Source: Candidatus Woesearchaeota archaeon (GTDB lineage Archaea; Nanobdellota; Nanobdellia; Woesearchaeales; JACPBV01). From it: DNA of 64,000 nucleotides. The translations under genes were made by a program, and so were the position numbers. How positions within the stretch are numbered: the stretch's first letter is position 1; every line of letters begins with the position of its first letter. This document shows positions 1-64,000 of this stretch, in pieces. The stretch spans positions 41,248 through 105,247 of the forward strand of contig JACPBV010000007.1 of the NCBI GenBank assembly GCA_016180135.1. Direction: 5' to 3'. The notes beneath the pieces were generated by a model that saw only the letters and a list, made by a program, of their open reading frames with translations, was not told where the DNA came from and searched no databases.

Positions 1-291
1 TTCAATTGTGTATTTTCTGAGGGGAATCAGCTCAATTTCTGCGCCAAGAGCTTTGCAATGATCCAAGCACCTTTTCAGCAATTCTTCTGAATTAGAATTT
101 TCTAAAGCAAGGTCAAATTCCTCTCTTGCTGAGCCCGATACGCCTAAAACCCTGATCTTTCTGCTTTTTTTTGAAGCCATTTCTTTAGCTTCTTTTATGG
201 TGGCTGCCCTTACTTTTTTGAATAAATTTAATGTGCTTTTGTCAATTTTCAAAGTTTTAATTATTTCTTCATCTGACATCTCTTTTTTCAT
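1..291 (-). CDS. partial CDS running off the window start; flavodoxin-fold NAD(P)H-dependent FMN reductase-like protein (weak)
   Basis: Reverse translation from ATG at 289-291 gives MKKEMSDEEIIKTLKIDKSTLNLFKKVRAATIKEAKEMASKKSRKIRVLGVSGSAREEFDLALENSNSEELLKRCLDHCKALGAEIELIPL...; the RVLGVSGSAR stretch resembles the N-terminal phosphate loop of Isf/FMN-reductase proteins. Confidence 0.3.
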   Translation of the reverse strand, partial: MKKEMSDEEIIKTLKIDKSTLNLFKKVRAATIKEAKEMASKKSRKIRVLGVSGSAREEFDLALENSNSEELLKRCLDHCKALGAEIELIPLRKYTIE

Positions 292-522
292 AATACTCCA
301 TTTTTCATGGCAATGTATATAAATGTTTTTATTGAAAACAGATTCCATCAAGCAAACTGTCAGGAACATAGCGCTATTGTGGGTGAGTCACCTAAGGTTC
401 ATTGTTGTCTTAGCTCGTTTGCGCACGCGAGTAATGATTGATTTTAACATCTGATTAAGGTACAGATAATAGAACTTGCCATTGAGTTTGCTTTCCCGAT
501 AGTTTTTTAAACACGCATAAAA

Positions 523-1290
523 TTGCAAATTCTGGTGATTTCAATGGAGCAGATGGAAAGAAGAGCAATCAAGGGGATGGTCTTTGCTGCGCTGTTTGCA
601 GCGCTTACTGCGGCTGTAAGCCCTGTCAAGATACCGTTAGGGTTTACTCCTGTGCCGATAACTTTGCAGACGCTTATGGTCCTGCTCTCCGGTGCGATGC
701 TGGGGCCGGGATACGGCGCTTTGTCGATGGTGATTTACTTGCTGTTAGGCGCATTAGGGCTGCCGGTCTTTGCCGGCGGCGGCTCCGGAATTGCTTCGCT
801 GTTCGGCCCTTCAGGCGGCTATCTCTTCAGTTATCCGATCGCAGCGTTTGCTGTGGGGTATCTTGCCAAAAAGAATGCTGTCAACAATGCAGTCAGATAT
901 GCCTCTTTTGCAGTTGTTCAACTGCTAATCTTAATTGTCAGCATCGACGCTCTTTTTGGCCTGGGTATACTTTCCTTCATCACAAAACTATCTCCTGCAT
1001 TCAGGATAGTCCTTGTTGTTGTCGGCTTTTCCCTCATTTTCGGGATTTTGGCGCTGCTTATCTACGGGAAGAAAAACAAGGCCATGTCTTCTGATATCAT
1101 ACTTGCGATGTATGCTGGCACGTTGATAATCTATTTTCTCGGAGCAATCCAGGGAAAATTGGTGACCGGAACGCCATGGCCCGGAATCTTTATCGGATGG
1201 ATATTGCCCTTTATCATCGGCGACACCGTAAAGCTGCTCATTGCCGCTTCGATTGCAAGCAGCGTGAAGATGGGGAAGTATCTGAAGTGA
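523..1290 (+). CDS. bioY: BioY-family biotin transporter, ECF S component
   Basis: PITLQTLMVLLSGAMLGPGYGALSMVIYLLLGALGLPVFAGGGSGIASLFGPSGGYLFSYPIAAF matches the BioY signature; multiple TM helices; the true start may be an internal Met (MERRAIKGMVF). Confidence 0.75.
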   Translation: MQILVISMEQMERRAIKGMVFAALFAALTAAVSPVKIPLGFTPVPITLQTLMVLLSGAMLGPGYGALSMVIYLLLGALGLPVFAGGGSGIASLFGPSGGYLFSYPIAAFAVGYLAKKNAVNNAVRYASFAVVQLLILIVSIDALFGLGILSFITKLSPAFRIVLVVVGFSLIFGILALLIYGKKNKAMSSDIILAMYAGTLIIYFLGAIQGKLVTGTPWPGIFIGWILPFIIGDTVKLLIAASIASSVKMGKYLK

Positions 1291-1396
1291 TAAACTATTG
1301 CGGGGGTTCTCTTCAAACTTAAGCCCGAAAAGCTTATATATTTTCTCACATCTTTTATGTGGATACACATCAAAGACTGATTGTTGGAGGGAGAGT

Positions 1397-1651
1397 ATGG
1401 TAACTATGACTTTATCGGTGCCCAGCGATTTACGGCAGAAAATGGAAGCTTTTGGTGAAATCAACTGGTCTGAAGTAGCCAGGCAGGCATTTAACCAAAA
1501 GATTAACGACAGGGAATTCTTGAAAAGCTTTAAGGAAAACAGCACCATGACGGAATCTGATGCATTAAGGATGGGGAAGGCAGTAAGCAAGGCGCTTAGC
1601 GGCCGGCTTCGGGGGTTTTCCGGCGATAATGGCTCAACTGCTCACTTATAG
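1397..1651 (+). CDS. ribbon-helix-helix (CopG/antitoxin-like) DNA-binding protein
   Basis: GGAGG 7 nt upstream of ATG at 1397; MVTMTLSVPSDLRQKMEAFGEINWSEVARQAFNQKI is a typical RHH N-terminal beta-strand plus helix; the longer ORF from 1298 is probably over-extended. Confidence 0.45.
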   Translation: MVTMTLSVPSDLRQKMEAFGEINWSEVARQAFNQKINDREFLKSFKENSTMTESDALRMGKAVSKALSGRLRGFSGDNGSTAHL

Positions 1652-2483
1652 AAGCGGGGGGCATCAACTTATGCCCCATAATCCATTGCGGCATGAAGAT
1701 AGTCTGCTGTATCTCCTCGACATCTTCACCTACAGCTGCATGAACTGCCTGCGTTCTCTGAAGTATCTGGAGAAATTGCACAAATCCTATAAGAAATTTG
1801 GACTGCAGCTTGTCATCATCCATCCCTTTGAATGGGAGTTTGAGAAAAACGCAAGGAATGTAAGTGAAGCGCTGAAAGAACTGGGCATAAAAGCCCCAGT
1901 AATTCTTGATCCCAAAAGAAAGCTTATCCAAAAGCTTGGGATTCATTTCTGGCCGTCTCAGCTGCTTGTCAAGGGCGGAAAGGTCGTTTACAGGCATGTC
2001 GGGGAGGGGAGATACAGGAATCTGGAGATCAAAATAAAAAAGATTCTCGGCGTTGATGGCCGATTTGTTTTTCGCAGGGAGCCAACTTATTCTAAGATTC
2101 CGGCAGTGTATTGCGGCAAAAGAAAAAACAAAAGATTATTTTGCAAAGATGGCTGCCCGAAAGAATTTGGCTCATTGTTCTTATCCTCCGGCTGGAAACA
2201 GGATGGGGAAGGAATCATAAACATAAAACCAGGGGCATCGGAAAAATTGCTGGCAATGGGAAAAAATTGCTTTATCATCTGCAGTGCTGTCGGAAAGGCA
2301 AAGGCAAGATTAAAAATTAGGGCTTTTGGGGATTTAAGTTTTTCCAACCAATTATTTTGCCGCTTTCTGGAAGTTAAAACGCCTGGCATATATTCTATTT
2401 ACCAGAAAGACCGTAGGGTGAAATCCCTGTCTATAACTGCTGAAAAAGGAACAATAAGAATTTATTCGGCTGCTTTTGAGTAA
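1629..2483 (+). CDS. thioredoxin-fold redoxin (TlpA/ResA-like) with C-terminal extension
   Basis: CMNC CxxC motif in FTYSCMNCLRSLKYL; FWPSQLLVKGGKVVYRHVGEG is the typical redoxin C-terminal segment; start uncertain (alternative Met at about 1671). Confidence 0.5.
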   Translation: MAQLLTYRSGGHQLMPHNPLRHEDSLLYLLDIFTYSCMNCLRSLKYLEKLHKSYKKFGLQLVIIHPFEWEFEKNARNVSEALKELGIKAPVILDPKRKLIQKLGIHFWPSQLLVKGGKVVYRHVGEGRYRNLEIKIKKILGVDGRFVFRREPTYSKIPAVYCGKRKNKRLFCKDGCPKEFGSLFLSSGWKQDGEGIINIKPGASEKLLAMGKNCFIICSAVGKAKARLKIRAFGDLSFSNQLFCRFLEVKTPGIYSIYQKDRRVKSLSITAEKGTIRIYSAAFE

Positions 2484-2548
2484 ATCTATTTAAAAGCCTA
2501 ACTTCTTTCTGGAGCAAGATCAGACCGAATATCAACCAAGGTTTAATT

Positions 2549-3874
2549 TTAAGCAACCCTTTCTGATTCAGCACCGGATATTTCAACACTCTGTTGGGCT
2601 GCATATTTCATGCCAAGCGAGGTAAGGCATAAATCGATTTGAAGGGTAATTCCAGATTTAAAAATACTGCCTAATTCTCCAACACGCATAGAGAATGCAC
2701 TTTCGGGGTCATGAAGCTGAGCAGCAGCCTCTTCCATCTTAATAGGATTATGCCACATCTGGCCGGCTCCTGTCAGGATGGGTGAATAAAAATCTCTTAA
2801 GCAGATGGGGGGTTTTTCGATGTATTCATGAACTGATTGAGCGTGACCTCCGTAATGAGCAATCGTTAGGTTCCCTAAAGAGCCGCCTAAGGCAAAAGGG
2901 AGAAGGAAGGACTCCTGTGGCGATGTTACCCTCTCAGCGACAGTAATGCCTAAATGCCCATAACTTGAAAATACAAATCCTTTCTTTCCGTCCCGTAAAA
3001 GCTCTAAACCGCTTTTTCTTATCTGCCCTAAAAGGCCTTCCTCAGGCATTTGTGAAAATAACAAAACAGCGTGGGCTAAAGTAGTATGGTCATCCTGGCC
3101 CCACGAATCAAAAGGCGGATATTGTTGCGATAATCCCCTTATACTTTGGCGAACATCTTCATAGCGGGGCTCTGATTCAGCCAAAATTTCTTCGCCAGTT
3201 ACTGAGCCGAATTTATGAGTGAGCACTCTTAGCACATCATCGTTTGTCCCGATATTTTTCCCCGGCTTGGAAATTTCAACAAACCTTAATAATTGGCCTG
3301 TGGAACTAAGTCTGGCACAATCGTCAACCAAAGATGCAAAATGGCCACCCAATTCACGGCCTACAAGCTCGACAACTTCATTTTGTTTGAAAGCCTCATA
3401 AAAACTATGCCATCGCTCTTCTGTTCTAGTTAGTTCCTCGATTTGCCTATCATTCACCAGTTTATCTCCATAGGTTTCGGCAATTCTTTGGGATAACAAT
3501 GCGATATCAGCAAATGGGCTACCTGCAAAAGAACATCCTATCAAATGTTCAGCGTATCTTAACATAAATTCTAGCCTATCAGCCCTCTTGCCATAATGGG
3601 GAGGTTCTCCAACAGCTCGATTCAATCCTTCTGCCAGGTTCCTGCGTTGTTCATCATATGATCTATCTAAAAATACAGGAATCATTGCAAGGGCGGCCAG
3701 AGTAGCCTCTAAACCCCTCTGCTCTTGATAAAGCTCCTGAAGATTAGTTTGCGCTCTTCTATAAACTGGCAATTCAGCTACAAAACCATTGATAAATCTG
3801 CTCCGGTCAAATCGGCCTTCAAGAAGGTCTTTTGCGCCATCCGAAGCAATCCTGGCTATTTTATCATCACTCAT
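2549..3874 (-). CDS. hypothetical protein (441 aa), no recognised family
   Basis: Long uninterrupted ORF on the opposite strand between ECF transporter genes; Pro/Gly/His-rich; the HYGGHAQSVHEYIEKPPICL region could be a metal site, but I do not recognise the family. Confidence 0.45.
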   Translation of the reverse strand: MSDDKIARIASDGAKDLLEGRFDRSRFINGFVAELPVYRRAQTNLQELYQEQRGLEATLAALAMIPVFLDRSYDEQRRNLAEGLNRAVGEPPHYGKRADRLEFMLRYAEHLIGCSFAGSPFADIALLSQRIAETYGDKLVNDRQIEELTRTEERWHSFYEAFKQNEVVELVGRELGGHFASLVDDCARLSSTGQLLRFVEISKPGKNIGTNDDVLRVLTHKFGSVTGEEILAESEPRYEDVRQSIRGLSQQYPPFDSWGQDDHTTLAHAVLLFSQMPEEGLLGQIRKSGLELLRDGKKGFVFSSYGHLGITVAERVTSPQESFLLPFALGGSLGNLTIAHYGGHAQSVHEYIEKPPICLRDFYSPILTGAGQMWHNPIKMEEAAAQLHDPESAFSMRVGELGSIFKSGITLQIDLCLTSLGMKYAAQQSVEISGAESERVA

Positions 3875-3979
3875 AGATAACGAAGATATTGCCCAGTTTA
3901 TAAGATTAACTTTTCCGAGCCAACTTTTCCACTATCTTTCCACTATCTTTAAATCCTCTCTCAAATCTACCTTAGCCGT

Positions 3980-4675
3980 ATGATTGAGCTCAAAAAACTA
4001 AGCTTCTCTTACGAGAGCAAAGAGATCCTGAAAGAGCTCTCTCTCAAGATTCAGGAAGGGGATTTCCTTGCAGTCATCGGCCATAACGGCAGCGGGAAAA
4101 CTACTTTTATCAAGCATATAAACGGGCTCCTGCTTCCTGAAACAGGGGAAGTTCTTGTTGATGGCTTATGCACAAAGGATGATGGGCCGGAGCTCAGGAA
4201 TAAAATTGCGATGGTGTTCCAGAATCCTGAGGATCAGCTTGTCTATTCAATCGTCGAAGAAGATGTTGCCTTTGGGCTGGAGAATGCCGGTGTCCAGCCG
4301 GCAGAAATGAAGAAGCGCGTTGCCAACATCCTCAAAGAGCTTAACATCCCGCAGCTTGCCAAAGAAAATGTCAACAGCCTTTCATTCGGGCAGAAACAGC
4401 TTGTTGCACTCGCAGGCGCTCTCGTGATAAAGCCAAAATACCTTATTTTAGACGAGCCCACAACCAACTTGGACCCTAAGAACCGGGCAAATATTTTAAG
4501 CATCCTTACAAAGATAAACAAGGATGGAATCAGTATCCTGCTTGTGACAAACAATCTTGCTGATGTGCAGTATGCCAAAAACGTCCTACTGCTGAAAAAA
4601 GGGGAAATTCTTTTTTATGGGTTGAAGGAGAAATTAACTTCCCAGATGATAGCGGAGGCAGGAATCAATGAATAA
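3980..4675 (+). CDS. ecfA: ECF transporter ATPase component (EcfA/CbiO-like ABC ATPase)
   Basis: Walker A GHNGSGKTT; Q-loop MVFQNPEDQL; ABC signature LSFGQKQLVALAGAL; Walker B LILDEPTTNLD. Confidence 0.85.
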   Translation: MIELKKLSFSYESKEILKELSLKIQEGDFLAVIGHNGSGKTTFIKHINGLLLPETGEVLVDGLCTKDDGPELRNKIAMVFQNPEDQLVYSIVEEDVAFGLENAGVQPAEMKKRVANILKELNIPQLAKENVNSLSFGQKQLVALAGALVIKPKYLILDEPTTNLDPKNRANILSILTKINKDGISILLVTNNLADVQYAKNVLLLKKGEILFYGLKEKLTSQMIAEAGINE

Positions 4676-5309
4676 CTTTGGGCAATACCGTTTTAAGGAC
4701 ACTCTCATCCATAGGATGGATGCGAGAAAAAAGCTCATCGCCATAGTTTTGTTGAGCCTGATTGTTTTTATAGTAAAGGCATATGGGCTGTTATTGTTTA
4801 CAGCGGGAGCGTTTTGGCTGACAGCAGCAGCTAAAGTCCCTCCTAAAAATATTGCGAGAAACATGAAGCCATTTTTGTTTTTCTCGGTCTTCCTTATCAC
4901 AATGTATCTGCTCTTCTCTCCGCAGGAGCTCGTGAAAGGCATTTTAGCAGTCTGGAGATTCTTATTATTGGCAGTTTTTTCGTCAGTCCTCCTTTACACC
5001 ACATCAATTGGCTCGATGATCAATGCAGTTGAATCATTGGCTCAACCGCTTCGCTCAGTCAATGTCAAGCCACGAAACGTCGCGCTTATGCTTGCGATGG
5101 CCATCAGGTTCATCCCTCTGCTGTTTGAAGAATCAGCATCGGTAAAGGATGCCATCATCGCAAGAGGCGGCAGTTTCAGGCAGCCAAAGATTATTGTCTT
5201 ATACACCAAAGCCATGCTGGGAAGGGCATTCCGGCGCGCAGACAGGGTTGCAGATGCGCTGGTATCGAGGAATTATACTGCCGAGGGGCATACAAAGTTT
5301 GCTGGATAA
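4668..5309 (+). CDS. ecfT: ECF transporter transmembrane T component (EcfT/CbiQ)
   Basis: Overlaps ecfA by 8 nt; multi-TM protein; AMAIRFIPLLFEESASVKDAIIARGG matches the conserved CbiQ/EcfT cytoplasmic coupling helix. Confidence 0.7.
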   Translation: MNNFGQYRFKDTLIHRMDARKKLIAIVLLSLIVFIVKAYGLLLFTAGAFWLTAAAKVPPKNIARNMKPFLFFSVFLITMYLLFSPQELVKGILAVWRFLLLAVFSSVLLYTTSIGSMINAVESLAQPLRSVNVKPRNVALMLAMAIRFIPLLFEESASVKDAIIARGGSFRQPKIIVLYTKAMLGRAFRRADRVADALVSRNYTAEGHTKFAG

Positions 5310-5312
5310 TTT

Positions 5313-5390
5313 GAATGCAACCATTCCATCCGGTCTTTGATCGTTCCCGAGCGAAGCGAGCGGAACTAAGAAAATCAACGGATTTTCTGT
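5313..5390. repeat. interspersed repeat family 'AATGCAACCATTCC...CCGAGCGAAGCGAG', copy 1
   Basis: AATGCAACCATTCCATCCGGTCTTTGATCGTTCCCGAGCGAAGCGAGCGGAACTAAGAAAA is near-identical to 56625-56700 and partly to 35875-35920; it lies directly after the ecfT stop; a 14-bp inverted partner GAATGGTTGCAT sits at 5421-5434. Confidence 0.7.
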
Positions 5391-5530
5391 TGGTGGTTGG
5401 AATCAGTTTTCTCTTCCAGAATGGTTGCATGCGTCAAGAACAACCAGATATAATAACCATTGTGGTTGTTCTTGGGCGTGCTCAGGATTTCAAACATTTC
5501 AAAATAGATGCTTGGAAATCCTGACATTTA

Positions 5531-5630
5531 AAAATCCGACCCGAGCGACCGAAGGGATAATCCAGCGTTTCGGTCTGCGGACGGAGGGATAATCCAGCGT
5601 TCCGGTTGCTTCGCAACGGAGGGCGGCCCC
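5531..5630. repeat. repeat family R1 (AAAYCCGACCMGAGCGRCCRAAGGGRTAATC ... CTGCGGACGGAGGG), with an internal imperfect tandem duplication of about 31 bp
   Basis: GGGATAATCCAGCGTT(T/C)CGGT occurs twice in tandem; the whole unit is homologous to 18943-19010; contains hairpins ACCGAA...TTCGGT. Confidence 0.65.
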
Positions 5631-5688
5631 CCGCGACGGACTCAACGTAGGCCCAGAAGCGTTTCTACCTAAGGAGGCTATACACCTA

Positions 5689-6360
5689 CTAATCATTTAA
5701 CCTTCTGATGGTCTCAATTAATTTGTTAAAAATCTTGTCGTCTATCTTTCCAAAAACGCCCTGGAGATTATCTTTATAACCCTGGCTGGTGGCATATTCT
5801 TTGAATTCCTTTAATTTATCACCAAGTCCATGGCTTTCCAGTTCTGTGTGTACCGTGTTGAGGTTAATGTCTCCGCCTAAAAGCATAAACACATCCCTAA
5901 AATCTGATTTCCTGCTTGCCGCCAGCTTCATGATAATGAGAGCCTCAGGGTTAGCTATCCTCACATCAATCCTGACCGGGTTCGCCTTGCCCCGTAATCT
6001 TCTTATTTTTGAATTTTCGAAAATCCATTCTGCTGAAAATCTCGAGTTTGTCTTTCTGTCAACAACATGCTTTATCAGAATGTCAAAGGGTACAGAATAA
6101 CCGCCTACTTTCTTGACAAGGCATGCAAAGTCTCCACAGTATGGAATATCTGGATCAGCTTCCTTTTTTTCATAGCCAGCCTGTTTCAGGGAACTTATCA
6201 CCTTCTTGGCATCTGCTTCATTCAGGACAACGATATCGCAGTCTACAGAAAATCTTGGCTGCGTATAGGCATTTACTGCATAGCCTCCAATAAGCACGAA
6301 ATTCAGCCCTTGCAATTTTTCCAACGTTGCCAAAATCTCCTTTTCCCGCAGCTCAAGCAT
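5689..6360 (-). CDS. nucleotidyltransferase, AbiEii-like (putative type IV toxin)
   Basis: N-terminal LNFVLIGGYAVNAYTQPRFSVDCDIVV fits the AbiEii/DUF1814 NTase motif (hhGG.A...RfS.D.D); overlaps the upstream gene by 1 nt. Confidence 0.5.
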   Translation of the reverse strand: MLELREKEILATLEKLQGLNFVLIGGYAVNAYTQPRFSVDCDIVVLNEADAKKVISSLKQAGYEKKEADPDIPYCGDFACLVKKVGGYSVPFDILIKHVVDRKTNSRFSAEWIFENSKIRRLRGKANPVRIDVRIANPEALIIMKLAASRKSDFRDVFMLLGGDINLNTVHTELESHGLGDKLKEFKEYATSQGYKDNLQGVFGKIDDKIFNKLIETIRRLND

Positions 6361-7001
6361 TACAGCGCCTCCCTGGCTTTTTGAACCAGTTCATTGCTAA
6401 CCTTTACCTTCAATTTGAATTTTTGCTTGACATACGCTAACGTGTATTCAAATAATGGGTTACCCTGGCAAAATCTGACGACTGTATCCAGGTCATCTAC
6501 CGGAAACCCATCATGCATAGTGTATGCTAATTTTTTCAACGGCTCTATGATGGCAAACTCCCCAATAAAGCTTCCTTCTCTGATGAAGAAGGGTATTCCT
6601 TCTTTTGAAAAAAAACTTTTCCAATATACAATATCCTCTTCTTTAACCTCGATGAAATAGGGGCTGCGCTCCCGGCTTCTTTGCAGGTAGGAAAAATCGG
6701 ACCATATTTCGGCAGCGCTCATCTTTGTGTAACAATACTCTTTTTTAGCATTCTTTAAGACTTCCGGGACTTTGAAATCAAATAATGACATGAATATCTC
6801 TTCAGGTTTGTAGCAGGCATAAGCCATTCTTGACTTCTTTTTTATCCATCCTGCATGTAATAAAACAGAAAAAATCTTTTTTCTCATTGCAGAGCTAACA
6901 GCCCAATTCAAGCAGTCCTGATTAAATTCTTCCTGAGAGCCGTATCTATTGTACATTAATCCATATGCCCTTAATGCATATTTTGGTAATTCCTGAGTCA
7001 T
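6360..7001 (-). CDS. putative AbiEi-like antitoxin/regulator (hypothetical)
   Basis: Immediately upstream of and overlapping the NTase gene; 213 aa; the N-terminal region could be a winged helix; assignment rests on genomic context only. Confidence 0.3.
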   Translation of the reverse strand: MTQELPKYALRAYGLMYNRYGSQEEFNQDCLNWAVSSAMRKKIFSVLLHAGWIKKKSRMAYACYKPEEIFMSLFDFKVPEVLKNAKKEYCYTKMSAAEIWSDFSYLQRSRERSPYFIEVKEEDIVYWKSFFSKEGIPFFIREGSFIGEFAIIEPLKKLAYTMHDGFPVDDLDTVVRFCQGNPLFEYTLAYVKQKFKLKVKVSNELVQKAREAL

Positions 7002-7160
7002 ATGGATCCCTATAAGGTAACTTATATTTAAATCTTGTGATTTTGGATACCCCTAAGGTAACTTTAATGTTGGCAAAAGGACAGAAAAGAAACAGAGGTA
7101 AGCCGCTGAGAAAAGCTAAGAAAAACGGCTGGTGGGGCAGGGATTGATTTATAGCAAACG

Positions 7161-7325
7161 AGGCTCCGTTCAAAGTATAGGTTAGCAGCCTAAAGTAAAA
7201 ATCACTTGCCTTCTGAATCCAGCTGACAGGGGGGTCGCCCCAAACGGGGGATGTCAGCAAACGGATAGAATATTTACGATTTTTAAGCTGCTAACCCGAG
7301 CGAAGCGAGATTTTGAACGGAGCCG
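7161..7325. ncRNA. candidate structured RNA or composite repeat: two long-range nested helices enclosing a GC hairpin
   Basis: GCTCCGTTCAAA (7163-7174) pairs with TTTGAACGGAGC (7312-7323); GGTTAGCAGC (7180-7189) pairs with GCTGCTAACC (7287-7296); inner hairpin CTGACAGGGGGGTCGCCCCAAACGGGGGATGTCAG at 7218-7258 has a homolog at 26440-26482. Confidence 0.3.
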
Positions 7326-7448
7326 GCAAACGACACAAGTATTTAGGCAAAATTATGCCGTTTGCTTACCCCTTAGAGGGGTACAAAAAACGTCTTTTCG
7401 TATTACGGACGGACCACAGCTGTATAATTATTTTTGTCCGTAAATATA
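7325..7448 (+). promoter_or_regulatory. conserved bipartite intergenic module, copy 1 (hairpin followed by T-tract, then palindrome-flanked AT-rich box)
   Basis: GCAAACGACAC...GCCGTTTGCT hairpin, then TATTACGGACGGACCACAGCTGTATAATTATTTTTGTCCGTAAATAT; homologous to 14249-14345 and 29341-29432; lies 60-80 nt upstream of the + strand gene at 7508. Confidence 0.45.
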
Positions 7449-7507
7449 ATTCTCAAATCACACCTTGACCATCAACTTTTAAATATACTCCTGCATTCTC
7501 TTCATCA

Positions 7508-7990
7508 ATGAAGGCGGGGGGGATTTTGCTTGTCGCTTTTTTTGGATTAGCATTTGCGCTGCTCATCTCGTTATATGCCTTGATTGAGATTGTGGAAGGG
7601 GGTTTGGCAGGAACTCAAAATGTTCCTAAACCTCAACAGGGGAACCTCAATATTTTTTTTGCGCCGCAAAAACTTTCCGGTATTGACCAGCTGAAGGCAC
7701 TGCAGCAGGAAACCGCTGAGCTCAGGAAAATGAACAACCTAGGGGAAGAGCGCGACCTTGAAGTCGGGAGATGCATCAGGAAGCTGACAAAGAACTGGAG
7801 GAGAAACATTGATGCAAGGTCTTTTGACGGAAAGATCGTGAGGAAGGACTCCAAAAGCAATGTCATCGAAGAATTTGATAAAGCCGTCAATCGCCCAGGG
7901 ACATCCATCTACGGTTTTGATGAAAGCCTCGACCGTGATTTCAGGAAGAGGCTGGAAAAGAAGTTTGATGATGGTGGGAGGGTTTGTTAA
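7508..7990 (+). CDS. hypothetical membrane-anchored protein (N-terminal TM helix)
   Basis: Hydrophobic N-terminus GGILLVAFFGLAFALLISLYALI followed by a charged soluble domain; no recognised family. Confidence 0.4.
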   Translation: MKAGGILLVAFFGLAFALLISLYALIEIVEGGLAGTQNVPKPQQGNLNIFFAPQKLSGIDQLKALQQETAELRKMNNLGEERDLEVGRCIRKLTKNWRRNIDARSFDGKIVRKDSKSNVIEEFDKAVNRPGTSIYGFDESLDRDFRKRLEKKFDDGGRVC

Positions 7991-8095
7991 AATGGGGGCT
8001 ATAAAGTCCATTGTAAGGTGGCATCGGGAGGAAAAGCAGAATCTCCTGGATGCTGGATACGGTAAAAACCAACATTTATAAATAAACTCCAATTT

Positions 8096-8563
8096 TTGTG
8101 TTATACAATGGCAAGGATGCATTCACGCAAGCGGGGAAAGGCAGGTTCGCATAAGCCGGCTAGCCAGAATTTACCGTCCTGGGTGAGATACAGCTCAAAG
8201 GAAGTTGAGATTCTTATCACCAAGCTCGCAAAAGAAGGGAACACGGCTGCTAAGATAGGGCTGATACTGAGGGATACTTACGGTGTTCCTAAGGAATCCC
8301 TTATAACAAAAAAATCCATTTCTGAAATTCTTAAAGAAAAAAGTTTGCTGTCTGAAATCCCTGAAGACCTGAAGTCTCTCATCAGGAAGAGCATCACGAT
8401 CCAAAAGCATCTGGCAGCAAACAGGAAAGACGGGACGGCCAAGCGGGGCATCCTTCTGACGGAATCGAAAATAAGGCGGATGCTGAAATACTACAAAAGA
8501 ACAGGAGCATTGCCGAGCGAGTGGAAATACTCCAGGGAAACTGCCGGGATGCTGGCAGAGTAA
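8096..8563 (+). CDS. rps15: 30S ribosomal protein uS15 (archaeal S15P / eukaryotic S13e type)
   Basis: MARMHSRKRGKAGSHKP...ILRDTYGVP...IPEDL..LIRKSITIQKHL...KRGILLTESKIRRMLKYYKRTGALP is collinear with archaeal S15P. Confidence 0.9.
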   Translation: MCYTMARMHSRKRGKAGSHKPASQNLPSWVRYSSKEVEILITKLAKEGNTAAKIGLILRDTYGVPKESLITKKSISEILKEKSLLSEIPEDLKSLIRKSITIQKHLAANRKDGTAKRGILLTESKIRRMLKYYKRTGALPSEWKYSRETAGMLAE

Positions 8564-8600
8564 GAGGTACGCTGGATTTCTTTTGTTGCACTCAATTTTT

Positions 8601-9452
8601 CTAAACCTTGCTTTTAGCCATAAATGACAAGGGATATATTTTCTTGAAATGCGCAAAAGCTTCCTTAAGATTTTTCTGGCTGTCAAAAATTCCAAAGACG
8701 CTTGAGCCGCTCCCGGACAGGAGTGATTGCACAGCACCCTTCATTTGCAGGCCTTCCTTTATCTTTTTTAACTCGGGATATTTCGTGAAGGTGGCTGGCT
8801 CAAAGTCATTATGAAATTTTGGGCAGCTCAATTCCTGATGAGCATAAACTTCATCTTTGCTTGAGCCATCTTCTAACGCTTCACGGCATTTTTCTTTTCC
8901 GCAATATCTGTCAAATTCAGCATACGCTTCTTTTGTTGGAATGCTGAAGCCGGGGAAGACAATGAGAAAATCCATCTGAGGCAAAGATATCTTTTCAACA
9001 ATCTCGCCTTTGCCGCTGACGGCGCAGCTTCCCCCGACGATAAAGAACGGAACATCGGAGCCGATCGCCGCTGCAATCTTCAGCAGATCCTTTTCAGGAA
9101 GGTTGATGCCCCAAAGGGTGTTCAGGCCCATCAGGACTGCCGCTGCATCGCTTGAGCCACCGCCGAGGCCGGCTCCGATAGGAATGTTCTTCTTTAATGT
9201 TATCTGGGCGCCTTTGGGAATCTGGAACACTTCTTTCAGGAGCATCGCTGCACGATAGCAAAGATTATCTTCGTTCTCAAGCTCCTTAATGTTGCAGGTG
9301 AGGATGACTTTATCTTCAGCCAAAGGCTCGAGCGCAATCTCGTCAAAGAGAGTTACTTCCTGGAATATTGAGCTGATCTCGTGGAAGCCGTCATTTCTCC
9401 GCCGGAGGATATTCAGAGTAAGGTTTACTTTTGCGTGGGCTTTGAGCATCAT
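8601..9452 (-). CDS. ispE: GHMP kinase, 4-diphosphocytidyl-2-C-methyl-D-erythritol kinase (IspE)-like
   Basis: KVNLTLNILRRRNDGFHEISSIFQEVTLFDEIALE N-terminal IspE pattern; GHMP ATP-binding loop PIGAGLGGGSSDAAAVLMGLN. Confidence 0.7.
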   Translation of the reverse strand: MMLKAHAKVNLTLNILRRRNDGFHEISSIFQEVTLFDEIALEPLAEDKVILTCNIKELENEDNLCYRAAMLLKEVFQIPKGAQITLKKNIPIGAGLGGGSSDAAAVLMGLNTLWGINLPEKDLLKIAAAIGSDVPFFIVGGSCAVSGKGEIVEKISLPQMDFLIVFPGFSIPTKEAYAEFDRYCGKEKCREALEDGSSKDEVYAHQELSCPKFHNDFEPATFTKYPELKKIKEGLQMKGAVQSLLSGSGSSVFGIFDSQKNLKEAFAHFKKIYPLSFMAKSKV

Positions 9453-9564
9453 AACCTAACGAGATGGAGGTGGAGAATAAAAAGTTTGCCAATGGAGGGG
9501 ATACCCCCAATCAATCTGGGTGATATGCGCATTTTCAATTACCTTTATATAATCCCTCTTTTTC

Positions 9565-12500
9565 TTGCTTTTGAGAATGGGGGATAACGGTTCAATCCAA
9601 CGGGAAGCGAAGGAATCTGATGACGATTCAGAGGAGTTTTCTGTCAACCTTTCGAAGATCAAAGGATTCTTTGGCAGGCTTAAAGGCAGGGTTTCATCAC
9701 AGAAAGTGGGTCATGAGGCTTCTCCGAAGGAATATATGAAACATAGCCAGATCGGAGAAGATGGGGAACCCGAAAAGGATTTGGAAACTGAAAGAGATAA
9801 AGAGCATCATAAAGGTAAAGGTCATGAGAGAGATGAAGACCATGACGGAGATGGGGAAGACGAGCAGTCAATCAGCCTAAACCCCCAGCTGGCTGCAAAG
9901 GTAAAAAAAGCACTATTCAAATACTGGCCGTATCTTCTTATCATTATTCCCATCCTCATAACGGTTAATGTCCGGGAGCAGACGCTTAATCTTACTATTG
10001 CCGATGACTGGGCAAGGAATGCCGTCTATGACTACTACAGGAACCAGATTACGGGGCAGGTGAGGCAGCAATATCCGAATCTTCCTGATCAGAATATCCA
10101 GGGCATCGTCAATGATGAATTCCAGAAGTTTGTTAACAGCAATCAGGCTTTGGTCCGGGATCAGATGAGGGGAACGGCCCAGAATTTCAAGGAGTATTTC
10201 CAGTATGAGTCCGGGAGTAAGAAATACGCTTACATGGGGGACATCGATTCTTATTATTGGCTGAGAGCTGCAAGAAACCTCGAGCAGAAGGGAACAATCT
10301 GCGATCTTATCGAAGACGGAAACTGCATCGATACGTATACCCTTGCCCCTGCCAAAGAAGGGATGTATCCCAACCTGCACCCGTATGCGATCTTCTACCT
10401 CTACAAAGCGCTCAAGCCGTTCAATAAAGACCTTACGCTGATGCAGGCAGAGCTTTTGGTTCCGACGTTCTTCGCCATCATCGTTGCAATCCTTACGTTT
10501 ATCATGATGTTTGAGGCGTTTGGGCCATTGGCTGCGCTGATATCCTCAGTCCTCATCTCGGTAAGCCCCATGTTTCTGACAAGAAGCCTTGGCTCCGACA
10601 CTGACGTCTATAATGTTCTTTTTCCGGTCATCGCAGTATTCTTTATTTTTGAGGCGTTCCATGCAAAGTCCTTAAAGCCCCGCATCATCCATTCCTCCCT
10701 TGCAGGCATCTTCCTTGGGTTCTACAGCTTCGCATGGGTCGGCTGGTGGTATCTTTTTGACTTTGCCATCCTGGCTCTTGTTATCGATTTTGCCATCAAG
10801 CTCTTTAAGCACGGGCACAAGGCAAAAGATTTCAGCATCAGAGGGCTCCGCAAATTCCCACACACCAAAGAATTTCTTTCCATCCTGCTTCCGCTGGCCG
10901 TGTTTACTCTCATCACCGTCGGAGCAGTCACCGACATCGGCAACATCACCACATTCTACAAAGAGCCGTTTGCCTTCATGAAAGCCAAATCGGCCGCTAA
11001 CCCAAGCTTATGGCCGAATGTCAAAACGACAGTCGCTGAATTCAATGAGTCTTCAGTTGAGACAATCGTTTCAAGCATGGGCGGCATCTGGCCTTTTTTC
11101 TTCGCATCTACAGGATTTTTGATACTCCTGTTCTACCGGTTCAGAAATTTCTCACGGGATTTCTTCTTTTTCTTTGTTACCCTGATCGCGCTTTACCTTG
11201 GGTATAAATGGGCTCCGGCCTATTACCTGCTGCTTGCGGTTATCCCCCTTACTTATTACTTCACCAACAGGTCATGGCCGCCGACAGTGTTTGTGATCTC
11301 AACAGCGCTTCTTTACTACCTTTCGACGCCGACGGGCACCAATTTGAGGCCATCCAGTTATCTGTTTATCTATGCCCTGCCTTTTTTGGCCGGAACAATC
11401 CTCTCCATCCGGTCGGAAGATGAGCATGACCAAAAGCTTTCTTTCCTTTTCTTTCTTTGGGTCGCTGCCTCGATTTTTGCTTCCCTCAAGGGAGTAAGGT
11501 TCATCCTGCTCATGGTTCCGCCTCTTGCAATCGGCGCAGGGATCACCTTCGGGTATATGAGCAGCGTCCTCTCAAGATTGGCAGCAAAGCCATTGAAGAT
11601 AAAAAAAGCAGTCATCTCGGCAATCCTCTTTTTGGTGTTTTCCTATTATCTGGTCGGGCCTGTCGGCGCAGGGATCAGCGTCGCCAAGAATTATCTTCCA
11701 AGTGTCAATGACCAGTGGTGGGATGTTCTTACAAAAATAAAAGACAATTCCCAGCCGAATGCCATCATCAACTCCTGGTGGGACTTCGGGCACTGGTTCA
11801 AGTATATTGCAGACAGGGGCGTTACCTTAGACGGCTCTTCACAGAACGCTCCCCCTCTGCATTGGCTGGGAAAAACTCTTCTCACTCCTGACGAGAATGA
11901 GGCCAGAGGAATCCTGCGGATGCTTTCGTGCGGGAGCAATAATGCTTTCCACGGCGTCAATGCGCAGGGCAATTTCACTCCGAAAGCGGTCGATGCGCTC
12001 CATACCATAACTGCCATCAAGGGCAAAGAGGATGCTGCAAAGGCGCTTCAGAAGCTGGGATACGAAGAAGAGAACATCCGGGCTGCGCTCACCTACAGCC
12101 ACTGCGATGCGCCTGAAGATTTCTTCATCACCAGCCAAGATATGGTCGGGAAGGGGGGCGTGTGGGCGCACTTTGGCAGCTGGGACTTCAACAGGGCATT
12201 CCTCGAAAGGACGTTCAGGGAATCAGGAAGTGAACCTGAATTTGCGATGAAGGTAAAAGAGCATTACAATTATACTGATGAGTTTATCCAGTCCTCTTAC
12301 CGGCAGCTTTCATCACTGAAATCGGATCAGGCGATCAACCAGTGGATCTCACCCTGGCCGAGCTATCTGGGCGGGCCGTCACGATGCAGGAATGAGTCAT
12401 CCAAGGCCACATGCAGGTTCCAGAATGTTGATGTGACTGTCAACCTGAGCAGGATGGATGCCTCAATCCAGACGCCGCAGGGGACCAAATATGTTGATGT

Positions 12501-12819
12501 CCTCAGCTGGACAACTCCTGACTCTGTTGTTTCAAAGAATTTCACCGGTGATACTATCGGCGTCGGTATGGTGCTGCTTATAGAGAAAAGCGGATATAAT
12601 GCCGTGTTCATGACACCGCAGCTTGTCAACAGCACTTTCACCAAGCTCTTTTACCTCGACGGCCACGGGACAAGGTTTTTTGACCTGTTTTCGGACACCC
12701 AGGGCATGAACGGCTTTTCCATCAAGGCATGGAAACTGAACTGGGAAGGGAGAAATGAGTCCATCAAAGTTGACAGGTTTAATGTGACAAACAGGTATTT
12801 CGGAAAGAATCAACCTTGA
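9565..12819 (+). CDS. aglB: archaeal oligosaccharyltransferase AglB (STT3 family) with acidic/His-rich N-terminal extension
   Basis: 13 predicted TM helices in the N-terminal half; WWDFGHW variant of the catalytic WWDYG motif at INSWWDFGHWFKYIADRG; long C-terminal periplasmic domain; the first 110 aa or so are low-complexity (DDDSEEF, HHKGKGHERDEDHDGDGEDEQ). Confidence 0.85.
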   Translation: MLLRMGDNGSIQREAKESDDDSEEFSVNLSKIKGFFGRLKGRVSSQKVGHEASPKEYMKHSQIGEDGEPEKDLETERDKEHHKGKGHERDEDHDGDGEDEQSISLNPQLAAKVKKALFKYWPYLLIIIPILITVNVREQTLNLTIADDWARNAVYDYYRNQITGQVRQQYPNLPDQNIQGIVNDEFQKFVNSNQALVRDQMRGTAQNFKEYFQYESGSKKYAYMGDIDSYYWLRAARNLEQKGTICDLIEDGNCIDTYTLAPAKEGMYPNLHPYAIFYLYKALKPFNKDLTLMQAELLVPTFFAIIVAILTFIMMFEAFGPLAALISSVLISVSPMFLTRSLGSDTDVYNVLFPVIAVFFIFEAFHAKSLKPRIIHSSLAGIFLGFYSFAWVGWWYLFDFAILALVIDFAIKLFKHGHKAKDFSIRGLRKFPHTKEFLSILLPLAVFTLITVGAVTDIGNITTFYKEPFAFMKAKSAANPSLWPNVKTTVAEFNESSVETIVSSMGGIWPFFFASTGFLILLFYRFRNFSRDFFFFFVTLIALYLGYKWAPAYYLLLAVIPLTYYFTNRSWPPTVFVISTALLYYLSTPTGTNLRPSSYLFIYALPFLAGTILSIRSEDEHDQKLSFLFFLWVAASIFASLKGVRFILLMVPPLAIGAGITFGYMSSVLSRLAAKPLKIKKAVISAILFLVFSYYLVGPVGAGISVAKNYLPSVNDQWWDVLTKIKDNSQPNAIINSWWDFGHWFKYIADRGVTLDGSSQNAPPLHWLGKTLLTPDENEARGILRMLSCGSNNAFHGVNAQGNFTPKAVDALHTITAIKGKEDAAKALQKLGYEEENIRAALTYSHCDAPEDFFITSQDMVGKGGVWAHFGSWDFNRAFLERTFRESGSEPEFAMKVKEHYNYTDEFIQSSYRQLSSLKSDQAINQWISPWPSYLGGPSRCRNESSKATCRFQNVDVTVNLSRMDASIQTPQGTKYVDVLSWTTPDSVVSKNFTGDTIGVGMVLLIEKSGYNAVFMTPQLVNSTFTKLFYLDGHGTRFFDLFSDTQGMNGFSIKAWKLNWEGRNESIKVDRFNVTNRYFGKNQP

Positions 12820-12853
12820 CGAGAAGTTGTGTTCGATCTATAACTTACTGATA

Positions 12854-13096
12854 TCACAATGGCTGGAGTTTGCCATCACTTATTGTTATCTCTAGTGAGT
12901 ATCCTTTATAGGAAAGGCCAGGAAATGTTTCATTTAATGCCTTTATAGCATCACATCTCGGATTCCTTTGAATATGTTTTTTTAAATCTACATCCTGGCG
13001 AACAGACAAGCCATAGACAATATGATTACCAACTGGAACCTGTCCAGGCCTTTGAGTAACAAGATACCCAAAATCTTTTATGGCTTCATTTACCAT
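12854..13096 (-). CDS. small hypothetical protein (80 aa)
   Basis: ORF only; no recognisable motif. Confidence 0.2.
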   Translation of the reverse strand: MVNEAIKDFGYLVTQRPGQVPVGNHIVYGLSVRQDVDLKKHIQRNPRCDAIKALNETFPGLSYKGYSLEITISDGKLQPL

Positions 13097-13169
13097 CGGC
13101 CAGGCAATAAATGTGAATAAAATTCCAACGCCCCGTTATGTTTAAAATTATACCGGGCTGATTTCGGAA

Positions 13170-14222
13170 TTATTTATGCATCAGCCTAACAAAAAAAGTG
13201 AAACCGTCTTCTGCAATGATGAGATGTTGATTGTCCTGCCTTGTTTCATAGACTCTTGTTTGTTGAGGTATCAGATTATAAACGCTCTCGGCCGGATTAT
13301 GAGGCTTGTATCCTGCTTCACTCAAAACCCCAGCCCGTTTCTCAGGCGGAATAGGATTTCCGCAGATTTCCATAACAGCTGCGACTGGGGGATCCATAAT
13401 GTAATGCAGCCTCAACCCGTCTTCTGATGAAGCATCACTTATTTGCGAAGGATCTAACCTCAACCAATGCTCAAGGTAATTATGCAAACCAGGAGGAGTT
13501 ATCCTCATCAATGCAATCGTTGAAGGGCCATCACTTTTTTCAGGCTCGGCCTTACCAATTTGCCTGACCACAGCTATGAGATTATACCCTCCACCGCTAA
13601 AACTGTAAATTTGTGTGTAACTTCCTAAAAAGTGAAGGGATCTTTGATAAAAACCTCTTCTTCTTAGTTCTCCAATACCCTTAGCAAAGGGCAGTTGCTG
13701 GCCGCAGATGTCTTCTATCGCTTTTACAATCCTCTCCGGAGCTTTGATAGATTCAATCTCCATATCGCCTCCCTGAGGAGGAAAATATTTTAAATTATTT
13801 CCGTCAAGCTCTATCCCCCATCTGTTGGTAATCCCATCAATCTGTTGAAAGGTAAATCCACTTCTCAGAAAAAAATCAGAAATCAAATTCACAGGCTTTT
13901 CTTCTTGTGGTTCCTGAGGCTCTTGAAGGCTTAAGGCAGGAGGACAATGGGGCATAATCTTTCTTTGCCAAACTCCTTCTTCGCTTAATGCCCATCCTTG
14001 TTTACCCAGCAAAGCAATTGTTTCATCTCTTGAAGGCCTTAAACTGGAATCATAAGGAAAATCAGATTGTTGTTGTTCAATCATCCTTAACCTTGACAAA
14101 TTAATGGGGGGTGAATGATGTGGAATATCCCCATCGGTATCTCCACCATCTGGAACTGTGCCTTCTGGTTCAACAAAATCGTCAAGTGCTCCATTACTAT
14201 GCACTGGTTGATGAATCTTCAT
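13170..14222 (-). CDS. hypothetical protein (350 aa), Pro-rich N-terminus, no recognised family
   Basis: Long ORF with coherent composition; QEPQEPQEEKP linker; no motif I can assign. Confidence 0.45.
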   Translation of the reverse strand: MKIHQPVHSNGALDDFVEPEGTVPDGGDTDGDIPHHSPPINLSRLRMIEQQQSDFPYDSSLRPSRDETIALLGKQGWALSEEGVWQRKIMPHCPPALSLQEPQEPQEEKPVNLISDFFLRSGFTFQQIDGITNRWGIELDGNNLKYFPPQGGDMEIESIKAPERIVKAIEDICGQQLPFAKGIGELRRRGFYQRSLHFLGSYTQIYSFSGGGYNLIAVVRQIGKAEPEKSDGPSTIALMRITPPGLHNYLEHWLRLDPSQISDASSEDGLRLHYIMDPPVAAVMEICGNPIPPEKRAGVLSEAGYKPHNPAESVYNLIPQQTRVYETRQDNQHLIIAEDGFTFFVRLMHK

Positions 14223-14248
14223 CCCCTCCTTGAGAACCTCTTTTTACT

Positions 14249-14345
14249 ATAGCAAAGGACACAATATTTTAAGCATAATGTAACTGTCCTTTGCTTATTA
14301 CGAGTGGACAACTATTGCCCATTTATTTTTGTCCACGAGTATAAA
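14249..14345 (+). promoter_or_regulatory. conserved bipartite intergenic module, copy 2
   Basis: ATAGCAAAGGACAC...GTCCTTTGCT hairpin, then TATTACGAGTGGACAACTATTGCCCATTTATTTTTGTCCACGAGTAT; aligns with copy 3 with compensatory changes (AAGGAC/GTCCTT versus AAAGAC/GTCTTT). Confidence 0.45.
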
Positions 14346-14425
14346 TAGGAATTTGTATGCTCAATATAAAACTACCTGTTTGCTTTCAGTGTTGGCATGC
14401 TTCTGGCATTTTCTTGGCGCAAAAA

Positions 14426-15598
14426 TCATTTTGCCTCTCTTGCATTTTCTCTTTTCTTCAGCAGCACAGCGCAAAAGCACTGGAGCCCTTCACCTTTCCC
14501 CCAGGCAGTCAATTCCTCGCCGGAAGTTGCTGCGATGCCGACCTGCTCTTCATTTAGCAGGCAGAGCCTTGCAATATTTGCTTTGATCCTGCCCTCATAG
14601 CTGAAAAGCCTCGGTTTCTTCCCTTCAACCATCACTGCGATATTGCTGACTGCAAAGCCTTTTTCTTTAGCCATGCCGAGGGCAACCTCAAGATAGACCC
14701 TGCTGGTCTTTATTCCCTGTCTGCAAAGGGGGTCTGCATAGAAGCCCAGGCTTTTGCCGCCTACAGCAGTGCTTATGGCGTTGAACAATGCATGGAGGAT
14801 GACATCACCGTCGGAATTTGCCTCCAAGCCATTTTCATTGGGAATTTCAACCCCTCCAAGGATCAGCCTTTTTGGATTGATGTCAAACTTGTGGGAATCC
14901 TGGCCGAAACCGATGCGGTCAGCCTGGATGACAAGCCTTGCATTCTCCATGTCAATCGGATTTGTTATCTTGAAATTTTCCTTTGAGCATTCGATAAGCT
15001 TTACCTTGGCTCCAATCTTCTCAATCAGCTCCATGTCGTCTGTGCCATAATATTGCTCGTTGTAGGCATGCACCATCGCCTGAGTCATCAGATCAAATCT
15101 TGCTGCCTGCGGTGTCTGCATATGCCATAAGCGGTTCCGGTCAAGGGTCTTTATGACAAATCCTTTATCATCTGCCTCTTTGACAGTGTCTGCTGCCCTG
15201 AATCCTGCCGCAGCAGCCCCGCTCTCCCCTGCTGCCATGATGACCCTTCCGATGAGATTATCGTCGATGAATGGGTTTGCGCCGTTATGGATAAGGACAA
15301 TATCCGAAGGCTCTGCCTTTATTGCTTTGATGCCTTCATAGGCGCTGTCCTGCCTGTTCTCGCCCCCCTTGACAAGCCCAGTTACCTTTGAAAGCTGTTT
15401 TTTGTCGATAAGATACTGTATTTCCCCAAGATTTTCCTCATTTGCGACAATGGTGATGGTGTCAATGAAACTGGAATCCTCAAAAGCCTGCAGGGTGTGC
15501 CCAAGAAGAGGCTCTTTGTTCAGGAGCATCAGCAGCTTATTGATGGGGGAGTGCATCCGTGTCCCTTTCCCTGCCGCAAGGATGATGGCGTGGTTCAT
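14426..15598 (-). CDS. ispDF: bifunctional IspD/IspF (MEP cytidylyltransferase / MEcPP synthase)
   Basis: N-terminal ILAAGKGTRM nucleotidyltransferase motif (IspD); C-terminal RIGFGQDSHKF...GGVEIPNENGLEANSDGDVILHALFNAISTAVG is the IspF metal-binding signature. Confidence 0.85.
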   Translation of the reverse strand: MNHAIILAAGKGTRMHSPINKLLMLLNKEPLLGHTLQAFEDSSFIDTITIVANEENLGEIQYLIDKKQLSKVTGLVKGGENRQDSAYEGIKAIKAEPSDIVLIHNGANPFIDDNLIGRVIMAAGESGAAAAGFRAADTVKEADDKGFVIKTLDRNRLWHMQTPQAARFDLMTQAMVHAYNEQYYGTDDMELIEKIGAKVKLIECSKENFKITNPIDMENARLVIQADRIGFGQDSHKFDINPKRLILGGVEIPNENGLEANSDGDVILHALFNAISTAVGGKSLGFYADPLCRQGIKTSRVYLEVALGMAKEKGFAVSNIAVMVEGKKPRLFSYEGRIKANIARLCLLNEEQVGIAATSGEELTAWGKGEGLQCFCAVLLKKRENAREAK

Positions 15599-15868
15599 TG
15601 CCTCTGGAAAGCATAAAAATTATATAAAGATTTAGGGGGTGGAATAGCTAATTGGGATTAGTGAGGCTTAAGAACATTTCGGCACCCTTTTGGCTGGCGG
15701 CCTAAGATGAAATCTAACAATCCAATTTCTTATTATCTTCCTTTTAAACACTTTCAACAACCCCCGTTTGACTTTACCTTTTTGGTAATACACTTTCTGA
15801 CCGCCGAAAGTTTTATATATAGGTTATACTTAAATATTTAATATAAAGATTAAACAGGGGCAGCTTGT

Positions 15869-16090
15869 ATGGAAACCATCCAGTCAAAAGCAATACAGAT
15901 TGGCGGCTCGATTGCAGTAGTGATACCTCGGGCAGTTGTTATCAAAGAAAGGATCCAGCCTAATGACAGGCTATCAATGAAAATAGAGAAAACGATTGAT
16001 CTATCGCCAGTATGGGGGATCCTCAAAGATGTTAAAACTCCCACACAAAAAATTATGGAAGAAATTGATGAAGGGGAGACTGATGAGTAG
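15869..16090 (+). CDS. vapB: AbrB/MazE-fold antitoxin (VapB-like)
   Basis: AIQIGGSIAVVIPRAVV swapped-hairpin motif; 73 aa; ATGA overlap with the downstream PIN gene. Confidence 0.6.
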   Translation: METIQSKAIQIGGSIAVVIPRAVVIKERIQPNDRLSMKIEKTIDLSPVWGILKDVKTPTQKIMEEIDEGETDE

Positions 16091-16454
16091 GCCTTTATTC
16101 TATGATACTTATGCTATTATTGAGATTCTTAAGGCGAATCCCTTGTATCTACCATTCAAGGCCGGAATGGCAGGATTTACAAGCGAGCTTAACTTGATGG
16201 AAGCTGCCTATTATCTCATGAAAAACGGGAAGGAGAATGAAATTGGGGCGATAGTCGACACTTACTCACCATATGTGGTTCCAGTTGATATGGATGTCCT
16301 TCTTGTTGCAGCAAAGATGAAACTTAAATTCCTCAAAGAGAGGCTTTCCTTCGTTGACTGCATCGGCTATGTTCTTGCGAAAAAGCACAATGCTAAATTC
16401 TTAACAGGAGATGAAAAATTCAGGCACAAGGAAAATGTTGAGTTTGTAAAATAA
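16086..16454 (+). CDS. vapC: PIN-domain ribonuclease toxin (VapC-like)
   Basis: MSRPLFYDTYAIIE (N-terminal acidic D) and SFVDCIGYVLAKKHNAKFLTGDEKF (C-terminal D) match PIN catalytic residues; the ORF-track start at 15996 is over-extended. Confidence 0.6.
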   Translation, partial: SRPLFYDTYAIIEILKANPLYLPFKAGMAGFTSELNLMEAAYYLMKNGKENEIGAIVDTYSPYVVPVDMDVLLVAAKMKLKFLKERLSFVDCIGYVLAKKHNAKFLTGDEKFRHKENVEFVK

Positions 16455-16459
16455 ATCAG

Positions 16460-17332
16460 CTAAAGGACTTTCCCCCTATCCACTAATAAGTCACTCGCAA
16501 TAAAGCTGAAGCCTTTCTTTTTCTTCAGCAATAGATCCCCCAATGCCCCGTTGATATAAGCGGCATTGACGGCGGACTGGAACAAGCTTAATCCCTGCCC
16601 TAAAAAGCCGGCGCATAAGCCCGCAAGAACATCTCCTGTTCCGGCCTTTGCCATCCCCGGGTTGCCCGTTTTGTTGTAGGCAATCTTCTCTTTTGAGATG
16701 ACGGCATCAATCGGGCCTTTCAGAAGAATAACAATATTTTTTAATGGAAACTTTTTTCTAAGGAGTTCCTGTATTTTTATGGCTCTTTTCTGGATATTTA
16801 TTTTTCTGTCTGACACAAAGGCAACCGATTTTTTTGAAATCCCTGAATTTTCGAGCAGGAGCTTTAATTCTCCAAGGTGCGGTGTCAGAAGAGAGGCATT
16901 GCAGTCATGGAGCCCAATTGATTTGATTCCGTCGGCGTCGATGACAAGGGGATTTTTTGAATCCCGGATGAACTTTCTGGCAAACTTTTTTGACCTCAAC
17001 CCAAGCCCGTTCCCTATCAGGACGGCATCAAAGCTTTTTTCAACTTTCAATAAATGGGCTGTGAACTTTTCGGTAAAGTTTTTGCATGGAAACTTTTTGA
17101 CAACTAGATCGGGGCTTAATGCATTGATTGCCCAGCCGACTTTTTCAGGAGCTGCGACGGTTACCCAATCAACACCTGCCCTGAGTGCGGCAATCCCCGC
17201 CAATGCGAGCGCGCCAACATAATCTTCTGAGCCGCCAATTATCAGAACTTTGCCGGAGTCGCCCTTGATGGCTTTTAGAGACCGCTGGGGAATAGCAATA
17301 TCTTTTTTGGCAATATACTCCATACCCCCCAC
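16460..17332 (-). CDS. nnrD: ADP-dependent NAD(P)H-hydrate dehydratase (YjeF C-terminal domain only)
   Basis: GDSGKVLIIGGSEDYVGALALAGIAALRAGVDWVTVAAPE and AAYINGALGD match the carbohydrate-kinase-like YjeF_C fold. Confidence 0.8.
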   Translation of the reverse strand: MGGMEYIAKKDIAIPQRSLKAIKGDSGKVLIIGGSEDYVGALALAGIAALRAGVDWVTVAAPEKVGWAINALSPDLVVKKFPCKNFTEKFTAHLLKVEKSFDAVLIGNGLGLRSKKFARKFIRDSKNPLVIDADGIKSIGLHDCNASLLTPHLGELKLLLENSGISKKSVAFVSDRKINIQKRAIKIQELLRKKFPLKNIVILLKGPIDAVISKEKIAYNKTGNPGMAKAGTGDVLAGLCAGFLGQGLSLFQSAVNAAYINGALGDLLLKKKKGFSFIASDLLVDRGKVL

Positions 17333-17379
17333 TTGTTGGGCAGATTATATAAAAATATCTAAAATCTATCTGGTTTTCT

Positions 17380-18891
17380 TCAATGATATCCTGGAATCCT
17401 GTTTGGATTCATATTCTTGTTCAGGAAATTAATAATATTTTGAAGAACAACGTCGCTGGTTACAGCCACACTCGCCATCTGTTGAAAAGGTTTACTTACT
17501 AAGATGTGGCTGTAGTTTCCCATTATTATACTGGCATTTCCATACGCCCTATAATTATCTTCTAATCTCTTTCTTGAGCCAGGCATAAACGGCCTTAGGA
17601 GCACATCCCATTTGCCATATATAAAAAGTTTTGGGGGATACTTAACATATTTTTTCAGATAGTAATCAATAAATGAGAATTTATTATCCCTTTTAGAAAA
17701 CCTACTGAGAATATTCATTAAGCTTATAAAATCAGCAGGCTCTTTAACCGAACTGAAATACCTGATAAACTCGCTTGGGTTCTCTACTTTCAGATACCAC
17801 CACCTTAATGCGTGAGTTTTTTCTTCCACATAATTAAAGATGTTGCCTTCTTCCATTATCAGCTTGATCTGGAAATTATGCATAATTGTTTCCCATATCG
17901 CTTTAATCCATTTATTGGGTAATCTCTCCAAAAATGAAGCTCCAACAAAAGCCTTTTTGCATTCAGACGGCATAGCCAACAAAACACAACAATCTACAAA
18001 ATCATAGCCCAGTTTATCTCTGCTTTTTAAAGAGTCTAGAATAATTTCCTTTATCTTTTTGAAATAAGCAGCAATCTCACCCAAACAATCCATAAAATTA
18101 TCATCCCGCAACATCGCCTGAAGGGATATCTCATCAGTTCCGGGGCGCAGTTTACTGTATCGTTCTCCCTTTTCAATGGACTTTCTTATTCCTTCCCAAA
18201 GGAAGTATATCTCCCTTTCAGTTTTCGCAGTATACCCTGCGCTAGCAAGCAAAGTTCCAACAGAACCAAGGCTATGTCCAATCACAGCTACATTTCTCAG
18301 CCCCCTACCCCGCCTCAAGTAGGTTACACTATCCCTAATAAGTTCTGCTATATTTCCCATCGTCAAATCCATGCCCTGGTTTAAATTATGTTTTGGCAAG
18401 TCAATCGCCAGCACCAAATACCCTAACCGGGATAATACGCTTGCTAAATTCAGAAGATTATATCTAGAACAAGATATGCCATGGGTCAAAACAATACCAT
18501 TTCTATGCTCTGTCCCAATCTTGAAAATTGTCCCTTTGATATCCCCAATGTTCACATCCTCCTTAACAATACTCTCAAAGGAAACTACCTCGTTTAATTC
18601 TACTTGCTGTATTATCTCATAGAATTCTTTTTGGCTCATTCCATCGCCCATCAATTGAGCGTAAAAGCTCTTTAAATCGGCAAGGAATTCTTTCTTGCGC
18701 AATGACCCCTCAGTATATGATCTATAAAAAGGATATTTCAATAAGATTCTCTCCAAAAGAATAATTCTGGCAATAACATGGTTATAGGTTCCCTGCGATA
18801 CGACCCCGTTATTCAACCTTTCAAGAAAAACCCCAGCCTTTGCCCTGAAAAAATTTACAGAAACCTCTTTTTTTCTATTAAACCAACTCAT
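17380..18891 (-). CDS. alpha/beta-hydrolase-fold protein with large insertions (503 aa), AT-rich and likely foreign
   Basis: GHSLGS nucleophile elbow in VAVIGHSLGSVGTLLASAGY; composition markedly more AT-rich than neighbouring genes. Confidence 0.5.
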   Translation of the reverse strand: MSWFNRKKEVSVNFFRAKAGVFLERLNNGVVSQGTYNHVIARIILLERILLKYPFYRSYTEGSLRKKEFLADLKSFYAQLMGDGMSQKEFYEIIQQVELNEVVSFESIVKEDVNIGDIKGTIFKIGTEHRNGIVLTHGISCSRYNLLNLASVLSRLGYLVLAIDLPKHNLNQGMDLTMGNIAELIRDSVTYLRRGRGLRNVAVIGHSLGSVGTLLASAGYTAKTEREIYFLWEGIRKSIEKGERYSKLRPGTDEISLQAMLRDDNFMDCLGEIAAYFKKIKEIILDSLKSRDKLGYDFVDCCVLLAMPSECKKAFVGASFLERLPNKWIKAIWETIMHNFQIKLIMEEGNIFNYVEEKTHALRWWYLKVENPSEFIRYFSSVKEPADFISLMNILSRFSKRDNKFSFIDYYLKKYVKYPPKLFIYGKWDVLLRPFMPGSRKRLEDNYRAYGNASIIMGNYSHILVSKPFQQMASVAVTSDVVLQNIINFLNKNMNPNRIPGYH

Positions 18892-18942
18892 AATCTCAAA
18901 ACCTAATTTCTCGATAATGTTTCAGGAATCCCTTAATTCTCG

Positions 18943-19010
18943 GAAACCCGACCAGAGCGGCCAAAGGGGTAATCATGTGTTCCCCTCTGCGGACGGAGGG
19001 CGAGCAATCC
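18943..19010. repeat. repeat family R1, copy 2
   Basis: AAACCCGACCAGAGCGGCCAAAGGGGTAATCATGTGTTCCCCTCTGCGGACGGAGGGCGAGCAATCC is homologous to 5531-5600. Confidence 0.6.
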
Positions 19011-19041
19011 CTTAGACTATCAAAGGGTTGTTGGATTTTGT

Positions 19042-19662
19042 TTAAATAATTCCTTTCTGAATCCCAATCCCCTTCACCACAACAAACTCCTTAAACTTCT
19101 CCAATCCCGGCTTGATGTCGTGAAACGTGACGATTATATCTGCATCAAATGCTTTCCCGGGAATCTCTCCTGTATCAGGATTGAGGCCGGTAGGAATATC
19201 AACAGCGACTTTCAGCGCCTTGGAATCATTCATCTGCTCAATGAGCGATTTGATCGATTCAGTCAAATTTCCAGCAACGCCAGCCCCAAGGATCGCATCA
19301 ATGATAATATCATAGCGGCCAAACTCGATGACGTCGGCATTTTCGAATAATTGAATCCGGTCATCGTTGGCAATCTTCTCATAATTTTCTTTTCCTTCAG
19401 GCTTAAATCTTTCCTCATCGCCGATAAAAAGGACATCCACTTCATGCTCCTCAGAAAGATATCTTGCAGCGACAAATCCATCGCCGCCGTTGTTGCCATG
19501 ATAACAAACAACAAGGATATTTTTGTTCTTTTGGCCGCTAAGCTTTTCCCTGACCACTTCAGCAACAGCCTTCCCCGCATGTTCCATCAAGACGGATTTA
19601 GGGATGCCGCAGGAGTCCTCTAAGGCCTTCATCTCTGTCGTTGTAATCATCTTCCAGCGCAT
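19042..19662 (-). CDS. nnrE: NAD(P)H-hydrate epimerase (YjeF N-terminal domain only)
   Basis: ILVVCYHGNNGGDGFVAARYL is the YjeF_N signature. Confidence 0.8.
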   Translation of the reverse strand: MRWKMITTTEMKALEDSCGIPKSVLMEHAGKAVAEVVREKLSGQKNKNILVVCYHGNNGGDGFVAARYLSEEHEVDVLFIGDEERFKPEGKENYEKIANDDRIQLFENADVIEFGRYDIIIDAILGAGVAGNLTESIKSLIEQMNDSKALKVAVDIPTGLNPDTGEIPGKAFDADIIVTFHDIKPGLEKFKEFVVVKGIGIQKGII

Positions 19663-19690
19663 TATCGGGCGGAGGCTTATAAGCTTTGTT

Positions 19691-20633
19691 GTTGGGGGAG
19701 ATAATTGTGCTAAACCATAATTATGTTACGGTAGTATCTCTTTGGCGGTTTATGGAGGTACCATGGCATACACCAAAGAGTTTAAACTTAGGATTATAAA
19801 ACATGTGAGAATGGGAATAACCCCCATTGAGCATATAGCGACGATACGGAAAATTCCAAAGCAAACCATCTACCGGTGGCTTAAATCTATAAGGCGATAC
19901 GGTGAATCTGGGCTTGAAAATGGATGTCCTGGTGCTAAACCGTTTCAAATTAATGTGACAGCCCAGCAGATGATACTTGTCCGCTGGAAAAAGCGCCCAA
20001 GAGGCTCAGCAAAGCTCTGGAGGGAGCTTAAAGAAGAAGGTTTTGGGATCTCTCAGCGACAGATTCAAAAAGCCTACAACCAACACGGTCTTAGAATGAA
20101 CAAGCGAGAAAGGCCCTCTCAGCTGAAATTCGTAAAATACGAATGGCCAAAGCCCAATATGCTCTGGCATACTGACTGGACAATCTGCCCTTTCACCGGT
20201 AACCACCTGATAGCATTCATTGACGACAATAGCCGATACATCGTCCATGCTGAGCTGTTCAACAGCCCAACTACAGAAAACACGCTCCTGGCTTTTCGGG
20301 CCGCAATAGCAAAGCATGGAAAGCCAGAAGCCATCCTTACGGACAATGGAACACAATTCACGCCAGCACGAGCATCAAAAGGCCCGTTTTCCCAATGGTG
20401 TGAAGAGCAGGGGATAAGACATATTATTGGGCGAGTCAATCACCCCCAAACGAATGGAAAAATAGAAAGATGGTTTGGGACGTACAAACAGGAGAAAAAA
20501 CAAGAAGAGCCGCTTGATTCGTTCGTTAAGTACTATAATGACGAACGCTTACATCAGGGAATTAACTATAAAGTACCATCTGAGAGGTACAAAAGTAACA
20601 TTAATGCGGTTTAGTAGAGTTGGGGGAGATAAT
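19691..20633 (+). mobile_element. IS481-family insertion sequence with 15-bp flanking direct repeats GTTGGGGGAGATAAT
   Basis: Direct repeats at 19691-19705 and 20619-20633; imperfect terminal inverted repeats TGTGCTAAACCATAATTATGTT and AACATTAATGCGGTTTAGTAGAG; single transposase ORF inside. Confidence 0.7.
19763..20614 (+). CDS. IS481-family DDE transposase (HTH plus rve integrase core)
   Basis: GGAGGT SD upstream of ATG at 19763; HTDWT...FIDDNSRY...LTDNGTQF...NHPQTNGKIERWFGTYK is a DDE (D,D,35E) integrase core; the ORF-track start at 19742 is a TTG. Confidence 0.8.
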   Translation: MAYTKEFKLRIIKHVRMGITPIEHIATIRKIPKQTIYRWLKSIRRYGESGLENGCPGAKPFQINVTAQQMILVRWKKRPRGSAKLWRELKEEGFGISQRQIQKAYNQHGLRMNKRERPSQLKFVKYEWPKPNMLWHTDWTICPFTGNHLIAFIDDNSRYIVHAELFNSPTTENTLLAFRAAIAKHGKPEAILTDNGTQFTPARASKGPFSQWCEEQGIRHIIGRVNHPQTNGKIERWFGTYKQEKKQEEPLDSFVKYYNDERLHQGINYKVPSERYKSNINAV

Positions 20634-20661
20634 CATCCGGCGGCCCCTCATGTAGAAAAAC

Positions 20662-21453
20662 TTATCGCTGGATAACATCCTTCGCATCCTCATTTCCATC
20701 AAACCTTTTCAGCAATCCCTCAACTTCCGTTTTATTTTTCACTTCAGCCTCAACCAAAAAATCCATCAGATCAACCTTTTCAGCGTTTTCAATCCTTTTC
20801 AGGAGAAATTCGTAAGGGTAATGCATCGCCGGCCTTATCTTTTTTGTTTTCATCAGGTCAATGATAGTCTTGTTTATCCATTCGTGCATAAAGTCAAACT
20901 GGACGACATTGAGGAATTCTGAGCTGAGAGAATGATACAGCTGCTGGACAAGAGTTTCCTTGCTGCTATCATCTAATCTTGGAAGTATCGGCTCCATCCG
21001 GCAGCATGACCCGAACAGGTCTTCCTTCCTGAATCGCTCTCCTGTCTTGAGGAAGGGCCCCCTGTTGAAGGGAAACATCCTGCAGATAAACGCCCGTTTG
21101 GTGTAATAGATTGAGCATTTACCTTCCTTCAGAAAAGGGCAGGAATCATAGTCCATGGAATAAGTAACCACGATCGCTTTGCCAGTGTTCAGATCGAGGA
21201 TAACTCTTGATGGCTGAATCTTTGCATCAACGTCCACTTCTTTTGCCCACTCCCGAAAACGCTTTGCCTCAAAGTCAAAAAGCGGGAAGGACATCTTTTC
21301 TATGGGAATGACCTGGACAAGCGGCAGTTGGCCAAACGCAAACTTCCTGAGAAACTCTTTTTCTTCCTCTGCGATCATGCCCCTGATATGGCTGCAGCAC
21401 TTTCCGCAGGCGGAGCAGGAGAATTTTGGGATGGTGTTTAGTATTGCATTCAT
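20662..21453 (-). CDS. YkgJ-family CxxCxxCC putative Fe-S/zinc-binding protein
   Basis: CSACGKCCS motif, then DSCPFLKEGKCSIY...RAFICRMFP, characteristic of UPF0153. Confidence 0.5.
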   Translation of the reverse strand: MNAILNTIPKFSCSACGKCCSHIRGMIAEEEKEFLRKFAFGQLPLVQVIPIEKMSFPLFDFEAKRFREWAKEVDVDAKIQPSRVILDLNTGKAIVVTYSMDYDSCPFLKEGKCSIYYTKRAFICRMFPFNRGPFLKTGERFRKEDLFGSCCRMEPILPRLDDSSKETLVQQLYHSLSSEFLNVVQFDFMHEWINKTIIDLMKTKKIRPAMHYPYEFLLKRIENAEKVDLMDFLVEAEVKNKTEVEGLLKRFDGNEDAKDVIQR

Positions 21454-21502
21454 AATCCAATGATAATCCTTGTAGTATTTAACTTTTCTCTAAGAACAGG
21501 GG

Positions 21503-21886
21503 CTAAATAGTATCAACATGCAGACTTGGTATCTTACTATAGTGCTTCAAGTTTCGGGTGAGGAGGGTAAGCCCATAGGTTATTCCCGTTGCACCATTGA
21601 GTATATCGAAGTCCCCGATAACATTACCCTGCTTCTTCAGATGGGCTTTTATTTTGCCGAATTGGAAGGCTATTGGAAAGTTAACCGGAAGGATGGTAAA
21701 GGCTGCCAGGAAATTTTCAAGTGCCCTGAAATGTTTTTCTTTGTTTGTGGAATTGAATATCCCAAAAAACAATTCTGCAACGGTAATGGATGATAAATGG
21801 AGATCTTCCAATTGTCTGAGGTATTGAATTACTTTAGCTTCGTTTCTTAAAAACTGAACACAGATATCAGTATCAACTAAATACAT
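21503..21886 (-). CDS. PIN-domain toxin (VapC-like)
   Basis: MYLVDTDICVQFL N-terminal PIN acidic motif; C-terminal ...GDFDILNGATG...; start taken at the internal Met of the 143-aa ORF. Confidence 0.55.
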   Translation of the reverse strand: MYLVDTDICVQFLRNEAKVIQYLRQLEDLHLSSITVAELFFGIFNSTNKEKHFRALENFLAAFTILPVNFPIAFQFGKIKAHLKKQGNVIGDFDILNGATGITYGLTLLTRNLKHYSKIPSLHVDTI

Positions 21887-21887
21887 A

Positions 21888-22160
21888 TTAATCAAGGGAC
21901 ATATCCCATCTTGTCCCTTTTTTCCTCCCTTCATAGATTTCTTTTATGAGGCTTTTGTCAATATCGGACCAACCCCCAGCGGCAGAGAGAAACCTTCTTT
22001 TTTTGTTGAGCTCTTCCAGTGCTTTTTTAATTGCGTAGCTAATGGCGGTGGATAAATTTACTTTATATACTCCTTCAAGAACATCCTCTTTTTCAAGCCT
22101 TTCCCTGAGTTCCTTGGCGTCTTCATATGCCCTTTCGTACAGCTTTATGGTCTTCAGCAT
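21888..22160 (-). CDS. putative antitoxin partner of the PIN toxin
   Basis: 90-aa ORF ending 1 nt before the PIN start; helical/charged; assignment by context. Confidence 0.4.
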   Translation of the reverse strand: MLKTIKLYERAYEDAKELRERLEKEDVLEGVYKVNLSTAISYAIKKALEELNKKRRFLSAAGGWSDIDKSLIKEIYEGRKKGTRWDMSLD

Positions 22161-22279
22161 TTTACCACCTTTTTACTACCAATAATACTCAATAAGGAGA
22201 ATATATTTTTAAATGTTGTTGTTTGGATTGGGCATATTACCTTGTCAACTCAAATTAGGACGCCATCAAATAAAAATAA

Positions 22280-23068
22280 TTATTTTGCTTTAATCCTGCA
22301 CCCACCGCTCGGCAATGCCCTGATAATCTCGTCCAGAGAGCCGCCAATCTTGTGCTGGATCCTTTTTGCTATATCAGATGATTTTTCCCTGCCCTGCTCA
22401 ACCTCAACCAGCTTCTCACAGCGCTTTTTTACAGCAGATAACGGGCCTGCCATCATTTTTCCGTTGAAATTCCCGATGGCGCATGCAACCTCGTTGTCAA
22501 CATAATTCTTCTTTCCGTAGATCATGAACGCCCCTTTTGCCAGGAATTCTCCGGCCTGCGCTTTTTTCGAGACCTGGCCGGGCAATACCCAGAACACAGG
22601 AGTATTTCCCATCCCTAACTTCCAGGCTTTTGAGAATGCAGCTGTAGCAGAGGCAGCTTCTTTTATTGACTGTTCATCAATCTTTTTCCCATCTGCCTTC
22701 ACAACAAAGAACGGGCTGCCTGCAATGTCCGTATGAAAGACGATATCATCTTTGCCGGCATGCTTCTTGATGATGATCTCATTGGTCGTCGCATCCCGGC
22801 CACCTACAACCAGAAAGCCGGCAGAGGAAACAAACCAGCGGAATTTCTCATACCATTCTTTTTTGCCGGCGCTGATGGACTGTTTCTTATCTTCCTGCTG
22901 CTGGTGCTCAACAGCAGCTTCTTTCTCAAGCTTTGCGAGCTTTTTTTTCGCATCTGCGATCGCCTTAAGCGCACCTTCTTTCTTTTTTTTGAGCTTTTTG
23001 GCTTTTTCGTAATAGAGCGAAGCGTTCTCTTCCAGAGATTTTCGCACATCAAGGGTTATGAGCGGCAT
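22280..23068 (-). CDS. NFACT-R (DUF814) domain RNA-binding protein, short Rqc2/NEMF-like
   Basis: WYEKFRWFVSSAGFLVVGGRDATTNEIIIKKHAGKDDIVFHTDIAGSPFFVV matches the DUF814/NFACT-R core; N-terminal coiled coil. Confidence 0.6.
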   Translation of the reverse strand: MPLITLDVRKSLEENASLYYEKAKKLKKKKEGALKAIADAKKKLAKLEKEAAVEHQQQEDKKQSISAGKKEWYEKFRWFVSSAGFLVVGGRDATTNEIIIKKHAGKDDIVFHTDIAGSPFFVVKADGKKIDEQSIKEAASATAAFSKAWKLGMGNTPVFWVLPGQVSKKAQAGEFLAKGAFMIYGKKNYVDNEVACAIGNFNGKMMAGPLSAVKKRCEKLVEVEQGREKSSDIAKRIQHKIGGSLDEIIRALPSGGCRIKAK

Positions 23069-23080
23069 TGAAACCCCGGC

Positions 23081-23392
23081 CTACCTTGCCTTATGGGAAG
23101 AGGCGAACATCGACCTCAGATCGTCAGAAAACAGCAATACCAGGAACAGGACATACCCCAGCGAAAATATCAGCAGGGCTATCATCAGCGGCCTTGTGGG
23201 CAGCGGGGAAAGCAGTTCGCCGGAATACCTTGCAGCCTGAAGGCGAAGGTAAACCATCCAGGAGACGCTTAATGCCAGAGGCATCCCCAGAATAAATTTC
23301 TTCCAGGGCTGCATTAAGGGATGTTTTTTCAGCGGCTCCCGCATTTCACTTTTTTGCCTTTTCATTTTGCTTTCACCGGAAAAATTCAGCAT
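23081..23392 (-). CDS. small membrane protein
   Basis: Two predicted TM helices; overlaps the upstream pilin-like gene. Confidence 0.3.
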   Translation of the reverse strand: MLNFSGESKMKRQKSEMREPLKKHPLMQPWKKFILGMPLALSVSWMVYLRLQAARYSGELLSPLPTRPLMIALLIFSLGYVLFLVLLFSDDLRSMFASSHKAR

Positions 23393-23832
23393 TCACTTAT
23401 GCTCTCAACGGTAAACCCTTTTTTTGCGCAGATATACTCTTTTCCCTGATAAGAAAATGTCGGAGTAAATAAGCCTTTCTGTATCTTCCCAAAGTTTCCT
23501 CCGAGCGGGATGGCAACCTTAACCAGCTCGCCGATAGGGATGTCAAGCTTTGCTGACGAGGCTATGGGCTCCTTATCGGTTGCGAATGCGGCCTTGATGC
23601 CCTGCAAGAAAACTCCGCCGTCATTCTGGGCTGTAAGCTGGACATAACTGTCCTTGAGGCAGATTGCGGGCTTTCCGGAAATAGTTACAATAGACAGCGA
23701 CGCTTTAAGGCAGTCCACTTTTTCGTCAGGAAAATTCGTCTTTCCCCAGCTGATGACTAATCCGCCGAGCCCAATCGCAAAGACCAGAAGTATGATAGTC
23801 GAAAGCAAAGGGGAGATGGCTTTTTTGTCCAT
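23386..23832 (-). CDS. archaeal type IV pilin-like protein (class III signal peptide)
   Basis: N-terminus MDKKAISPLLSTIILLVFAIGLGG is a canonical archaeal class III (prepilin-like) signal peptide. Confidence 0.6.
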   Translation of the reverse strand: MDKKAISPLLSTIILLVFAIGLGGLVISWGKTNFPDEKVDCLKASLSIVTISGKPAICLKDSYVQLTAQNDGGVFLQGIKAAFATDKEPIASSAKLDIPIGELVKVAIPLGGNFGKIQKGLFTPTFSYQGKEYICAKKGFTVESISEC

Positions 23833-23834
23833 GG

Positions 23835-24149
23835 TCAGCGCTTCCTGTAGAGTGCTTCAGCGATCTTCTGGTTGAGCCACTGCTCTTCCCTGTGAGAAAT
23901 GAGGATGTAAGGGAGTGAACTGATGATGAGGATAAAGATGCCTATAACCACAAGGACATTGAGCATGGCTGAGGTGATATATTTGAACGTGAATCCAAAT
24001 ACTCCTACAACGAGGAATGAGAAATAAAGCATAAGGCCTTTATTGAGGGCAATCTGGGCTTTTTCCCTCCTGACCTTGGAGCGCTCTATCTGGAGGAGGG
24101 TAAGCTCAATATTTGACTGGTCTCCGGTATCTGAAGCAGCCTTTGGCAC
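23835..24149 (-). CDS. small membrane protein (first gene of the pilin-like operon)
   Basis: Two TM helices; 2 nt from the downstream gene. Confidence 0.3.
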   Translation of the reverse strand: MPKAASDTGDQSNIELTLLQIERSKVRREKAQIALNKGLMLYFSFLVVGVFGFTFKYITSAMLNVLVVIGIFILIISSLPYILISHREEQWLNQKIAEALYRKR

Positions 24150-24319
24150 AAAGCCCTTTCCAGGAATGAGATATATAAAGGTTGTGATTGAACCCCCGCA
24201 ATGGGCTGGGGGTGTTGGCTAAAGCCTGATACATAAGATTGGCATGAAAGAAATCGCGCAAGAATTTATGAAAAATGATATGCAAACGAATGAGCTAAAA
24301 TCTCCCCCTCAATTACCTC

Positions 24320-24826
24320 TTATTTCCCTTCCTTCCCCAATTCCTCAATCCTGTTCTTGATATTTTCGATAGTCTTGGTATTGTCCTGCATGTTCAGGAG
24401 GCTGCCGCATTCAGGGCATTTGAATGCAAATTCAGTGGCCTGCTCGAAATCAAACCTTGCGCAGGCAGACTTGCAGATGTAAAAATTGCCTTTGTTGGCT
24501 TCCTCTTTCTTCAGCTGCTCCCGGAGCTTGTTGAGCTTCTCTTCCCTGACCTTGCTGACGAGGTCTGAAGCGCGCTTCCTGTCAAACGTCCAGTAGCTGA
24601 TATACCACCCCTTTTTCCTGTCCTTTTTACGTATGTAGGTGCAGACATTGAAAGAATTGAGGTTATAGAGCAGATTCCTGGTAGTCTGCATGTCAAGCTT
24701 GAGCTTGTCAGCGATGATGAACTCGGAAACGTTCTTCTTGTCTTTGATGTAGTCTATAATAGAGAGAGCTTCATTTCCGCCAATCTCAGTGATCAGCCCG
24801 GATATCTTTTTGTTGCTTAAAGCCAT
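24320..24826 (-). CDS. tfe: transcription factor E (TFIIE-alpha homolog)
   Basis: N-terminal winged helix (ALSIIDYIKDKKNVSEFIIADKLKLDMQTTRNLLYNL...KGWYISYWTF) and C-terminal zinc ribbon (CKSAC...CPECG). Confidence 0.7.
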   Translation of the reverse strand: MALSNKKISGLITEIGGNEALSIIDYIKDKKNVSEFIIADKLKLDMQTTRNLLYNLNSFNVCTYIRKKDRKKGWYISYWTFDRKRASDLVSKVREEKLNKLREQLKKEEANKGNFYICKSACARFDFEQATEFAFKCPECGSLLNMQDNTKTIENIKNRIEELGKEGK

Positions 24827-25071
24827 TCGTTCCTCTCATGCGAGAGCCTATCCTCTGGCAAAATTTTAATACCTTACCCCCCAAGAATAGCCCTTCCTGG
24901 CTTATTTCTGACCTAACTTCTATATAAATCTTTCTATTTTTTTCACTGAAGAGTTACAAAACGAGAATTTGACAGCATGCCTAATCAAATCTTACTGACA
25001 ATAAGGAACCTGGCTTATGGGGAACTGCTTCAAGGAATCAGGCTAATGGGGAAACGCTTCAATGAATCTGG

Positions 25072-25281
25072 CTAATGGGTGGCGGCTTTCTTCTGCCCGT
25101 AGCAGTCCTGGCAATAAGTATGAATGGTCACTCCATCGTTTGTGCTCAGTTTGCAGTCATTTGCCGATGAAATCTGCTTGCCGCAGCTTTCGCATTTATT
25201 CCACATGCTTTTCCCACCCCACACCCCTATCAGGAGAAAAGGCAAGGCTTCTATATTAAAGTTTCGATAAGAAAAGGCCAA
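25072..25281 (-). CDS. small zinc-ribbon protein (likely starts at internal Met MWNKCESCGK)
   Basis: CESCGK...CQDCYG, two CxxC pairs. Confidence 0.3.
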   Translation of the reverse strand: MAFSYRNFNIEALPFLLIGVWGGKSMWNKCESCGKQISSANDCKLSTNDGVTIHTYCQDCYGQKKAATH

Positions 25282-25342
25282 AAATCACACAAGAACTCAG
25301 TGATAAAAAATCAAAATAAAAAGAAAAAAGGAATGAAAAAGC

Positions 25343-25494
25343 TTAATTCTTGGCTTTTCCTACAATCCTGAAGACTTTTGTGCCGCATTTGCCGCAGACA
25401 CCCTTCATAGCCTTCATACCATTCTTCATGGTGACTTCCTTGGCGTCTTTAATGTCAACCTGCGCCTGGCACTTCATGCATCTTCCTTGTACCA
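25343..25494 (-). pseudogene. small zinc-ribbon protein gene with an apparent single-base frameshift
   Basis: Frame 1 gives MVQGRCMKCQAQVDIKDARKSP-stop; a +1 frame continues EVTMKNGMKAMKGVCGKCGTKVFRIVGKAKN-stop; inserting one A in GCCAGGAAG would restore a 50-aa CxxC...CxxC protein. Confidence 0.3.
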
Positions 25495-25665
25495 TTGTTT
25501 CAAACCTCCAAAGCTTTAGAGTTTATCTAATCAGTTATAACATCCTGTTGAAATAGGTTTTATTTATAAAGGTTTGCCAAAAATTGCAGGTTTGGCTTGA
25601 TTGGGCATTAAGTTCAGCACATCTGCAATCATTTATAGGGAAGACACACTTGAGGTTACTTGGGG

Positions 25666-26331
25666 TCACTTGACAATCCCTAAAAGCTGCTTGATATCGT
25701 CTATGACAAAATCTGCCTTGACATCTTTTGCTTTAGTGTTGCCGTATCTTGCGAAGCAGGTCTTCATTCCAATTTTTCCTGCACCTTCGATGTCACGATG
25801 AGGCATATCTCCGACCATAAGGCATTCTTCCGGCTTTAGCTTAAGCTTCCTGAGCGCAGCCTGGAAGGGGAAAGCATGGGGTTTCAGCTTTTTGGTATCC
25901 TCAAACGTGACTACTACGTCAAAAAAGTTCCCTAAGCGCATCGCCATAAGCCTGAGCCATGCCTTCAGCTTTGGCGCATCAGTGACAATGCCAAGCTTGA
26001 GGCCTTTTCCTTTCAGCTTCAGCAGGACATAGTCTGTATGGGGGTAAGGGGTCAGATGGCCTTCTCTCGTATTCCTGTAAGCCACAATGGCATTTGCAAG
26101 AATCCTGTAATCTATCTCTCCGGCCTCTTTCCTAAGGAATTTCTGAAATATCTCATGGTCTTCAAGGCCAACCTCAAAATAAATCTTGAAAAGCTTCTCC
26201 ATGGCCTCTTCCCGCTTGATGTCGAGCCCTGCGTCAATCATCGCGTCTATCGCAGCCTCGCAGCTCAGCCGTTTGATCCTCATAAAGTCAATAAGAGTAT
26301 TGTCAAGGTCGAAGAGTATCGCTTTAATCAT
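25666..26331 (-). CDS. HAD-superfamily hydrolase
   Basis: MIKAILFDLDNTLID (DxD motif I); GDMPHRDIEGAGKIGMKTCFARYG (motif IV); the ORF-track start at 26448 is probably over-extended. Confidence 0.7.
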   Translation of the reverse strand: MIKAILFDLDNTLIDFMRIKRLSCEAAIDAMIDAGLDIKREEAMEKLFKIYFEVGLEDHEIFQKFLRKEAGEIDYRILANAIVAYRNTREGHLTPYPHTDYVLLKLKGKGLKLGIVTDAPKLKAWLRLMAMRLGNFFDVVVTFEDTKKLKPHAFPFQAALRKLKLKPEECLMVGDMPHRDIEGAGKIGMKTCFARYGNTKAKDVKADFVIDDIKQLLGIVK

Positions 26332-26439
26332 ATCCCTTGGAAATGAGTGATAGTTTAAATTAATATCGGGAATTGGGCCAACCTGTGGCATATTTTCCCG
26401 TAATTCACGAGATTTGAGATGCTTTCGGTTTTTAGCTAA

Positions 26440-26482
26440 CTGACCCATTCCCCTTTGGGGCGGCCCCCTTGTCAGCTGGATT
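26440..26482. repeat. GC-hairpin repeat (family shared with 7218-7258)
   Basis: The reverse complement reads TCCAGCTGACAAGGGGGCCGCCCCAAAGGGGAATGGGTCAG, homologous to TCCAGCTGACAGGGGGGTCGCCCCAAACGGGGGATGTCAG. Confidence 0.5.
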
Positions 26483-26590
26483 CAAAGGGCAAATGATTTT
26501 TACTTTAGGCTTCTAACCTATATTTTTTGACGGAGCCCATAGCCTATAGTAAACTATTTAAAGGGCCGATTTACCCTCCGGACAGCAAAG

Positions 26591-26929
26591 ATGAACGAAA
26601 AAACTGATGATATCTCCCGTGTTTTACAGTCGGTAAGGTCTGCCGAATCAGAGGCAAAGCAGATTATCGAACAGGCACGGGAAAGAGGAAAGCAAATTGT
26701 TACGGATGGCCATGCTCATTTCTTAAGGCTGAAGGAACAGAAGATAGCAGAGTCCAGGCTAAAAACCGAAGAGAGAAAAAAGAATCTTCTCGACGGACTG
26801 AAGGGGGAGCATGATAAGATTATAAAAGCATCTGTCCAGGAAGCCCAAAAGCTTGAATCTTCCGCCCAAAAGCACATTTCCAGAGCAGTCAATAAAGTTC
26901 TTGAAACCTTTGAAGCTGATATGCCATGA
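26591..26929 (+). CDS. atpH: A-type ATP synthase subunit H
   Basis: 112-aa charged coiled-coil protein immediately upstream of atpI, overlapping by 4 nt; position and size typical of ahaH. Confidence 0.6.
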   Translation: MNEKTDDISRVLQSVRSAESEAKQIIEQARERGKQIVTDGHAHFLRLKEQKIAESRLKTEERKKNLLDGLKGEHDKIIKASVQEAQKLESSAQKHISRAVNKVLETFEADMP

Positions 26930-28911
26930 ACCGCCAAGAGACTCCTGAACCGATGGCAAAACTTGTTATGATTACTCCTGAGTCTAAGCTAAAGCCGGTG
27001 ATCAGGGCGCTTCACGCTCTTGGCGCATTGCACATCGAAGAGCATAAAAAATCTGAAACCATGGATATAGGCTCACCGATGAAAGAGTCCGAACAGATAT
27101 CTTCTTTATTGGTCAGGATACGGTCCCTCCAGTCATCTTTAGCGCTGAGCCTCAAACCCGGCAGGGATTTAGGAGGGGATTTTGGCAGGGAACAAAAAGC
27201 GGATTTACACCGGAATTTAGGAAGGAGTGATAAAATCCAATCTGCCAAACAATCAAGTTCCCAGCAGCCGGGAAAAGATGCTTTTTCAGCCTCAAGAATC
27301 AGAGAGATGGAATCTTTTTACGGAAAGCTTGATAAGCAGCTTTCTATCCTTCAAGCTGAGTCCGATACGCTTAAGCAGGCTGTTTCCCAGCTTTCACTTG
27401 AGCTGAAGAATCTCAAAGAGATCGATGCGCTCGGCATTGACATCCCGTTTTTCTCAGGATTTAGCTCTCTCTCCTCATTTGTTGGGACTGTGAAGGCTGC
27501 TGAAGGGCTGCCTGAAAAGCTCGCCGATGCTATCTCTCAAGTGACTGCTGACTTTTCTCTCAGAATTGCCAATCATGAGCAGCCTCTTGTCGCAGTTTTT
27601 GTGAGAAAAGATGCGGAGAGGGGCGTCGCAGGAATCCTTGCAGAATTTGATTTTAAACCAATGGCAGTCCCTGTCCTGGGAAAGGGGGAGACCTTAAAGC
27701 AGGCCATAAAGGACAAGGCCCGGGAATTGGATCTTGCACAAAAGGGAGTAAAAGAAACACTTCTTGAGATATCCCAAATCGCACACCGGCAAAGTAAAAG
27801 GATGCTTCAGGACGAGGCTGTATTATCGGCAGAGATTGAGCGGCAGGAAGCCCCGTTACGATTCGGCCGGACTGATTTTGCCTATGTGGTGACAGGCTGG
27901 ATTCCGGAAAAGGACTGTAAAAGCTCGATGAAGGAGATCAGGAAAGCAGCTGCCGGAAAAATATTTATCGAAGCTTCTGAGCCCGGGCATCACGACAAAG
28001 TTCCTGTGAAGCTCCATAACAGCCCGGGAACAAGGCCTTTTGAGTTCTTCCTCAACCTTTATTCTCTCCCCTCTTACGGGGAAAAGGATCCCACGAAAAT
28101 AATCTCTATCCTGTTTCCTATCCTTTTTGGCTTTATGCTCGGAGATGTCGGCTACGGGATTGTCACCCTTGCCCTTTCTTATTACCTGAAGAAAAAATTC
28201 GGAGACCAGCAGCTTTTTGGGATCATCAAATATGCCTCAATCTCATCAATCTTCTTCGGAATCCTCTTCGGCGAATATTTTGGCTTCGAGGAATTTGGGC
28301 ATTTTGAGTTCTGGCATATCCTCAGCAGAGCGCATGACCTTACTGAGCTTGGAATCATCGCAATAGCGATCGGCTTCGTCCACCTGAACATCGGCCTTGG
28401 GCTGGGATTTTCAAATGTGCTCAGGCATCATGGCTTAAAGATGGCAATCTTTGAAAAGGGAAGCTGGTGGGTGCTCCAGGCCGGAGCGGCATTGATCGGG
28501 CTTTATCTTGCGAAACTGCTTCCAACAATCAGCCTTTATGCCGGAATATCTCTTATCCTTGCTTTTGCTGTTATGATTGTCAAAGGCGAGGGAATTAAGG
28601 GCCTTGTTGAGATGCCTGCGATCTTCAGCAATATGCTGAGCTATGCGAGGCTTATGGCCATCGGAGTATCGTCTGTAGAGCTTGCTATCGTCATCAACGA
28701 GCAGTCATTGGAGATGTTCCATAAAGGGGCTGCTGGTGTTATCGGCGGAATCCTGGTTTTGCTTGTCGGCCATTCCATCAATCTTGGCCTCGGCCTTCTT
28801 GGCTCATTTTTGCATTCGTTGAGGCTGCATTACGTGGAATTTTTCAGCAAATTTTTTACTGGCGGCGGCATGCGATACCAGCCTTTTGGGAAAAAAGAGG
28901 GGAGTGATTAG
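26926..28911 (+). CDS. atpI: A-type ATP synthase subunit I (a-subunit)
   Basis: Soluble coiled-coil N-terminal half, then a C-terminal domain of about 7 TM helices with the conserved Arg region (NMLSYARLMAIGVSS). Confidence 0.85.
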   Translation: MNRQETPEPMAKLVMITPESKLKPVIRALHALGALHIEEHKKSETMDIGSPMKESEQISSLLVRIRSLQSSLALSLKPGRDLGGDFGREQKADLHRNLGRSDKIQSAKQSSSQQPGKDAFSASRIREMESFYGKLDKQLSILQAESDTLKQAVSQLSLELKNLKEIDALGIDIPFFSGFSSLSSFVGTVKAAEGLPEKLADAISQVTADFSLRIANHEQPLVAVFVRKDAERGVAGILAEFDFKPMAVPVLGKGETLKQAIKDKARELDLAQKGVKETLLEISQIAHRQSKRMLQDEAVLSAEIERQEAPLRFGRTDFAYVVTGWIPEKDCKSSMKEIRKAAAGKIFIEASEPGHHDKVPVKLHNSPGTRPFEFFLNLYSLPSYGEKDPTKIISILFPILFGFMLGDVGYGIVTLALSYYLKKKFGDQQLFGIIKYASISSIFFGILFGEYFGFEEFGHFEFWHILSRAHDLTELGIIAIAIGFVHLNIGLGLGFSNVLRHHGLKMAIFEKGSWWVLQAGAALIGLYLAKLLPTISLYAGISLILAFAVMIVKGEGIKGLVEMPAIFSNMLSYARLMAIGVSSVELAIVINEQSLEMFHKGAAGVIGGILVLLVGHSINLGLGLLGSFLHSLRLHYVEFFSKFFTGGGMRYQPFGKKEGSD

Positions 28912-29088
28912 CGCTCAAGGTTTTATCGTTCAGGCCGGATAGATGAGGATGATGTTTATTAATCCAAACAGCATAAAGAAAATCGATAGGAAGGATATAA
29001 AATAATAACCATAAATAAACAATAAATAAACAATAAATTAATAATAAACATACAATAAATAAACAAAACCAATTGGAGGGAAAAGAAT

Positions 29089-29313
29089 ATGGCAGAAATC
29101 GGAAGCGCAATCATAGCAACAAGCGCTGCAGTTGCTATCGCTACAAGCGCATTTGCAGCAGCATGGGCGGAATACAAGATAGGAACAGCGGCAATAGGGG
29201 CGATGGCAGAAAAGGAGGAACTGTTCGGCAAAGGTTTGATTTTGACCGTCATTCCGGAAACAATTGTCATCTTTGGCCTTGTTGTGGCAATCCTTATCCT
29301 CGGAAAAATTTAG
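29089..29313 (+). CDS. atpK: A-type ATP synthase proteolipid subunit K (c-subunit)
   Basis: 74-aa two-helix hairpin; GAMAEKEE loop; conserved Glu in helix 2 (IPETIVIFGLVV). Confidence 0.85.
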   Translation: MAEIGSAIIATSAAVAIATSAFAAAWAEYKIGTAAIGAMAEKEELFGKGLILTVIPETIVIFGLVVAILILGKI

Positions 29314-29340
29314 CCGGGATAAGCCTATCTTGCTGCCAAT

Positions 29341-29432
29341 ATAGCAAAAGACACGAACATTTAGACAATAAACATGTCTTTTGCTATTACGAACGGACAA
29401 CTACTGTTCAATTATTTTTGTCCGTAAGTATA
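29341..29432 (+). promoter_or_regulatory. conserved bipartite intergenic module, copy 3 (atpK-atpE intergenic)
   Basis: ATAGCAAAAGACAC...GTCTTTTGCT hairpin, then ATTACGAACGGACAACTACTGTTCAATTATTTTTGTCCGTAAGTAT; ends about 22 nt upstream of the atpE ATG. Confidence 0.45.
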
Positions 29433-29453
29433 GTCCATATTATTGGGGAGCCA

Positions 29454-30023
29454 ATGGGACTCGAGAACGTAAGGGTTGAGATCCTTGCATCCGCAAGGAA
29501 GGAAGCTGAAGCTGTCATCGCTAAAGCAAACGCTGAAGTCAGCGAGATCGCTAAGCGGGTGAAGCAGGAGATTGATGCTGAGAAGGAAAAAAGCGCAGCA
29601 AAGATGGATGCTGAGCTGAAACTGCTCAGGGAGAATGATCTCTCGAAGGCAAGGCTTGAGGCCCGCAAGACAGTCCTTCACATGAAGAGCCGCCTTATCG
29701 AAGAAGTATTTGCGAAGGCAAAGAAAGAGCTTGAGCATTCAGGAAAAGAAGCGAGGAAAAAGCACCTGGCATGGTTGTTATCAAAGGCAAAAGAGGAGAT
29801 GAGCATACGATATATTGAGCTGAACAGGCACGATATCGGGCTGCTCCAGAGCGGAGAGATGGGGGGGATTGAGGCAAAGGAATCAAAGATTATCGGAGGA
29901 TTGATCGCCCATAATGCCGAAGGCACCTTGTCCCTTGAACTGAGCTATGAAGCCTGCCTTGCTGACGTGAGGGAAAAATCCGTCGGGGATATTGCCGAAA
30001 TCCTGTTCGGCGGGGGGCGCTGA
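29454..30023 (+). CDS. atpE: A-type ATP synthase subunit E
   Basis: MGLENVRVEILASARKEAEAVIAKANAEVSEIAKRVKQEIDAEKEK...; about 190 aa coiled coil plus globular C-terminus in operon position; the ORF-track extension back to 29073 is not credible. Confidence 0.8.
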   Translation: MGLENVRVEILASARKEAEAVIAKANAEVSEIAKRVKQEIDAEKEKSAAKMDAELKLLRENDLSKARLEARKTVLHMKSRLIEEVFAKAKKELEHSGKEARKKHLAWLLSKAKEEMSIRYIELNRHDIGLLQSGEMGGIEAKESKIIGGLIAHNAEGTLSLELSYEACLADVREKSVGDIAEILFGGGR

Positions 30024-30024
30024 T

Positions 30025-31131
30025 ATGGCAAGCCGACTAAGAAAATTGTTTCAGTTCAGGAGGAGAGTAAGGCTTGGAGAGTTCCCCTATACCTATGTCA
30101 GAGTCAGCGTTATGCGCTCATCTCTATACAAGAAATCTGAATATGACAAGATCCTGAAAATGTCTTTCGGAGAAATCAGCAGATTCATGCAGGATTCCAC
30201 CTACAGCGAGGATGTGTCTGCATTTGGCGTGTCCACTTCCGGACTTGAGCTCATCGAAAAAGCCACAAACAGAAACCTTGTGCGGACCTTTGAAAAACTG
30301 AGAAGAATCTCCCCGCCTGAGCTGCAGAGCCTGATAGGACTTTATCTTGGAAGATTTGACACCTACAATCTCAAATCAATATTAAGAGGGATATACTCCG
30401 GAAAGCCGAAAGAGCAGGTTATGGAAGCTATGGTCTTCGCCGGCGCATTAAAAGAGGGAGATTTCAAAGGGATGCTTGATGCAGAAACAATTCCCGACGC
30501 TATCGCAGGGATGCCTAAGATGGAAAAAAGGCAAAAGGAGACCCTTGCAAAAGCATTCATGGAAAAAGGAAATCTCATCGAAGTTGAGAATTTTCTGGAC
30601 AAACTCTACTTTTCGCATGTCCTTGATTCGATAAGCCTGTTTTCCGGCCAGGGAAAGCTGTTCAGGGAATTTATGGCTGAAGAGATCGGCATCCTCAATA
30701 TGATGACGTTCTTAAAATTAAAGAAGAAAGGGCTTTCAAACAGAGAAATTAAGAATATGCTTGTTGACACCGAATCCATCCTCCAATCCAGCGGCAAAGC
30801 TTCATTACTTTTGGGGCATCTGCTCTCTACCCATTCAGACGAGGGTATCATCAATCTGCTGCAGCAGTCCGAATATGGCAGTTTTTTGACGCCTGAATCA
30901 ATCCAGGGGGGTAAAATATCAGATATCTCCCTGACTTCGCTTGAGGAGCAGCTTCATGCCTACCTCCTGCGGAAATCTATGCTGCTCCAGCACCAGAATC
31001 CCCTAAGTGTGGATGTCATCCTGGGATTTATGTTCGCTAAAGAGATGGAAGTGCGGAACCTGAGGCTGCTGGCAAAGGCAAAAGGGATGGGGCTTCCTGA
31101 AGAGAGGATTTTTAAGCATCTGGTGATGTAA
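30025..31131 (+). CDS. atpC: A-type ATP synthase subunit C (central-stalk d-subunit homolog)
   Basis: ATG 1 nt after the atpE stop; all-helical protein of about 370 aa in operon position. Confidence 0.8.
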   Translation: MASRLRKLFQFRRRVRLGEFPYTYVRVSVMRSSLYKKSEYDKILKMSFGEISRFMQDSTYSEDVSAFGVSTSGLELIEKATNRNLVRTFEKLRRISPPELQSLIGLYLGRFDTYNLKSILRGIYSGKPKEQVMEAMVFAGALKEGDFKGMLDAETIPDAIAGMPKMEKRQKETLAKAFMEKGNLIEVENFLDKLYFSHVLDSISLFSGQGKLFREFMAEEIGILNMMTFLKLKKKGLSNREIKNMLVDTESILQSSGKASLLLGHLLSTHSDEGIINLLQQSEYGSFLTPESIQGGKISDISLTSLEEQLHAYLLRKSMLLQHQNPLSVDVILGFMFAKEMEVRNLRLLAKAKGMGLPEERIFKHLVM

Positions 31132-31283
31132 CAATTACGGTGACCCTGGTAGGGATGATGGCAGTAATGATTGCATTGATAATAGCAGCGACGATGGAAG
31201 GAACATCAAATATGGCGGGAACATAAAATAGGGAAGGAACCTCCAAAAGGGAATGAACACCTAAAAGGGAATGAGCACCAAAA

Positions 31284-31691
31284 ATGGGAGGGACAGAAAT
31301 GGCAGGGACAGGAAGTGGGCAGGGCAATCGTGCTCCAGCTCATCAAATTGGCAAGAAAGGACAACAAGCGCAAACTTCACAATATCGATCTGGAGATTCA
31401 ATAGCGGTCTTCGGCACAAAGGAATTCAACCTGGGTTTTATGCTTGCCGGCATCAAAAAAGTTTTTAACTCGAGCGATGAGCCGGACAATGAGTTCAGGG
31501 CTTTGGCCTCAGACCATTCGATCAACATGGCAGTCATCGAAGATGATGTTGCAAGAAAGCTAAGCCCATTGCGCCGGAGGACAGTTGAAACATCCATCAA
31601 GCCAGTCTTTGTCACGCTGTCAAGATCCATGAGCGATGACGCACTGAAGCAGATGATCAAGCGCTCGATAGGAGTTGATCTGTGGAAATAA
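31284..31691 (+). CDS. atpF: A-type ATP synthase subunit F with low-complexity N-terminal extension
   Basis: Core SIAVFGTKEFNLGFMLAGIKKVF...AVIEDDVARKL matches subunit F; preceded by about 35 aa of Gly/Gln-rich sequence. Confidence 0.75.
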   Translation: MGGTEMAGTGSGQGNRAPAHQIGKKGQQAQTSQYRSGDSIAVFGTKEFNLGFMLAGIKKVFNSSDEPDNEFRALASDHSINMAVIEDDVARKLSPLRRRTVETSIKPVFVTLSRSMSDDALKQMIKRSIGVDLWK

Positions 31692-31730
31692 ACTGCCTAA
31701 TTAAAAAACTAGGGAGATATCATTCAAAAA

Positions 31731-31838
31731 AATTCAACAACATCGGCGAGGCGAGGTCGGGGGTCGCCCCATCGGGGTGACCGAGCAGGGCAAAATTTCT
31801 CAAAGAAATTTTGACCGTCGAGCCCGTTGTTGTTGAAT
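31731..31838. repeat. MITE-like palindromic element A (TIR AATTCAACAACA), atpF-atpA intergenic
   Basis: AATTCAACAACATCGGCGAGGCGAGGTCGGGGGTCGCCCCATCGGGGTGACCGAGCAGGGCAAAATTTCTCAAAGAAATTTTGACCGTCGAGCCCGTTGTTGTTGAATT; the sequence is self-complementary. Confidence 0.7.
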
Positions 31839-31888
31839 TTTTAAATCGGTAAAACTGCAGCTGGAAAATAAGTTTTATTTACAAAAGA

Positions 31889-33763
31889 TTGGATGGTGAG
31901 AATCTTATGAGCAAAGCAACGATCATTAAAGGAGAAGTAAACAAAGGAACAGCCAGCGATGGAACTTCCAGCGATGGAAATCCCGGCAATCGGGAAGACA
32001 GCAAAGGAACAATCTCCAAGCGAACAATAGGAAAAGGAACCATATTCAGGGTAGCAGGGCCGGTGATCGAGGCAAAGAACATTGACGCTAAGATGTATGA
32101 CGTTGTCATTGTCGGCAAGGAGAGGCTGATGGGCGAGGTCATCAGGATTCAGGAAGAGCTGACGACGATACAGGTCTATGAGGATACTTCAAACATCAAG
32201 CCCGGCGAAGATGTTGAAGTGACGGGGATGCCGCTGTCAGTCGAGCTTGGGCCCGGATTATTGTCAAGCATCTACGACGGGATACAGAGGCCGCTGCCTG
32301 TCCTTAGGGACCAGATGGGCGATTTCATCAAAAGAGGGGTTCAGGCGCCGGGGCTTGACCACAAAAAGAAATGGGAATTCAAGGCTGCTGCAAAGAAAGG
32401 CGATGAGGTGAAGGGGGGTGCTGTCATCGGGACTGTCGAGGAGATGCCGGGCATTGTGCACAAGATAATGGTTAAGCCGGACGTTCATGGGAAGATTGAG
32501 TCTATCAAAAGCGGCAGTTTTACTGTCGATGAAGCTGTCGGGGAACTGGAGGACGGCACAGAGCTGAAGCTCTTCCACCAGTGGCCGGTCAGGATACCGA
32601 GGCCTGTTGCAAAAAAGCTGATGCCGGAAACACCGCTTGTCACAGGGCAAAGGGTGATTGACGGATTATTCCCGGTAGCAAAAGGGGGCGTTGCTGCGAT
32701 CCCTGGGCCGTTCGGAGCAGGAAAAACGGTTTCCCAGCAACAATTGGCAAAATGGTCTGACGCTGACATCATCGTCTATATCGGCTGCGGCGAGCGTGGG
32801 AATGAGATGACAGAAGTCCTCACAGAATTTCCCCATCTTACCGACCCAAAATCGGGGAAGCCCCTGATGAACAGGACGGTGCTGATCGCCAATACCTCCA
32901 ATATGCCGGTCGCAGCCCGTGAGGCATCAGTCTATACGGGAATCACCATCGCAGAATATTTCAGGGATATGGGCTATGATGTTGCGCTGATGGCAGACTC
33001 CACTTCACGCTGGGCGGAAGCGATGAGGGAGATCTCGTCAAGGCTTGAGGAGATGCCCGGGGAAGAGGGGTATCCTGCCTATCTTTCGACAAGGCTTGCT
33101 GAATTTTACGAACGGGCAGGGCGAGTCATCCCTTTAGGAACTGACAAGGCCGGCTCAGTCACGGTCATCGGGGCAGTCAGCCCTCCCGGAGGAGATTTTT
33201 CAGAGCCGGTCACCCAGGGAACGCTGAGAGTAATCAAGACATTCTGGGCGCTTGATGCGAAGCTTGCACAGAGAAGGCATTTTCCGTCGATAAACTGGCT
33301 GACAAGCTATTCCCTCTATCAGGATACGCTCTCAGGATGGTTCAACAAAGAAATTGCGCCCGACTGGTCTGACAGGGTCAGGCAGATGAAGACGCTCCTG
33401 CAGGAAGAGGAAAAATTGCTGGAGATCGTCCAGCTTGTCGGCTCTGATGCGCTGCCGGAGAAGCAGCAAATCACGCTTGAGACTGCCCGGCTCATCAGGG
33501 AGTTTTTTCTCCAGCAGAACGCATACCATGAGGTGGATACTTACTGTGATTTAAAAAAGGCATACAGGACGATGGGATTGATACTCCAGTTTGGGCAAAA
33601 GGCGCAGGAGGCACTTGGCAAAGGCGCTGACATCCAGCGGATCCTTGGCATCAAGACAAAAGACAGGATCGGAGAAGTGAAGTTTGACAAGAACCATGAC
33701 GCTCTTCTCAATTTGCTTGAAGCCGAGATGAGGAAAGAGTTTGATGCGGTGGGGGCTGAATAA
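31889..33763 (+). CDS. atpA: A-type ATP synthase catalytic subunit A, with low-complexity N-terminal extension
   Basis: Walker [10 protein letters not shown]; GERGNEM; family-typical [14 protein letters not shown]-terminus, preceded by about 45 aa of KGT/SDG-repeat sequence. Confidence 0.95.
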
Positions 33764-33807
33764 GATGATAGGCTCTGAATCAATAAGCTCTGAATTGGCA
33801 GTTAAAA

Positions 33808-33918
33808 AATTCAACAACAACAATGGGCTCGACGGTCAAAATTTCTCAGAGAAATTTTGCCCTGCTCGGTCACCCCGATGGGGCAACCCCCGACCTCGCC
33901 TCGCCGATGTTGTTGAAT
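33808..33918. repeat. MITE-like palindromic element B, an inverted copy of element A downstream of atpA
   Basis: The reverse complement differs from 31731-31838 at only a few positions; elements A and B flank atpA in inverted orientation. Confidence 0.7.
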
Positions 33919-33964
33919 TTTCTGGATGTTCTTTTTCATATAAACGATGCGTAGGTGGTAACTT

Positions 33965-34098
33965 ATGAAGGCAGACTCACTGTCGTTCGCAGCCTTCATT
34001 TTGAAGGCAATGTTCAGGGAGGTAGTTCAAAATGAAAGCAGACTCACTGTCGTTCGTAGCCTTCATTTTGAAGGCAATGTTCAAGGAGGTAGTTCAAA
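33965..34098 (+). repeat. perfect-to-near-perfect tandem duplication (2 x 67 bp) of the atpB start region
   Basis: Each unit reads ATGAA(G/A)GCAGACTCACTGTCGTTCG(C/T)AGCCTTCATTTTGAAGGCAATGTTCA(G/A)GGAGGTAGTTCAAA; each carries its own SD plus ATG and a TGAAGGC...GCCTTCA hairpin; this creates upstream ORFs of 45 and 26 codons ending at or overlapping the atpB ATG. Confidence 0.8.
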
Positions 34099-35598
34099 AT
34101 GAAAGAGTATAAAACAATCACGAGAATTGAAGGGCCGCTGGTTTTTGTGGCTAAGACTGAGCCTATCGGGTATGGGGAGATCGCTAAGATACGGCTGCCT
34201 AATGGGGAGATCAAGAATGGGCAGGTCCTTGATACTTCTGATGACATCGTTGTTGTCCAGGTGTTTGAAGGCACTCGGGGGATTGACAAGAACGCAACTA
34301 TCAAATTTCTTGGGGATACAATCAAGCTGGCAGTCAGCGAAGATATGCTTGGGAGGATCCTGGACGGGAAGGGGGAGCCTCTTGACAACGGGCCTTCTAT
34401 CATCCCTGAAAAGAAGATGGAGATCATCGGCGCAGCAATCAATCCTTACGCAAGGGACAGCCCGGGGGATTTCATCCAGACAGGGATTTCGACGATCGAT
34501 GCGATGAACACGCTGGTCAGGGGGCAGAAGCTGCCGATTTTTTCCGGCTCGGGGCTGCCGCACAATGAGATTGCGCTCCAGATAGCGAGGCAGGCAAAAG
34601 TGCTTGGCATGAAGGAGAAGTTTGTCGTTGTCTTTGCAGCGATGGGGATCACCAATGAGGAAGCCCAGCATTTCATCAGGGATTTTGAGCAGACAGGGGC
34701 TATCGAGAGGAGCGTCGTGTTTTTGAATCTTGCAGATGACCCCGCTGTCGAAAGGCTGATCACGCCAAGGATGGCGCTTACAACGGCAGAATACTTTGCC
34801 TACGACAAAGACATGCACGTCCTTGTCATCCTGACAGACCTTACCAATTACTGCGAGTCACTGAGGGAGATAGGCTCTGCCCGTGAGGAGATTCCGGGAA
34901 GGAGAGGGTATCCCGGCTATATGTATACTGACCTTGCGACTATCTATGAGCGGGCAGGGATCATCAAAGGGAGGAAAGGCTCAATCACCCAATTCCCCAT
35001 CCTCACCATGGTCGGGGATGATATCACTCATCCTATCGCTGACCTCACCGGCTATATCACTGAAGGGCAGATTGTGCTGAGCAGGGAGCTGCATACCAAA
35101 GGATTCTATCCTCCTGTTGATGTGCTTCCTTCGCTTTCCAGGCTGATGAATCTTGGTATCGGAAAGCAAAAGACCAGAGAAGACCATAAGCAGGTTTCTG
35201 ACCAATGCTATGCCGGCTATGCTGAAGGGCGTGACTTGCGAGGGCTTGTCGCTATCGTCGGTGAAGATGCGCTTTCTGATAAGGACAAAAGGCTGCTGAA
35301 GTTTGCTGAAGCGTTCGAGAAAGAATTTGTGACCCAGGGAAAGCACGAAGACAGAGATATTTCCAGAACCCTTGACCTTGCCTGGGAGCTGCTGGGGATG
35401 CTGCACAAGGAAGACCTCACAAGGATTTCACCTGAGCTGAAGAATAAATATTACAAAGCGCGATGGCTGGACGCTCCCTTAAGTGAGGAATCAAAAGAAG
35501 CGGGCAAAAAGGAAGCTGTTGGGAAGGAAGAATCCAGGACAAAAGTCTCTGTAAGGAAGCCTTTGCAGGGGATGGATGAAGAAGATACCAAAGAGTGA
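34099..35598 (+). CDS. atpB: A-type ATP synthase regulatory subunit B, with charged C-terminal extension
   Basis: Collinear with archaeal AtpB ([19 protein letters not shown]; [22 protein letters not shown]); about 40 extra C-terminal residues are rich in K/E. Confidence 0.95.
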
Positions 35599-35734
35599 TA
35601 AAATATAGGCCGTAAAAAAGGGAAAAATAAAAGGAAAATAACATCATTAATAAAAGGAAAATAACATCATTAAGAATGGATAAATGCCCTAAAGTTAGGG
35701 GTTATACAAGACTCAGACTGCATTTCATAAACGC

Positions 35735-35853
35735 CCAACAACAAAAATGGGCTCAAACACGGTCGTGCTCCGCACGCCCTACTCACAAAGGATTTTCCCG
35801 AACTTCGTAGCGGGAAAATCCTCTGCATTCGAGTTTTCGGCCATTGTTGTTGG
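35735..35853. repeat. MITE-like palindromic element C (related TIR CCCAACAACAAAAATGGGCTC ... GGCCATTGTTGTTGGG)
   Basis: Shares the CAACAACA terminal inverted repeat and adjacent ATGGGCTC with elements A and B; internal perfect hairpin GGATTTTCCCG...CGGGAAAATCC. Confidence 0.6.
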
Positions 35854-35874
35854 GCTGAATGTTTAAAGCGGTTT

Positions 35875-35920
35875 GAATGCAACCATTCCATCAGGTCTTT
35901 GACCGTGGTGGTCGGATTTT
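35875..35920. repeat. 'AATGCAACCATTCC' repeat family, truncated copy
   Basis: GAATGCAACCATTCCATCAGGTCTTTGACCGT matches 5313 and 56625. Confidence 0.6.
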
Positions 35921-36051
35921 TATTGAAAGTTTAAATCTGTGTGAACATTAATGTCATACCATCAAGGCCACACCCTCAGGGCCATACCATTAAGTCCATA
36001 CCATTAACGCCATACCTTTAACTGATGCAACACAACCTCATAAACTAACTC

Positions 36052-36774
36052 ATGTCGCAGAATATCAAGCCTACAAGAAGCGAACTTATCCAGCTTAAGA
36101 GAAAGATAAAGCTTGCCCAGTCAGGCTATAAGCTGCTGAAGAAAAAACGGGAAGGGCTTATCTTTGAGTTCTTTAATGTCATGAAGAAGGCTAAGACTTT
36201 GAGAAGCGATCTGCTGAATGCCTATCTTCCGGCGCTTGATGCGCTGCAGACAGCACGCCTTATGGAGTCTGACCTTGCCATCGAATCTATTGCGATGGCT
36301 GTCTCTTCAGCGCCGGGAATTTCGCTCAAGACCAAAAATATCCTTGGTGTCAAGGTTCCGCAGGTTGAGGCAGGGGATATGAAGAAACAGTATCTCGAGA
36401 GGGGATTTGGCATCATGACTTCTGCTTCTGTCGATGAGGCTGCTGCGCAGTATGAGAAAGTCATTGAAGCAGCGTTGAAGGTTGCTGAGATAGAAACCAC
36501 GATGAAGAAGCTTCTCAAGGAGATTGAAAAGACCAAAAGGAGAGTGAATGCTTTAGAGTTTGTCGTCATTCCCAGGATGATGAAGCAGCAGCAGTTCATC
36601 CGGCTGCGGCTTGAGGAGATGGAGCGAGAGAATACCTTCAGGATGAAGAGGATAAAGAAGAAGGATACTGGGGATGGAGCGGAACAAGGGGAGTTTGGGA
36701 ATGCCAAAGACTGGTTTGGTGCTGCCAAAGGGATACCTCCTTTGGAGAAGGTAGAAAAGATTGATATTTATTGA
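36052..36774 (+). CDS. atpD: A-type ATP synthase subunit D (central stalk)
   Basis: MSQNIKPTRSELIQLKRKIKLAQSGYKLLKKKREGL...; coiled-coil protein of about 240 aa at the operon end. Confidence 0.9.
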   Translation: MSQNIKPTRSELIQLKRKIKLAQSGYKLLKKKREGLIFEFFNVMKKAKTLRSDLLNAYLPALDALQTARLMESDLAIESIAMAVSSAPGISLKTKNILGVKVPQVEAGDMKKQYLERGFGIMTSASVDEAAAQYEKVIEAALKVAEIETTMKKLLKEIEKTKRRVNALEFVVIPRMMKQQQFIRLRLEEMERENTFRMKRIKKKDTGDGAEQGEFGNAKDWFGAAKGIPPLEKVEKIDIY

Positions 36775-37036
36775 TAATGTTCAGGTGGGTGGTTGTGCGC
36801 TAATTCAATAAATCCGCAGGTTTGGAAATATAATCATACTTTTTAAAATGCTGAAAACAAAATTAAATAATGACCGCCAGAAAAAGTTCATCAAATATAT
36901 CCTCATCATCAAGCTTGCAGTATTTGTTTTGTCGATTGGTCTGCTGGTGTGGGCGTTCAGGAGATAATTTAGCCTATCGGAAGGTTAGCCTCATTCAAGG
37001 AATAGCTATTTTTTCCTGAACTAAAAAACTGCGTTT

Positions 37037-39892
37037 TTAACTCATCGAAAGGTTAGTATCATCCAAGGAATAAACCCAATAACCCCACCCGGCGGTAAAG
37101 TTCTGAAGCCTGTTCATCGACGCATCTCTTCCCTTGACATAGGAGAACCAATCACCCCAACGGAAGGAATAGACTCTGGTGATTGGCGCTGAAACCATCG
37201 TTTCGTTGATACCTATGCTTTTTCCTGAGGGGTAACCGATAAGATTCCATCCCCGCTGGAGCTCTATTCCCTGGGATGTGTTAAAAGGAATTCCAGCAAT
37301 CGTCGAATTCATGTCCCTGATCCCATAGGCCCACAGCGCCATTGAGGTATTCACTTCCGAGTCAGGTGAAAGGTTTAGCCAGTGACCGTCTTTAAATGTA
37401 AGGACGGGCTTAATTGGGTCCATTGAGAGCCTGCTGCCGATGCGCCTCACCGTTGCAGGATTGAACCAAGAAGGAAATGAAACGAGGCTCCAGCCTTTGC
37501 TGATGAACATTTGGCAGTCATCTCCAAGGCCATTATTATCGGAATCAGGCTGGCCAGGATTATAAACCTCCGGGCAGTTGTCTGCAAGCCTCGGGAGGAA
37601 ATCCTTATCTAAATCCTGGAATTCCGAAACATTGATGGAAAGGACTGCCGAGCCATTTCCGCCAAGAATATCTATACGCTCAGCATCTATGAAATAAGGC
37701 AGGGTTATTGCGTCTTCTGTGAAGTTTACAGAGGCAAAATCTGATTCATTGGGAACAATAACCTGGGAATCATTCTGATCAAAAAATGAGCGGGGAGGGC
37801 TGAAGACTGGCTCAAGTGCGAGAGAAAAGTTTAATGAATAAAGAGTATCGTTAAGGGAGGAGAAGACAACTGCTCGGTAGGAGGAATTTTCATCATCAAT
37901 ATTTTCTGCCCTCCCCGATGCAAGTGAGACGTTCCTGACAGAAAGATTTCCTTCTTCAAAAATAATTTCAGCCACAAAGCTCAGGTTATATTCTGGGCTG
38001 CTTTCCTCAAATATCCCGAAAAAATTTTTTAGGGAAGCATTGATATCCTTTTCCAGCTCTATCCTGTGGACCTCGCCAAATTCTGCATCGGGCCGATAGG
38101 AGTTCCTCATCAATGAATTTTTATAGGGCCTATACCAGTTGCTATAGAAGCACTCGCTGCTGCAGGTGATGCCGGCCAGGGAAGCCCATTTGGGGCAGCC
38201 TGAAATATCGCAGTTGGGAACCTTGCCCGGATTTTTTGGATTTGCTCCGGCATTTTTGTATTCATCCATCAGTCCACCGAAGGAATGCCCGAACTCATGC
38301 ACCAATGTCCTTACAACCTCGAATTTGTTATCTCCTGCATTGGCGCAATCAAAAAATATTCCTCCATCTCCACGGCAGTTTCCGGGGTCCTGCCCGTCCT
38401 GCGGCCTTGCGATGTCCAGCGGAAATTCGCACATGCCGAGGTATTCGCATCCCGCAACGATGAAAGCCTCTTTTTTTCCGATACCTGAGTATGGCTTGAT
38501 ATAAGCATGAGGCCAGAATCTCGGCTCAAATGAAAGAAAGACCAGCTGATCCCACTGAGGGCAGGCTGATTTTCCCAGTTTCCTTGCCTGCTGCTCATAC
38601 TTTTCGAGGGTAAACGCCGGCAGGGAATTTACGGCCCAAAAATTAAACTTGCCCTTATTTTCTTTAAAAGGGCTGACTGACATAAGGCCGCCAAGGGAAC
38701 CATTGTAATCAACAAAATCGGCTGCAGTCTGAAACCATGAGCTGATATTGGGAAATCCGCTTCCTACAAATACAACATCAATCTTATCCCTGCTTCTCCC
38801 GTTGATGGTGAGCCCATTGCATATCGGGCAACCTTTCTTGCAGATCCATCCGCAGTCAATGCCCTCTTCGAAGCCGTTCTGGAACCCGTCATTGCAGCTT
38901 ACTGTAGCGCAAACGCCGTTGCTGCAGAACTTCCCTTTGCAGCCTGTGTTGGATGCGCATTTCTTTCCGTCGGGGCATGGGCCGCACACTCCTCCGCAAT
39001 CAACATCACTTTCTAAGCTGTCTTTAATACCATTATCGCACGACCCAATATCTTTCCTCAGCCAGGGGTCAAAATTCACTTTCCCTTTGGCGCCCAAGGA
39101 CTCTTCATCGTCATAGATGGCCTGCTCGATATATTCCCCTGAGTTAGTTCCCCAGAAGTTGTTGATGGCGGTGACCTGCGCCTTTGCATTGTTGAAAAGC
39201 CCAAAGGTTGTGCTGGAGGTGATTGAATTCTGAGAAATTATATTTGTCCCATTATCAACATAAATCCCAACTGAATTCCCCTGGAGAAAGTTGTCAGAAA
39301 AAGTATTTCCATAGGAACCCTGGCCCAAATGGGCGCCTCTAGTGTTGTTCCAGAAGCTATTCCTGAGGAGAGTATTGAATAATGAGCCACTTTCAACAAG
39401 GATGCCTCTCGAGTTGTTTGAAATGTTGTTGTTGATAATTTTATTGCCATCACTATCAAAAAGATTAATCCCGTAGCCGACATTGTTCTTGAATTCATTA
39501 TCATTCAGTGTGTTGTTGTTAAGATACTTAAGGGTAATCCCGTCTGCACCATTATTCAGGCCCTTATTTGAAGCAAATGAGCCGTTTCTCGCACGAAAAA
39601 TATAGCCCTGCGCCGCATTATTCCTTGAGATGGTATTCCTGATAATCGGCCTATCTGCAAGAAGCCCAAGGGATGTATCACTTGTAACGGCAATTCCATT
39701 TGAATAATTCTCAACAATGCAGTTCTTAATGAGTATATCATCATCATAAGAGCTTACAATCCCATAGCCTATCCGTTTTCCAACAAGGACTGTATCATCG
39801 CAGTCCAGCACAACCCCATGCGCATCAATCTCGATGCCGCCTGAAAGCTTATATGTTCCCGGGCAGAGCGTCGTGTTTTCGATGACAACCAT
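37037..39892 (-). CDS. beta-helix / Cys-rich / M64-like metallopeptidase surface protein, C-terminal major fragment (951 aa) of a disrupted paralog
   Basis: Parallel beta-helix repeats; Cys-rich CGGVCGPC...GCKGKFCSNGVC module; HEFGHSFGGLMDEYK zinc-peptidase motif; TSP3-like DNCPEVYNPGQPDSDNNGLGDDC; conserved C-terminal KGWSL...GWNLIGYP...FTAGWGYWV; no signal peptide of its own. Confidence 0.7.
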   Translation of the reverse strand: MVVIENTTLCPGTYKLSGGIEIDAHGVVLDCDDTVLVGKRIGYGIVSSYDDDILIKNCIVENYSNGIAVTSDTSLGLLADRPIIRNTISRNNAAQGYIFRARNGSFASNKGLNNGADGITLKYLNNNTLNDNEFKNNVGYGINLFDSDGNKIINNNISNNSRGILVESGSLFNTLLRNSFWNNTRGAHLGQGSYGNTFSDNFLQGNSVGIYVDNGTNIISQNSITSSTTFGLFNNAKAQVTAINNFWGTNSGEYIEQAIYDDEESLGAKGKVNFDPWLRKDIGSCDNGIKDSLESDVDCGGVCGPCPDGKKCASNTGCKGKFCSNGVCATVSCNDGFQNGFEEGIDCGWICKKGCPICNGLTINGRSRDKIDVVFVGSGFPNISSWFQTAADFVDYNGSLGGLMSVSPFKENKGKFNFWAVNSLPAFTLEKYEQQARKLGKSACPQWDQLVFLSFEPRFWPHAYIKPYSGIGKKEAFIVAGCEYLGMCEFPLDIARPQDGQDPGNCRGDGGIFFDCANAGDNKFEVVRTLVHEFGHSFGGLMDEYKNAGANPKNPGKVPNCDISGCPKWASLAGITCSSECFYSNWYRPYKNSLMRNSYRPDAEFGEVHRIELEKDINASLKNFFGIFEESSPEYNLSFVAEIIFEEGNLSVRNVSLASGRAENIDDENSSYRAVVFSSLNDTLYSLNFSLALEPVFSPPRSFFDQNDSQVIVPNESDFASVNFTEDAITLPYFIDAERIDILGGNGSAVLSINVSEFQDLDKDFLPRLADNCPEVYNPGQPDSDNNGLGDDCQMFISKGWSLVSFPSWFNPATVRRIGSRLSMDPIKPVLTFKDGHWLNLSPDSEVNTSMALWAYGIRDMNSTIAGIPFNTSQGIELQRGWNLIGYPSGKSIGINETMVSAPITRVYSFRWGDWFSYVKGRDASMNRLQNFTAGWGYWVYSLDDTNLSMS

Positions 39893-40488
39893 GCCTTGGA
39901 GTTGGTGTAGGAGACAGAAGAATCCTGGATGTCATTGTCCCAGATGTCATTAAAGCTTGCGGTGTCGAGGGAGATGCTGTTCTGGGAGTTGTTGTCTATA
40001 AGGTTTTTTGTTACGGCATTCCCGCTGCTCTGGTCTATGAGTATTCCGCTTTCGCCGTTCCCCACAAACTCATTGCCAACAAGAGTGTTGTTTCTCAGGT
40101 ATTTCAGCAAAATCCCATTTCTGCCGTTGTTTACTGCTTTGCTGCCTGTCACCGTGCCGTTGATGGTCCAGAGCTCAAACCCATTGCCTGCATTGCCCCT
40201 GGAAATAGTATTGCTGATTGTGGGGCGATCTGAAAAGATGCCAAACACCGTGTCACTTTCCATCACAATACCGTCAGAATAGTTCTCGATAATGCAGTCC
40301 CTTATAACGACATCATCATTAAACTGGCTCTGTATGCCGTCATTCAGCCTTGTCCCCCTGAGCGTTGATCCATCGCAGTCCAGCACAACCCCATGCGCAT
40401 CAATCTCGATGCCGCCTGAAAGCTTATATGTTCCCGGGCAGAGCGTCGTGTTTTCGATGACAACCATGCTCATTGTCCCAGATGTCAT
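39769..40488 (-). CDS. beta-helix repeat fragment (239 aa), middle piece of the disrupted paralog
   Basis: N-terminus MSMVVIENTTLCPGTYKLSGGIEIDAHGVVLDCD is near-identical to the N-terminus of the 951-aa ORF; ends with the NNSQNSISLDTASFNDIWDN junction cassette; overlaps both neighbours in different frames. Confidence 0.5.
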   Translation of the reverse strand: MTSGTMSMVVIENTTLCPGTYKLSGGIEIDAHGVVLDCDGSTLRGTRLNDGIQSQFNDDVVIRDCIIENYSDGIVMESDTVFGIFSDRPTISNTISRGNAGNGFELWTINGTVTGSKAVNNGRNGILLKYLRNNTLVGNEFVGNGESGILIDQSSGNAVTKNLIDNNSQNSISLDTASFNDIWDNDIQDSSVSYTNSKAWLSSKTRRSAREHISFQAASRLMRMGLCWTAMIQSLLENG

Positions 40489-41095
40489 TAAAGCTTGCGG
40501 TGTCGAGGGAGATGCTGTTCTGGGAGTTGTTCCTTATGGCGTTCCCTGTAATGATATTACCGCCAGCAGATTGGAGATCTATACCATTGCCACGGTTATT
40601 TGCGATGGTATTGCCCCGAACTGAATTATTGCCCCTGTCTATAATCAAGATACCACCGGCATTATTAAGAACAGAATTTCGCTGTATCGTGCTGTTGAGG
40701 GCCTCAAGGTAAATTCCGGCTGAGGATTGGTTCCTGATTATTGAGTCCTGAACAATAATCTTTGATGAGGCGGTAAACCTCGCTCCGGTTGAAAAGCTTT
40801 CAATGATGCAGTTTTTGAGAGTGATGCCTGACAGGCTGTTTCCAACAATCCCATTTCCAGAACCTTTCCCGGAAATCTTAAAGTCATTGCAGTCAAGCGT
40901 CAGAAAATTCCTTCCGATAGTGAAACAGGTGGATGTTCCAAAAAGACCCGAGCCCAGAGTGTAGTTTGTGATTAAGGTATCGCCGCAGGCGCATGTTTTA
41001 ATGCCATTGCCGCAATTTGCGGCATAGGTAAAGCCTGAAGATATCACTACAACAATAATAACAGATAATATCAAGATTATTTTCGTAATATGCAT
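40424..41095 (-). CDS. signal-peptide plus beta-helix fragment (223 aa), 5' piece of the disrupted paralog
   Basis: N-terminal signal peptide/TM MHITKIILILSVIIVVVISSGFTYA; beta-helix repeats; ends in the same ISLDTASFNDIWDN cassette, then a frame change. Confidence 0.5.
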   Translation of the reverse strand: MHITKIILILSVIIVVVISSGFTYAANCGNGIKTCACGDTLITNYTLGSGLFGTSTCFTIGRNFLTLDCNDFKISGKGSGNGIVGNSLSGITLKNCIIESFSTGARFTASSKIIVQDSIIRNQSSAGIYLEALNSTIQRNSVLNNAGGILIIDRGNNSVRGNTIANNRGNGIDLQSAGGNIITGNAIRNNSQNSISLDTASFNDIWDNEHGCHRKHDALPGNI

Positions 41096-41216
41096 CCCCC
41101 GGAGCGATAAAAAGCTGTCAGTATTTAAGATTTTAGCTTTTTGGGGACTGGAGTATAACCGTAATCACATCGACGCTTTGTGATTTATCGAATCGGGCTT
41201 CTGTCAAAGCTGCATC

Positions 41217-41609
41217 TTACTTAGGGATTACATCGAATGCATAATGGGGGCAAATCGCTGTTCTGCCACCAACTCCGATTTTGATATCTAAAGTTTCCCC
41301 CTTATGAACGGTCCTTTCAATTAAAGTCCTGCCATCACCAGCCCTGACTGCGTTTTCATCGGTAGGGGCATCATGGGAAGGGACCTCGATATAATCAGTG
41401 ATTGAACATGGCCCTTCAGAGAGAACCTGAATGACGGCATATCCCTTCCCGTCAATAATCCTATTTCTTTTCATAAAACGGGCAATGGACTCCCTTGTGG
41501 GAATGAAGGGATTATCGCTTTTTTCCGGAAGGCCTTCAAGGTTTCTTTCTCTATAAACAACAATATCTCCCGGCTTCAGGTTTTTTGCAGCGTCAAAGGA
41601 TATAGGCAT
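41217..41609 (-). CDS. hypothetical protein (130 aa)
   Basis: Well-formed ORF between the two beta-helix loci; no family recognised. Confidence 0.4.
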   Translation of the reverse strand: MPISFDAAKNLKPGDIVVYRERNLEGLPEKSDNPFIPTRESIARFMKRNRIIDGKGYAVIQVLSEGPCSITDYIEVPSHDAPTDENAVRAGDGRTLIERTVHKGETLDIKIGVGGRTAICPHYAFDVIPK

Positions 41610-41717
41610 ACCCCCTCCAAAGGGCGGGAATCATCAAAACTTATCCCCCAATCTCTTGTAATTTTTTGATATTGCACATTCTCAGCACTATCAATCTCCA
41701 CTAGTGCTTATAGCGGA

Positions 41718-44700
41718 TTACTTCCCAACCATCCAGCTTGATGCATTTTCTGAAAACACCCAATACCCAAATCCCGGCGTGAAATTTTGCAGCGTATTCT
41801 GGGTGGAATTTCTCCCTTTTTGAAAAGACAGCCACCTTCCGGCTTGAAAGGAAAAAACCTTTGCGGCTGAAACATTCTCAAGCGACTCATTGACATTGCT
41901 GCTTCGGCCCGAAGGATACCCTACCAGATTCCAGCCCTTTTGGATGGAAATGTTAGCAGGTGAATCAAAGGCGGCCCCTGCGAGAGAGAAATTCCCCCCC
42001 TCAAGAGCGTTTATGAAAAATCCAGATGCCCCATCTAATGAAGAGCTGTTTGTGACTCTTATCCATCTGCCGCCAAAATATGCAATAGGCGGTTTTGCCC
42101 AGTTTATGGGAATTCCTTCCATTCCGCCGGCGATTGTAGCGTTATTTGGCTTCGACGGAAAGGAAATAAGGCTCCAGCCTTTACTCAACTGGATCTGGCA
42201 GGCATCACCTATCTCATTGCCGTCGGCATCATCCTGCCCGCTGTTTCCGGCCATTGGGCAGTTGTCGGCGATTGCCGGCAGCATATCCCCATCCATGTCG
42301 TGGTAAGCAGAAATATTGAAAGAAGTTATGAGGGCATTGCCGGCATTGGCAATCTCCACCCTTTCACCGTCGGGATAATAGGGAAGAGGGATAGCCTCTG
42401 TCGTTTCGTTTACCAAGACTGCCGCAGATTTATCAGGGGTTGAGTTCTGGGTCCCATTGGCGTCAAACCAGTCAAGCGGAGGGGCATAGGCAGCCTCAAG
42501 ATTAAAGCTAAAATTGACTGAGCTCAAAGTCCGGTTGGAAAAGGAAATGACTCTGATAATATACTGCCCGTCTTTGGCATTTGCCGGGGATGAGCTGCCA
42601 GAGGAAAGGGAAACCGCTGCGATTGAGGCATTTCCCATGCTGTAATTTGCGATGATAAGGAAGCTGAGATTATAGCTTTCCGGCTCCAATGACAAAATTC
42701 CGAAGGGGCCTTTGGCTGATGCATTAATGTCTTTTTCAAGCTCTCTCCTGTTTACTTCACCGTAAGATGATGCAAGGTCGTATTGGTTTCTCATGATAGT
42801 GTTATCATAGGCGCGATACCAGTTAGTATAACCGCAGCCCGGAAAGCATCCTGTCGAATTCAATGATGACCATTTGCTGCAATCGCTGCCATCGCAATTG
42901 GGGATCCTGAAGGGAGGAAAGGCTGTTGAACTCCCGAAGTCATATTCATCATAAAGCCCGCCAAATGAATGGCCAAACTCGTGGAGGAATGTCCTCCTGA
43001 GCTGCGCCCTGGTGTTGCCGTAGACTGAGCATTCAGGCTTTGAGCCTGAGCCCTGGCAGCGAGTTGGATCCTCCCCTTTTGAAGGGTTGGCAATATCGAG
43101 AGGAAAGCTGCACGCCCCAACATATTCGCAGCCAGCCATCAGGAAGGCATATTTCCCTCCTTCGCCTGAAAATGGCCTTGAATATGCGTGGGGGATAAAT
43201 CTAGGCTTGACTGACAAAAGAACCATCTGGTCTATCTGCGGGCAATGGGAAGCAGCTGCTGTCTTTGCCTGGGCCTCATAGGGCTGGTGTCCGCTGCCAT
43301 CATCCGAGAAATTCTCCAGCTCAGTGACAGCCCAGAAATTGAACCTGGCTTTCTTTGAGGCAAAAGGCTCTTCCGACATCAGCCCGTCCTGCACACCATC
43401 GTAGTCAATGAACTCTTCAACAGCCTGAATCCACTGATTGGCATCAGAAAATCCGCTCCCGACGAAAACGACATCAATCTTATTTTCCCCATCTCCATTA
43501 ACTTTGACTCCATGGCACGTTCCGCAGGGATTAAGGCATGCCCATCCGCAGTCAATCCCTTCCTCAGCGCCGTTCTTTTCGCTGTCGAAGCAGCTCGGGG
43601 CTGCGCATTTTCCATTTCTGGAGCAGAACCCAGTCCTGCAGTCGCTGCCTGCGTTGCATGCCTGATCCTTGCTGCATACCCTGCAGCTTCCGCCGCAATC
43701 TATATCCCCTTCCTGCTCGTCTTTGTAGCCGTTGTTGCAGGAGCCAACAGCATCCAGCAGCCAGCTGCTAAAGTTGACTTCCCCCCTTATTCCCCCTGAC
43801 TCTTCGTCGTCATAGATGGCAGCGTCAATCTCAGCCGGAGAAAGAGAATTCCACCAGTTGTGTGTTGCGTTAAGGCTTAACCCCTGCTTATTGTAAAGGT
43901 TATAGATGCTGTTGCCAAATATATTATTAGCTAACACATTAATCATACGCTCCTCAGTGTATATTCCATATCGGTTATTAGCGATAGTATTCAGTTTTAT
44001 CCAACTGTTGGGAGATTGGCCCCAAACGCTGATCCCATACGTGTTGTTGATGATAAGGTTGTTTAAGACGGTTGTATTATGGGTGCGGTCATCCAGAACA
44101 ATGCCTAACGTGTTATTGAAAACGGAATTCCCAACAAGTGTGTTATTATTGTTTACAGTTATGAATCCAATCTCTAATACATTAATTCCAATTGTGTAGT
44201 TTTTTACAATGCAGTTTGAAATTCTGCTTGCATTGTTTCTATAGCTTATAAAAACAGATATTCCGGCGCCGCTCCCATTGCCCGATAAGACTGCATTTTG
44301 GCAGTCAAGGCCAGACCCTTCGACACGTATCCCATCAGGAAGCGAATATTGTCCGGGGATTACCATGACTGAAGAATAAATACTCAACCCATTGTAAAGA
44401 TAAATTCCTTCGCAGGTTGGCCCTGTCGCATTATCACCATAGCGGTTGCCGTATCCCTCAGAGCAGTAGATATTGGAGAAGTAGTAGGGGTAATATATTC
44501 TGCTGTGGATGGTATTGTTGACAATGGTATTATTGCTTGCATACTTGACGAGGATGTCGTTGGTATTGTTAAAAAAGGTATTGCCCGTTATGGTATTGTT
44601 GGTGAGGGGCCCGAGGGTAGATCCTGAAGGCAGCAAAGTTCCATTTGAGTAATTCCCGATATTGCAGTTTGCCAGCTTCGCATGACTGGGAGAATTGAGA

Positions 44701-46331
44701 ATGACACCGGTGCCCTGGCCGCTTCCCAAGAGAGTTGCATTATTGCAGTCAAGCGTTCTGTTGCGGAAGAGCTCAATCCCATTGGGAAGCTTAAATATCC
44801 TATTGAGGAGCTTGATATTTGAATTAACTTTTAATCCGTCATAGGGGTAAAAGCCGTCGCACGTCGGCCCCGTCGCATCACCAATATACATATTTCCAGT
44901 GCCGTTGATGCAGTACTGGTTATCATCTGAAAACAGGTAGTAAATCCTGCTGGTGATGAGGTTGTCCCAAATCTTATTGAAGCCGACATTTAACTGCCCC
45001 GGGTTCCATCGCTGTTTCAGGAAGATATCGTTTGTGTTGTTATAAAAAGAATTGCCCGTAATGATATTATTCTTTGGGTATGGCCCCATGAAAATTCCAT
45101 TGGAATAATTTCTAAAGTTGCAGTTGATGATTTTTATATTATTAGCCAGGGTAGTCCAGTCACTGTCGATGGTGATGCCGTTACCGGTGCCATCCCCTAT
45201 GAGGGTGGCATTTCTGCAGTCAAGGGTAAGGTTACCGTCAAAAAAAGATATCCCTTTCGGGATTTTATAAACTCCCGGGAGGACGACAGGGCTGGAGAAA
45301 AGGACAAGGCTATCATAGAGATACATCCCGCCGCACGTCGGCCCAGTTGCGTTCCCAATATAATTATTTCCAACCCCGTCAACGCAGTAAATTTGGGTCG
45401 AGATGGAAGTGTAATACACTGAGCTGGTGATGGTGTTGTCCCACACCCTGTTATAATTATTTCCCGAACTGATGTAAACATCCCTGTTGTTGCTGCGGAA
45501 GCTGTTGTTGGTGATGTTGTTGAACGATGCCCCGCTAGTGTAATAATCAACATTAATCCCAATGCTGTAATTCTCAATATTACAATTCTTTATGGTGTTA
45601 TAGTTTGCCCCCCATCCTGCATATCCGAAAAGCTTGATTCCATTATAGGCTCCCTTGCCAATGAGTGTTGCATTATTGCATTCAACCGTTATCCCGTCCG
45701 TCCACACCGTCATCCCGGAGGGAAGATAATATGTCCCTGGCAAAAGGCTGATATCACTGAGAATTCCCATCCCATTGTAGGGATAAAATCCCTTGCACGT
45801 CGGCCCAGTTGCGTTCCCAATATAATCATTGCCAACACCATCAACACAGTAATTGTTTTCATTTGAATACTGATAATAGATTCTTGAGTGGATAGTATTT
45901 CTCCATATTTTATTTCGCTTAACCCATGTATTAATGAAAATGTCATTGGTGTTGTTTATCAAATAATTATCGGTGATATTGTTATACTGGGTTTTCCCGT
46001 CGCCGTCAACGAGATGGATACCATCGCCATAATTCTTCACGATGCAGTTCTTTATGGTGCTTTGCTCGACTTTGTTCTGGAAGCCCCCATTTACCCTTAT
46101 TCCCGTCCTGTTTCCCACCCCTAAAAGTGTTGATTGGTTGCAGTCAAGGGTGATTCCGGACTTCTTGACGGTAATTCCGTTGGGCAAAAAATAGGTGCCC
46201 GGAGTGAACGTTGTCCTTACCGTAACCGTGCAGCCGTCGGTCGGCACAGAGCCGCATTCAGCCCCATAGCTTATTCCTGCGGCAAGGAGAAAAAGCAATG
46301 CAGAAAATAAAAATCCCCCTGTCTTCCCCAT
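41718..46331 (-). CDS. giant secreted sequon-rich parallel beta-helix protein with Cys-rich modules, M64-like HExxH metallopeptidase domain and TSP3-like repeat (1537 aa)
   Basis: Signal peptide MGKTGGFLFSALLFLLAAGISYGA; at least four internal repeats of about 150 aa (TLDCN.ATLIG ... NKIWDN.I.SRIYY ... YC.DG.GN.YIG.ATGPTC.G.YPY); CGGSCRVCSKDQACNAGSDCRTGFCSRNGKC; HEFGHSFGGLYDEYD; DNCPMAGNSGQDDADGNEIGDACQ; dozens of N-x-S/T sequons. Confidence 0.8.
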   Translation of the reverse strand: MGKTGGFLFSALLFLLAAGISYGAECGSVPTDGCTVTVRTTFTPGTYFLPNGITVKKSGITLDCNQSTLLGVGNRTGIRVNGGFQNKVEQSTIKNCIVKNYGDGIHLVDGDGKTQYNNITDNYLINNTNDIFINTWVKRNKIWRNTIHSRIYYQYSNENNYCVDGVGNDYIGNATGPTCKGFYPYNGMGILSDISLLPGTYYLPSGMTVWTDGITVECNNATLIGKGAYNGIKLFGYAGWGANYNTIKNCNIENYSIGINVDYYTSGASFNNITNNSFRSNNRDVYISSGNNYNRVWDNTITSSVYYTSISTQIYCVDGVGNNYIGNATGPTCGGMYLYDSLVLFSSPVVLPGVYKIPKGISFFDGNLTLDCRNATLIGDGTGNGITIDSDWTTLANNIKIINCNFRNYSNGIFMGPYPKNNIITGNSFYNNTNDIFLKQRWNPGQLNVGFNKIWDNLITSRIYYLFSDDNQYCINGTGNMYIGDATGPTCDGFYPYDGLKVNSNIKLLNRIFKLPNGIELFRNRTLDCNNATLLGSGQGTGVILNSPSHAKLANCNIGNYSNGTLLPSGSTLGPLTNNTITGNTFFNNTNDILVKYASNNTIVNNTIHSRIYYPYYFSNIYCSEGYGNRYGDNATGPTCEGIYLYNGLSIYSSVMVIPGQYSLPDGIRVEGSGLDCQNAVLSGNGSGAGISVFISYRNNASRISNCIVKNYTIGINVLEIGFITVNNNNTLVGNSVFNNTLGIVLDDRTHNTTVLNNLIINNTYGISVWGQSPNSWIKLNTIANNRYGIYTEERMINVLANNIFGNSIYNLYNKQGLSLNATHNWWNSLSPAEIDAAIYDDEESGGIRGEVNFSSWLLDAVGSCNNGYKDEQEGDIDCGGSCRVCSKDQACNAGSDCRTGFCSRNGKCAAPSCFDSEKNGAEEGIDCGWACLNPCGTCHGVKVNGDGENKIDVVFVGSGFSDANQWIQAVEEFIDYDGVQDGLMSEEPFASKKARFNFWAVTELENFSDDGSGHQPYEAQAKTAAASHCPQIDQMVLLSVKPRFIPHAYSRPFSGEGGKYAFLMAGCEYVGACSFPLDIANPSKGEDPTRCQGSGSKPECSVYGNTRAQLRRTFLHEFGHSFGGLYDEYDFGSSTAFPPFRIPNCDGSDCSKWSSLNSTGCFPGCGYTNWYRAYDNTIMRNQYDLASSYGEVNRRELEKDINASAKGPFGILSLEPESYNLSFLIIANYSMGNASIAAVSLSSGSSSPANAKDGQYIIRVISFSNRTLSSVNFSFNLEAAYAPPLDWFDANGTQNSTPDKSAAVLVNETTEAIPLPYYPDGERVEIANAGNALITSFNISAYHDMDGDMLPAIADNCPMAGNSGQDDADGNEIGDACQIQLSKGWSLISFPSKPNNATIAGGMEGIPINWAKPPIAYFGGRWIRVTNSSSLDGASGFFINALEGGNFSLAGAAFDSPANISIQKGWNLVGYPSGRSSNVNESLENVSAAKVFSFQAGRWLSFQKGRNSTQNTLQNFTPGFGYWVFSENASSWMVGK

Positions 46332-46440
46332 GATTGGCTGTTGAAGGGCGTTTTCTTTATAAAATTTCTTCTCAGAATCAAGTTATTTGTAGTTGTTGAA
46401 ACAATAACTTTATTAAACCTCCCCTGTTGATTTATACGCT

Positions 46441-47961
46441 ATGGCACACAAAGAAACCAAAAGAGAATTCCTTGATGAAAGGAAACAAGATTCCAAACAG
46501 AAACACGATTCCAAAAGAGAGACCTCTCTTGGCCTCACCGCCAAAAAGGAAGGCGATATGTCCACTTGGTATACTGAGGTAATCCAGAAGGCGGATTTAG
46601 CTGATTATTCCTCTGTCTCTGGCTGCATCATCCTCAAGCCTTATGCTTATGCCATCTGGGAGAAAATCCAGCATGCTGTCGACACCAGGCTTAAGGCGAT
46701 GGGCGTCAAGAATGCTTATTTCCCGTTGTTCATCCCTGAAAAGCTTCTGAGAAAAGAGCAGGCGCATGTCAAGGGTTTTTCTCCTGAAGTCGCATGGGTG
46801 ACAGAAGCAGGAGGCTCAAAGCTTGATGAGCGGCTTGCCATCCGCCCAACATCAGAAACAATTATGTATGAAAGCTACGCAAAATGGATTAGGTCATGGA
46901 GAGACCTGCCTCTGAAGCTTAATCAGTGGAACAACGTCGTAAGATGGGAATTCAAACATCCTGTCCCATTCCTCAGGACAAGGGAATTCCTCTGGAACGA
47001 AGGGCATACCTGCTTTGCAACAAAGGATGAAGCGGAAAAAGAATGCGTGCAGATACTCAATATGTATTCCCATATCCTTGAAAATTATTTTGCGCTTGCA
47101 GGCGTCAAGGGAAAAAAGACCGAGAACGAGAAGTTTGCCGGGGCTGAGTATACCTTATCTATCGAGCTTTACCTTCCCAACGGAAAGGCTATCCAGGGGC
47201 CTGACGCACACCATGACGGGCAGAATTTTGCGAAAGCATTTGGGATATCTTTTCTCGACAAGAATGAAAAAGAGCAGTTTGTCTATCAGAATACCTGGGC
47301 AATAACCACAAGAATGATCGGCGTCATGATCATGGCGCATGGCGACGACAAAGGGTTAGTCCTTCCTCCGATGCTGGCTCCTCTTCAGGTTGTCATCGTC
47401 CCCATCATCTTCAAGGATTCCAAAGAGAAAGTTATGGAGAAAGCACATGAAATTGCCCAGATACTCTCACTCTCTAAGGCTGCATCTGCCTATCTTGATG
47501 ACCGGGAAGAGTATAATCCCGGCTGGAAGTTCAATCACTATGAGCTTACCGGAGTCCCTATAAGGATTGAGATTGGGCCGAGAGATGTTGAAAAAGGGCA
47601 GGTTATCGCCGTCAGGAGAGATACGCTTATGAAAGAGACAATTGCAATTAAAGACCTTCCCAAAAGGATCCCTGAGCTTCTTGTTGACATCCAAAGCTGC
47701 CTCTACAAGAGATCGCTGAAAAATCTTCAGGAAAATATCGAAGAAGTTAAGACACTGGACGGGCTAAAGCAAGCTGTTGAAAAGAAGAAACTGGCTCTGG
47801 CATTTTTCTGTGGATCAACTTCCTGCGAAGACAGGATCAAAGCAGAATCCAACGGCGCAACTGCAAGAAACATCCCTTTTGACCAGAAGCTTGCGAAAGG
47901 GAAATGCGCCGGATGCGGGAAGGAATCAACTGTCCAGGTGCTGTGGGGGAAGAGTTATTAA
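46441..47961 (+). CDS. proS: prolyl-tRNA synthetase, archaeal/eukaryal type, with charged N-terminal extension
   Basis: Class II motifs (FRPTSET; RTREFLWNEGH; GQNFAKAFGI); C-terminal zinc-binding domain with CAGCGKEST; about 38 aa K/E/D-rich N-terminal extension. Confidence 0.9.
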   Translation: MAHKETKREFLDERKQDSKQKHDSKRETSLGLTAKKEGDMSTWYTEVIQKADLADYSSVSGCIILKPYAYAIWEKIQHAVDTRLKAMGVKNAYFPLFIPEKLLRKEQAHVKGFSPEVAWVTEAGGSKLDERLAIRPTSETIMYESYAKWIRSWRDLPLKLNQWNNVVRWEFKHPVPFLRTREFLWNEGHTCFATKDEAEKECVQILNMYSHILENYFALAGVKGKKTENEKFAGAEYTLSIELYLPNGKAIQGPDAHHDGQNFAKAFGISFLDKNEKEQFVYQNTWAITTRMIGVMIMAHGDDKGLVLPPMLAPLQVVIVPIIFKDSKEKVMEKAHEIAQILSLSKAASAYLDDREEYNPGWKFNHYELTGVPIRIEIGPRDVEKGQVIAVRRDTLMKETIAIKDLPKRIPELLVDIQSCLYKRSLKNLQENIEEVKTLDGLKQAVEKKKLALAFFCGSTSCEDRIKAESNGATARNIPFDQKLAKGKCAGCGKESTVQVLWGKSY

Positions 47962-48575
47962 TCATCGGTCGTTCTGTCAATATGGGCCGATATCTCACGT
48001 TTAAGCCAATATTTTCCCCTACTGAATTCTGGATGCTTTTTCAGCCAGTTGGCAGTTGCCATATTAATGTTAACAGATTTTCCATACAGCTCCCTTAATG
48101 TTCTGAGGCAATCCTGCCCATGGAAAGCCATCTTCAGATAATCCTCATAAGGCCTGAATGCTTCTTTCCATCTTTCCGGCTCATCCAGCGCATCAAGATA
48201 TTCCAATAATCCTTCTCTCACTTCCTGGAGCTTGTTTACCAATGTTTTTGTCTTTAAAAAAAGATAGCTATGCTCCAATCGCTCACCATCCTGCTCTGCG
48301 ACCATCTTCTCGAGCATTTTATATCCAAAAGCCACCCACCGAAAGTAACCTATAACTTCTTTTGGCTTTGGCGGATATTTCTCCATCTCATCCCGGTGCC
48401 ATTGACGGGTTAAGTTACCATCTTTTCCTAAGGGTATTAAGTCAAATTTTCCCAGGGCGGCAGCAGCCAGATTGAGATGAGTCCTGATACCATCAACTGT
48501 TCCGCCAAAGCCATGCATATACTCTTCTGTAAGAAGGTCAAGAGTTCCTCCCAGAGAAATAACCTCAGGCATCAT
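47958..48575 (-). CDS. hypothetical protein (205 aa)
   Basis: ORF overlapping the proS stop by 4 nt; no recognised motif. Confidence 0.4.
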   Translation of the reverse strand: MMPEVISLGGTLDLLTEEYMHGFGGTVDGIRTHLNLAAAALGKFDLIPLGKDGNLTRQWHRDEMEKYPPKPKEVIGYFRWVAFGYKMLEKMVAEQDGERLEHSYLFLKTKTLVNKLQEVREGLLEYLDALDEPERWKEAFRPYEDYLKMAFHGQDCLRTLRELYGKSVNINMATANWLKKHPEFSRGKYWLKREISAHIDRTTDD

Positions 48576-48653
48576 CTAGGGAGGTTGGGATTGTCTTATA
48601 AATCTATTCAGAAATAAGGTATTATATCTTCATCTGTTAAACGATGTAACAAT

Positions 48654-49211
48654 CTATGCGCCAATCCTGAGATTGCTTATCTGCCGCAGCGCCTCTACTT
48701 CAGGCTTCAAATTTTCATGCCGAGCGGAATGAAAAAGATTGGAAAATTGCTCAAGCGGCCCTTTTTGATGCAAACGAAGATAATGCCCTAGCATCTCCAA
48801 ACCCCCATATTCAATAACTGCCCGTAAATTAGCTGAGAAGAATGCCGGGGGGAAACCATCCTGATAGATGGATTCGGGCGATGATTTTTCAAGCTCAGCC
48901 TGCGTTGCCATCTTTTCAAGTGTTCCTAGGGGGATTGTCCTGACGAAGGTAAGCACCTGAGGAGGTGTAAGCTGAAAGGCAGGTTCCCTTATTTGGTGAT
49001 AGGCCTCAAATAGCGTTTCATATGCAACACCGAGAAGCCTTTCATAAGCAGCTTCATTTAAACGTAATGCCATGAAATTAGGTATCCTGCCAAGTTTATT
49101 AATTTTTTGGTTAAGAAGAATTAGGAATTGTTTTCTCTTTTGTCCTCCGAATTTACCGTTCCAAAACGATTTGTTTATCACCAACACCTCTTTAATGTCC
49201 TCAGCATACAT
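48654..49211 (-). CDS. hypothetical protein (185 aa)
   Basis: ORF only. Confidence 0.35.
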   Translation of the reverse strand: MYAEDIKEVLVINKSFWNGKFGGQKRKQFLILLNQKINKLGRIPNFMALRLNEAAYERLLGVAYETLFEAYHQIREPAFQLTPPQVLTFVRTIPLGTLEKMATQAELEKSSPESIYQDGFPPAFFSANLRAVIEYGGLEMLGHYLRLHQKGPLEQFSNLFHSARHENLKPEVEALRQISNLRIGA

Positions 49212-49400
49212 CCTTTTGCTTTCTCTCCCATATCTTCCTCATTCCTTCTTCCACTTTTCTCACCAATACCTTCCTTCCACGTGGTTACTCTTACCTCAAT
49301 GCCAATGCTCCCACCCATACCTTCCCTATTTTATCACCAATACTTTCCCCATATCCCCCTCTCCCCTCACTTGTCCCGCTTATACCTACCTCCACTTCTC

Positions 49401-50675
49401 TCACTCATACCTCAATGCCTCAACAGGATTCTGGCGCGCTGCCTGAAGGGATGGCAAAAGGCCGGAAGCTGCTCCGATAACGGAGGAAAACAGCAGGCAG
49501 CCGGCAATGAGCCACCAGGGAAAGACTGGCTGCAATAAGCCAAGCCCTGCATTCTTTGCGATAGAGCCTCCGAGGCTGGCTATGCTCATGCCCATCAGGA
49601 CGCCAAAAGCGCCGCCGACAAAGCCTAAAAAACCTGCTTCGACCATAAATATCTGGACGATATCTTTTTCTTTTGAGCCGACTGCCTTGATGATGCCGAT
49701 TTCTTTTGTCCTTTCAAGCACCGCAGTATACATCGTGTTCATGATATTGATCGCTGCGATAAGGACTGAAATCAGGGCAATGACTACCAAAACTCCGTTG
49801 AGGACATTGATGACTGTCCCAAAGGTCTCGACTATCTGCTCAAAAGTCTGGACATGGAAATCTTCTTCGCCTTTTTCCTGGCCTTTGCGCTTCCTGAAGC
49901 GTTCAGAAACAGCATCAGCAGCTGAGCGGGCATCGGCTCCTTTTTCCGTCCTCAGCAGGACCATATCAAAAACATCTCCACGGGAAAATATTTCCTGAAA
50001 CCCTTCTTTGGAAAGATAGGCGTTGCTGTCATCCTGCGGATTCCCTATGCTTTTGTAGATGCCGACAACATCAACCTTTTTTCCGTTGAGCAGGATGCTG
50101 TCTCCGGCATTGATCGCTTTGCTAAAAACCTTATCGGGGATGCTGTAGCTGAATCCCAATGCAGCCTTAAGCTTGTCCCCTTTCTTGATGTCTCTGCCGG
50201 ACAATAACTCAAGGCTGAAGACCTGCTGGACAAGCCTCCGCTCCGGCCCGGTAGGGGAGCCTGTGGCATAGACATATTTTGGCTTTGCGCCCTCTTTGAG
50301 CTTCACTTCCGCCTGCGCAAACATCAGCCCTGCCGATTCGTCGATGCTGTGCGTTTTTGCAAGAATCTCCAGATCTTCTTTTGAAAAGGAAACACCTCCT
50401 GCCCCGGGCGGCGCAAATCCTTTTGCCTGGACGATAAGCTTATCGCTCCCCATCTTCTCTGCGGTTTCCTCAAGATAGTGCTGCAGCCCCTGCCCAAAGC
50501 TGACGAGGGTGACGATGGCAGAAACTCCTATGAAAATTGAGATGATGCTCAGGAACGTCCTCATCTTCCGCATCCAAAGGTTGTTCAGCGCATACAGGAA
50601 AAGCTCTTTCCTCATCTTCCATCCCTCAGTGTGTGGGCAATCCGAAAAAAAACCATCTTCATCTTCCGCATCCAA
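49401..50675 (-). CDS. ABC transporter permease, FtsX/MacB-like (4 TM with large extracytoplasmic domain)
   Basis: N-terminal TM, large periplasmic domain, C-terminal FtsX-like TM bundle (INIMNTMYTAVLERTKEIGIIKAVG). Confidence 0.75.
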   Translation of the reverse strand: MDAEDEDGFFSDCPHTEGWKMRKELFLYALNNLWMRKMRTFLSIISIFIGVSAIVTLVSFGQGLQHYLEETAEKMGSDKLIVQAKGFAPPGAGGVSFSKEDLEILAKTHSIDESAGLMFAQAEVKLKEGAKPKYVYATGSPTGPERRLVQQVFSLELLSGRDIKKGDKLKAALGFSYSIPDKVFSKAINAGDSILLNGKKVDVVGIYKSIGNPQDDSNAYLSKEGFQEIFSRGDVFDMVLLRTEKGADARSAADAVSERFRKRKGQEKGEEDFHVQTFEQIVETFGTVINVLNGVLVVIALISVLIAAINIMNTMYTAVLERTKEIGIIKAVGSKEKDIVQIFMVEAGFLGFVGGAFGVLMGMSIASLGGSIAKNAGLGLLQPVFPWWLIAGCLLFSSVIGAASGLLPSLQAARQNPVEALRYE

Positions 50676-50759
50676 AGATTGTTCAGCGCATACAGGAAAA
50701 GCTCTTTCCTCATCTTGATTACCTCATAATAAACGTGATAAAACGAAAAACCCCTATAT

Positions 50760-51983
50760 TCATTTTGCATACCTCAGGGCATCGACAGGGTGCATCTTCG
50801 CTGCCCTCAGCGCCGGGGCAACTCCAAAAATGATGCCAAGCAAAAATGAAAAAGCCAGCGAGCCGAGGAGCAGGAGGGGGCTGAACCTTGCCTGAAAAAG
50901 ATCAGTCCCGACAATGCTTCTCCCTAATGCCGCAAGCATGAGCGTGCCAATAACGCCCAAAGCAATCCCAATAATCCCTCCGAGGAGGCCAAGGATACCA
51001 GACTCAAGAAAAAACAGCGAGAAGATAGATTGGGTGCCTGCGCCGATAGCTTTCAGGATCCCGATCTCTTTTGTCCTTTCAAGCACCGCAGTATACATCG
51101 TGTTCATGATGCCGATGCCTCCAACAACAAGCGAGATTCCTGCGATAAGGAACACGAAGATGTTCACACCAACAAGGACATTGTCAATCTGGGAAATTGC
51201 CGAAGCTGCGGTCTCGACAGAAAAATCCTCTTCGCCTTCCTTCACATTACGCTTTTTCCGCAGGAGCTTTTCAATAGAGCCTTTTACAGCATCAACGTCT
51301 TTCAGATTTGCTGCCCTTACGCCTATAAAATCGTATTGGTCCTTTGGGAGGCCCATCAGCTCCCGGTGCATATCCTCATTGAGCAGGATTGCGCCGTCAA
51401 TCACAAAGCTTCCCTTCTTCTTGAGGATTCCGGCGACGGTAAAAGGCTTTCCCTGGATGGTGGCAGAAGCTCCCGGCACAATCTCTTTGTCAAAAGTCTC
51501 CTTATCAGCAAGGCTTGCGCCGATCACCGCCAGCGATCTGTCACCGTCTTTCAGCATCCGCCCTTTTGCGGCGGAATAGCCAATAAGTTCCTCAATCTCT
51601 TTTCTTTCCCTCCCGTCGGGCATGCTCACTGCCATAGCAAATGAGGTTTTGCCATTAAAGGTCATTTTCACCTGCCTGAGATTCCTTCCGGCAGCCATCC
51701 TCACACCATTGAGCTTTGCGATCTGGTTTATGTTATCGGTTGTCAATGGATTTGAAGGTGTGGATGAGCCTGGCGGGCCGAATGCGCTTCCCACATTGAC
51801 CCTGATGAGATCAGCGCCCAAGAATCCGAACTGGGACGAGACAGCATACCGCAGCCCTTCTCCCAAAGATATCAACGACACCACTGCCGCTATGCCGATG
51901 AAAATGCCAAGCATAGTCAGGTAGCTTCTCAGTTTCCTGCTTTTAAGATTAGAGAATGAAAACTTCAGATAATCTGCTATCAT
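50760..51983 (-). CDS. ABC transporter permease, FtsX/MacB-like (paralog)
   Basis: Same architecture; IGIMNTMYTAVLERTKEIGILKAIG. Confidence 0.8.
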   Translation of the reverse strand: MIADYLKFSFSNLKSRKLRSYLTMLGIFIGIAAVVSLISLGEGLRYAVSSQFGFLGADLIRVNVGSAFGPPGSSTPSNPLTTDNINQIAKLNGVRMAAGRNLRQVKMTFNGKTSFAMAVSMPDGRERKEIEELIGYSAAKGRMLKDGDRSLAVIGASLADKETFDKEIVPGASATIQGKPFTVAGILKKKGSFVIDGAILLNEDMHRELMGLPKDQYDFIGVRAANLKDVDAVKGSIEKLLRKKRNVKEGEEDFSVETAASAISQIDNVLVGVNIFVFLIAGISLVVGGIGIMNTMYTAVLERTKEIGILKAIGAGTQSIFSLFFLESGILGLLGGIIGIALGVIGTLMLAALGRSIVGTDLFQARFSPLLLLGSLAFSFLLGIIFGVAPALRAAKMHPVDALRYAK

Positions 51984-53278
51984 AAAAGCTCTTTGTTCTT
52001 ATGCTTTTTTCTCCTCAGCCTGAAATACACGAATCCAGCCCCTGCAATCAGAATCGCTGCAGCAAAGATCTTCATCCCGACGTTGTTTTTCTTCAGGCCG
52101 AGGGACACTGCCTCAGACGAGGAATACAATGGCATGGAAACTGTAAAGTTCTTTTCAAATTCCCTGTTGTTCGAATCCCTGAACCTGGCTGTCAATGGAA
52201 TAGCTATCGAGCTTTTTGTTTTTGGGGAAACGCTTAAGGAAAATGAGGCTGTCTCATAATCATCAGAATCAATATTTCCCAGGTAGAGAACATGCGAGGA
52301 TACGATGCGGTATCCTTCCCCTGCCGCTGCAGATGCAGTTAGAAATTTTACATCAGTCACTCCTGCATTGACAAGCCTGATGCTTACCCTGCCTGACTCG
52401 CCGGGAGAGAGAATCTCAGAGCTGTCGAGATAAGCGATCAGTTCAGGCTCCCCGCCGACAGCAAGGCCCATCGTATCATTCTTAGTGTAGAAATTGCCAA
52501 GGCGGTCAAAAAAACTGATTTTAAGGGGAATCTTGTAGAGAGAAGATTTTGCATCGGGCAAAGGCGCAAGGGTGAACTTTACTGTTCCGGTAGCATTTGC
52601 GCCGATGTTGGCAAGGAGCTTCTCGTTTGTTGATTCCAGCGCTGCAAAAGGCACATTGGCAAGGTCCAGATTAACTTTAATATCACGGATCAGCGATTTT
52701 CCGATGTTCTCCAGCTGGACAGAAACCTCGCTGGGATTGCCCTGCACCATAGGATAGGGGCTTGAGATCACTTTTCTGACGCCCAAAAGGATAGTGTGGG
52801 GTTTTATCTCGATGATTAAAGGGGCTGTTTTTGTCCAAGGCCCATCTTTTACTTTATATCTGACGTCAATCTCATAGTTTCCTTCGACTGCATCTTCTGC
52901 TGCGCGGAGTCGGTAGTCGAGGATAACCCCAATCTTTCCGATCTGCTTTCCGTAGACCGAACCTGTTTTCTGGAGTGAAGGCTCTCCCGGGACAAGGGAA
53001 AAAGGAAATTCAGGCAGCAGTTCAACCTGGACATCTTCGGCATTCTCCCTTCCGGCATTTTCAACTTTCAATCTGACTAAAACAATCTCACCGGCCTCAG
53101 CAGGATCAGGCTCCTGATTGACGAGGGTGGCCTTGATGCTTGCTGCATCAACCATATTATCCCCGATGCTTTGGGCAAACGGGAGGATAAGGAATAATGC
53201 GGAAAAAATAACCGTAAGGAGAAAAGGCAGCCTTGCAATAGAATCCTGAGCAAACAGTTTCTTTTTTTTCTTTGACAT
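51980..53278 (-). CDS. secreted Ig-like/CARDB-like repeat protein with C-terminal TM anchor
   Basis: N-terminal signal/TM; repeated beta-rich segments; C-terminal IFAAAILIAGAGFVYFRLRRKKHKNKELL anchor; overlaps the permease gene by 4 nt. Confidence 0.5.
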   Translation of the reverse strand: MSKKKKKLFAQDSIARLPFLLTVIFSALFLILPFAQSIGDNMVDAASIKATLVNQEPDPAEAGEIVLVRLKVENAGRENAEDVQVELLPEFPFSLVPGEPSLQKTGSVYGKQIGKIGVILDYRLRAAEDAVEGNYEIDVRYKVKDGPWTKTAPLIIEIKPHTILLGVRKVISSPYPMVQGNPSEVSVQLENIGKSLIRDIKVNLDLANVPFAALESTNEKLLANIGANATGTVKFTLAPLPDAKSSLYKIPLKISFFDRLGNFYTKNDTMGLAVGGEPELIAYLDSSEILSPGESGRVSIRLVNAGVTDVKFLTASAAAGEGYRIVSSHVLYLGNIDSDDYETASFSLSVSPKTKSSIAIPLTARFRDSNNREFEKNFTVSMPLYSSSEAVSLGLKKNNVGMKIFAAAILIAGAGFVYFRLRRKKHKNKELL

Positions 53279-53293
53279 ACTTTCTCCGATGGT

Positions 53294-53857
53294 TCAGCCC
53301 CTTTTTATAATTTTCCCATCTTTCAGATATATAATCCTTTCTGCCTCTTTGGCAAGCCGCTCGTCATGGGTGACCATCAGAATCGTCTTTTTCTCTTTTT
53401 TGTGCAGTTCCTTTAGGAAGTCTATGACCTTATGCCCCATTGTGCTGTCAAGGTTGCCTGTCGGCTCGTCGGCAAGAATTATCTTAGGGTCGTTGGCAAG
53501 CGCCCTGGCTATAGCGACACGCTGCTGCTGGCCACCGCTCAATTCTGACGGCTTATGGTGGACCCTGTCTCCCAGCCCAACCATGCCGAGAAGCTGTGAT
53601 GCTCTTGCATTCCTTCTTTCTGAGGGAACACCCTGGAACATCATAGGGATAGCGACATTTGCCAATGCGCTTAACGTGGGGATAAGGTTGAACTGCTGGA
53701 AGATAAAGCCGATAAGCTTTCCCCTCATGGCAGCAAGGCCTGAAGGCGCAAGGGCGGCAATATTCTTTCCCATGAGGAGAATCCTTCCTTTTGTCGGGAT
53801 GTCTAAACAGCCGATAAGGTTCATCAGCGTCGATTTGCCGCTGCCGGAAGCGCCCAT
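53294..53857 (-). CDS. ABC transporter ATP-binding protein (MacB/LolD-like), apparently 5'-truncated
   Basis: Walker A GASGSGKST at residues 2-10; LSGGQQQRVAIARAL; ILADEPTGNLD; the in-frame upstream sequence encodes ...ALNRFKADVFLGKDKSFFEGEFVAV but is closed by two TGA codons. Confidence 0.75.
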   Translation of the reverse strand: MGASGSGKSTLMNLIGCLDIPTKGRILLMGKNIAALAPSGLAAMRGKLIGFIFQQFNLIPTLSALANVAIPMMFQGVPSERRNARASQLLGMVGLGDRVHHKPSELSGGQQQRVAIARALANDPKIILADEPTGNLDSTMGHKVIDFLKELHKKEKKTILMVTHDERLAKEAERIIYLKDGKIIKRG

Positions 53858-53992
53858 GACGGCAACAAACTCCCCTTCAAAAAACTTTTGTCTTTCCCAA
53901 GAAAGACATCGGCTTTAAATCTATTTAATGCTTGCGGTCATCAAATCTTTTTTGAGCGAAAGCTATAAAAACAATCAATCAACTTAAAACCT

Positions 53993-54598
53993 ATGGCAGA
54001 TATTTCTGAAACAATAGTGCCGGAACCTTCTGAACCCCCTGTATCTTCAAAACCCTCTTTATCCTCAAAACCCCCTGTATCCTCTGAGCATCCTTGCCCT
54101 ATCTGCGGGCAGAAATCGCTGCAATTGACTGAGGCAGAGAGAGACATCCCTTTCTTTGGGAAAGCCTTTTTGTTTTCTATGACGTGCCCATCCTGCAAAT
54201 TCCATAAGTCTGACATCGAATGCGCCGAGCAGAAAGAGCCTTCACGCTTCACGTTTGAGATCACCTCTGAAGAAGACCTTAAGGTAAGGGTGGTGAAGTC
54301 AGCAGAAGCGACAGTGAAGATTCCCTACATCACCGATATCACTCCCGGATCCGCTTCCCAGGGTTATGTGACAAATATCGAAGGCATCCTTCAGCGTGTA
54401 AAAAGGGAAATTGAGTCAGTCAGAGACACTGCGGAAGATGATGAAGACAGGACAAAGGCAAAAAACCTGATAAAAAAGCTTATCAACATCATGTGGGGAA
54501 AGCAGAAGCAGAAAATTATCATCGAAGACCCCACAGGGAACAGCGCAATCATCTCTGATAAGGCGGTTGTGGAGAGGATGAAAGCAGCTGTAAAATAA
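53993..54598 (+). CDS. ZPR1-type zinc-finger protein
   Basis: CPICGQ...CPSCKF C4 zinc finger, then the beta-rich ZPR1 A-domain (FTFEITSEEDLKVRVVKSAEATVKIPYI). Confidence 0.6.
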   Translation: MADISETIVPEPSEPPVSSKPSLSSKPPVSSEHPCPICGQKSLQLTEAERDIPFFGKAFLFSMTCPSCKFHKSDIECAEQKEPSRFTFEITSEEDLKVRVVKSAEATVKIPYITDITPGSASQGYVTNIEGILQRVKREIESVRDTAEDDEDRTKAKNLIKKLINIMWGKQKQKIIIEDPTGNSAIISDKAVVERMKAAVK

Positions 54599-54689
54599 CT
54601 TCCTTTGGGTTTTTTCTGTAAATATTTCCAACTGGCTCCGAAAACTTCTTAAAGAGTTTCACTCTTAAACAACAGAGGGAATTGTTTCA

Positions 54690-55478
54690 ATGGTAAAAAT
54701 CGGAATCATCGGCGGCTCTGGGCTTGAAGACCCGAAAATTCTCAAAGATGCTAAAGAGATTATTGTTAATACGCCTTTTGGAAATCCTTCTTCTCCGCTT
54801 ACTTTGGGAAAGATCAATGGTGTTGATGTTGCAATCCTTTCCAGGCACGGGAGGAAACACGAACTCATGCCCACCAATGTCCCCAACCAGGCTAATATCC
54901 ATGCGCTCAAAGAACATGGCTGCACCCATATCGTCGCAACGTCGGCCTGCGGCAGCCTTCGGGAAGATATCAAGCCGGGAGATTTTGTTTTGGCCGACCA
55001 GTTCATCGATATGACGACGAAAAGAAAGTCAACGTTCTATGAGAAAGATCATGTCTGCCATATCGCTGTGGCTGAGCCATTCTGCAAAGGCCTGCGGAAC
55101 AGGCTTTTTGATGCAGGGAACAAGTTAGGCTATGGAATGCACGAAAAAGGGACTGTAGTGACTGTCGAAGGCCCAAGATTTTCCACACGGGCAGAAAGCC
55201 ATCTCTGGAGGCTCATGAAGGCAGATATCATCAATATGTCCACTGTTCCAGAGTGCGTTTTAGCGAGAGAAGCAGGATTATGCTATGCAGTGGTCTGCAT
55301 GGCAACGGATTATGACTGTTTTCTGGAAGGTAGGGAAGTGAACATCGGTGAAGTTATGGCGGTCTTTAAAAAAAATGCCGAATGGGTAAAGAAGCTTCTC
55401 TGCGAAGTGATCCCTGCTATAAAATTTAATCCAGACTGCAGATGCAGGACTGACATTAGGGGAGCGGTGATAAGTTAG
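54690..55478 (+). CDS. mtnP: 5'-methylthioadenosine/purine nucleoside phosphorylase
   Basis: MVKIGIIGGSGLEDP...TPFGNPSSPL...SRHGRKHELMPTNVPNQANIHALKEHGCTHIVATSACGSLRE matches the PNP/MTAP family. Confidence 0.85.
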   Translation: MVKIGIIGGSGLEDPKILKDAKEIIVNTPFGNPSSPLTLGKINGVDVAILSRHGRKHELMPTNVPNQANIHALKEHGCTHIVATSACGSLREDIKPGDFVLADQFIDMTTKRKSTFYEKDHVCHIAVAEPFCKGLRNRLFDAGNKLGYGMHEKGTVVTVEGPRFSTRAESHLWRLMKADIINMSTVPECVLAREAGLCYAVVCMATDYDCFLEGREVNIGEVMAVFKKNAEWVKKLLCEVIPAIKFNPDCRCRTDIRGAVIS

Positions 55479-55571
55479 GAATGTTTGGCAATCGCCATAT
55501 TAAAGAATTCTCATCTCTTGAGGCGCCAAGCATAAAAAGGTTTTTATAGAAGGTCAGCTCTTTCAGGGAAA

Positions 55572-55778
55572 ATGAGGCAGGTTATTTTGTTTAAAGGTGA
55601 AGATGGATTTTGGGTAGCTGAATGCCCAAGCCTGCCTGGCTGTATTTCTCAGGGGAAGACTAAAGAAGATGCAATCAACAATATCAAAGAGGCTATTGAT
55701 GGGTATATTGAATCTCTGAAAGAAGATAATCTTCCTATACCTCAGGAGAAGTTTGAAGCAATTGCATTGGTTGTATAG
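55572..55778 (+). CDS. hicB: HicB-family antitoxin (UPF0150)
   Basis: DGFWVAECPSLPGCISQGKTKEDAINNIKEAIDGYIE. Confidence 0.6.
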   Translation: MRQVILFKGEDGFWVAECPSLPGCISQGKTKEDAINNIKEAIDGYIESLKEDNLPIPQEKFEAIALVV

Positions 55779-56000
55779 ATGGATGGTCTTCCAATTATTT
55801 CCGGAAAAGAAGCAATAAGAGCGCTGTCTAAATCAGGTTTTTATCTAAAAAGGCAGAAAGGCAGCCACATTATACTGAGAAAAGATATGCCTTTTGCCCA
55901 AGTGACCGTCCCAAATCATGATACCCTTGACAGAGGCACCTTAAGGTCAATCATCAAACAAGCAGGACTAAGTGTTGAAGAGTTTAATGATCTGTTATAA
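55779..56000 (+). CDS. hicA: HicA-family mRNA interferase toxin
   Basis: ISGKEAIRALSKSGFYLKRQKGSHIILRKD...VTVPNHDTLDRGTLRSIIKQAGL; starts at the hicB stop. Confidence 0.65.
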   Translation: MDGLPIISGKEAIRALSKSGFYLKRQKGSHIILRKDMPFAQVTVPNHDTLDRGTLRSIIKQAGLSVEEFNDLL

Positions 56001-56050
56001 ATTAGCTAAAAGGTATTAAATCGTCTCAGGCCAATCAACAAGGGATTAAT

Positions 56051-56572
56051 ATGAACCTCAAAGAAAAGATCAGGACAGTGCCGCATTGGCCGATTGAAGG
56101 AGTCATGTTCAGAGATATCACGACTCTTCTGCAGGATGGGCCGGCTTTTCAGTATGCCTGCGACGAGCTTTATAGGAGATACAAAGAGAAGAAGATTGAT
56201 GTTGTTGTCGGCATTGAAAGCAGAGGGTTTATCTTCGGGAGCGTGCTTGCCTACAAATTGGGTGTCGGCTTTGTCCCCGTCAGAAAGTCAGGGAAACTTC
56301 CCCATATGACTATTTCTGAAGAATATGAGCTGGAATACGGCAAATCAAAGATTGAAGTGCATGCTGATGCTATCAAGAAAGGGCAGCGTGTGCTTGTTGT
56401 TGACGACCTCATCGCTACCGGCGGAACCATAGCGGCTGCAGTGAAACTTATTGAGAAGCTTGGCGGGAAAGTGATTGAATGCGCTTTCATCATCGAGCTT
56501 CCCGGGCTGAAAGGCAGGGAAAAGCTGAAAGGCTATGAGATCTTTACGATGATGGAATTTGAGGGGGATTAA
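56051..56572 (+). CDS. apt: adenine phosphoribosyltransferase
   Basis: PRPP-binding motif VLVVDDLIATGGTIAAAVKLIEKLGGKV. Confidence 0.85.
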   Translation: MNLKEKIRTVPHWPIEGVMFRDITTLLQDGPAFQYACDELYRRYKEKKIDVVVGIESRGFIFGSVLAYKLGVGFVPVRKSGKLPHMTISEEYELEYGKSKIEVHADAIKKGQRVLVVDDLIATGGTIAAAVKLIEKLGGKVIECAFIIELPGLKGREKLKGYEIFTMMEFEGD

Positions 56573-56624
56573 CTTTGAACTCCTGACTTTAATGAGTTTC
56601 TCTGATCAGGCAGATTCTAATTAA

Positions 56625-56700
56625 ATGCAACCATTCCATCGGGTCTTTGACCGTTGCCGAGCGAAGCGAGCGCAACTAGGAAAACAGGAGTTTTCCGTGG
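56625..56700. repeat. 'AATGCAACCATTCC...CCGAGCGAAGCGAG' repeat family, copy 3
   Basis: AATGCAACCATTCCATCGGGTCTTTGACCGTTGCCGAGCGAAGCGAGCGCAACTAGGAAAA matches 5313-5390. Confidence 0.7.
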
Positions 56701-56723
56701 GGGGTGGCCGGATTTCTTTTGAA

Positions 56724-57428
56724 TTAATGATGCTCCCCCCCATGGCTGCCTTCTGCTTTTCCTTCTCCACCAGAACTGAAGACATACGAAACGAGAGTCA
56801 CAATGATCAGGACAAAGATGATGACTCCCTGGTAAGTGGGATCGGTGAGCCAGTCCGGCAGCTCCCGGAACCAGCCTCTTTCTGTCCCGAAGACAAACAG
56901 CACAATGAGGAATGCGATGATAGTGATTGCACCCTGGACAAAAGTCTCCATCGTAGAGCCTGAGGTGAAGAAATTGATGATGAGGAGGCTGATAAGGATG
57001 CCTATCATCAAAGGAGAAAGGCTGGGATAAGCAGACAATGCATAGACTGTTGCTGCTGTAAGGACTACACCTCCGGTGGCATACATCGGCTTGTTCTCAA
57101 CCTGGCCGCCAAGGAGCCCGATGATGAGCAGAGCGCCTATCGCTGCGACTGCCACAATAGAGATGCTGGGGATTGAATCATTGATGATCTGAACCGGATC
57201 CATATTCTCAGGATACAGGCCGGTGACGTGGGGGATGACGACAAAAAGCCCCATGACTAGTGCAACGGTGAGGTTAAGCTTGTCTTTACCGTCGCCAAAA
57301 ACCTTGACTCTTTGGAGCGCAGCAAAGATGACGACGAAAACAAGAAGAAAAGGCAGCATGACGTCCCTCAGCCCCCATCCATCAAGGATCCTGATGAACT
57401 CTTCAAGGTTATATGCCCGTGATGCCAT
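56724..57428 (-). CDS. polytopic membrane protein (hypothetical)
   Basis: About 7 predicted TM helices; no recognised family. Confidence 0.4.
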   Translation of the reverse strand: MASRAYNLEEFIRILDGWGLRDVMLPFLLVFVVIFAALQRVKVFGDGKDKLNLTVALVMGLFVVIPHVTGLYPENMDPVQIINDSIPSISIVAVAAIGALLIIGLLGGQVENKPMYATGGVVLTAATVYALSAYPSLSPLMIGILISLLIINFFTSGSTMETFVQGAITIIAFLIVLFVFGTERGWFRELPDWLTDPTYQGVIIFVLIIVTLVSYVFSSGGEGKAEGSHGGEHH

Positions 57429-57574
57429 AACACCTTCTGCAGGAAATGGGTTTAAATACTTTACTTCTTTTGTAAGTTAACGATTGCATAATACGATAAT
57501 CTAGAAACAATGTTTATCTCTCAAACCCCTATACTAGAAACCATCATCACTTATTAAACAATTACTCATTAAAC

Positions 57575-57723
57575 GTATGTATTAAGCTCCGGCAAGAGCG
57601 GCTCTGCCATCCTAAGGTCAAAACTCATCTGCCCAACTGAATCGCGCTCGTCGTGGGGGGATGCCCCCTCGGTCAAGAGTTTTGAAGATGGCAGAGCCGC
57701 TCCGAGAGGAGCTTAATACATAC
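57575..57723. mobile_element. MITE (149 bp) with 8-bp target-site duplication CATTAAAC and imperfect terminal inverted repeats of about 48 bp
   Basis: CATTAAAC at 57567-57574 and 57724-57731; ends GTATGTATTAAGCTCCGGCAAGAGCGGCTCTGCCATC... and ...GATGGCAGAGCCGCTCCGAGAGGAGCTTAATACATAC; internal GGGGGATGCCCCC hairpin. Confidence 0.6.
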
Positions 57724-57733
57724 CATTAAACAA

Positions 57734-57949
57734 TCACTTCTTAAACCTATACAGATACACAATCCTTCTTCCTGCAGGCTCAACGACCTGATAAGCCCTC
57801 TTGAACAGGACAATGCCGGCTTTGCGCAGCCTTTTCAGGTTTCCGACGACTGTGTTGAAAGAAGCATCCAGCAATTTTGCGATGTCACGGGCATTGAACC
57901 ATTTATCCTTGTATTTCTTGAGTAAGTCGTAAACGTCCTGTTGTGACAT
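57734..57949 (-). CDS. small winged-helix DNA-binding protein
   Basis: 71 aa; ARDIAKLLDASFNTVVGNLKRLRKAGIV is a helix-turn-helix; basic. Confidence 0.4.
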   Translation of the reverse strand: MSQQDVYDLLKKYKDKWFNARDIAKLLDASFNTVVGNLKRLRKAGIVLFKRAYQVVEPAGRRIVYLYRFKK

Positions 57950-58400
57950 AGTAACAGGTAAAGAATGGGCTGAGTTTAAAAACGTTACTGATTTTGGAAG
58001 GAAATTGAGAAAGTTAGGGTTGTTTTTCTATTTCCTGATGACCGCAGAATTGGGGCGTTATTTTTCCTGTATACCGCTCAAGCTTTTTGTTTCTGCCGCC
58101 GGAAGCTCACATCCCCGCTTCCTTTTTGAGAGCGTCGGAATTAACTGCCTTTCCCTCCCTTGAACACGACTTTTGGGTATTGCTGCTGTTCCCGTTTCCA
58201 GCGAGTTACTAATACATGATGGAAATTATCCTCCTTGCAGACTTCATTCATTCGACTCTGTTCGATTTGCTGGAGAATCTCAAGCTTAAAATTCCTATCA
58301 AATGTTCCTCTTTTTTTCATGGAATTCCTCCTTAAATTACCAGACTTCTAAAACTTAACTATTTGAGAACTTTCAGGGTGCAGCCCATAATGTTATTTTA

Positions 58401-59345
58401 TCAAACCCATATTGCCCTTTGTTTTTGAGGGTGATGTGCAGATCTCGCCCCCATCTTCTCAATATATTTTTGATTAATAACAAGAATTAATCTCCCCTTA
58501 TCGTCCATTCTAACCGAGCCATTTTCAATAACTATCTCCCCATTATCTCGAACATTTTTAATGGCCTCATTATATAATCGGGAAAAGGAGGGCAAAAAAG
58601 ACTCATCAAATATTGCCAGAAAACCAGGTAGAAACTTTTGGTCATCGGATAGTTTAACTGACTTATCACCTTTTTCAGCGGCCTGGTATGCTAATGCGCC
58701 TAAACCATCATTAAACTCTGCACGTGCCAAATCCAATTCCCAATCACCCCTTATCTCTTGTTTTGCTTCAGGATCACTATACTTTTTTAAGAATTTTGGA
58801 AACCAATCGAAATAAAGTAAATCTCTTTTGTCTAATAATTCTCGTTTGGCACTGCGATATCTATCCAAAAAAGCAATAAACAGATCTGCTGCTTCTGGAA
58901 CAAAGCATTCTTCAAGTGATGGAATCTTTGAGGTATCTTCTCCCCTATCAAGCTCATCAAGAAAATCTTTAATACTTGGGTATGGGCAGGCGGATGCACA
59001 GACTATTCTGCTAACTCCTGCATCAACACATACCCCTATATCGTCAGGAAAGAGGGAAGTATACAAAACAATTGGATCTCTTTTGCGGCCATCATGAATC
59101 TCAGCTGGATTAGGCGGTAAACCATTCTGAACTAATAATCTGGTGGATGCATAACTAGGCCAGTTTCTATGCTCAGCACATACAAAAATAGGAAACTCAT
59201 CGGTTTGATTTGTTTCAGACCCCTTGATTTCTCCCCCCACGGAGAGTACTGCCCCCATCGGGTATCTTCCATACTGTTCAAAAGATAGTTTAGCCTGTTT
59301 AACAGCAGTACCTAAACGTTGAGAATCAAATTCTGTTAATATCAT
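58401..59345 (-). CDS. cytidine/deoxycytidylate-deaminase-like domain protein with degenerate zinc motif plus unknown C-terminal domain
   Basis: N-terminal region aligns with the CDA fold: AVLSVGGEIKGSETN...FVCAEHRNW (C-A-E) ... LYTSLFPDDIGVCVDAGVSRIV where the PCxxC is replaced by PDDIGVC. Confidence 0.35.
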   Translation of the reverse strand: MILTEFDSQRLGTAVKQAKLSFEQYGRYPMGAVLSVGGEIKGSETNQTDEFPIFVCAEHRNWPSYASTRLLVQNGLPPNPAEIHDGRKRDPIVLYTSLFPDDIGVCVDAGVSRIVCASACPYPSIKDFLDELDRGEDTSKIPSLEECFVPEAADLFIAFLDRYRSAKRELLDKRDLLYFDWFPKFLKKYSDPEAKQEIRGDWELDLARAEFNDGLGALAYQAAEKGDKSVKLSDDQKFLPGFLAIFDESFLPSFSRLYNEAIKNVRDNGEIVIENGSVRMDDKGRLILVINQKYIEKMGARSAHHPQKQRAIWV

Positions 59346-59458
59346 TTAAGGATGGGGGAATAACGGAGGTTTTAAAAGGTTTCCTATTTTGGAGGCAGTC
59401 GGATCTTTTTGAAAAACAAAATGGGAAAACAGGGAAAAAATATTTTCTCTTCAGAAGC

Positions 59459-60634
59459 TCAAATCCCCGCTTCCTTTTTGAGAGTGTCTGACTTGTATGT
59501 ATTCTCCCACGTGAAGTCAGGGTCATCCCTACCGAAATGGCCGTATGCTGCTGTCTTGAGGTAAATTGGCCTTCTTAATTTAAGATGCTCGATGATTGCC
59601 CTTGGGCGAAGGTCAAAATGCTTTTCAACAAGCGCAAGAATTTTTTCATCCGGGATTTTTCCGGTGCCGAAGGTTTCGACATTCAGTGAAGTTGGCTTTG
59701 CGACGCCGATAGAATAGCTGATCTGGACTTCGCACTTATCCGCTAAGCCTGCTGCAACAATATTTTTTGCGACATATCTTGCCATATAAGCCCCTGAGCG
59801 GTCCACTTTTGACGGGTCCTTGCCGCTAAAAGCACCTCCACCATGCCTCCCTACTCCGCCATAAGTATCAACAATTATTTTTCTTCCGGTCACGCCGGTA
59901 TCGCCTTCAGGGCCGCCGATGACGAACCTTCCTGTTGCGTTGATGTGGATCTTTGTTTCAGAATCCATCATACTGCCGCAGACCGGCTTGATGACATGCT
60001 CAATGATGTCCTGCCGGAGATGGTCTTCGTGGACCTCTTCAGTATGCTGCTGGGCGATGACTATTGCAGTAATCTTGTCAGGCTTACCGTCAAGATATCT
60101 TACAGACACCTGCGATTTTCCGTCGGGGCCTAAACATTTAATAATACCTTTCTTTCTGACTTCAGCCAGCCTTCGTGTGAGCTTATGCGCTGTGATGATA
60201 GGAAAGGGCATCAATTCCGGAGTTTCATTGGTCGCATAGCCATACATCATCCCCTGATCGCCTGCGCCCTGGTCCTTGTTGGCGTCGGGATTTTCGTTGA
60301 CACCCATCGCAATGTCCGGGCTCTGCCCATGGATGCTCACCCAGACTCCTGCATCTTCGCAGTCAATGCCGTATCTTGGGTCAGTGTAGCCGATGCCTTT
60401 CAGGGTTTTCCTGACGATTGACTGGATATCTGCAAAGCCTTTCGTGGTGACTTCGCCTGCAACATGCACACTGCCCGTTGTTGTCAGCGTTTCAATGGCA
60501 ACACGGGAATAAGGGTCCTGTGAGAATAAGCTGTCAAGGATTGCATCGCTGACCTGATCGCAGATCTTGTCCGGATGCCCCTCGGTGACGCTTTCTGAGG
60601 TTACGTAATGGATTTTTTTTGTTTGTTGAGCCAT
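59459..60634 (-). CDS. metK: S-adenosylmethionine synthetase, bacterial/eukaryal type
   Basis: [16 protein letters not shown]; [21 protein letters not shown]; [34 protein letters not shown]; collinear with E. coli MetK, not the archaeal MAT type. Confidence 0.9.
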
Positions 60635-60704
60635 ATTAATCCCCCCTTTGATGATATCTATTCAGGGATAACTCTGAGTTTAAATAGTTTATTGGCCTAA
60701 AAAG

Positions 60705-61046
60705 TTACCTGCACAAATCGCATAATCTTGGTGCAGATTTATGGCTTGGGAATGCTGTCGGATAACTGGCAAACAATTCATTTAGTCTTTTATCCAGGGT
60801 TGCTTGAACTGCCTTAACTTCATCTGCTGCCCTGCAATCTTTATTAGCTGATGCCGAGGTCCCTGCTGCCTTAAGCTCTTTGGCTGCAACCCTTATTTGC
60901 CCAATAAGCTGGTCAACCTGTTGGCTGCCCCTTAAGTTTGTATCAACACCTAAAACTGTACTTAAGTATTGTTCGGCGCTAAAATTTGGAATGTCGGCAA
61001 TCCGTAATTGAGAATATATTCCATTTCCTGAATCTGAGTAAGCCAT
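60705..61046 (-). CDS. hypothetical protein (113 aa)
   Basis: ORF only. Confidence 0.3.
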   Translation of the reverse strand: MAYSDSGNGIYSQLRIADIPNFSAEQYLSTVLGVDTNLRGSQQVDQLIGQIRVAAKELKAAGTSASANKDCRAADEVKAVQATLDKRLNELFASYPTAFPSHKSAPRLCDLCR

Positions 61047-61401
61047 TTTTTCAACCTCCGATTATCTATCCTATCAAATTAGGATGACTGAACGCTGTTT
61101 TAAAAACCCTCCTGCCAAAATTATTCTGATTGGAATAATCGGAAATCTCCCTAATCTGCCAACTCAATATTTGCTTTCGTTAATGACCACCTCAGAGTGA
61201 CAGGCAAATAATATAAATGAGTAAGCCTTAGATGACTTAAAATCGACTGGCAAGGACAGTTCGGTTATCCTGAAAAGGATGCTATCACAACAGCCTCTGT
61301 CAGATGTTCAGCTATGAATATGGTGACTGGACTATGGGAACTTTAACACCGAGTCCAGATGCCGGTTTATTGGCTTAAAAAAGAGGTTAGGTGATTTAAG
61401 C

Positions 61402-61614
61402 GTGGCGAAGAAAAAAAGAGGAAAAAGCGTTACTTCTAAGGTTCAGAAGCACATAAGGAAGGTTCACAAGCAGGCCAAGAAGGTCATTAAGCATATCTCT
61501 AAAGTGCCCAGGAAAGCCCTGAAGCACCTTGCCGGAAGGAAGCCGAGCAGGAAGTCAAAAGCATCCAAAGTGAGGAAGCTTATCCGGCTGGCTCTGCAGA
61601 GAAGGAGAAAGTAA
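61402..61614 (+). CDS. small lysine/arginine-rich basic protein (70 aa), GTG start
   Basis: MAKKKRGKSVTSKVQKHIRKVHKQAKKVIKHISKVPRKALKHL...; GGTTAGGTG upstream; possible nucleic-acid-binding protein. Confidence 0.3.
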   Translation: MAKKKRGKSVTSKVQKHIRKVHKQAKKVIKHISKVPRKALKHLAGRKPSRKSKASKVRKLIRLALQRRRK

Positions 61615-61799
61615 TCTTTCTTTTGCTGCCATTTTTGTTCCTAAGTATTTGTTGCCTTTTTTGTTCTTAGGTTTTATTAATTGTGATGGGTCGATGGTAT
61701 AATTCTCTGTTCAAATGCGCTTTGAATGAGCTATCTTTATACTTAGGTATATGATTATTCCAAAAAGGATAAATACCACCTCTGATTATTCCTTTCTCT

Positions 61800-62342
61800 A
61801 TGTATCCAGAACTCGCAGAAATTAAGCAGGTGAGGAGAAAGCTTGAGCTTACTCAGGCAAAGTTTGCACAGCAGGTTGGGGTTTCCCAGAGCCTTATCGC
61901 AAAGATCGAGGCAGGGAGGCTGGATCCCAGCTATTCTGTCGCCAAGAAGATATTCTCTGCCATCGACCTGCTGGGGAAGAAGCAGGAGCAGAAAGCCAGC
62001 CAGCTCATGACGAAGCACATCATCTCGGTAAAGCCCAACGACGATATCGGGGAGGCAATCCAAAAGATGAAAAAGGCAAATATATCCCAGATGCCCGTTA
62101 TTGAAGACCATAAGAGCATTGGGCTGATCTCAGAAGCGACGATATTGGAGGCGCTGCTGAACAAAAAAGGAAGCAGGATAAGAGATATCATGGAAGACCC
62201 TGCGCCCATCATCCCGGCGAACACCACAGTCAGCGCAGCCCTAAATCTTTTGAGGTATTGCCCGATGGTGTTGGTCTCTGAGAGCGGAGAGATCAAAGGA
62301 GTCATCACCAAAGCAGATTTATTGGGGAAGGCGTTTGGGTAG
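61800..62342 (+). CDS. HTH (XRE-type) plus CBS-pair domain transcriptional regulator
   Basis: LTQAKFAQQVGVSQSLIAKIEAGRLDPS helix-turn-helix; two CBS motifs (MTKHIISVKPNDDIGEAIQKMKKANISQMPVI; PMVLVSESGEIKGVITKADLL). Confidence 0.7.
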   Translation: MYPELAEIKQVRRKLELTQAKFAQQVGVSQSLIAKIEAGRLDPSYSVAKKIFSAIDLLGKKQEQKASQLMTKHIISVKPNDDIGEAIQKMKKANISQMPVIEDHKSIGLISEATILEALLNKKGSRIRDIMEDPAPIIPANTTVSAALNLLRYCPMVLVSESGEIKGVITKADLLGKAFG

Positions 62343-62472
62343 AGTTTTGCTCGGGTTGAGTTGGCCTGAAGTATGCTTTAATGCTTAAGGATCACCGATT
62401 CATCAGTTTCCCTGCATCTTCCAAATCAAAACTTCCATATTCTTTATATACCTCAGCCCCATCCTACCGACT

Positions 62473-64000
62473 ATGGACAAGAAAGTATCTTTTTTTCCCT
62501 TCGATGCTATGCATAAGATCATCAACAACAAGGCTGTCGCCTATCTGTTTGGGAGGACTGCTTCGGGAGAGCAAATCTGCGTCACCGACCGCCATTTCCA
62601 GCCCTATTTCTATATCATTCCCAAGAAAGGCATGGACATCGAAGAGCGGATCAAAAAAATAATCATTAAGCATGACGAAGGGGCATCTCAGGTTACCAAA
62701 GTTGTTCATGTAAAAAAACATTTTCTGGGAAAGGAGGTGGATGCCCTGCAGGTTTTTGTCCCTTTGCCGAGAGATGTTGTTGTGCTGAGGGAAGCTGTAA
62801 AAGACTGGGAAGGGATCGAGTCCTGCAACGAGTATGACCTCCCGTTCAAGAAGAGATTTCTCATCGACAAACAGATAATTCCTCTTGCTCTTGTCTCTGC
62901 TGAAGGGGATTTTGTGAACGAGACCAGCAGGGTGCCTGTCTTTGAGGCAAAGTCTATCATTAAGGAGAAAGACGAATTTCTTGAAGAGCCCAAGGTGCTT
63001 GCCTTTGACATTGAAACCTATTCATCTGACGGTGGCCCGATTGATATGGCAAAAAATCCCATTCTCATGGCTGCTTTCTACGGGAAGCATTTCAAGAAGG
63101 TGATATGCTCGAAGCATTTCAAGACAGACCTCCCTTATGTGGAGTTCGTCAGCAGCGAAGAAGACCTTATCAAAAGGTGGAAGGAAGTTGTAGAGATCCA
63201 GAAGCCGGACATCCTCTGCGGCTACAACTCCGACGGATTTGATCTCCCGTATCTCAAGGCAAGAGCGGAGAAATACCGCATCAAGCTTGACATCGGGCTT
63301 GATTATTCTGAAGTCTCGATAGAGCGGAGGAAAGACACGAATGCCGACATCGTGGGGATAGCCCATGTAGATGTTTATCGGTTCGTGAGAAGGACCCTTG
63401 GGCCGACGCTGGATTCCTCAGGGCTTACCCTCAAAGCAGTCTCAGCCCAGCTTTTGGGAGAGACAAAAACTGATGCGAAGGTGGATGAGCTTTCAGGCGT
63501 CTGGGACAATCATCCCGAAAAACTCGGGCCATTTATCGAATACAACCTCCAGGACGCTTATCTTGTCTTTGCGCTGATGGAAAAGCTCCTTCCCAACATG
63601 CTGGAGATGAACAAGATTGTCGGGCTCCCCCTGCCTGACCTTGCGAGGATGGGATATTCCCAGCTTGTTGAGTCCTTCATCCTGAGAGAAGCATTCCGGC
63701 AGAATGAACTTGCTCCTGAACTGCCCCACCATGGCGAATTGAGAAAGCGGATGGCAAGGACTTATATCGGCGGATTTGTTTATGAGCCTGAGCCAGGGAT
63801 GTATGACAATATTGTTGTCTTTGACTTCAGGAGCCTCTATCCCAGCATCATCTCTTCCCATAATATCGATCCAGGGACGCTCAACTGCGCGTGCTGCGAA
63901 GGAAAAGAAGAAGTTCCCCTTGGAGGGAAAAGCAAGCTTTGGTTCTGCCGGAACAGGAAGGGCTTTCTTCCGACACTAGTCGGAGATATTATCTCCAGGA
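62473..64000 (+). CDS. polB: family B DNA polymerase, 5' portion (CDS runs off the window end)
   Basis: Exo I FDIETY; Exo II YNSDGFDLPYL; Exo III YNLQDAYL; polymerase motif A DFRSLYPSII; ATG at 62473. Confidence 0.9.
   Translation, partial: MDKKVSFFPFDAMHKIINNKAVAYLFGRTASGEQICVTDRHFQPYFYIIPKKGMDIEERIKKIIIKHDEGASQVTKVVHVKKHFLGKEVDALQVFVPLPRDVVVLREAVKDWEGIESCNEYDLPFKKRFLIDKQIIPLALVSAEGDFVNETSRVPVFEAKSIIKEKDEFLEEPKVLAFDIETYSSDGGPIDMAKNPILMAAFYGKHFKKVICSKHFKTDLPYVEFVSSEEDLIKRWKEVVEIQKPDILCGYNSDGFDLPYLKARAEKYRIKLDIGLDYSEVSIERRKDTNADIVGIAHVDVYRFVRRTLGPTLDSSGLTLKAVSAQLLGETKTDAKVDELSGVWDNHPEKLGPFIEYNLQDAYLVFALMEKLLPNMLEMNKIVGLPLPDLARMGYSQLVESFILREAFRQNELAPELPHHGELRKRMARTYIGGFVYEPEPGMYDNIVVFDFRSLYPSIISSHNIDPGTLNCACCEGKEEVPLGGKSKLWFCRNRKGFLPTLVGDIISR

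Follow-up and report, generated by a model that had tools for sequence, protein, structure and literature searches.

The stretch of DNA analysed here as a whole (the window) comprises 64,000 nucleotides and contains, at positions 41718..46331 (-), an open reading frame of 1537 amino acids plus stop codon. The encoded protein corresponds exactly to NCBI HYU14_01720, which belongs to a metagenome-assembled genome (MAG) of a Candidatus Woesearchaeota archaeon (DPANN), and is built, from the N- to the C-terminus, of a signal peptide, five beta-helix modules, a Cys-rich region, an M64 metallopeptidase domain, a domain that we call 'mid', a thrombospondin type-3 (TSP3)-like repeat, and a C-terminal tail. 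The Sec-type signal peptide (aa 1–23, MGKTGGFLFSALLFLLAAGISYG|AE; 46263..46331 (-)) was assigned by hydrophobicity, with the cleavage site placed by eye, and aa 6–24 form the sole hydrophobic 19-mer window of the protein (Kyte-Doolittle 1.84). The C-terminus is not hydrophobic (Kyte-Doolittle 19-mer maximum of 0.26 in the last 60 aa) and carries no hydrophobic helix after a PGF-type motif, and the NCBIfam sorting-signal models gave no match to the protein at E ≤ 1. A preliminary description had regarded the protein as secreted, sequon-rich, and multi-domain, and its tail as neither a PGF-CTERM nor a transmembrane anchor. The first statement agrees with the signal peptide, the sequon counts, and the domain profile matches, and the second with the low C-terminal hydrophobicity and the negative result for the NCBIfam sorting signals. 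Among 5.8 billion proteins, only one full-length homolog was found. As the homology search with the whole protein was dominated by beta-helix matches, it was repeated domain by domain.

Immediately downstream of the HYU14_01720 gene lies a tandem paralog, which had been missed in the preliminary description. Its C-terminal part of 951 aa (37037..39892 (-)) is 40% identical to aa 649–1527 of HYU14_01720 and consists of one beta-helix module, the Cys modules, an M64-like domain (HEFGHSFGGLMDEY; 30.7 bits with PF09471), the mid domain, the TSP3 repeat, and the tail. Two short overlapping beta-helix ORFs in other frames (39769..41095 (-), composed of 40424..41095 with a signal peptide and 39769..40488) probably represent the N-terminal part of this paralog, either broken or misassembled; the frame breaks fall at an exact 99-nt direct repeat (39796–39894 is identical to 40371–40469).

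The beta-helix array and the Cys-rich region

The N-terminal 55% of HYU14_01720 is an array of five tandem parallel beta-helix modules (43752..46262 (-)), as evidenced by Pfam, by NCBIfam para_beta_helix, by module alignment, and by a DNA periodicity of 447–474 nt. The Pfam profiles NosD (PF05048; 67.6 bits, E 1.4e-18, four stretches) and Beta_helix (PF13229; 61.8 bits, E 7.8e-17, five stretches) both matched above their cut-offs, and these matches, combined with the repeated coils, identify the fold as a right-handed parallel beta-helix. At least four repeats of about 150 aa had been noted before; the repeats are indeed present, but the module alignment gives a count of five, namely M1 (aa 24–178), M2 (aa 179–332), M3 (aa 333–490), M4 (aa 491–639), and M5 (aa 640–860). 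Modules M1 to M4 share pairwise identities of 41–49%, and the longer M5 is 31–37% identical to them. Every module contains four Cys residues, which recur with a fixed period of about 150 aa, and opens with a Cys-stapled cap, so that the array can be described as a series of disulfide-capable mini beta-helices.

The adjoining region (aa 861–940; 43512..43751 (-)) contains 13 Cys residues, all within aa 865–939, and the earlier mention of a Cys-rich part after the beta-helix was therefore correct. A four-Cys core (CX5CX4CX5C) is placed there between two CxxGxxDxxExx[IV]DCGxxC modules. The region has no Pfam match, and a profile made from seven sequences had no match in the PDB; the same Cys module also occurs in other secreted proteins of DPANN archaea and Methanosarcinales.

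It could be argued that the main function of the protein lies in its beta-helix array, which would act as a polysaccharide lyase or hydrolase or as a glycan-binding adhesin that attacks or binds glycans on the surface of a partner, and that the M64 domain is an accessory. The fold is pectin-lyase/NosD-like, a similar role has been suggested for such proteins in the Nanobdella study (bioRxiv 10.1101/2023.10.27.564410), and the tail of HYU14_01720 is also found on a GH2 glycosidase and on proteins that otherwise have only beta-helices. However, neither a carbohydrate-active family nor a catalytic signature was detected in the beta-helix modules, and short repeated modules of about 150 aa resemble a spacer more than a single catalytic solenoid. 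Furthermore, it is the block of Cys modules, M64 domain, and mid domain that HYU14_01720 has in common with the related proteins P0004, P0023, and P0034, whereas the beta-helix part varies among them. We consider it quite unlikely that the array is the functional core.

The M64 metallopeptidase domain

The zinc metallopeptidase domain (aa 941–1215; 42687..43511 (-)) was assigned to family M64 by Pfam PF09471 (31.5 bits, cut-off 26) and by a family profile. Its catalytic motif H1117-E-F-G-H1121-S-F-G-G1125-L-Y-D1128-E1129 (42945..42983 (-), identified by motif alignment; HEFGHSFGGLYD) is intact, retains all residues of the signature HEXXHXXXGXXD (H1117, E1118, H1121, G1125, and D1128), and is invariant in eight aligned family members. 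The profile score and the HEFGH sequence at aa 1117 thus confirm the M64-like peptidase domain of the preliminary description, and only the HExxH...E geometry considered there must be abandoned, as the signature is of the M64/metzincin type, in which two His residues and the Asp are the zinc ligands and the Glu is the general base (PMC12402451). A conserved Met (M1180, in NTIMRN) follows downstream of the motif, and its IMR aligns with the CIMRD of ThomasA.

In comparisons with the PDB, the family profile of eight relatives matched 4df9/3p1v with E ~4e-15 and the IgA protease structures 9ekk/9qdh of T. ramosa with E ~2e-6. An AlphaFold2 model of the catalytic region, calculated from eight input sequences, reached a mean pLDDT of only 50.6; nevertheless, each of the 17 best PDB matches of this poor model in Foldseek was an M64 structure, with E-values from 9e-4 to 9e-3 and a TM of about 0.2, whereas the match after these had E 0.12. 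The domain also deviates from canonical M64 enzymes: only the first ~170 of the 302 profile positions of PF09471 align, a Peptidase_M64_N domain was not detected in HYU14_01720, and in the HYU14_01720 family the HEXXH helix is preceded by a Cys-containing insertion of ~70 aa that canonical M64 enzymes lack. The second metal site of ThomasA (Glu+Cys3) is not conserved, and a different four-Cys cluster is found instead. Judged by its sequence, the M64 domain is probably an active zinc protease.

The M64 enzymes available for comparison are ThomasA/IgAse of Thomasclavelia ramosa, BF3526 of Bacteroides (4DF9/9QDI), and BACOVA_00663 (3P1V). They share with HYU14_01720 the HEXXHXXXGXXD signature, in which HYU14_01720 and the Bacteroides form hardly differ (HEFGHSFGGLADEY versus HEFGHSFGGLYDEY), and the Met motif IMR further downstream, along with strand motifs in the N-terminal part (kiDvvFvgeGy, ePF..kFN), and they are likewise secreted multi-domain proteins with beta-sandwich domains on the flanks. 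BF3526, which is a close structural relative, did not cleave intact proteins (PMC12402451). What sets HYU14_01720 apart is its archaeal host, as the published M64 survey with its 15 clusters comprises only bacteria, fungi, and trypanosomatids, and its wholly different flanks, which are made of beta-helices, Cys modules, the TSP3 repeat, and the tail. Our search of the literature on archaeal M64 peptidases returned nothing relevant.

The mid domain and the TSP3-like repeat

The mid domain (aa 1216–1340; 42312..42686 (-)) has no match in Pfam, and AlphaFold2 models it as an all-beta sandwich (residues 363–480 of the model, pLDDT 70–90). It accompanies M64-like domains, being fused to them in six proteins and encoded by a separate adjacent gene in one Methanosarcinales MAG. 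In L026, a pyrrolysine read-through across the M64/mid junction was taken into account and rejected, because the stop codon there is TGA and a separate signal peptide is encoded by the following gene.

The subsequent segment (aa 1341–1380, DMDGDMLPAIADNCPMAGNSGQDDADGNEIGDAC; 42192..42311 (-)) is a putative TSP3-like Ca-binding repeat, as had been proposed, and it is present as a single copy. With Pfam TSP_3 (PF02412), aa 1344–1379 score 17.5 bits, which is under the cut-off of 25, but the repeat aligns with the type-3 repeats of COMP (3fby; phmmer, E 2e-4), NCBIfam MtsC matches it partially, and the D/N/C motif positions are invariant in three homologs. The Ca-binding motif DxDxDG..DNCP...N..Q.D.D.DG.GD.C and the Cys pair are shared with the TSP3 repeats of COMP/TSP and of bacterial MtsC-type proteins; in COMP/TSP, type-3 repeats occur in arrays, whereas HYU14_01720 has one repeat that stays below the Pfam gathering threshold.

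The C-terminal tail module

The last 157 residues (aa 1381–1537; 41721..42191 (-)) were delimited by an internal repeat and an AlphaFold2 model. They consist of two tandem beta repeats of ~78 aa (KGW[SN]L[IV]x[FY]PS ... G.W ... G[FY][FW][IV]) that align with each other at E 3e-5, contain many conserved Trp, Tyr, and Gly residues, and form the sole net-basic region of the protein (+5). The signature GWNLVGYP...FTPGFGYWVF is contained in the tail and conserved in both homologs. Although the model is of good quality (pLDDT ~90, pTM 0.79), Foldseek found no fold match in the PDB, including carbohydrate-binding modules (CBMs) and the solved GW/SH3b structures, and no family of Pfam or NCBIfam covers the tail.

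The tail is by no means restricted to this protein. It is matched by 1765 representative protein clusters from archaea and bacteria, which span DPANN, Methanosarcinales, Thermoplasmata, Chloroflexota, Saccharibacteria, and other phyla. In a genome scan that was run with a six-sequence alignment, 95 ORFs of species-representative genomes were evaluated, and in 85 of them at most 20 aa separated the end of the tail from the stop codon, with a median distance of 2 aa. In hundreds of genomes, the tail closes secreted proteins whose enzymatic or adhesive domains are unrelated to one another; among its fusion partners are CARDB, M12-like, M28, C11, GH2, FG-GAP, and NosD domains. Some proteins of Thermoplasmata continue beyond the tail with a linker and a transmembrane helix, so that the tail is positioned next to the membrane. 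The novelty that had been suggested for the tail holds only insofar as the module is uncurated and structurally unmatched, and it is not peculiar to HYU14_01720.

Two known C-terminal systems invite comparison. The GW modules of Listeria (InlB, Ami; PF13457) are tandem C-terminal repeats of ~80 aa with a Gly-Trp dipeptide that attach secreted proteins to the cell surface by non-covalent binding. As 28 tail sequences had no Pfam match at E ≤ 1, PF13457 included, and the tail matched the GW module or SH3b neither by profile nor by fold, the relation is a functional analogy at most and not family membership. Dockerins, which bind cohesins in cellulosome-type systems, are, like the tail, short C-terminal modules on many unrelated secreted enzymes, but the two have no similarity in sequence or fold, as the tail is an all-beta double repeat of ~157 aa without Ca-binding loops. 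HYU14_01720 itself lacks a dockerin (PF00404; paired EF-hand-like repeats at the C-terminus). Its sister protein P0004, however, has the same Cys-M64-mid-TSP3 core and ends with a dockerin-like pair where HYU14_01720 has the tail, and in P0017/18 a dockerin is found together with M64 and beta-helix. The dockerin match is weak for P0004 (E 0.42), that of P0018 is a precomputed PF00404 assignment, and the C-terminus of P0017 is dockerin-like by eye.

The tail might have a function other than retention, such as substrate or carbohydrate binding, oligomerisation, or service as a C-terminal secretion domain or pro-domain that is removed after export. Its abundance of conserved Trp, Tyr, and Gly is reminiscent of many CBMs, it is found in archaea and bacteria despite their very different envelopes, and a separate retention role would be redundant in proteins in which it precedes a transmembrane anchor. 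On the other hand, no CBM fold was matched, and because of the strict C-terminal position and the replacement by dockerin in the sister proteins, a docking or sorting role fits better than substrate binding. We regard a function unrelated to retention as unlikely. Our tentative proposal, which we put forward as a possibility, is that the tail is an undescribed and widespread C-terminal module by which secreted enzymes and adhesins in general are docked to the surface or sorted, and that it may pair with the N-terminal 'PPLPSSFYG' domain in an unrecognised cohesin/dockerin-like system. The 'PPLPSSFYG' domain is an uncurated module that is often found on small transmembrane-anchored proteins encoded next door. 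A recurrent 'ND' domain was present beside tail-bearing genes at 26 of 78 loci; within the 64,000-nt window, neither an 'ND' domain nor a candidate gene for a tail partner was detected, and the domain accordingly does not enter our account of HYU14_01720.

Sequons and AglB

HYU14_01720 contains 54 N-x-S/T sequons, which is twice the number expected from composition-preserving shuffles (25.5 ± 4.2) or from the mirror pattern [ST]-x-N (27), and the dozens of sequons in the preliminary description were therefore no overestimate. Their density of 3.5 per 100 aa is about ten-fold above the median of the other ORFs in the window (about 0.4), and the positions of 39 sequons are conserved in a homolog with 71% identity. 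The directional enrichment extends throughout the protein with the exception of the catalytic, Cys-rich, and TSP3 parts, with 3.9 sequons per 100 aa in the beta-helix region and the highest density, 7.2 per 100 aa, in the mid domain. From these patterns, we infer that the protein is heavily N-glycosylated. The presence of AglB in the same window had been taken as additional support. The gene is indeed there (9565..12819 (+); STT3, 85 bits), but it lies 29 kb from the HYU14_01720 gene and is unlinked to it, and no aglB was found within 10 kb of the gene for the only full-length homolog; for these reasons, co-location was dropped as evidence.

Large, secreted, sequon-rich proteins without a transmembrane anchor bring S-layers to mind, and N-glycosylation is typical of S-layer proteins in archaea. 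It is nevertheless very improbable that HYU14_01720 is a structural protein of an S-layer or of an S-layer-like kind, in which the peptidase-like part would be decorative or an inactive remnant: no S-layer family of Pfam or NCBIfam was matched, the proposed S-layer proteins of DPANN archaea are Ig-fold arrays and not beta-helix/peptidase fusions, the catalytic motif is complete and does not vary among eight relatives, the gene is a tandem duplicate, and the 5.8 billion proteins searched yielded a single full-length homolog. Nothing points to the S-layer-like role of the preliminary description for this rare, tandemly duplicated, enzyme-bearing protein.

Discussion

The reading that we favor, and consider fairly probable, is that HYU14_01720 is a secreted, heavily N-glycosylated, modular cell-surface protease/adhesin with a predicted working zinc endopeptidase, and that it is retained by a docking tail. 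After Sec export, AglB would glycosylate the protein in its beta-helix part, the mid domain, and the tail. The array of beta-helices may constitute a rigid, protease-resistant spacer or a binding surface, and the M64 domain would, by analogy with its characterised relatives, act on exposed peptides or surface proteins by cutting beside proline. Such cleavage could serve peptide scavenging, as would suit an auxotrophic small-genome archaeon, or could reshape the protein surface of a partner. The mid beta-sandwich may be a dedicated partner of this M64 subfamily with a regulatory or positioning role. The basic tail, whose binding role is suggested by its position and modularity, would bind the cell envelope or a partner protein non-covalently and so keep HYU14_01720 in place, in line with the dockerin at the same position in P0004. 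A role in host or partner interaction is speculation.

Heavily sequon-rich surface proteins with beta-helices or peptidases have already been described in a cultivated DPANN archaeon (bioRxiv 10.1101/2023.10.27.564410). The beta-helix-repeat proteins of Nanobdella are secreted, have a length of 0.9–1.3 kaa, and contain 36–52 predicted N-glycosylation sites, and its surface-exposed peptidases have been proposed to act on the host envelope (bioRxiv 10.1101/2023.10.27.564410). In Nanobdella, beta-helix and peptidase reside on separate proteins, whereas they are fused in HYU14_01720, and the Nanobdella peptidase is thermopsin-like with a reported C-terminal transmembrane helix, in contrast to the M64 domain and the C-terminal GW...GYW double module described here.

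HYU14_01720 is thus another large, probably glycosylated, modular surface protein of small-genome DPANN archaea, and as a protein type it is ordinary for them. With M64, a new catalytic cargo is added to these surface proteins, and the range of a family associated mainly with gut bacteria, fungi, and the cleavage of IgA is extended to archaea. The real lead is the tail domain, a compact and confidently modelled module found in thousands of secreted proteins across many phyla, where it accompanies peptidases, glycosidases, and adhesin-like repeats. Should its function be retention or docking, this would account for the way in which many exoenzymes of archaea and Chloroflexota are kept at the cell without transmembrane, PGF-CTERM, or LPXTG anchors, and the tail would provide a simple sequence marker to predict the surface-displayed proteomes of uncultured lineages.

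Results

The ORF at 41718..46331 (-) is unbroken, and its 1537-aa product is a 100% match to HYU14_01720 of an NCBI Candidatus Woesearchaeota MAG. All features named in the preliminary description were present according to the ORF call, Pfam, NCBIfam and PDB sequence searches; its observations are thereby confirmed, and its interpretation held in part. A hydrophobic segment occurs only at aa 6-24, corresponding to the N-terminal signal peptide; the C-terminus has none. Pfam places NosD/Beta_helix repeats across aa ~24-860 and one TSP_3 repeat, below threshold, at aa 1345-1366, and NCBIfam and the PDB search gave a matching domain picture. The Cys spacing of the beta-helix is strictly periodic at ~150 aa, and module alignment resolved the "at least four" repeats first described into five: M1-M4 share 41-49% pairwise identity, and the fifth module, which is longer, shares 31-37% with them, in agreement with a 447-474-nt periodicity of the DNA. 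Thereafter, 13 Cys lie within 75 residues, with a four-Cys core between two CxxGxxDxxExx[IV]DCGxxC modules. This region has no relative in Pfam or the PDB, and it was found again in further DPANN and Methanosarcinales secreted proteins.

Pfam Peptidase_M64 scores 31.5 bits over aa 945-1139, above its cut-off of 26. M64 peptidases are defined by the motif HEXXHXXXGXXD, in which two His and the Asp are zinc ligands and the Glu is the base (PMC12402451), and the target reads H1117-E-F-G-H-S-F-G-G-L-Y-D1128; the signature first given as HExxH...E must therefore be replaced by the published one. The motif is almost the same as the Bacteroides M64 sequence HEFGHSFGGLADEY and unvaried across eight relatives, whose profile matched the M64 structures 4DF9/3P1V (E ~4e-15) and the T. 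ramosa IgA protease (~2e-6). The latter alignment reaches as far as a conserved IMR Met motif common to both proteins, but instead of the Glu+3Cys second zinc site of the IgA protease, the target has a different four-Cys cluster. The model of the catalytic region, built from only eight sequences, was poor (mean pLDDT 51); with it, the top 17 Foldseek matches were all M64 structures, the next having an E of 0.12. By its sequence, we file the domain as a divergent M64 member, in a family with a ~70-aa Cys-containing insertion ahead of the active-site helix. Archaea are missing from a published survey of 15 M64 clusters, which lists bacteria, fungi and trypanosomatids, and our literature search for archaeal M64 found nothing.

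The peptidase subfamily is always accompanied by mid (aa 1216-1340), a ~125-aa beta-sandwich (pLDDT 70-90 in the AF2 model) located after the peptidase domain in six proteins. The two are separate genes in a Methanosarcinales MAG (L026:1-1671 (-)): the gene for an M64-like peptidase (HEFGHIFGNLADEY) terminates at TGA, and the gene directly after it encodes a mid-like domain that has a signal peptide of its own and a C-terminal transmembrane helix; this split counterpart of the fused pair adjoins a tail-bearing gene. We read the association as a functional partnership, in which mid may have a regulatory or positioning role. Two related proteins of ~1550 aa, P0017 and P0018, carry the module set in a different order: an N-terminal thioredoxin-like and multi-transmembrane (DsbD-like) region is combined with PKD, an M64-like domain and beta-helix repeats, and a dockerin stands at the C-terminus. 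A stretch resembling mid was seen ahead of their peptidase by eye only, and the mid HMM had no match there. Only four distinct proteins (target, P0002, P0034 and a paralog) have the full succession from Cys modules through M64 and mid to the tail, and P0004 has the same core with a dockerin-like pair at its end.

Directly downstream lies the paralog, an ORF of 951 aa (37037..39892 (-)) that the preliminary description missed; it shares 40% identity with target aa 649-1527 and contains HEFGHSFGGLMDEY in its own M64-like domain. Its N-terminal part is divided among two more ORFs in other frames, giving three in the locus 37037-41095 (-). Where the frame is broken, the DNA carries two identical copies of a 99-nt direct repeat (39796-39894 = 40371-40469), with a 94-nt repeat next to it, and the locus lacks the ~50-aa inter-module linker. 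This suggests either a misassembly through repeat collapse or a copy that is decaying or recombining. Between target and paralog locus lies a 130-aa ORF (41217-41609 (-)) that matches no Pfam family and in which no signal peptide is evident.

The target contains 54 N-x-S/T sequons, compared with 25.5 ± 4.2 expected from composition-preserving shuffles and 27 of the mirror pattern [ST]-x-N. As both are lower, the excess is directional and beyond the effect of 11.5% Asn. Per 100 aa, the target has 3.5 sequons and the paralog 3.0, compared with a median near 0.4 for the other ORFs of the window, and 39 of the 54 positions are kept in a 71%-identical homolog. Within the target, density is highest in mid (7.2), the tail (5.7) and the beta-helix (3.9), whereas the catalytic domain is nearly sequon-free (1.1) and the Cys-rich and TSP3 parts have none. 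This distribution would fit a glycan coat over the structural parts. The AglB gene (9565..12819 (+); STT3, 85 bits) had been taken as support for glycosylation, but we give it no weight, because it is 29 kb away and no aglB was found within 10 kb of the sole full-length homolog. With 1084 aa, the AglB homolog is of unusual length, and its 15 sequons (1.4 per 100 aa) are the window maximum apart from the beta-helix genes.

The tail, the last 157 aa (1381-1537), consists of two ~78-aa repeats and is the sole net-basic part of the otherwise acidic target. When 1.84 billion representatives were searched exhaustively, 1765 representative clusters matched the tail (E <= 1e-3), and species-representative genomes contain at least 476 tail loci, often several copies per genome. 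They belong to Nanoarchaeota, Woesearchaeota, Aenigmatarchaeota, Methanosarcinales, Thermoplasmata/Methanomassiliicoccales, Methanocellaceae and Hydrothermarchaeota, and among bacteria to Chloroflexota, Acidobacteriota and Saccharibacteria. The tail was seen in Thermodesulfobacteriota as well. In 85 of 95 ORFs, the tail ends at most 20 residues from the stop codon (median 2), and it is preceded by domains such as CARDB, M12-like, M28, C11, GH2, FG-GAP and NosD. No Pfam or NCBIfam model matched 28 tail members, and the AF2 model from 60 sequences, although confident (pLDDT ~90, pTM 0.79), matched no PDB structure in Foldseek (best E 0.16). A few Thermoplasmata/Methanomassiliicoccales proteins (L014, L020, L029) continue beyond the tail with a ~60-aa acidic linker, a transmembrane helix and basic residues, and the module is therefore adjacent to the membrane in these proteins.

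Tail-bearing genes often stand two or three together, as in the window (L013, L023, L025, L031, L032, L035, L041, L045, L047, L058, L063, L066, L067), which suggests surface-protein islands growing by tandem duplication. A second uncurated module of secreted proteins (PPLPSSFYG..VPDGT..VY.L.VPGDDP..EGG..GD.I.F) follows the signal peptide at 26 of 78 tail loci, including L013:3598-4206, L067:3570-4472 and L059:4435-6534, being located N-terminally in tail-bearing proteins themselves or else in small neighbouring proteins that end in a transmembrane helix. It has no Pfam match, was not found in the window, and may pair with the tail.

Discussion

The surface-protein class of the target is already known, as an earlier study describes sequon-rich beta-helix surface proteins of a cultivated DPANN archaeon and proposes that surface peptidases act on the host envelope (bioRxiv 10.1101/2023.10.27.564410). 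What is new is the fusion of this known scaffold to an M64 peptidase and its mid partner in an archaeon, and the recognition of the tail as part of a large uncurated domain family. Our best guess is that the tail would serve as a docking or retention module, a role favoured by where it stands in the protein, by its modular nature and by the dockerin that takes its place in sister proteins. It is mainly this tail-domain lead on which the interest of the target rests.

Follow-up and report, generated by a model that had tools for sequence, protein, structure and literature searches.

The 149-bp element at positions 57575-57723 of the window, by which we mean the whole 64-kb stretch of DNA analysed here, is very probably a non-autonomous DNA transposon (MITE). 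It would belong to a DPANN family of the Woesearchaeota/Nanoarchaeota type, whose ends copy the left end of IS66-family elements. The element has several of the features that define a MITE: it is small and non-coding, carries terminal inverted repeats (TIRs), belongs to a family with 8-bp duplications, and shows presence/absence polymorphism. As far as the compared sequences indicate, its ends and the length of its duplication are those of ISBst12-like IS66 elements. The sequence-only reading of this region had already proposed a MITE, and this is supported by sibling copies with their own 8-bp duplications, by the type of parent found, and by a relative that is free of the element.

Anatomy of the element

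Read directly from the sequence of the window, the order across 57567-57731 is CATTAAAC, then GTATGTATTAAGCTCC through to GGAGCTTAATACATAC, and then CATTAAAC again (Table 1). The 149-bp hairpin with an 8-bp target duplication that had been described is thus present, with CATTAAAC perfect on both sides. The terminal 16-mer GTATGTATTAAGCTCC is exact at both ends (16/16), and no other match to it occurs in the 64-kb window with up to three mismatches allowed. Further inside, a second stem of 16/16 is formed by 57596-57611 (GAGCGGCTCTGCCATC) and 57687-57702, and a third of 9/9 by 57618-57626 (TCAAAACTC) and 57677-57685. Both 16-bp stems were therefore described correctly, and the third is 9 bp instead of 8 bp. 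Similarly, the G/C mini-hairpin is found where it was expected, inside a central loop that measures 50 nt (57627-57676) and not 45 nt. The arms, previously given as 48-bp imperfect TIRs, are 52 nt (left) and 47 nt (right) long, and are 86% complementary over 37 nt.

Table 1. Features of the element, its flanks and its relic in the window
Feature	Positions	Strand	Basis or remark
Target-site duplication, left copy CATTAAAC	57567-57574	.	Identical to 57724-57731
Very probable MITE, 149 bp, non-coding	57575-57723	+	Sequence, folding, nhmmer family profile
Left terminal inverted repeat GTATGTATTAAGCTCC, presumed transposase recognition end	57575-57590	+	16/16 to IS66-family left ends
Left subterminal arm: stem GAGCGGCTCTGCCATC, CCTAAGG bulge, 9-nt stem TCAAAACTC	57596-57626	+	Stem pairing
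Core mini-hairpin GGGGGG-ATG-CCCCC (G6/C5)	57655-57668	+	Inside family-wide motif CGTCG[T/C]GGGGG
Right subterminal arm	57677-57702	+	Pairs with 57596-57626
Right terminal inverted repeat	57708-57723	-	Exact reverse complement of left repeat
Target-site duplication, right copy CATTAAAC	57724-57731	.	Identical to 57567-57574
71-aa HTH gene (wHTH)	57734-57949	-	Pfam HTH_11 E=1.3e-4, below gathering score
234-aa membrane-like gene	56724-57428	-	Start codon 146 nt downstream of MITE
Degenerate relic of second family member	5585-5675 (profile match; region 5530-5690)	-	nhmmer E=0.0019

On both strands, the element is predicted to fold very stably. As RNA, the element folds at -81.9 kcal/mol, compared with -44.1 +/- 3.8 kcal/mol for shuffled sequences (z=-10.0; 0 of 200 shuffles), and as DNA at -49.7 kcal/mol (z=-11.8). 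Its coding capacity is negligible, the longest overlapping open reading frames on both strands being 22-46 aa, and no transposase gene is present in it.

Sibling copies in DPANN genomes

A scan for the 16-mer terminus across 185,579 species-representative genomes returned 64 loci. More than half of these (34 of 64) are non-archaeal, each with a single 16-mer and no similarity to the MITE past it, except for a 25-nt stretch in one locus (L021; E=3e-4). We rejected the non-archaeal loci as family members; by our own arithmetic, about 280 chance matches are expected in 596 Gb. Three matches in viral contigs were also attributed to chance, as they all represent the same unrelated phage sequence, with the 16-mer only and no second end. 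The remaining loci belong to a few DPANN MAGs, where they are often located at contig ends and often form facing pairs 150-280 bp apart. At two loci (L043 and L027), the terminus adjoins ordinary genes, with no transposase.

Close relatives detected by blastn with the 149-bp query are confined to two Woesearchaeota MAGs from groundwater, JACPBU01 with at least seven loci (L003, L029, L037, L044, L045, L052 and L053) and JACPII01 with three (L010, L048 and L051). The arms of these siblings are 92-98% identical to those of the window copy, their interiors vary in length, and their sites are unrelated. L045 and L053 are closest to the window copy, with 92-98% identity in the left arm (57575-57626). 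On the right, the identity is 95.7% over 57677-57723 (L048, L051, L053) and 97.2% over 57688-57723 (L029, L044, L045, L052). A family profile built from eight copies, the window copy among them, recovers the siblings with nhmmer at E-values from 1e-33 to 1e-58, and the window copy, itself part of the profile, at E=2.7e-44. An arm-pattern scan of JGI metagenomes retrieved four contigs from a single sample, all broken at the MITE, and no parent IS with extended arm similarity. The search for siblings that the sequence-only reading had suggested therefore yielded at least ten loci at unrelated sites in JACPBU01 and JACPII01, plus the four JGI contigs. A single-copy element with covariation across species, which had been named as the sign of an RNA gene, is not what was found.

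Metagenomic assemblies of the window region itself point in a similar direction. At the 234-aa gene, two Logan contigs (L067 and L068) show no difference from the window, and they break 26 nt into the MITE; the short contigs identical to the window derive from runs SRR4343428 and SRR4343430. Because repeats usually break short-read assemblies, a break inside the element hints at more copies in the source genome. The 64-kb window holds one intact copy and one relic. The relic has no terminal repeats. It contains two 32-nt tandem units (5545-5606) as well as the core motif CCGTCGCGGGGGGCCGCCC, and aligns at 89% with the interior of the L053 copy. Overall, the MITE copies are mostly intergenic, and many are found within tens of nucleotides of a gene end.

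The family is modular, with conserved arms, a G6/C5 core hairpin and a variable number of tandem units of about 33 nt. Its members range from 149 to 332 bp, largely due to these units, of which L053, for instance, has three. No complete member shorter than the window copy was seen, and this copy is devoid of tandem units. The two arms are conserved yet consistently distinct, the 5' arm reading ...GGCAAGAGCGGCTCTGCCATCCTAAGGTCAAAACTC and the reverse complement of the 3' arm ...CCTCGGAGCGGCTCTGCCATCTTCAAAACTC. The core motif CGTCG[T/C]GGGGG is found in the aligned copies, in a diverged variant in L048, and in the window relic near 5630. In the diverged variant (L048, 4362-4532), GAGCGGCTCTGCCATC/GATGGCAGAGCCGCTC are replaced by GTGGCATTGTCATC/GACGGCAATGCCAC, and the arms are still complementary. 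Such two-sided changes fit symmetric protein-binding sites as well as selection for a hairpin, and do not discriminate between them. L048 also harbors two family members only 8 nt apart at a contig end, at 4362-4532 and 4541-4680.

Target duplications and the insertion site

For each complete element, we compared the 8 nt on either side. Besides the window copy, eight complete elements, from the siblings and from other subfamilies, have a perfect 8-bp duplication: L010 (GTTTGCAG), L014 (GGAACTTC), L017 (GAAAAATC), L029 (GAAAACGA), L045 (AAAGGAAC), L047 (AATTCAAT), L049 (GTTTTTTT) and L053 (GGATAAAA). Another two (L028 and L037) match at 7 of 8 positions, and three (L048, L051 and L058) have a duplication only after one end is shifted by 1-2 nt. 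In L018 and L031, no duplication was found in the flanking 8 nt. Duplications of the same length and of different sequence, at unrelated loci, are the expected outcome of transposition.

The edge of the element lies 10 nt downstream of the stop codon of the small wHTH gene, as had been noted and as the coordinates directly confirm, and the insertion point is 2 nt past this stop. At this site, CATTAAAC is part of a longer flank similarity (26 nt, 85%), because the target already was a triplicated 15-nt unit before the insertion. The three tandem units, GTTTAAGAAGTGATT, GTTTAATGAGTAATT and GTTTAATAAGTGATG on the minus strand, are copies of the last codons and the stop of the HTH gene. They cover 57541-57574 plus 57724-57750, and the MITE is located within the second of them. 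Reading CATTAAAC as an 8-bp duplication is still supported, since other copies show 8-bp duplications. The perfect duplication and the perfect termini further suggest that the insertion was fairly recent.

A comparison with sites lacking the element was possible, because two further metagenome contigs, L065 and L066, encode the same 71-aa protein, with about 90% DNA identity. In L066, the sequence downstream of the HTH gene is unrelated to the window. In L065, the stop codon is directly followed by a homologue of window 57518-57546, which is on the far side of the MITE; the local alignment covers 33 of 42 positions and starts inside the last codons of the HTH gene. L065 thus lacks the MITE and is homologous to the window on both sides. 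An empty site, proposed earlier as a check, is therefore present in a relative with an identical wHTH protein, although not in a base-exact form, having one 15-nt unit compared with three in the window.

The many copies, the duplications and the empty site are all relevant for a different reading, in which the element would be an immobile gene for a structured non-coding RNA, with helices under selection for RNA structure. We consider it very unlikely. In its favor are the very stable predicted structure, the conserved core motif, and the arms of L048 4362-4532, complementary despite changes on both sides, yet such matched changes are equally expected of transposon ends. An RNA gene is difficult to reconcile with many copies at unrelated loci and an 8-bp duplication at each, with a length range of 149-332 bp, with the absence of the MITE from the orthologous site in L065, and with termini identical to those of IS elements (see below). 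Furthermore, Rfam 15 gave 0 matches at the gathering score in the whole window, and 0 even at E<=1 in 57400-57900. A non-mobile RNA gene has thus already been largely refuted.

Relation to IS66-family elements

A transposase-bearing parent had been suggested for the MITE, and our search led to an IS66-family type with the same 16-nt end. In L032, from a Nanoarchaeota MAG, a 1583-bp element (1070-2652) matches the MITE terminus at 16/16 positions on its left end and 15/16 on its right end. It encodes a 52-aa DUF2080 protein (E=1.8e-12), whose ORF overlaps that of a 442-aa DDE_Tnp_IS66 transposase (E=4e-40). The left end is likewise 16/16 in L078-L087, and 14-15/16 in L077. In these loci, a 44-46-aa DUF2080 ORF overlaps the start of the transposase gene and was called in 9 of 11. 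Overall, the IS66-family elements are about 1.56-1.58 kb long, with transposases of 438-444 aa, matching PF03050 at E=4e-40 and 3e-38, and DUF2080 ORFs of 46-52 aa.

The L032 transposase has 655 relatives at E<=1e-20 in the database search, and those with names carry the annotation 'IS66 family transposase', from either Nanoarchaeota or Candidatus Woesearchaeota archaeon. One of the transposases, P0093, is 59% identical to that of L032 and occurs on at least 24 contigs. Among ten P0093 loci that were read, the left end GTATGTATTAAGCTCCCTCTA is found in all ten and the right end GTACGTATTAAGCTTAGAG in eight; a DUF2080 ORF was called in 8 of 10, and elements with both ends measure 1559 bp. The presence of such elements in Woesearchaeota is also indicated by two contig-end fragments with an extended P0093-type IS end in MAG UBA9638 (L036 and L042), and by an IS copy on JACPJP01 (P0053) with the end GTATGAATTAAGCTC.

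The absence of an autonomous partner from the window, as previously stated, was borne out by tblastn, which found no IS66 transposase below E=0.5 in the 64 kb. Past about 20 nt, the arms and interior of the MITE have no likeness to any IS retrieved, and no direct parent of the subfamily was found among them. Because the likeness is confined to the ends, the MITE shares its ends with these elements and is not a simple internal-deletion derivative of them. The full-length IS copies retrieved have no clean target duplications. Several of the assembled copies (L078-L087 and L077) share the right flank and differ in the left, which suggests either chimeric assembly or recombination between copies. 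Since the shared flanks may reflect chimeric assembly, we did not count the missing duplications against the model.

The TIR was also described as unrelated to the ends of the IS481-type element of the window, and this agrees with our results, as the rve-type transposase at 19742-20614 is of another kind and no further terminus is found. A derivation from another transposon family is extremely unlikely, be it an IS200/IS605-type palindrome or a relative of the rve (IS481/IS3-type) elements of the window. The rve-type transposase gene and the HTH_Tnp_1 fragment 410 nt away (58141-58320) would be in line with the latter. Against it, the window has no further terminus within three mismatches, and the terminus matches IS66-family elements exactly. 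Elements of the IS200/IS605 type are not known to have terminal inverted repeats or target duplications, and the MITE has both.

Our preferred reading of a MITE with IS66-type ends implies the following course of events. An IS66-type DDE transposase (with DUF2080, ISBst12-like), supplied by a copy at another place in the genome or in the population, would bind both GTATGTATTAAGCTCC ends. Staggered cuts 8 bp apart in the AT-rich spacer, 2 nt beyond the HTH stop codon, would lead to the insertion, and gap repair would then create the CATTAAAC duplication. From the shared ends, we infer that a transposase of this type may mobilise the MITE in trans.

Possible effects on neighbouring genes

The element is intergenic and, judging from the gene coordinates, disrupts neither of its neighbours. 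A TATA-like TTTAAA of the 234-aa gene, at about 57451-57456, is outside the MITE, so that no gene is obviously disturbed.

It is conceivable, and in our opinion improbable, that the MITE has been co-opted locally. The predicted hairpin might then act as a terminator of the HTH mRNA, as a stabiliser of its 3' end, as a processing site, or as an insulator of the membrane-protein gene. Such a role would suit a position starting 10 nt past the HTH stop codon, a fold that is very stable on both strands (-82 kcal/mol), and the many other copies near gene ends. On the other hand, a scan for bacterial-type terminators found 0 hairpin-plus-T-run sites in 57300-58100, and the longest T run nearby on the sense strand is 4 nt. 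Archaeal termination is known to rely on oligo-T tracts, not on hairpins, and in an archaeal host a hairpin is not a known termination signal. Moreover, relatives with an identical HTH protein lack the MITE. The idea that the element supplies the wHTH gene with a terminator-like stem is therefore unsupported: no T-tract follows the stem, the host is archaeal, and the relatives do without it.

Comparison with known systems

The closest parallel to the archaeal IS elements is the ISBst12 group of IS66. One of its members, ISDge4 of Deinococcus geothermalis, has a transposase of about 449 aa, an 8-bp direct repeat, and the ends GTGACTACTCAGCA/GTAACTGCTCAGCA (PMC12898284). Like ISBst12 and ISDge4, the archaeal elements have one DDE_Tnp_IS66 transposase and imperfect ends starting with GTA, and, unlike classic IS66, they lack the accessory TnpA/TnpB ORFs. 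The MITEs resemble ISDge4 in making 8-bp duplications as well. In contrast to the ISBst12 group, the archaeal elements have an additional DUF2080 ORF, which is small, lies upstream of the transposase and overlaps it. The window MITE differs further, as it has no transposase and its likeness to the IS is limited to the first 16-20 nt.

A census published in Nucleic Acids Research in 2024 gives 105 MITEs per Mb for a Woesearchaea genome, one of the highest densities it lists for archaea, and IS66 has 0 occurrences in its main text (PMC11602168). Similar to other prokaryotic MITEs, including the catalogued Woesearchaea ones, the elements described here are small, non-coding, mostly intergenic and multi-copy, with TIRs and duplications. 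MITE-rich Woesearchaea have already been reported, and the hairpin is a real but ordinary MITE. By itself, it opens no new biological question.

Several practical consequences follow for work on these genomes. For annotation, masking the hairpin as a mobile repeat is appropriate, and calling it an RNA gene or a terminator is not. The MITE explains contig breaks in DPANN assemblies, and the Woesearchaeota family is now linked to its likely driver, the DUF2080 plus IS66-type transposase. The GTATGTATTAAGCTCC end together with the 8-bp duplication rule is useful for mobile-element censuses in DPANN. Furthermore, strains within groundwater populations could be told apart by the presence or absence of copies.

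The architecture of the family is reminiscent of the BOX elements of Streptococcus pneumoniae and the Correia elements of Neisseria. These are modular, their outer modules form a long hairpin, and their short inner units are tandemly repeated in variable numbers; in bacteria, they are known to have regulatory and RNA-level effects. The MITE family is comparably modular, with inner units of about 33 nt and sizes of 149-332 bp. It differs in having no sequence relation to BOX or Correia and a host from another domain, and the window copy has no tandem units. The arms of about 50 nt, complementary despite changes on both sides, the G-rich core hairpin present in all variants and the variable array of about 33-nt units raise the possibility of a domesticated, BOX-like module of Woesearchaeales, regulatory or RNA-producing. 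Spread by the DUF2080-IS66 transposase, such a module might act on the promoters or 3' ends of genes nearby, a scenario that we regard as improbable. The host genomes of the family are described as very compact symbiont genomes.

Taxonomic affiliation and other features of the window

The large ORFs of the window are archaeal, among them an archaeal-type oligosaccharyl transferase, a V-type ATPase subunit I and a class-I ProRS. The ProRS shows 100% identity to a protein that NCBI lists under 'Candidatus Woesearchaeota archaeon', followed among the named hits by homologues from Woesearchaeota and Nanoarchaeota, and the window can thus be assigned to a DPANN archaeon.

Some terminus loci carry a different taxon label. 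L017 (CAYWNO010000060.1), labelled 'uncultured Methanosarcinales archaeon', contains a 77-bp mini-element (6940-7016) that shares the terminus and is flanked by the duplication GAAAAATC, and the loci of CAZIEE01 (L009, L018, L022 and L054) are under the same label. The label of L017 is doubtful, and probably wrong, because all named homologues of the primase beside the element (5154-6686) are from Woesearchaeota or Nanoarchaeota. Sharing of the terminus between DPANN and Methanosarcinales, as a host-symbiont transfer, was rejected for L017, the one contig tested, on the basis of these primase homologues.

Other mobile-element genes in the window are an intact 290-aa rve-type transposase (HTH_28 plus rve) at 19742-20614 (+), and a 59-aa HTH_Tnp_1 fragment, a remnant of an IS3-type OrfA, at 58141-58320 (-), 410 nt from the MITE. 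A separate intergenic element of 70-90 nt occurs twice in the window (7383-7451 and 29340-29434) and once in L045 (59-153), in a Woesearchaeota MAG, at 83-85% identity. It reads TTTAGACAA...TATTACGAACGGAC...TGTATAATTATTTTTGTCCGTAAGTATAGT, with a small GGAC/GTCC inverted repeat; candidate explanations are a promoter block, a small RNA and a further repeat family.

Three genes in the window look bacterial (14426-15598, 8601-9452 and 59459-60634, all on the minus strand). The set comprises an IspD-IspF fusion, a GHMP kinase and, judged by eye, a MetK with a bacterial-type N-terminus. The IspD-IspF fusion and the GHMP kinase are suggestive of the MEP pathway, and the genes may represent bacterial metabolism acquired by a DPANN lineage. 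Finally, a pair consisting of a HicB-like antitoxin and a HicA toxin (55572-56000, +) is located between an MTA phosphorylase-like gene and a phosphoribosyltransferase gene, and is likewise conserved on a contig of another run (SRR12113383).
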